DNA from: a virus
Taxonomy: Duplodnaviria; Heunggongvirae; Uroviricota; Caudoviricetes
DNA: 4,656 nt
IMG/VR virus record: IMGVR_UViG_3300029104_000146
Coordinates: 1 to 4,656 of that record
Direction: 5' to 3' (one strand)
Shown here: positions 1-4,656 of the stretch, piece after piece
How positions within the stretch are numbered: the first letter of the stretch is position 1
Layout of the letters: the number at the start of each line of letters is the position of its first letter
The notes under the pieces: model-generated
The model's input: the letters and a program-made list of their open reading frames with translations, nothing else
Told to the model about the DNA's origin: nothing
Databases searched by the model: none
Program-made: the position numbers and the translations under genes

Positions 1-82
1 ACCCACCAGCCATATTAACGCCATACAAACGGATTAAAAATGCCAGCAATGGCAGGGATTCGTACAACCTTAAAATAGTAAT

Positions 83-86
83 GAGG
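83..86 (+). promoter_or_regulatory. Shine-Dalgarno (GAGG) for the 846-aa gene
   Basis: GAGG lies 7 nt upstream of the ATG at 94. Confidence 0.55.
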
Positions 87-93
87 TTTATCA

Positions 94-2634
94 ATGAGCA
101 CTGATAAAGAAACTTTTGCACTATATTGCGAAGCAAAAAATGACAAGGTCAGAAAACGCCTTGGGATTAAAGGTGGTTTTTACTGGACTACAGCAAAAAA
201 ATTATCTGTTGCCATCTCCCGCTGCATTACCGCAATGGATGATAATGATTATGACGAGGACGACTTTAAAAAACCTGTTCGCGTCCATTTACCCGTTGTG
301 AATGACCTTCCTCCAGAAGGCGTGTTTGATACTGAATTCTGCAACCGTTACGAAAAAGGCGGGGAAGATGGTATCACAATGATATTTATAGCTCCTTCCC
401 CTTCAGCTCAGGACAAACCTGCCAGCACTGACAATACCAGCAGCGAAGCTGTTACAGGTGTCAGCCGTGACTGCGATGAACAAAGTGACTCTCAGACAGA
501 GAACGCAGATAAAAGCGAATCCCCGGACAGCAACGATGACTGCCCTGAATGTGAAATCCCCGTCTCCACCCTGAGTCTTACCCATCGCTTCCTGCACCTC
601 TACTTCTTTGGTCAGGAGTTCGACGAGAAATACAAACATCACGCCACACCAGAACAACGCAAGGACGTGATCCGCATCGAAATGGATATGGAAGATGGAA
701 ACATACAGAGCCTGCTTACTGCAGTACGTTCGCATCCTGAGCTGGATAAGCTGACAAACCATCATCTTGGAAGACTGGCGCATTCGGTGGAAAAGGCATT
801 CACTCACGCAACAACACGCCGTATCAGCCCGGCAGAATTCGACAAGTTCATTTCCACCTGGATGAAGACTGACTACCTTGATCAGGGGCTGTTGACAAAA
901 GAGTGGGCAAAGGGAAATTGCGTATCTGAAATCAATCGCACCCCGTCCGGCGCTAATGCTGGCGGAGGAATTCTTACCGATCGCGGTGAAGGTTTTGTCC
1001 ACGATGATGCGTCAGTGGAACGTGACGTTGCCGCTGGCGTTCTGGCCCGTTCAATGGACATCGATATTTACAATCCACATCCGGCACACGCCAAACGCAT
1101 TGAAGAAATCGTTTCAGAGAATAAGCCGCCCTTTTCTGTTTTTCGTGACAAATTCATCGCCATGCCTGGTCACCTGGATTATTCCCGCGCGATAGTAGTT
1201 GCGTCCGTGAAAGAAGCACCAATTGGTATCGAGGCTACTCCCCACCGTGTTACCGAATATCTGAACAAAGTACTGACCGAAACCGATCATGCCAACCCTG
1301 ATCCGGAAATCGTGGATATTGCCTGCGGTCGCTCCTCTGCCCCTATCCCGCAGCGTGTAACAAAAGAAGGAAAACAGGATGATGAAGAAAAACCGCAGCC
1401 ATCTGGCGCAATGGCAGATGAACAGGCAACGACTGAAGCAGTGGAACCGGATACAACTGAACATAATCAGGACACGCAGTCGATGGATGCTCAGCCACAG
1501 ATAAATTCTGTTGATGCGAAATATCAGAAACTGCGTGCAGAACTCTATGAAGCCAGGAAAAACATTCCCCCCAAAAATCCTGTCGATGCAGATAAATTAC
1601 TGGCTGCTTCTCACGGAGAATTTGTTGAAGGGATTAGCGACCCGAATGATCCAAAATGGGTGAAGGGGATTGAAACCCGCGATTCGGTGAACCATAACCA
1701 GCAAGAAACGGAACAGAAAGGCCATAAAGCGGAACAACACAGTCCAAATGCGCAACAAAACGAGCCAGAAACGAAACAGCCTGAACCAGTAGCGCAACAG
1801 GAACCGGAAAAAGTCTGCACAGCCTGCGGTCAGACCGGCGGCAACTGTCCTGACTGTGGCGCGGTGATGGGCGACGCAACATACCATGAGACATTCAACG
1901 AAGAAAGCCAGGATGAAGCCCGGGAAAAAGATCCGGAGGAAATGGAAAGTGCCGGACTCCCGAACAAGGAGTGCACCGAAGGCGATCAACATGCCAATGG
2001 CAATAATGAAACAGGCGAGACAGCAAATCTCTTAATTAAGGTGAACGGTCATCGTGAAATCACATCCACCAGCAGGTTGTGGCACCATCTGATGATTGAC
2101 CTTGAAACAATGGGCAAAAATCCTGACGCACCAATAGCCTCAATAGGCGCTGTATTTTTCGATCCACAAACCGGAGAGCAGGGGCCTGAATTCAGCAAAA
2201 TAATTGATATGGGTACATGTGGCGGCACTGTCGACATAAGCACAATCGAATGGTGGCTGGTACAGTCCAGCGAGGCCAGAACTGCAATTTTGGTAAATCA
2301 AATCCCATTAGATGATGCGCTGCTGCAACTCAAGGAATTCATCAGCGAGCATTCAGATGAAAAATTCGTGCAGGTATGGGGCAATGGTGCAACTTTCGAC
2401 AACGTGATTTTACGCCGTTCATACGAACGACAGGGTATCCCCTGCCCGTGGCGCTACTGCAACGATCGCGATGTACGCACAATCGTTGAGCTGGGGAAAG
2501 CCATAGACTTCGATGCCAGAACGGCTATTCCATTCGAAGGTGAGCGCCATAATGCACTTGATGACGCTCGTTACCATGCAAAATACGTTTCAGCTATCTG
2601 GCAAAAACTGTTCCCGAATCAAGCTGATTTTTAA
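94..2634 (+). CDS. RecE (exonuclease VIII)-like prophage protein with C-terminal DEDDh 3'-5' exonuclease domain
   Basis: Uninterrupted 846-codon ORF with an SD. The N-terminal ~570 aa resemble, from memory, the dispensable N-terminal region of Rac RecE (e.g. [93 protein letters not shown]). The C-terminal 180 aa carry DEDDh motifs: Exo I MIDLETMG, Exo [15 protein letters not shown], Exo [16 protein letters not shown]. Position is immediately upstream of xis-int. Confidence 0.85.
2092..2631 (+). other. DEDDh (DnaQ/oligoribonuclease-like) 3'-5' exonuclease domain, residues 667-846 of the 846-aa protein
   Basis: D669-x-E671 (MIDLETMG), D769 (TFDNV), H819-x4-D824 (HNALDD) followed by YHAKY. Spacing and order match the DEDDh family as in E. 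coli Orn (WIDLEMTGL ... H-x4-D). Confidence 0.7.
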
Positions 2635-2638
2635 TGTT

Positions 2639-2654
2639 CAACCGTCGCCGGTTG
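2639..2654. repeat. Perfect 6-bp inverted repeat CAACCG-N4-CGGTTG in the intergenic region between the RecE-like gene and xis
   Basis: Read directly: caaccg tcgc cggttg, starting 5 bp after the TAA stop at 2632-2634. No T-tract follows, so it is unlikely to be an intrinsic terminator. Function unknown. Confidence 0.5.
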
Positions 2655-2683
2655 TGGTTGGTATTCTGCAACTGGCGCGTTCC

Positions 2684-2687
2684 GGAG
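2684..2687 (+). promoter_or_regulatory. Shine-Dalgarno (GGAG) for xis
   Basis: GGAG lies 8 nt upstream of the ATG at 2696. Confidence 0.5.
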
Positions 2688-2695
2688 TGATGGTC

Positions 2696-2965
2696 ATGAG
2701 CGAACAGTACCTGATTACGCTCGACGAGTGGAAACCTAAGCGGTTCAGTCTCCCAATAACAAACACTACCCTGGTGAAATACGGAAAACTTGGATACATC
2801 GTTCCAAGACCACAAAAAATTCGTGGGCGTTGGCTGATAGATCGCCGAGCAGTATTTGTTGGACCTGGTGAAACAGGAATTGCGCCGGAAATTCATACTG
2901 GCGATGATGATGCACTGAAGGAGATTTTAACTCATGTCACCGAGGCCACGAAAAAACAGCACTGA
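2696..2965 (+). CDS. xis: Excisionase (Xis-like winged-helix recombination directionality factor)
   Basis: 89-aa product MSEQYLITLDEWKPKRFSLPITNTTLVKYGKLGYIVPRPQKIRGRWLIDRRAVF... parallels lambda Xis (YLTLQEW ... RRWVRE ... REYLFHESAV). Lies immediately upstream of int and overlaps its start by 32 nt, as in lambda. Start chosen at ATG 2696 because of the GGAG SD; ATG 2690 and GTG 2687 are in-frame alternatives. Confidence 0.7.
   Translation: MSEQYLITLDEWKPKRFSLPITNTTLVKYGKLGYIVPRPQKIRGRWLIDRRAVFVGPGETGIAPEIHTGDDDALKEILTHVTEATKKQH
2918..2923 (+). promoter_or_regulatory. Shine-Dalgarno (AAGGAG) for int
   Basis: AAGGAG lies 10 nt upstream of the ATG at 2934, inside the xis coding sequence. Confidence 0.5.
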
Positions 2966-4052
2966 CATAGCCGGACTTTACGAAAAATTTGATCGCAGAA
3001 CTGGCAGAGTTTACTACCAGTATAAAAACCCTGTGACTGGAAAATTTCACGGGCTCGGAACAGACAAAGGTAAGGCAGAAAAAATCGCTTCCACAGCCAA
3101 TCAGCGAATAGCTGCAGCAGAGGCTGAATATTTCATGCGCAAAATTGATGAAAGTCCGTCAGCAACAAAGCGTCGGGGTATCAGATTAAAGGCATGGGTT
3201 GATCGATATCTGAAAATACAGGACACGCGACTGAAAAATGGAGATATTGCAGCTACAACCCACAAAGAAAAAGTGCGAATGGCTGCATACCTGGTTTCCC
3301 GCCTGGGAAACCACCCATTGAAAGAACTGGAGGTAAGAGACTTTGCATTAATACTGGACGAGTGGATGGATAAAGACATGGTCAGCACAGCAAGAGTAAA
3401 TCGCGGATTATGGGTTGATATTTATAAAGAAGCACAGCATGCAGGGGAAGTTCCTCCTGGATGGAATCCTCCGGAGGCTACCCGTAAACCGATCCCTAAA
3501 GTGACCAGATCCAGACTCACCCTGGAAGACTGGCAAAAAATTTACAACGCAACGCCTGAAAAACACTTTATCCGTAACGCAATGCTTCTTGCGATTGTTA
3601 CTGGTCAGCGCCGTGATGACATTTGCCACATGCGTTTTTCAGATGTGTGGAACGAACACTTGCATATCACCCAGGGAAAAACCGGAATGCGTCTGGCGTT
3701 ACCGCTTACACTACGCTGTGATGCCATTGGGATAACGTTAAAAGAAGTTATTGATGGGTGCCGAGACAGAATATTAAGTCCATATCTAATCCATAGTCGG
3801 CACCAGAAACAACCAAAGCCGATGAGTAAAGACAACCTGAGCGACTACTTTGCCAAAGCACGGGATCTGGCTGGGATAACTCCACCAGCAGGAAAAACTC
3901 CGCCAACATTTCATGAACAACGCTCTCTATCAGAACGGCTGTACCGTGCACAGGGTATCGATACAAAAACATTACTAGGACATAAAGTCCAGGCAACCAC
4001 CGATCGCTATAACGATACTCGAGGTCAGGAATGGGTTAAGTTGGTTATTTGA
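2934..4052 (+). CDS. int: Lambda-family tyrosine recombinase (phage integrase)
   Basis: 372-aa ORF. N-terminal arm-binding-like segment (YYQYKNPVTGKFHGLGTDK, cf. lambda Int YYCYRDPRTGKEFGLGRDR). Catalytic signature residues in the lambda order: R226 (VTGQRRDD), K249 (QGKTG), H327/R330 (TFHEQRSLS), H350 (LLGHK), Y359 (TDRYNDTRGQEW, cf. lambda SQYRDDRGREW). Confidence 0.93.
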   Translation: MSPRPRKNSTDIAGLYEKFDRRTGRVYYQYKNPVTGKFHGLGTDKGKAEKIASTANQRIAAAEAEYFMRKIDESPSATKRRGIRLKAWVDRYLKIQDTRLKNGDIAATTHKEKVRMAAYLVSRLGNHPLKELEVRDFALILDEWMDKDMVSTARVNRGLWVDIYKEAQHAGEVPPGWNPPEATRKPIPKVTRSRLTLEDWQKIYNATPEKHFIRNAMLLAIVTGQRRDDICHMRFSDVWNEHLHITQGKTGMRLALPLTLRCDAIGITLKEVIDGCRDRILSPYLIHSRHQKQPKPMSKDNLSDYFAKARDLAGITPPAGKTPPTFHEQRSLSERLYRAQGIDTKTLLGHKVQATTDRYNDTRGQEWVKLVI

Positions 4053-4115
4053 CAAACACCATATGGAATATCCGTCACCATCTCAGGAAAAAAGTGTTGT
4101 AAAATGCGTGGCCTA

Positions 4116-4153
4116 GTTTTGGGGAAACGTTTTGGAGAGATTTTGGAGAAAGG
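4116..4153 (+). repeat. Three tandem direct repeats TTTTGG(G/A)GA at about one helical turn spacing; candidate arm-type (P') integrase binding sites
   Basis: TTTTGGGGAAACG (4117-4129), TTTTGGAGAGA (4130-4140), TTTTGGAGAAAGG (4141-4153), with unit starts 13 and 11 bp apart. They sit 65-100 bp downstream of the int stop, where lambda has P'1-P'3. Assignment as Int arm sites is an inference. Confidence 0.4.
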
Positions 4154-4205
4154 AAAAAATTGAATAAATTCAAAATCCTGAAAGTGTCCCGCCTTATGAA
4201 TAAGA

Positions 4206-4211
4206 AGGTGG
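4206..4211 (+). promoter_or_regulatory. Shine-Dalgarno (AGGTGG) for potC
   Basis: AGGTGG lies 7 nt upstream of the potC ATG at 4219. Confidence 0.55.
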
Positions 4212-4218
4212 AACTCGA

Positions 4219-4656
4219 ATGATCGGTCGACTGCTTCGCGGCGGTTTTATGACCGCTATCTACGCGTACCTGTATATCCCAATCATTATTTTGATTGTGA
4301 ACTCCTTTAACAGCTCGCGCTTTGGCATCAACTGGCAGGGTTTTACCACCAAATGGTATAGCCTGCTGATGAACAACGACAGCCTGTTACAGGCAGCACA
4401 GCATTCACTAACAATGGCGGTGTTTTCGGCGACGTTTGCTACGCTTATCGGTTCACTGACGGCAGTTGCGCTGTACCGTTATCGCTTTCGCGGTAAGCCG
4501 TTCGTTAGCGGAATGCTGTTTGTGGTGATGATGTCGCCAGATATTGTGATGGCGATTTCTCTGCTGGTGCTGTTTATGCTGCTGGGTATTCAGCTTGGCT
4601 TCTGGTCGCTGCTGTTCTCGCATATCACCTTCTGCCTGCCGTTTGTGGTGGTGACG
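4219..4656 (+). CDS. potC: Spermidine/putrescine ABC transporter permease PotC (5' portion, 146 codons; continues beyond the window)
   Basis: Translation MIGRLLRGGFMTAIYAYLYIPIIILIVNSFNSSRFGINWQGFTTKWYSLLMNNDSLLQAAQHSLTMAVFSATFATLIGSLTAVALYRYRFRGKPFVSGMLFVVMMSPDIVMAISLLVLFMLLGIQLGFWSLLFSHITFCLPFVVVT matches my recollection of E. coli PotC essentially residue for residue. Hydrophobic membrane-spanning character and a good SD support it. No stop before the window end. Confidence 0.85.
   Translation, partial: MIGRLLRGGFMTAIYAYLYIPIIILIVNSFNSSRFGINWQGFTTKWYSLLMNNDSLLQAAQHSLTMAVFSATFATLIGSLTAVALYRYRFRGKPFVSGMLFVVMMSPDIVMAISLLVLFMLLGIQLGFWSLLFSHITFCLPFVVVT

Follow-up and report, generated by a model that had tools for sequence, protein, structure and literature searches.

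The window, which is the whole 4,656-nt stretch of DNA that was analysed, contains the end of an E. coli prophage and its junction with the host chromosome. The genes and the ribosome-binding signal that concern us here are as follows.

83..86, + strand: GAGG, a Shine-Dalgarno-like sequence 7 nt 5' of the ATG (direct reading of the letters)
94..2634, + strand: open reading frame (ORF) of 846 aa with an ATG start, encoding a RecE-type N-terminal scaffold and a C-terminal DEDDh exonuclease
2696..2965, + strand: the next gene, excisionase (PHROG 629, E 5e-26; Pfam Exc; annotated as such in E. coli GE3)
2934..4052, + strand: lambda-type tyrosine integrase with Arm DNA-binding and catalytic domains, marking the prophage end
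4219..4656, + strand: 5' part of host potC, with the prophage/host junction inside 4053-4218

The ATG of the 846-aa ORF is also the start annotated by PGAP at the GE3 locus, which is 95.7% identical. The gene order was always dicB-ydfD-exo-xis-int, as seen in GE3, O157 and 23CRST022, in a copy carried by a plasmid and in the Qin remnant of K-12. The Qin dicB operon is repressed in lysogens, and we assume the same for the operon studied here. No promoter of its own was evident for the ORF: the only candidate was one weak sigma-70-like site at 49-76, versus 5.1 expected in shuffled sequence. No annealase gene lies between the ORF and xis-int in the window, and four related loci likewise have none annotated from the repressor to int. 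Scanning the window for Rfam families and for repeats gave nothing relevant.

Using AlphaFold2 (AF2) models together with profile and pairwise comparisons, we divided the protein and its gene into the following parts, where residue counts refer to 234 fusion proteins of this architecture.

94..393, + strand: scaffold domain A, aa 1-100, a small alpha/beta domain (AF2, pLDDT ~93)
394..555, + strand: acidic, Ser-rich linker, aa 101-154, predicted to be disordered (composition; pLDDT <50 at aa 102-149)
556..1353, + strand: scaffold core domain B, aa 155-420, mainly helical (pLDDT 80-95)
863..2036, + strand: homologous to Rac recE at 79.6% nt (K-12 Rac region compared by blastn)
1504..1611, + strand: conserved helices, aa 471-489 and 499-506 (AF2 model, sequence comparison)
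1816..1857, + strand: putative zinc ribbon CxxC-x6-CxxC of C575, C578, C585 and C588 (sequence; low model confidence)
1861..2055, + strand: acidic linker from scaffold to nuclease, aa 590-654, predicted to be disordered (pLDDT <50 at aa 590-650)
2083..2601, + strand: DEDDh 3'-5' exonuclease domain, aa 664-836, of the PF16473/DexA family (Pfam, AF2, Foldseek)
2098..2106, + strand: Exo I motif D669-L-E671, aligned with D7/E9 of DexA
2398..2400, + strand: Exo II Asp, D769, aligned with DexA D119; 232/234 fusions keep the Asp
2548..2565, + strand: Exo III motif H819-x4-D824, aligned with DexA H186/D191

The N-terminal scaffold resembles RecE, that is, exodeoxyribonuclease VIII of the Rac prophage (K-12 b1350; nuclease structure 3H4R). 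Pfam matched PF06630 (Exonuc_VIII) at aa 57-196 (E 4.3e-12). The exodeoxyribonuclease VIII model PRK09709 (NCBIfam NF007259) paired aa 1-648 with model positions 1-602 of 877, and the score of 853.8 bits did not reach the equivalog cutoff of 1269 bits. In BLASTP, aa 58-648 was 56% identical to K-12 RecE 50-591, and nothing aligned past RecE 591. Conservation with Rac RecE is poor in the first ~57 aa and at aa 100-155, and identity from aa 262 onward is roughly 80-90%, as estimated by eye from the printed alignment. An earlier note on this DNA had described the first ~570 aa as RecE-like; the similarity held in Pfam, NCBIfam and BLASTP, but the region extends to about aa 648. The stretch 863-2036 pairs aa 257-648 with RecE aa 213-591 (BLASTP), and its 3' end at position 2036 is the junction between the two modules. 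The N-terminal ~600 aa are common to the two proteins, including the Cys4 ribbon and the acidic linker, and both genes are located late in the early-left operon of a lambdoid prophage, 3' of a cell-division inhibitor gene.

Within the scaffold, domain B is the best-conserved part across distant relatives. The Cys4 ribbon is common to the window protein, Rac RecE and gp06 of phage POCJ13, and the segment is missing from more divergent fusions. Domain A has a dN/dS of 0.04-0.11. Compared with GE3, the window is near-identical at nt 443-2076 and divergent in domain A, where mismatches are concentrated (nt 1-442), and in the DEDDh domain. Judging from this pattern, domain A is a divergent, exchangeable module. 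A fold search with the scaffold matched no solved structure and gave no functional clue, and a 2023 review still listed the N-terminal 600 residues of RecE as a domain of unknown function.

At the C-terminus, RecE carries a PD-(D/E)XK 5'-3' dsDNA exonuclease (PF12684, residues ~600-866), whereas the window protein has a DEDDh domain. PF16473 (Rv2179c-like 3'-5' exoribonuclease) matched over the full model (1-177/177, E 2.9e-66, 222.9 bits versus a cutoff of 27). PF12684 found nothing in the window protein but detected K-12 RecE at E 4e-28 in the same test; the RecE nuclease was also not among the PDB sequence matches of the window protein, and the fold search of the C-terminal domain did not recover a PD-(D/E)XK fold. 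The AF2 model of the DEDDh domain (pLDDT 90, pTM 0.87) gave T4 DexA (8kel) as its top Foldseek match (E 4e-11, TM 0.75), followed by RNase T, DnaQ and Orn among 166 PDB matches at E<=1e-3. The domain is therefore predicted to have a DnaQ/RNase T-type (RNase H-like) fold. D669, E671, D769, H819 and D824, which the earlier note had named as the DEDDh residues, are all at those positions. In the fusion proteins, Exo I keeps its Asp in 233/234 and its Glu in 231/234, and Exo III keeps its His in 234/234 and its Asp in 233/234. The dN/dS of the domain is 0.16-0.18. Separate profile matches to a RecE N-terminal region (PF06630, PRK09709) and to a DEDDh nuclease, pairwise comparison, structure prediction and fold search all support the nuclease swap on a conserved RecE scaffold that had been proposed. 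The possibility of a true RecE orthologue was rejected, since the protein has no PD-(D/E)XK domain and the locus no recT; Rac has recE-recT, whereas xis and int follow the ORF in the window.

The departure from 'canonical' RecE is real, but it is not an oddity, because the scaffold-DEDDh protein is the majority form in E. coli. Of 5426 complete E. coli genomes, 4057 (75%) carry the DEDDh segment, in up to seven copies, and 1736 carry the nuclease segment of Rac RecE. RecE is the minority partner of this scaffold in E. coli, and the DEDDh form is commoner. Among the best 149 representatives at 50% identity, the scaffold was joined to DEDDh in 17, to PD-(D/E)XK in 11 and to a short tail in 6. 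The last class has no nuclease domain. Its representative P0241 is 78% identical over aa 1-648, and it includes gp06 of the Shigella Stx phage POCJ13 (annotated 'exonuclease VII/VIII'), whose gene has 80.7% DNA identity over ORF nt 1-1589 and the same early-left operon position. POCJ13 gp06 ends in a ~45-aa tail (..GLCANPAC..) instead of a nuclease domain, and separate gam-like, RecT-like and lambda-Exo-like genes lie 3' of it. From these comparisons, the scaffold is a shuffled module that is paired with PD-(D/E)XK, with DEDDh or with a short tail only.

The scaffold-DEDDh fusion also occurs in Stx-converting and other E. coli phage records of the phage collection, and it persists in lineages of only 33-44% identity. 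Databases name such proteins 'exonuclease' or, often at NCBI, '3'-5' exoribonuclease', and a literature search found no description of a RecE-scaffold/DEDDh fusion. The form is thus already catalogued, and it is unstudied rather than strange. We also considered K-12 YdfE, the product of the gene in the same slot, as a direct homologue, and rejected it because BLASTP gave no similarity to the N-terminus of the window protein. YdfE is 99.6% identical to the N-terminus of another DEDDh fusion of 823 aa, which has only aa 337-846 in common with the window protein. YdfE represents the same genomic slot with a different N-terminal module.

The DEDDh domain also has stand-alone relatives. T4 DexA (exonuclease A; PDB 8KEL/8KEN), reported as a 3'-5' DNase, belongs to PF16473 like the window domain and has an identical DEDDh pentad, but it is only ~27% identical. 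It is a stand-alone protein of 227 aa with extra loops from a virulent phage, whereas the window domain is fused to a 650-aa scaffold. Closer relatives are stand-alone PF16473 exonucleases of enterobacterial prophages and phages, for example phage Bas106 (gp31) and Serratia phage OS31 (gp03), which are 53-63% identical over the whole domain and have no N-terminal scaffold; the OS31 gene occupies the same slot as the window ORF, directly 5' of xis-int. Stand-alone homologues were found among genes of DNA metabolism, in the contexts Erf-SSB-endonuclease-EXO-Abc2 and Cas4 exonuclease-EXO-DNA polymerase. The earlier suggestion that a nuclease of opposite polarity would be barred from a recombination role was too strong.

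The ORF is thus an intact member of a very common gene family of lambdoid (Qin-like) early operons, and its product is modular. On these grounds we consider it slightly more likely than not that the protein combines a 3'-5' exonuclease that likely acts on DNA with a scaffold that works independently of the nuclease. Its function is most likely that of an early phage 3'-5' DNA-end exonuclease. The protein would be made upon derepression of the left operon of the prophage, dicB-ydfD-exo-xis-int. The DEDDh domain would then use two-metal-ion catalysis to remove nucleotides from free 3'-OH ends, most likely those of DNA, such as 3' tails, flaps or linear ends. The role of the exonuclease would be in the processing of phage DNA ends or in scavenging, with no annealase dedicated to it, and the scaffold may provide a nuclease-independent function common to RecE, for example targeting, assembly or end-tethering. 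Some DEDDh enzymes, among them RNase T and Orn, are active on both DNA and RNA. Of the two roles raised in the earlier note, DNA-end processing is nonetheless better supported than RNA or oligonucleotide turnover, because the characterised enzymes closest to the window domain, T4 DexA and EcD, are DNases.

EcD ('HREX', a 5hmC-DNA-specific exonuclease; GenBank HAK9828821.1) is reported to defend E. coli against T4 by degrading 5hmC DNA (Kang et al., NAR 2025, PMC12153337). A different role for the window protein would be that of a prophage-borne anti-phage nuclease of this type, one that spares unmodified host DNA and attacks, from the 3' ends, the modified DNA (5hmC or similar) of T-even-like invaders, with the scaffold for targeting. 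A search of the E. coli genomes collection with the published forward primer located EcD, and comparisons used the EcD-like protein L012:5989-6570; the single match of the reverse primer in viral contigs was spurious. EcD and the window domain belong to the same family, PF16473, with 39% identity over 185 aa (E 1e-37) and the same N-terminal 'NHLMID.ET.G' domain start. EcD is reported to degrade T4 DNA but not unmodified dsDNA, and to guard cells from T4. It is also encoded by an E. coli prophage, and the window gene, likewise prophage-borne, adjoins the att end and shows the prevalence described above. This high prevalence in E. coli, cryptic prophages included, could equally well reflect a host benefit such as defence. 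However, the window protein has not kept the residues put forward for 5hmC recognition. DexA W152 corresponds to C789 and D169 to K802, although the alignment near D169 is less certain, whereas in EcD these positions hold W and E. The W152 position is Y, T or C in 222 of the 234 fusions and W in only 5; the Trp is kept in 74 of 125 stand-alone enzymes but lost from most fusions. At the tetramer position, DexA D90, the window protein has Asp (D741), as do 229/234 fusions, whereas EcD has Ala, and it is this loss of the D90 contact that is said to confine activity to modified DNA. The context also differs: the ~190-aa EcD stands alone in a P2-like prophage, whereas the window gene lies behind the toxic dicB in an early operon, and its promoter-like match at 49-76 is no commoner than in shuffled sequence. 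PADLOC defence models gave no match for the fusion. A defence role of this kind is therefore unlikely.

Still less likely is an exoribonuclease or oligonucleotide degrader resembling Rv2179c, RNase T or Orn, which during phage development would shorten RNA at its 3' ends or clear short RNA or DNA oligonucleotides. The Pfam family is named after the M. tuberculosis enzyme Rv2179c, the founding member of PF16473, which is described as an exoribonuclease, and RNase T, oligoribonuclease and REXO2 are among the fold matches (E ~1e-8 to 1e-7). The frequent NCBI name points the same way, but it is inherited from the Pfam name and not from an assay. Among relatives with biochemistry, however, the DNases DexA and EcD are the best by structure and sequence, and both the neighbouring genes and the fusion partner have to do with DNA metabolism. 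Finally, a functionless RecE gene decaying in a mosaic cryptic prophage after loss of its nuclease would fit the K-12 gene in the same slot, ydfE, a pseudogene interrupted by IS2, as well as the frameshifts in some copies and the evident lambdoid mosaicism of the locus, but we rejected this very improbable origin because of selection (dN/dS 0.04-0.18 across the folded domains) and catalytic residues almost invariant in the fusions, and the intact 846-aa ORF, the persistence of the fusion in distant lineages and its presence in phage records also oppose it.

RecE/RecT is a workhorse of recombineering, and in the linear-linear assay full-length RecE does better than its truncated form. In nature, the same scaffold occurs with a nuclease of opposite polarity, and in E. 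coli more often than with the RecE nuclease. The combination of this scaffold with an opposite-polarity nuclease, or with none beside gam-recT-exo, argues for a role that is independent of 5'-3' resection and RecT. A bolder version, which we put forward tentatively and regard as rather less than probable, is that the N-terminal ~600 aa of RecE are an autonomous platform indifferent to its nuclease, with a job that depends on neither RecT nor polarity. Lambdoid phages would freely join it to a 5'-3' PD-(D/E)XK nuclease, to a 3'-5' DEDDh nuclease or to none. Such a platform may tether DNA ends, engage a host complex or assemble a machine for recombination or host takeover. If so, the DEDDh fusion carried by most E. 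coli genomes would have gone unrecognised as a major factor in the DNA-end metabolism of prophages or in phage-phage exclusion. The scaffold variants are natural 'swap' constructs for probing the role of the RecE N-terminus, and the main value of the locus is as a handle on that role. Because the domain is closely related to EcD, the proposed anti-T4 exonuclease, the family is also of interest for phage-phage competition. Among the phage records and protein clusters examined, some genes named 'exodeoxyribonuclease VIII' do not encode RecE-type enzymes, so that the label alone is no ground for inferring a RecET recombination system.

The single long open reading frame of the window (94-2634, + strand) encodes 846 aa. 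GAGG lies 7 nt 5' of its ATG, and this start is the PGAP start in E. coli GE3, the closest complete genome (95.7% identity across the whole window). Pfam places PF06630 ('Exonuc_VIII') at aa 57-196 (E 4.3e-12), and the NCBIfam exonuclease VIII equivalog model matched aa 1-648 with its positions 1-602 of 877. The score was 854 bits against a cutoff of 1269 bits, because the final third of the model was unmatched. Aa 58-648 aligned with K-12 RecE 50-591 at 56% identity, which from about aa 262 on was roughly 80-90% (estimated by eye from the printed alignment); past RecE 591, the two proteins gave no alignment. DNA homology with Rac recE spans window 863-2036 and then ends abruptly. As the RecE nuclease domain comprises residues 564-866 (2023 review), with the PDDEXK domain at 615-850 (Pfam), the end of homology at RecE 591 therefore places the junction in the acidic linker directly before the nuclease. 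The earlier note had called the first ~570 aa RecE-like; the relation to RecE was borne out by PF06630, the equivalog model and the alignment, but the boundary was set too early, since similarity reaches about aa 648. Judged by sequence, the window protein is not a RecE equivalog member: it has the N-terminal part, but a PD-(D/E)XK domain, a score at the curated cutoff and a recT partner were each looked for and not found.

A profile search of the C-terminal part found PF16473 ('Rv2179c-like 3'-5' exoribonuclease') complete at aa 664-836 (model 1-177/177, E 2.9e-66; Pfam) and no PD-(D/E)XK domain. The DEDDh residues proposed from the sequence alone (D669, E671, D769, H819, D824) were found exactly there, and in a multiple alignment they correspond to D7/E9/D119/H186/D191 of DexA, the T4 exonuclease A. 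With 38 homologues as input, AlphaFold2 modelled aa 655-846 at a mean pLDDT of 90 and a pTM of 0.87. In a Foldseek search of this model against the PDB, the top match was DexA (8kel, E 4e-11, TM 0.75), followed by RNase T, DnaQ domains, oligoribonuclease and REXO2, with no PD-(D/E)XK protein among the matches; DexA was also the sole match in a PDB sequence search. The predicted fold is thus of the DexA/DnaQ type, and nothing that the earlier note had named as counting against its reading turned up. The exchange of nucleases on a RecE scaffold, DEDDh for PD-(D/E)XK, is confirmed as an observation, and its interpretation is supported. By its sequence and modelled fold, the window protein is a PF16473 member, and DexA-family-like action is predicted.

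The fusion of scaffold and DEDDh domain is common. At least 8000 clusters at 90% identity matched in a protein database search with the window protein; among the matches listed, the precomputed architecture was PF06630+PF16473 in 120/120, and the named clusters were nearly all from E. coli, with one from Citrobacter farmeri. DEDDh-segment DNA occurs in 4057/5426 complete E. coli genomes (8052 places, up to 7 per genome) and the Rac RecE nuclease segment in 1736; DEDDh is therefore the commoner partner of the scaffold in E. coli. Among phage records, those of Stx-converting and other E. coli phages also contain the fusion. Both domains are retained even in fusions just 33-44% identical to the window protein (library clustered at 50% identity), so this combination is old and stable. 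Its database names are 'exonuclease', '3'-5' exoribonuclease' or 'exodeoxyribonuclease VIII', and several PHROGs families cover it; a literature search found no paper describing it. The architecture already has entries and names in public databases, so the window protein adds an allele to a family that is known, though unstudied, and is no new kind; the surprise is modest. The label 'exodeoxyribonuclease VIII' on phage and E. coli genes is, in at least some cases, attached to proteins of a type other than RecE.

The window takes in the integrase-side end of a lambdoid prophage, which is integrated next to potC.

Genes following the exonuclease in the window
2696-2965: xis
2934-4052: int
from 4219: potC

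The prophage/host junction (att site, close to where potB ends) must lie within the 166 nt from the int stop to the potC start (4053-4218), where a scan for repeats gave short, weak ones only. xis and int overlap by 32 nt (2934-2965). In GE3, the early-left operon consists of a DicA-like repressor, DUF1391, dicB, ydfD (DUF1482), the exonuclease, xis and int. Three further loci have this order, one in an O157:H7 prophage, one in strain 23CRST022 and one on a plasmid; an annealase is annotated in none of the four loci, unlike Rac, which has the recE-recT pair. In the K-12 Qin prophage, the same slot holds the pseudogene ydfE (L004:5079-5999), interrupted by IS2. ydfE was rejected as a homologue of the window N-terminus, as the two have no similarity. 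At 99.6% identity, it matches the N-terminal 256 aa of a DEDDh fusion of 823 aa (L006:5080-7551), and by this match is the IS2-truncated N-terminus of that exonuclease. The 823-aa protein is related to the window protein over aa 337-846 of the latter alone; it has no PF06630 match, and its N-terminal module is unrelated. It is, on these alignments, a further N-terminal variant upon the same middle and C-terminal parts.

Relatives of the DEDDh domain point to its likely function. DexA and the E. coli 5hmC-DNA exonuclease EcD ('HREX') are PF16473 members, and 1352 phage records contain a match to the domain. Stand-alone homologues 53-63% identical to it are abundant in enterobacterial prophages. 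Escherichia phage Bas106 (L008:3319-5859) encodes one (60% identity) in a module of the P22-like recombination type, where its gene follows those of an Erf-like annealase, SSB and an endonuclease and precedes that of the anti-RecBCD protein Abc2; in Serratia phage OS31 the homologue is directly ahead of xis-int, and in a Rhodobacter phage between a Cas4-type exonuclease and DNA polymerase. These contexts are DNA metabolism. From them and the DexA/EcD relationship, we infer that the window protein most likely functions as a metal-dependent 3'-5' exonuclease on the 3' ends of DNA. The enzyme would be produced with the early-left operon upon induction and would act in the processing or scavenging of phage DNA ends, with no annealase dedicated to it; the scaffold would add a function independent of the nuclease.

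An EcD-like role in defence is unlikely. EcD is reported to degrade 5hmC-containing T4 DNA, to spare unmodified dsDNA and to protect cells against T4 (Kang et al., NAR 2025, PMC12153337). We located its gene by exact match of the published forward primer in E. coli genomes; the EcD-like gene lies in a P2-like prophage of E. coli S19-651 (L012:5989-6570; 193 aa, '3'-5' exonuclease'), and its product, of the same family, shows 39% identity with the window domain (E 1e-37). However, the window protein differs at all three positions proposed to define the 5hmC-specific HREX state, and so by its residues is outside it: C789 (window 2458-2460) replaces the Trp of EcD and DexA (W152, assigned to 5hmC stacking; Kang et al., PMC12153337), K802 stands for Glu in EcD (DexA D169; a less certain part of the alignment), and D741 for Ala in EcD (DexA D90). 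Position 789 is Y, T or C in 222/234 fusions and W in 5/234, and the Trp is retained in 74/125 stand-alone homologues; free and fused forms, as aligned here, thus differ systematically at this position. Compared with the S19-651 genome, the published EcD reverse primer contains an additional A (GAAACATATGA as published, GAACATATGA in the genome). This A would create an in-frame stop codon, so that a misprint in the table of the paper, or else allelic variation, is its probable cause. An RNA or oligonucleotide substrate is less probable still. That the gene is a dead relic is very improbable, as each pentad residue is retained in 231 to 234 of 234 collected scaffold-fusion proteins and the dN/dS of the domain is 0.16-0.18 (three pairwise comparisons).

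The main interest of the fusion is comparative. Architectures were counted in the best 149 representatives at 50% identity.

Architecture classes among the best 149 representatives
17: scaffold and DEDDh
11: scaffold and PD-(D/E)XK
6: scaffold and short conserved tail
30: scaffold with no C-terminal module detected (fragments in many cases)
85: DEDDh without scaffold

The tail is seen in Shigella Stx phage POCJ13 (L014:4001-7810), where gp06 (682 aa) carries about 45 aa, '..W.RQL..AA..GLCANPAC..', in the place of the nuclease; gam-like, RecT-like and lambda-Exo-like genes come next. gp06 is labelled 'exonuclease VII/VIII' despite having no nuclease domain. With one scaffold bearing three alternative C-terminal ends, the function of the RecE N-terminus becomes accessible to experiment. 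An AlphaFold2 model of aa 1-660 gave the following parts.

Predicted parts of the scaffold
aa 1-100: small alpha/beta domain (confident)
between aa 100 and 155: disordered acidic linker
aa 155-420: helical core (confident)
after the core: second disordered stretch
aa 471-506: two helices
C575, C578, C585, C588 (window 1816-1857): Cys4 ribbon CxxC-x6-CxxC (low confidence)
aa 590-650: disordered acidic linker

The Cys4 motif, conserved with Rac RecE and POCJ13 gp06 and missing in more divergent fusions, may be a zinc ribbon, modelled at low confidence. In the 5426 complete E. coli genomes, matches to the window DEDDh allele do not exceed 88.5% nt identity. Between the window and GE3, nt 443-2076 are almost identical, whereas nt 1-442 (domain A) and 2077-2500 (DEDDh) are strongly divergent (dS ~0.7). 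Such a pattern indicates that the gene recently underwent internal recombination, with breakpoints near the module boundaries.

Follow-up and report, generated by a model that had tools for sequence, protein, structure and literature searches.

The 4,656-nucleotide stretch of viral DNA analysed here (the window) contains, at positions 4053-4222, the junction on the int side of a lambdoid prophage that has integrated into potB, within the final codons of the gene; its layout is BOP', equivalent to that of lambda attL. The best explanation of this segment, which we consider very likely, is a lambdoid junction in potB whose core lies at 4197-4210 and whose three tandem TTTTGGRGA repeats are Int arm sites corresponding to P'1-P'3 of lambda. 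The repeats are phage DNA, as is everything to the left of 4197, and they are lacking from empty sites.

The junction in potB and its common core

Positions 4053-4656 of the window are 100% identical to E. coli O27:H7 B4103-1, where the window corresponds to the int-side terminus of a lambdoid prophage, degraded and ~28.6 kb long, that separates potB from potC. The whole prophage, along with 20 kb of host flank, makes up a locus of 49.9 kb (L004). At empty potB-potC sites, found in ~70% of 5,426 complete E. coli genomes, the match to the window starts at 4197, and alignment with K-12 gives unbroken identity from 4197 (TGAATAAG...) onward, with unrelated potB coding sequence before that position. 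At the other prophage end in B4103-1, potB runs through to ...TGAATAAGAAGGTG, beyond which the sequence is that of the phage; here the empty sites match no further than L004 position 20382, the end of the core. Given these empty-site match limits from both sides, along with a three-way alignment, the common core is the 14 bp TGAATAAGAAGGTG at 4197-4210 (no strand assigned), identical in attL, attR, attB and attP; its second copy lies at L004 20369-20382, and it is also present in K-12 potB. Strand exchange must occur within 4197-4210. The phage-derived, int-proximal att arm (4053-4196, + strand), the equivalent of the lambda P' arm, is absent from empty sites and contiguous with the other phage arm in the IMG/VR contigs L028 and L026; host DNA begins at 4211.

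The initial annotation had called this segment an attachment junction and had placed the crossover core within 4180-4222, to be found again as a direct repeat at the other prophage end. The real core falls inside that interval, the junction is borne out by the empty sites, and the duplication maps to the 3' end of potB rather than elsewhere, such as inside potC. The core was also said to overlap the potB stop and the potC start, and in this respect the annotation requires correction, as the core ends 9 bp short of both. The last eight codons and stop of the original potB (4197-4222, + strand) are identical to the K-12 potB 3' end and survive as an orphaned 26-nt remnant, with its stop at 4220-4222, that is no longer joined to potB because the prophage separates them. 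The C-terminus of PotB in the lysogen reads ...NKKVSELDD, as compared with the original ...NKKVELE. The ATG of potC is at 4219-4221, and the 5' part of this host gene (4219-4656, + strand) runs off the window. Insertion took place in potB, within the last codons at its 3' end, and not in potC.

Two further features of the junction may be mentioned. The last phage base, together with the core, opens a mini-ORF of eight codons at 4196-4222 (ATG AAT AAG AAG GTG GAA CTC GAA TGA), the stop of which overlaps the potC start like the native potB stop, and for which there is no obvious Shine-Dalgarno sequence. This mini-ORF is probably accidental, because CTG replaces the ATG in the Citrobacter, Pantoea and L111 arms. 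Additionally, when 4181-4198 is read in the potB frame, the phage arm gives ...LKVSRLM and the host ...WRASRLL, the two differing chiefly at positions of the synonymous type; the arms of Citrobacter and Pantoea retain SRL(L/M). This likeness could represent a relic of potB from another host, or a core-type Int site common to attP and attB.

The fine structure of the core suggests where within it the strands would be exchanged. In attP, CCCGCCTTA-TGAATAA-GAAGGTGAG (with GAAGGTGGA on the host side) forms imperfect inverted repeats that agree at 6/9 positions across a 7-bp spacer. The candidate core-type Int half-site C, CCCGCCTTA, is located at 4188-4196 (+ strand) and the candidate core-type half-site B' of the host side, GAAGGTGGA, at 4204-4212 (+ strand); the reverse complement of the latter, TCCACCTTC, fits the half-site consensus. 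Owing to this half-site symmetry, the likely 7-bp overlap is TGAATAA at 4197-4203, between CCCGCCTTA and GAAGGTGRG. A variant attP in L028 carries TCCACCTTA, with an inverted-repeat match of 7/9, and TACACCTTC stands beside a different 7-mer in a further group of phages that share the arm motif; on these grounds, YNCRCCTTM is proposed as the core-type half-site, along with TGAATAA as the overlap. Excision would restore an attB junction reading ...CTGAATAAGAAGGTGGAACTC....

One IMG/VR contig, L065, was considered as a secondary-site insertion that would fix the overlap. There (4940-5744), the same arm and TGAATAA are followed by unrelated, tail-fibre-like DNA (TCAGGTGATCC...), and int is frameshifted and split into two ORFs. 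Because of the tail-fibre-like downstream DNA and the frameshifted int, the contig may reflect a deletion, and it was set aside; its junction may represent an Int-mediated event at a pseudo-site or such a deletion, and in the former case the crossover would be pinned to 4197-4203.

The integrase, its candidate arm sites and the whole attP

The genes preceding the junction are those of a phage integration module. The integrase gene int (2934-4052, + strand; stop at 4050-4052) encodes a heterobivalent tyrosine integrase of 372 aa, with an Arm-DNA-bind_1 domain (PF09003, E=3e-21) at residues 1-64 and a Phage_integrase domain (PF00589, E=4e-19) at residues 194-363, the same two Pfam domains as in lambda Int. 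By its sequence, Int is a homologue of phage 21 Int, though not a close one (44.5% identity over the full length); it is 38% identical to HK022 Int and ~31-36% identical to lambda Int in global alignment. As in lambda, xis lies upstream of int and overlaps it, here by 32 nt: the excisionase gene (2696-2965, + strand; 89 aa) has a match to Exc (PF07825, E=7e-5), the lambda-type excisionase family, and is annotated as an excisionase in NZ_CP024245.1. Further upstream, an ORF of 846 aa (94-2634) encodes a RecE-like exonuclease ("exonuclease VIII"), composed of a RecE N-terminal region (PF06630) and a C-terminal Rv2179c-like 3'-5' exoribonuclease domain (PF16473, E=3e-66); a match to the classical RecE nuclease domain was not reported by Pfam for this ORF.

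The spacer between int and potC measures 166 bp and holds TTTTGGRGA at 4117-4125, 4130-4138 and 4141-4149, all on the + strand, and neither strand of the window contains a further copy. Three copies stand against 0.14 expected, and none of 200 dinucleotide shuffles reached three, so that the repeats listed in the initial annotation at 4117, 4130 and 4141 are real and beyond chance. Across the 49.9 kb of L004, there are only four exact copies, namely the three on the int side and one in the other att arm, where at least one copy arose in 176 of 20000 shuffles. The core-distal repeat (TTTTGGGGA, 4117-4125, + strand) is a candidate arm-type Int site comparable to P'3, and its last four positions vary in close relatives (GGGGA, GGCGG, GGTGA), a variability resembling that of the weakest lambda site. 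The middle, P'2-like candidate (4130-4138, + strand) and the core-proximal, P'1-like candidate (4141-4149, + strand) both read TTTTGGAGA and are invariant in the Citrobacter and Pantoea arms. Such conservation among close arms is only weakly discriminating, because in the three close arms the entire stretch from the repeats to the core is ~85% conserved. Upstream of the first repeat, a block GTTGTAAAATGCGTGGCC (4095-4113) shows almost no variation among the arms of Citrobacter, Pantoea, L028, L026 and L111, two of which nevertheless carry an insertion of 19-33 nt separating it from the array.

Around the array, the other elements proposed initially fared less well. Two copies of AGGAAAAAA-TG had been described as flanking the repeats; both are present (AGGAAAAAANTG at 4085-4096 and 4151-4162, with 0.01 expected), but they do not form a conserved pair, and AGGAAAAAAKTG was accordingly rejected as a flanking site pair despite being statistically unusual. 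The first AGGAAAAAAGTG copy (4085-4096, + strand) is loosely kept in Citrobacter and Pantoea and absent from phage 21, Klebsiella and other relatives, and is probably just an A-tract; this distal AGGAAAAAA copy is only partly kept even in close relatives. The 8-bp palindrome CCATATGG noted after the int stop is likewise present, at 4059-4066, but it occurs at chance level (at least one copy in 21 of 200 shuffles) and a deletion removes this stretch from the Citrobacter and Pantoea arms; it was dismissed as a feature.

The proximal AGGAAAAAA copy is simply the A-tract of a candidate IHF element. This candidate H'-like site (4154-4180, + strand) consists of an A6 tract at 4154-4159, 8 nt, and ATTCAAAATCCTG at 4168-4180, and takes in the second AGGAAAAAATTG copy and the TTGAATAAATTCAA palindrome. 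Although ATTCAAAATCCTG is a weak match, with two mismatches to the IHF consensus WATCAANNNNTTR, the Citrobacter and Pantoea arms keep TCAA and CTG and vary at the four N positions (AATC, TACT, GGCT), and a kept consensus with varying N positions is the pattern expected of an IHF site. Its centre is situated 29.5 bp from the core centre, whereas H' of lambda lies at 39, and its orientation is opposite to that of lambda H'.

The complete attP was reconstructed by fusing the arm in the window with the phage DNA of the opposite junction, and this arm-core-arm sequence was found uninterrupted in the IMG/VR contigs L028 and L026. Two near-identical phage records that had been considered as sources of an intact attP proved to be prophage cut-outs with host flanks. 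Measured from the core centre, the motif centres are found at -83, -70 and -59 on the int side, and at +127 (exact) and +141 (TTTTCGAGA, one mismatch) in the distal arm, and all five copies are co-oriented. Also in the distal arm, AATCAATCAATTG at +108 fits the IHF consensus WATCAANNNNTTR perfectly, and a second site at +39 departs from it at one position. Between these elements (+45 to +75; L004 20422-20450), a T/G-rich GTTTGTTTTTGAGTGGTTTTGCCG is followed by a hairpin, GCCGTTTAAGGTAACGGC, a stretch which by its position is a candidate Xis or Fis region.

In lambda, measured in the same way, P'1-P'3 lie at +59, +69 and +80, P2 at -106 (inverted) and P1 at -137. The int-side centres of the two phages are therefore nearly superimposable (59, 70 and 83 bp here versus 59, 69 and 80 bp), and the analogy to P'1-P'3 drawn in the initial annotation holds quantitatively. 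Both phages have three tandem arm sites between the core and the int 3' end, and a short common core (14 bp here, 15 bp in lambda); the distal arm, with its sites 127-141 bp out beside an IHF consensus, is similar without being identical. The two systems differ in the arm motif itself, which is TTTTGGRGA here and C/AAGTCACTAT in lambda, and in the arrangement of the distal sites, which here are adjacent and direct, such that all five copies share one orientation, whereas P2 of lambda is inverted; no inverted P2 equivalent at ~105 bp was found in the reconstructed attP. Furthermore, attB here falls within coding sequence, at the 3' end of potB, in place of the gal-bio spacer used by lambda, and 65 nt separate the int stop from the array, whereas the two abut in lambda.

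The three TTTTGGRGA repeats are very probably the arm sites gripped by the integrase of this phage. Homology with lambda Int suggests that the N-terminal domains of Int would hold the arm sites, and that its C-terminal domains would reach the core across an IHF bend at the A-tract/ATTCAA element (4154-4180), with two further arm-site copies and an IHF consensus provided by the other arm, which lies beyond the window where the prophage borders potB. The resulting intasome would integrate attP into potB, and with Xis the same machinery would excise the prophage. It is from this analogy that we infer the binding of Int and IHF, the exact cleavage positions and the respective roles of the sites in integration and excision.

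The array in related phages and other readings of the repeats

A TTTTGnnnn triple with spacings of 13 and 11-12 bp (13/11 in the window), placed on the int coding strand, follows int in nine of the ten relatives read. Such arrays are carried by phage 21, Lambda_ev203, Klebsiella ST13-OXA48phi12.4 and Providencia PSTCR8lys, by two Citrobacter lysogens and one Pantoea lysogen at potB, and by Citrobacter pasteurii; Klebsiella Kp4865-4 has a triple array of TTTTGATAA, and the e14-type PPompW phages one of TTTTGCAGAG, at the same spacing. The sole exception was vB_EcoM-689R6 (L014), in which an array was not seen after int. The Ints of these relatives are only 43-76% identical, and their integration sites differ. 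In all array-bearing relatives but one, the array comes directly after the int stop. The one that departs from this, Citrobacter meridianamericanus (L009 2620-3530; Int 76%), has ~820 nt extra between the int stop and the array, which is otherwise intact and followed by potC.

The association with int was also recovered when int was not consulted. A scan of IMG/VR viral contigs with the DNA pattern alone returned 120 arrays, and in 114 of these an Int homologue (35-100% identical) lies upstream in the same orientation, no more than 1.5 kb away. Nearly all of the 114 Ints end 11-68 nt before the array and two are 934 nt away, while three of the six exceptions had too little upstream sequence. 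Because Int lies upstream and the pattern-found arrays have 43 distinct downstream contexts, the array belongs to the int module and to no host locus. A scan of genome contigs for Int yielded 5 loci, too few for a footprint.

These data bear on what the repeats might otherwise be. The reading that survives best, though we judge it unlikely, is that the tandem repeats bind Xis or some other accessory bending protein instead of Int. Lambda Xis binds head-to-tail direct repeats with ~10-13 bp spacing; the 13/11-bp spacing of the direct repeats here gives them a form like that of a Xis filament site, and a lambda-type Xis is encoded just upstream. However, the sites of lambda Xis are confined to one arm, near the core, whereas the motif here is present in both arms, in a 3+2 arrangement at lambda arm-site distances. 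The array moreover tracks int across many att sites, and the T/G-rich GTTTGTTTTTGAGTGGTTTTG of the other arm (+45 to +75) is better placed for Xis.

Less probable still is a role for the repeats as RNA, either as an int 3'-UTR element acting in sib-like retroregulation or termination, or as a potC leader. Lambda has a retroregulator beyond att, and the repeats do belong to the 3' untranslated region of int, in the same orientation as potC. Nevertheless, the predicted fold of 4040-4230 is no better than those of shuffled sequences (z = -0.45), Rfam gives only a noise match inside int, no terminator-like hairpin was found on the + strand between int and potC, and the motif recurs in the other arm, which in the prophage is off that transcript. 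A host origin, as chromosomal DNA or as a pot-operon regulatory element (for example a promoter or operator for potC), is excluded by the empty sites: the repeats are AT-rich and directly upstream of potC, but empty loci have potB coding sequence at this position and contain no copy of TTTTGGRGA, even when one mismatch is tolerated. A search of the + strand between int and potC revealed no sigma-70-like promoter, and the array follows int also at icd, at ompW, adjacent to dcp and in ~43 other contexts. Chance repetition in a functionless, low-complexity spacer, conceivable for a short T/G-rich motif in an AT-rich region of this size, is excluded by the shuffles and by the persistence of the array with its 13/11 spacing down to ~40% Int identity and in other genera.

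With the repeats read as Int arm sites, phage 21 provides an informative comparison. Three copies of TTTTGGGGAA, spaced 13/12, follow its int stop directly, its distal-arm pair TTTTGGGGAAAGATTTTCTCTA is of the same kind as that found here, and in both phages the 3' end of the target gene is replaced by phage DNA. The distal pair, composed of a consensus and a degenerate site, reads TTTTGGGGAAAGATTTTCTCTA in phage 21, TTTTGGGGAAGATATTTTCCAAC in the distant relative L054 and TTTTGGAGAAAGATTTTTCGAGA in this phage, and the 3+2 design is thus repeated in L054. The target gene and core differ (icd in phage 21, potB here), and only ~5 codons are replaced here in contrast to 165 bp there; for this reason, the int-side array is situated ~55 bp from the crossover here and ~220-260 bp from it in phage 21, as read from the sequence. 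As integration occurs at the potB 3' end, the phage therefore combines arm sites of the phage 21 type with a different att specificity; the e14-type phages differ from it in using TTTTGCAGAG. Wang et al. reportedly set the limits of phage 21 attP, in 1997, at the outermost "repeated dodecamers", and Schneider is said to have proposed these dodecamers as arm sites. For the arm motif itself, a text search of the literature returned nothing.

How the variable half of the motif relates to the protein was approached through the Int N-terminal domain. Among phages sharing the motif, conservation in this domain does not exceed that of the remaining protein (48% versus 45% for phage 21, and 40% versus 45% identity for the Klebsiella ST13 Int), so that no simple protein-site link emerges. 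In the N-domain alignment, GGRGA-type arm sites accompany YW/YQYK in the second beta-strand region, and GATAA or GCAGAG sites accompany YWRYK/R; the few cases available give a hint of covariation in Q versus R within the conserved YW(Q/R)YK strand. The N-domain of Kp4865-4 is shared by vB_EcoM-689R6, in which no array was seen after int. We tentatively suggest, as a possibility rather than an expectation, that the variable 3' half (GGRGA, GATAA, GCAGAG) of a family-wide 13/11 TTTTG-N4 array sets the pairing of Int N-domain and prophage. If such a simple recognition code were true, it would predict cross-excision and cross-integration of co-resident prophages in STEC and other E. coli, and the triple array would be usable as a DNA-only marker for attP and int ends.

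Occurrence at potB/potC and significance

The int-side phage arm is found beside potC in 1,624 of 5,426 complete E. coli genomes, and the same distal arm (L004 20383-20600) beside potB in only 915 of them; therefore, many lysogens have a different or rearranged potB-side end. Some lysogens match only 32 nt past the core, at ~93% identity. The "potC" locus is listed among the sites where phages insert in O157:H7 and LEE-negative STEC (PMC8065619, PMC10925052, PMC11052207), and in excerpts of these three papers the core and arm sites are not defined. The prophages assigned to "potC" in STEC and O157:H7 occupy the same locus as the one described here, where the actual insertion is in the last potB codons, 9 bp upstream of potC.

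Insertion at this site cuts potCD off from potAB and its promoter, and int is co-directional with potC, with neither a terminator-like nor a sigma-70-like site found between the two. Expression of potCD may be dependent on read-through from phage transcripts. The ribosome-binding region of potC (AAGAAGGTGGAA) is preserved, because it lies within the core and the host part of the junction.

The feature is a classical lambda-type attachment junction with arm sites of the phage 21 type. Since the mechanism is that of classical lambda, the junction will not surprise a specialist; it is an ordinary feature of such phages and is useful for annotation. Its value lies in the exact att anatomy (core, arm sites and likely IHF sites) that it gives for a potB/potC prophage family, present in ~30% of complete E. 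coli genomes including O157:H7, that was previously named only by its locus. This anatomy corrects the annotated insertion site from potC to the potB 3' end, and can be applied to the calling of prophage boundaries, to attP/attB excision PCR and to the prediction of Int cross-reactivity among compound prophages.

Follow-up and report, generated by a model that had tools for sequence, protein, structure and literature searches.

Phage 21 and e14 insert in icd, where a phage-borne copy replaces the 3′ end of the gene; icd has no downstream operon partner. In lambda, attB lies between gal and bio, and the P′ arm of attP, ordered C′-H′-P′1-P′2-P′3, lies next to int. The boundary between potB and potC in Escherichia coli is a further prophage insertion site, and several prophages have been named after it: PP_potB in O157:H7 clade 8 (PMC9997748), phi-potB in CFT073 (PMC3573123, PMC4632033), prophage J, at potB/potC, in O104:H4 (PMC3486847) and, in another report, 'prophage 5 (potC)' (PMC10925052); potC is also given as a Stx-phage site in LEE-negative STEC (PMC8065619). 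The insertion site is thus already known, published and very common. The available text of these six papers, which name the site, describes neither its core, nor the replacement of the PotB tail, nor the expression of potCD.

In the current work we analysed a stretch of 4,656 nucleotides (hereafter the window), the whole of a virus record of only that length, which represents a predicted prophage fragment together with its host flank. We conclude that positions 4053–4222 are, with high probability, the attR of a lambdoid (Rac/CP-933N-like) prophage, integrated at a 14-bp core within the last codons of potB.

Results

The plus strand of the window is filled by four co-oriented genes, exonuclease, xis, int and potC, as assigned from the list of open reading frames and Pfam:

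94–2634, plus strand: exonuclease, an early-left prophage gene, 846 aa (open-reading-frame list and Pfam; annotated 'exonuclease' in E. coli B4103-1)
2696–2965, plus strand: excisionase gene xis, overlapping the start of int (Pfam Exc, PF07825, 7.1e-5)
2934–4052, plus strand: int, a lambda-type tyrosine integrase, 372 aa (Pfam)
4219–4656, plus strand: potC, codons 1–146, running past the window end (identity to K-12 PotC)

The integrase carries an arm-binding N-terminal domain (Arm-DNA-bind_1, PF09003, 3.4e-21) in addition to the Phage_integrase domain (PF00589, 4e-19), and xis is annotated as the excisionase WP_000003742.1 in both B4103-1 and EDL933. A spacer of 166 nt separates the int stop from potC. 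That the downstream gene really is potC, as the first-pass annotation had it, and not a paralogue, is borne out by identity to K-12 PotC at 146 of 146 residues; in B4103-1 and EDL933 it is followed by potD.

The exonuclease combines a weak RecE (Exonuc_VIII-like) match in its N-terminal part (PF06630, 4.3e-12) with a strong Rv2179c-like 3′-5′ exonuclease (exoribonuclease) domain at its C-terminus (PF16473, 2.9e-66), and the long middle between the two domains is acidic and of low complexity. EDL933 retains just a 402-nt remnant of this gene.

The spacer and the start of potC contain the following elements, several of which overlap:

4053–4196, no strand: int-proximal (P′-like) att arm, phage DNA (contiguous with int and the other arm, unchanged, in the attP contigs L098, L099, L103 and L105)
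4095–4112, no strand: 18-nt box TGTTGTAAAATGCGTGGC (alignment of eight arms)
4103–4222, plus strand: open frame of 39 codons plus stop (sequence; bounded by TAA at 4100–4102)
4116–4149, plus strand: three direct arm-type repeats, GTTTTGGGGA (4116–4125), GTTTTGGAGA (4129–4138) and ATTTTGGAGA (4140–4149) (repeat search; third copy read from the sequence)
4160–4181, no strand: A/T-rich block TTGAATAAATTCAAAATCCTGA (conserved as TTGAnnnATTTCAAnACnCTnAAA in the arm alignment)
4197–4210, no strand: common core of 14 bp, TGAATAAGAAGGTG, containing the crossover region (four-way attP/attB/attL/attR alignment)
4205–4211, plus strand: native potC Shine-Dalgarno sequence AAGGTGG, 7 nt before the ATG (identical in K-12 attB; presumed ribosome-binding role)
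4211–4222, plus strand: displaced native potB end, codons E-L-E and TGA (identical to the K-12 potB 3′ end; detached from the potB body)

The assignment as attR is carried mainly by a comparison of the four forms of the site. TGAATAAGAAGGTG is found in attR (the window), attL (B4103-1), attB (K-12) and attP (IMG/VR contig L103), and the flanks are exchanged around it as site-specific recombination predicts. The empty site of K-12 reads ...tctcgtttgcTGAATAAGAAGGTGgaactcgaATGA, the window junction ...tcccgccttaTGAATAAGAAGGTGgaactcgaATGA and the potB end of B4103-1 ...cgtttgcTGAATAAGAAGGTGagcgaattagatgatTAA; attP consists of int, the arm and the core, followed by agcgaattagatgattaa..., and this joined form occurs in four IMG/VR contigs (L098, L099, L103, L105). 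About 4000 complete E. coli genomes represent the empty site: they match the window only from position 4197 onward, lack the arm 4053–4196, and have potB and potC adjacent. The junction shows the sequence features of the attR class, namely an adjacent arm-binding tyrosine recombinase, a shared core, empty sites and repeated arm-type sites.

The attP-form contigs are indirect evidence that an excised or circular form of the phage may exist. Two matches in a 'phages' collection were also considered as attP and rejected, since they are predicted prophages that include host flank. A further contig, L101 (IMGVR_UViG_2529292908_000002, ~4937–5200), has the same int and arm, then ...atgaataa, and then unrelated sequence, tcaggtgatccacttcccgg..., in place of potC or the partner arm of attP; this arrangement could be a secondary-site insertion or a recombinant.

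The other end of the prophage was read in E. coli O27:H7 B4103-1, which is 100% identical to the window over the searched stretch 3900–4656. Here pepT-potA-potB precede a lambdoid prophage that is degraded and rich in pseudogenes, and 28.6 kb separates the two copies of the core. The proposal that a prophage splits potABCD between potB and potC therefore stands: potC is not contiguous with potA-potB, which lie 28.6 kb upstream in B4103-1 and ~46 kb upstream in EDL933, and in B4103-1 no full-length potB adjoins potC at the junction. We also find that potB is completed by phage-encoded codons, a possibility that had been raised together with that proposal. PotB of B4103-1 has 287 aa, as opposed to 285 aa in the native protein, and is identical to K-12 PotB to residue 282, after which the native ending ELE and stop gives way to SELDD and stop from the phage arm. 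The gene is intact in the B4103-1 lysogen because the phage supplies this new tail. As for the B4103-1 prophage itself (NZ_CP024245.1, 3,550,368–3,579,004), the annotation lists its terminase, portal, tape-measure and tail genes as truncated pseudogenes, and it still has a dicB-ydfD-type region and four tRNA genes.

On the potC side, the ATG (4219–4221) overlaps the TGA (4220–4222) in the ATGA arrangement that had been noticed before, and the Shine-Dalgarno sequence of potC is kept at attR because it lies mostly inside the core. The first-pass annotation had further taken the frame ahead of potC to be a potB remnant of 39 codons, hitting phage DNA at its start. A frame of 39 codons is indeed open (4103–4219). 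Its potB match, however, is limited to the last eight codons (MNKKVELE, 4197–4222), because the attP/attB/attL/attR alignment puts the phage/host boundary at the core; the match of the empty-site genomes, which begins at 4197 and not at the start of the frame, likewise disagrees with a 39-codon remnant. Only the last three codons and the stop (4211–4222) are unambiguously bacterial, while the remaining ~31 codons are phage P′-arm DNA that happens to be open in this frame, for which the chance expectation is (61/64)^31 = 0.23. In the window arm and in seven related arms from other genera, the potB frame stays open over 33 codons or more ahead of potC.

Of 5426 complete E. coli genomes, 1399 (about 26%) carry the int-potC junction. 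A matching attL (potB-side) arm was found in 915 genomes, other lysogens having diverged arms. Across Enterobacteriaceae, 73 of 80 species representatives have the native PotB of 285 aa, with the tails ELE, DLE or ELG, and in most of these 73 species potC was found directly overlapping the potB stop by ATGA. The other seven combine a 287-aa PotB with a displaced potC, and their six-residue tails are VSDISD, ASELSE, VSDIDS, VSEIDS and PTDLDE. We considered whether the phage-encoded tail had been copied from the native potB of another species and rejected this, given that each of the 73 native proteins has 285 aa and one of the endings ELE, DLE and ELG. Since the native tails all differ from it, and since tails of the 287-aa type occur in the 80 species only where potC is displaced, the substitute tail is a feature of this family of elements rather than a borrowed native tail, as far as these 80 species show.

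The arm between int and the core is conserved in parts. The pattern TGTTGTAAAAT.CG.G.C in the 18-nt box does not vary among eight arms from five genera, whereas the flanks of the box diverge; at the leading position of the conserved box the window has GT rather than TT. The direct repeats follow the consensus TTTTGGRGA, the two proximal copies are kept in all eight arms, and we presume that they are binding sites for the N-terminal domain of Int. The A/T-rich block contains the palindrome TTGAAT-AA-ATTCAA (4160–4173). It resembles WATCAANNNNTTR and occupies the position of lambda H′, and we take it to be a candidate IHF (H′-like) site. The TTG at 4160 in this block is, at the same time, the start of a possible 20-codon upstream open reading frame (4160–4222), to which we return below. 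Seven species of other genera keep the box, the two proximal repeats and the A/T-rich block in the arm upstream of potC.

Hairpins were seen in several of these arms. In several relatives a complementary stem and then a T-run come after the box, a terminator-like arrangement that is missing in the E. coli arm. On the potB side, a stable hairpin lies 20–40 nt past the phage-supplied potB stop in every arm read, that is, in B4103-1 (L003, 38383–38470), L016, L018, L020, L036, L046 and L076; the one in L018 is a canonical GC stem with a T-run, and an automatic terminator scan of the potB-side arm of B4103-1 made no call. This hairpin is possibly the terminator of the potAB transcript in the lysogen, or else a terminator or processing site of int transcripts in the phage state.

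In three other genomes, att-arm DNA alone, with no int, lies between potB and potC. All three have a 287-aa, phage-type potB tail, and potC is found 344 nt downstream in Citrobacter sp. Awk 4 (L017, 2365–2708), 391 nt downstream in Citrobacter sp. NCU1 (L018, 2365–2755) and 1112 nt downstream in Enterobacter sp. Bisph1 (L046). Read from their sequences, these appear to be prophage scars fixed between potB and potC. Terminator-like hairpins, read by eye, flank both sides of the scars.

Evidence on expression was taken from a different strain, EDL933. Its xis-int-attR-potC region is 98% identical to the window over positions 2600–4656 (2057 nt), and its att arm is identical save one synonymous base in the core. 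Landstorfer et al. (PMC4048457) carried out strand-specific RNA-seq of EDL933 under eleven conditions, with low-depth SOLiD/Illumina libraries of 0.6–2.9 million reads. In LB, the RPKM values were 46 for potD, 18 for potC, 11 for potB and 5 for potA, with a comparable picture in most of the ten other conditions (PMC4048457 Table S4), and in 12 of the 13 libraries potC and potD exceeded background (Table S2). By contrast, int (Z1764) and xis (Z1765) of CP-933N are among the 144 genes for which no read was obtained in any condition (Table S3). These zeros are not a multi-mapping artefact, because int is present in a single copy in EDL933; the older EDL933 annotation labels Z1764 a 'partial integrase', and some of int may accordingly have gone uncounted.

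In addition, Zehentner et al. (PMC10469882) mapped transcription starts by Cappable-seq under eight conditions, and the available part of that source lists starts within 250 nt upstream of annotated genes. potA has a start at 1,677,500 in nearly all conditions. potD has one at 1,628,426 on the minus strand of NZ_CP008957.1, 17 nt before its ATG and inside potC, in two of the eight conditions; potD can therefore be transcribed apart from potC. For potC, int and xis, that part of the source lists no start within 250 nt upstream. A literature search gave nothing on the expression of potCD in CFT073 or Sakai, and the supplements of PMC4765031 contain no gene table with the loci considered here.

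Discussion

The data fit a simple scheme. A lambda-type integrase would have recombined the phage attP with TGAATAAGAAGGTG in the last codons of potB. At attL, potB stays intact by exchanging ELE for the phage-encoded SELDD and stop; at attR, potC retains the ATGA and its presumed ribosome-binding site, these lying within the core or on its right-hand side. The whole prophage separates potC and potD from the potA promoter. Judging from the EDL933 data, the lysogen would still transcribe potC and potD, relying neither on potA nor on read-through from xis-int, and potD would use its own start 17 nt upstream of its ATG. For potC, the most likely locations of the start are the 3′ part of int and the att arm, where a weak start may lie. 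Against independent transcription stands the result that no start is listed within 250 nt of potC and that no sigma-70 promoter scores above chance. On induction, to go by the sequence, the early-left transcript (exo-xis-int) would run on into potCD, because the E. coli arm has no terminator between int and potC.

The first-pass annotation had offered three routes to potC expression, namely read-through from int, a promoter in the att region, or a replacement supplied by the phage. In the lysogen the first of these is the least likely, given the silent int and xis, and for the second no start is listed within 250 nt. Four accounts of potCD transcription were weighed against these data, along with a possible role of the arm in potC translation.

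potC transcripts might start at a promoter internal to the coding region of int, at a distance of over 250 nt from potC. This is a tentative reading, and we think it somewhat doubtful, although it would reconcile potC expression with the lack of a canonical start within 250 nt. Internal starts form a separate class in PMC10469882, the available listing of which covers positions below 1.6 Mb, short of int. If the old 'partial integrase' entry takes in just a portion of int, its zero reads would be compatible with a start in the remainder. If Z1764 covers most of int, however, the same zeros count against it, and no promoter-like site in int scored above chance.

A promoter within the P′ arm (4053–4196), directed outward and driving potCD, is unlikely. 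The candidates are TTGGAG-16-TAAATT (4143/4165) and the TGTTGTAAAAT box. Transcription of potCD while int and xis are silent would agree with such a promoter, as would the conservation of the arm across genera and the two Citrobacter species in which 344–391 nt of arm DNA are all that lies between the phage-tailed potB and potC. Moreover, the top promoter-like match of the stretch 2600–4230 sits in the arm. That match, however, which is TTGGAG-16-TAAATT, scored 8.4 in the weight-matrix scan, where shuffled sequence gave a median top score of 10.5, and a sigma-70 consensus scan of 3800–4400 found no promoter. The lack of a listed start in the Cappable-seq data speaks against the arm as well, and its conservation is already explained by the Int arm sites and the IHF-like site.

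It is improbable that the lysogen expresses potC and potD only by read-through from the early-left operon exo-xis-int. The shared orientation of exo, xis, int and potC would permit it, and the scans found neither an intrinsic terminator nor a consensus promoter between the int stop and potC (the scan of 3800–4400 covered plus-strand terminators as well), in keeping with the lack of a listed start. Nevertheless, eleven conditions gave not a single read for int or xis, whereas all but one of the 13 libraries show potC and potD above background, which argues against read-through, and, as noted, the single copy of int leaves no room for a mapping artefact. In the arms of two Citrobacter genomes (L094 and L095), furthermore, a GC-rich stem with 7–8 T, seen by eye though not called by the automatic scan, stands between an int remnant and potC.

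We give similarly little credence to the idea that the arm keeps the cut-off genes working at the level of translation. Here a conserved 20-codon upstream open reading frame, starting at TTG 4160 (GTG in one relative), would recreate the translational coupling to potC, perhaps with a weak outward promoter. The frame is preceded by GGAGAAAGGA and runs to the native potB stop, which shares bases with the potC ATG; eight arms, belonging to five genera, have in common the TTG or GTG start, the length of 60 nt to the potC ATG and the openness of the frame. Among its 13 arm-derived codons, third positions are the most variable (5.8 vs 3.4 and 4.1), which is compatible with a translated leader restoring the coupling of potC, a reading of low probability. 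The same bases are equally explained by the IHF-like site, by core-type Int sites resembling attB, and by a fixed spacing in the intasome. The part of PMC10469882 available lists no start within 250 nt upstream of potC, which counts against a promoter accompanying the frame.

A polar insertion, which would leave potC and potD effectively silenced and lysogens with no PotABCD-dependent spermidine uptake, may be dismissed as very improbable: potC and potD are physically apart from the potA promoter and the scans find no substitute, but such a polar loss of potCD expression is not seen in EDL933, where potC and potD RNA is at or above the level of potA and potB, both genes are intact in lysogens, with a PotC identical to the K-12 protein, and some 26% of complete E. 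coli genomes carry the arrangement.

We therefore retain the reading of 4053–4222 as attR, with potCD probably transcribed on their own in the lysogen. As a discovery this carries little weight, the site being published, in routine use for naming STEC and UPEC prophages, and filled in roughly one complete E. coli genome out of four. Its interest is rather that about a quarter of E. coli strains would run their spermidine-uptake operon as two transcription units, the downstream half of which is expressed according to published data.

Compared with known systems, the closest are at the same locus: CP-933N of EDL933, PP_potB of O157:H7 clade 8, phi-potB of CFT073, prophage J of O104:H4 and the Stx phages of LEE-negative STEC. 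CP-933N shares the xis-int-att arm-potC sequence with the window (98% over 2057 nt, with one base of difference in the arm). The prophages at the potB site differ, however, in cargo and size, from the degraded 28.6 kb of B4103-1 to 44 kb in CFT073 and ~46 kb in EDL933.

The arm resembles the lambda P′ arm in its layout, with the int stop, three tandem arm-type repeats, an A/T-rich IHF-like block and the core in succession, and in the arm-binding domain of the integrase, for which the binding is putative here. Unlike that of lambda, the attB at potB falls within a coding sequence that is itself part of an operon, and the core and arm-site sequences differ. Phage 21 and e14 at icd offer the nearest parallel for the choice of target: in both cases a lambda-type integrase acts in the 3′ end of a coding gene and the phage arm supplies the terminal codons. 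Two features set the potB site apart from icd. The substitute comprises only five codons and changes the length of PotB from 285 to 287 aa, rather than being a near-synonymous copy of a longer gene end, and the insertion cuts two cistrons off from their promoter.
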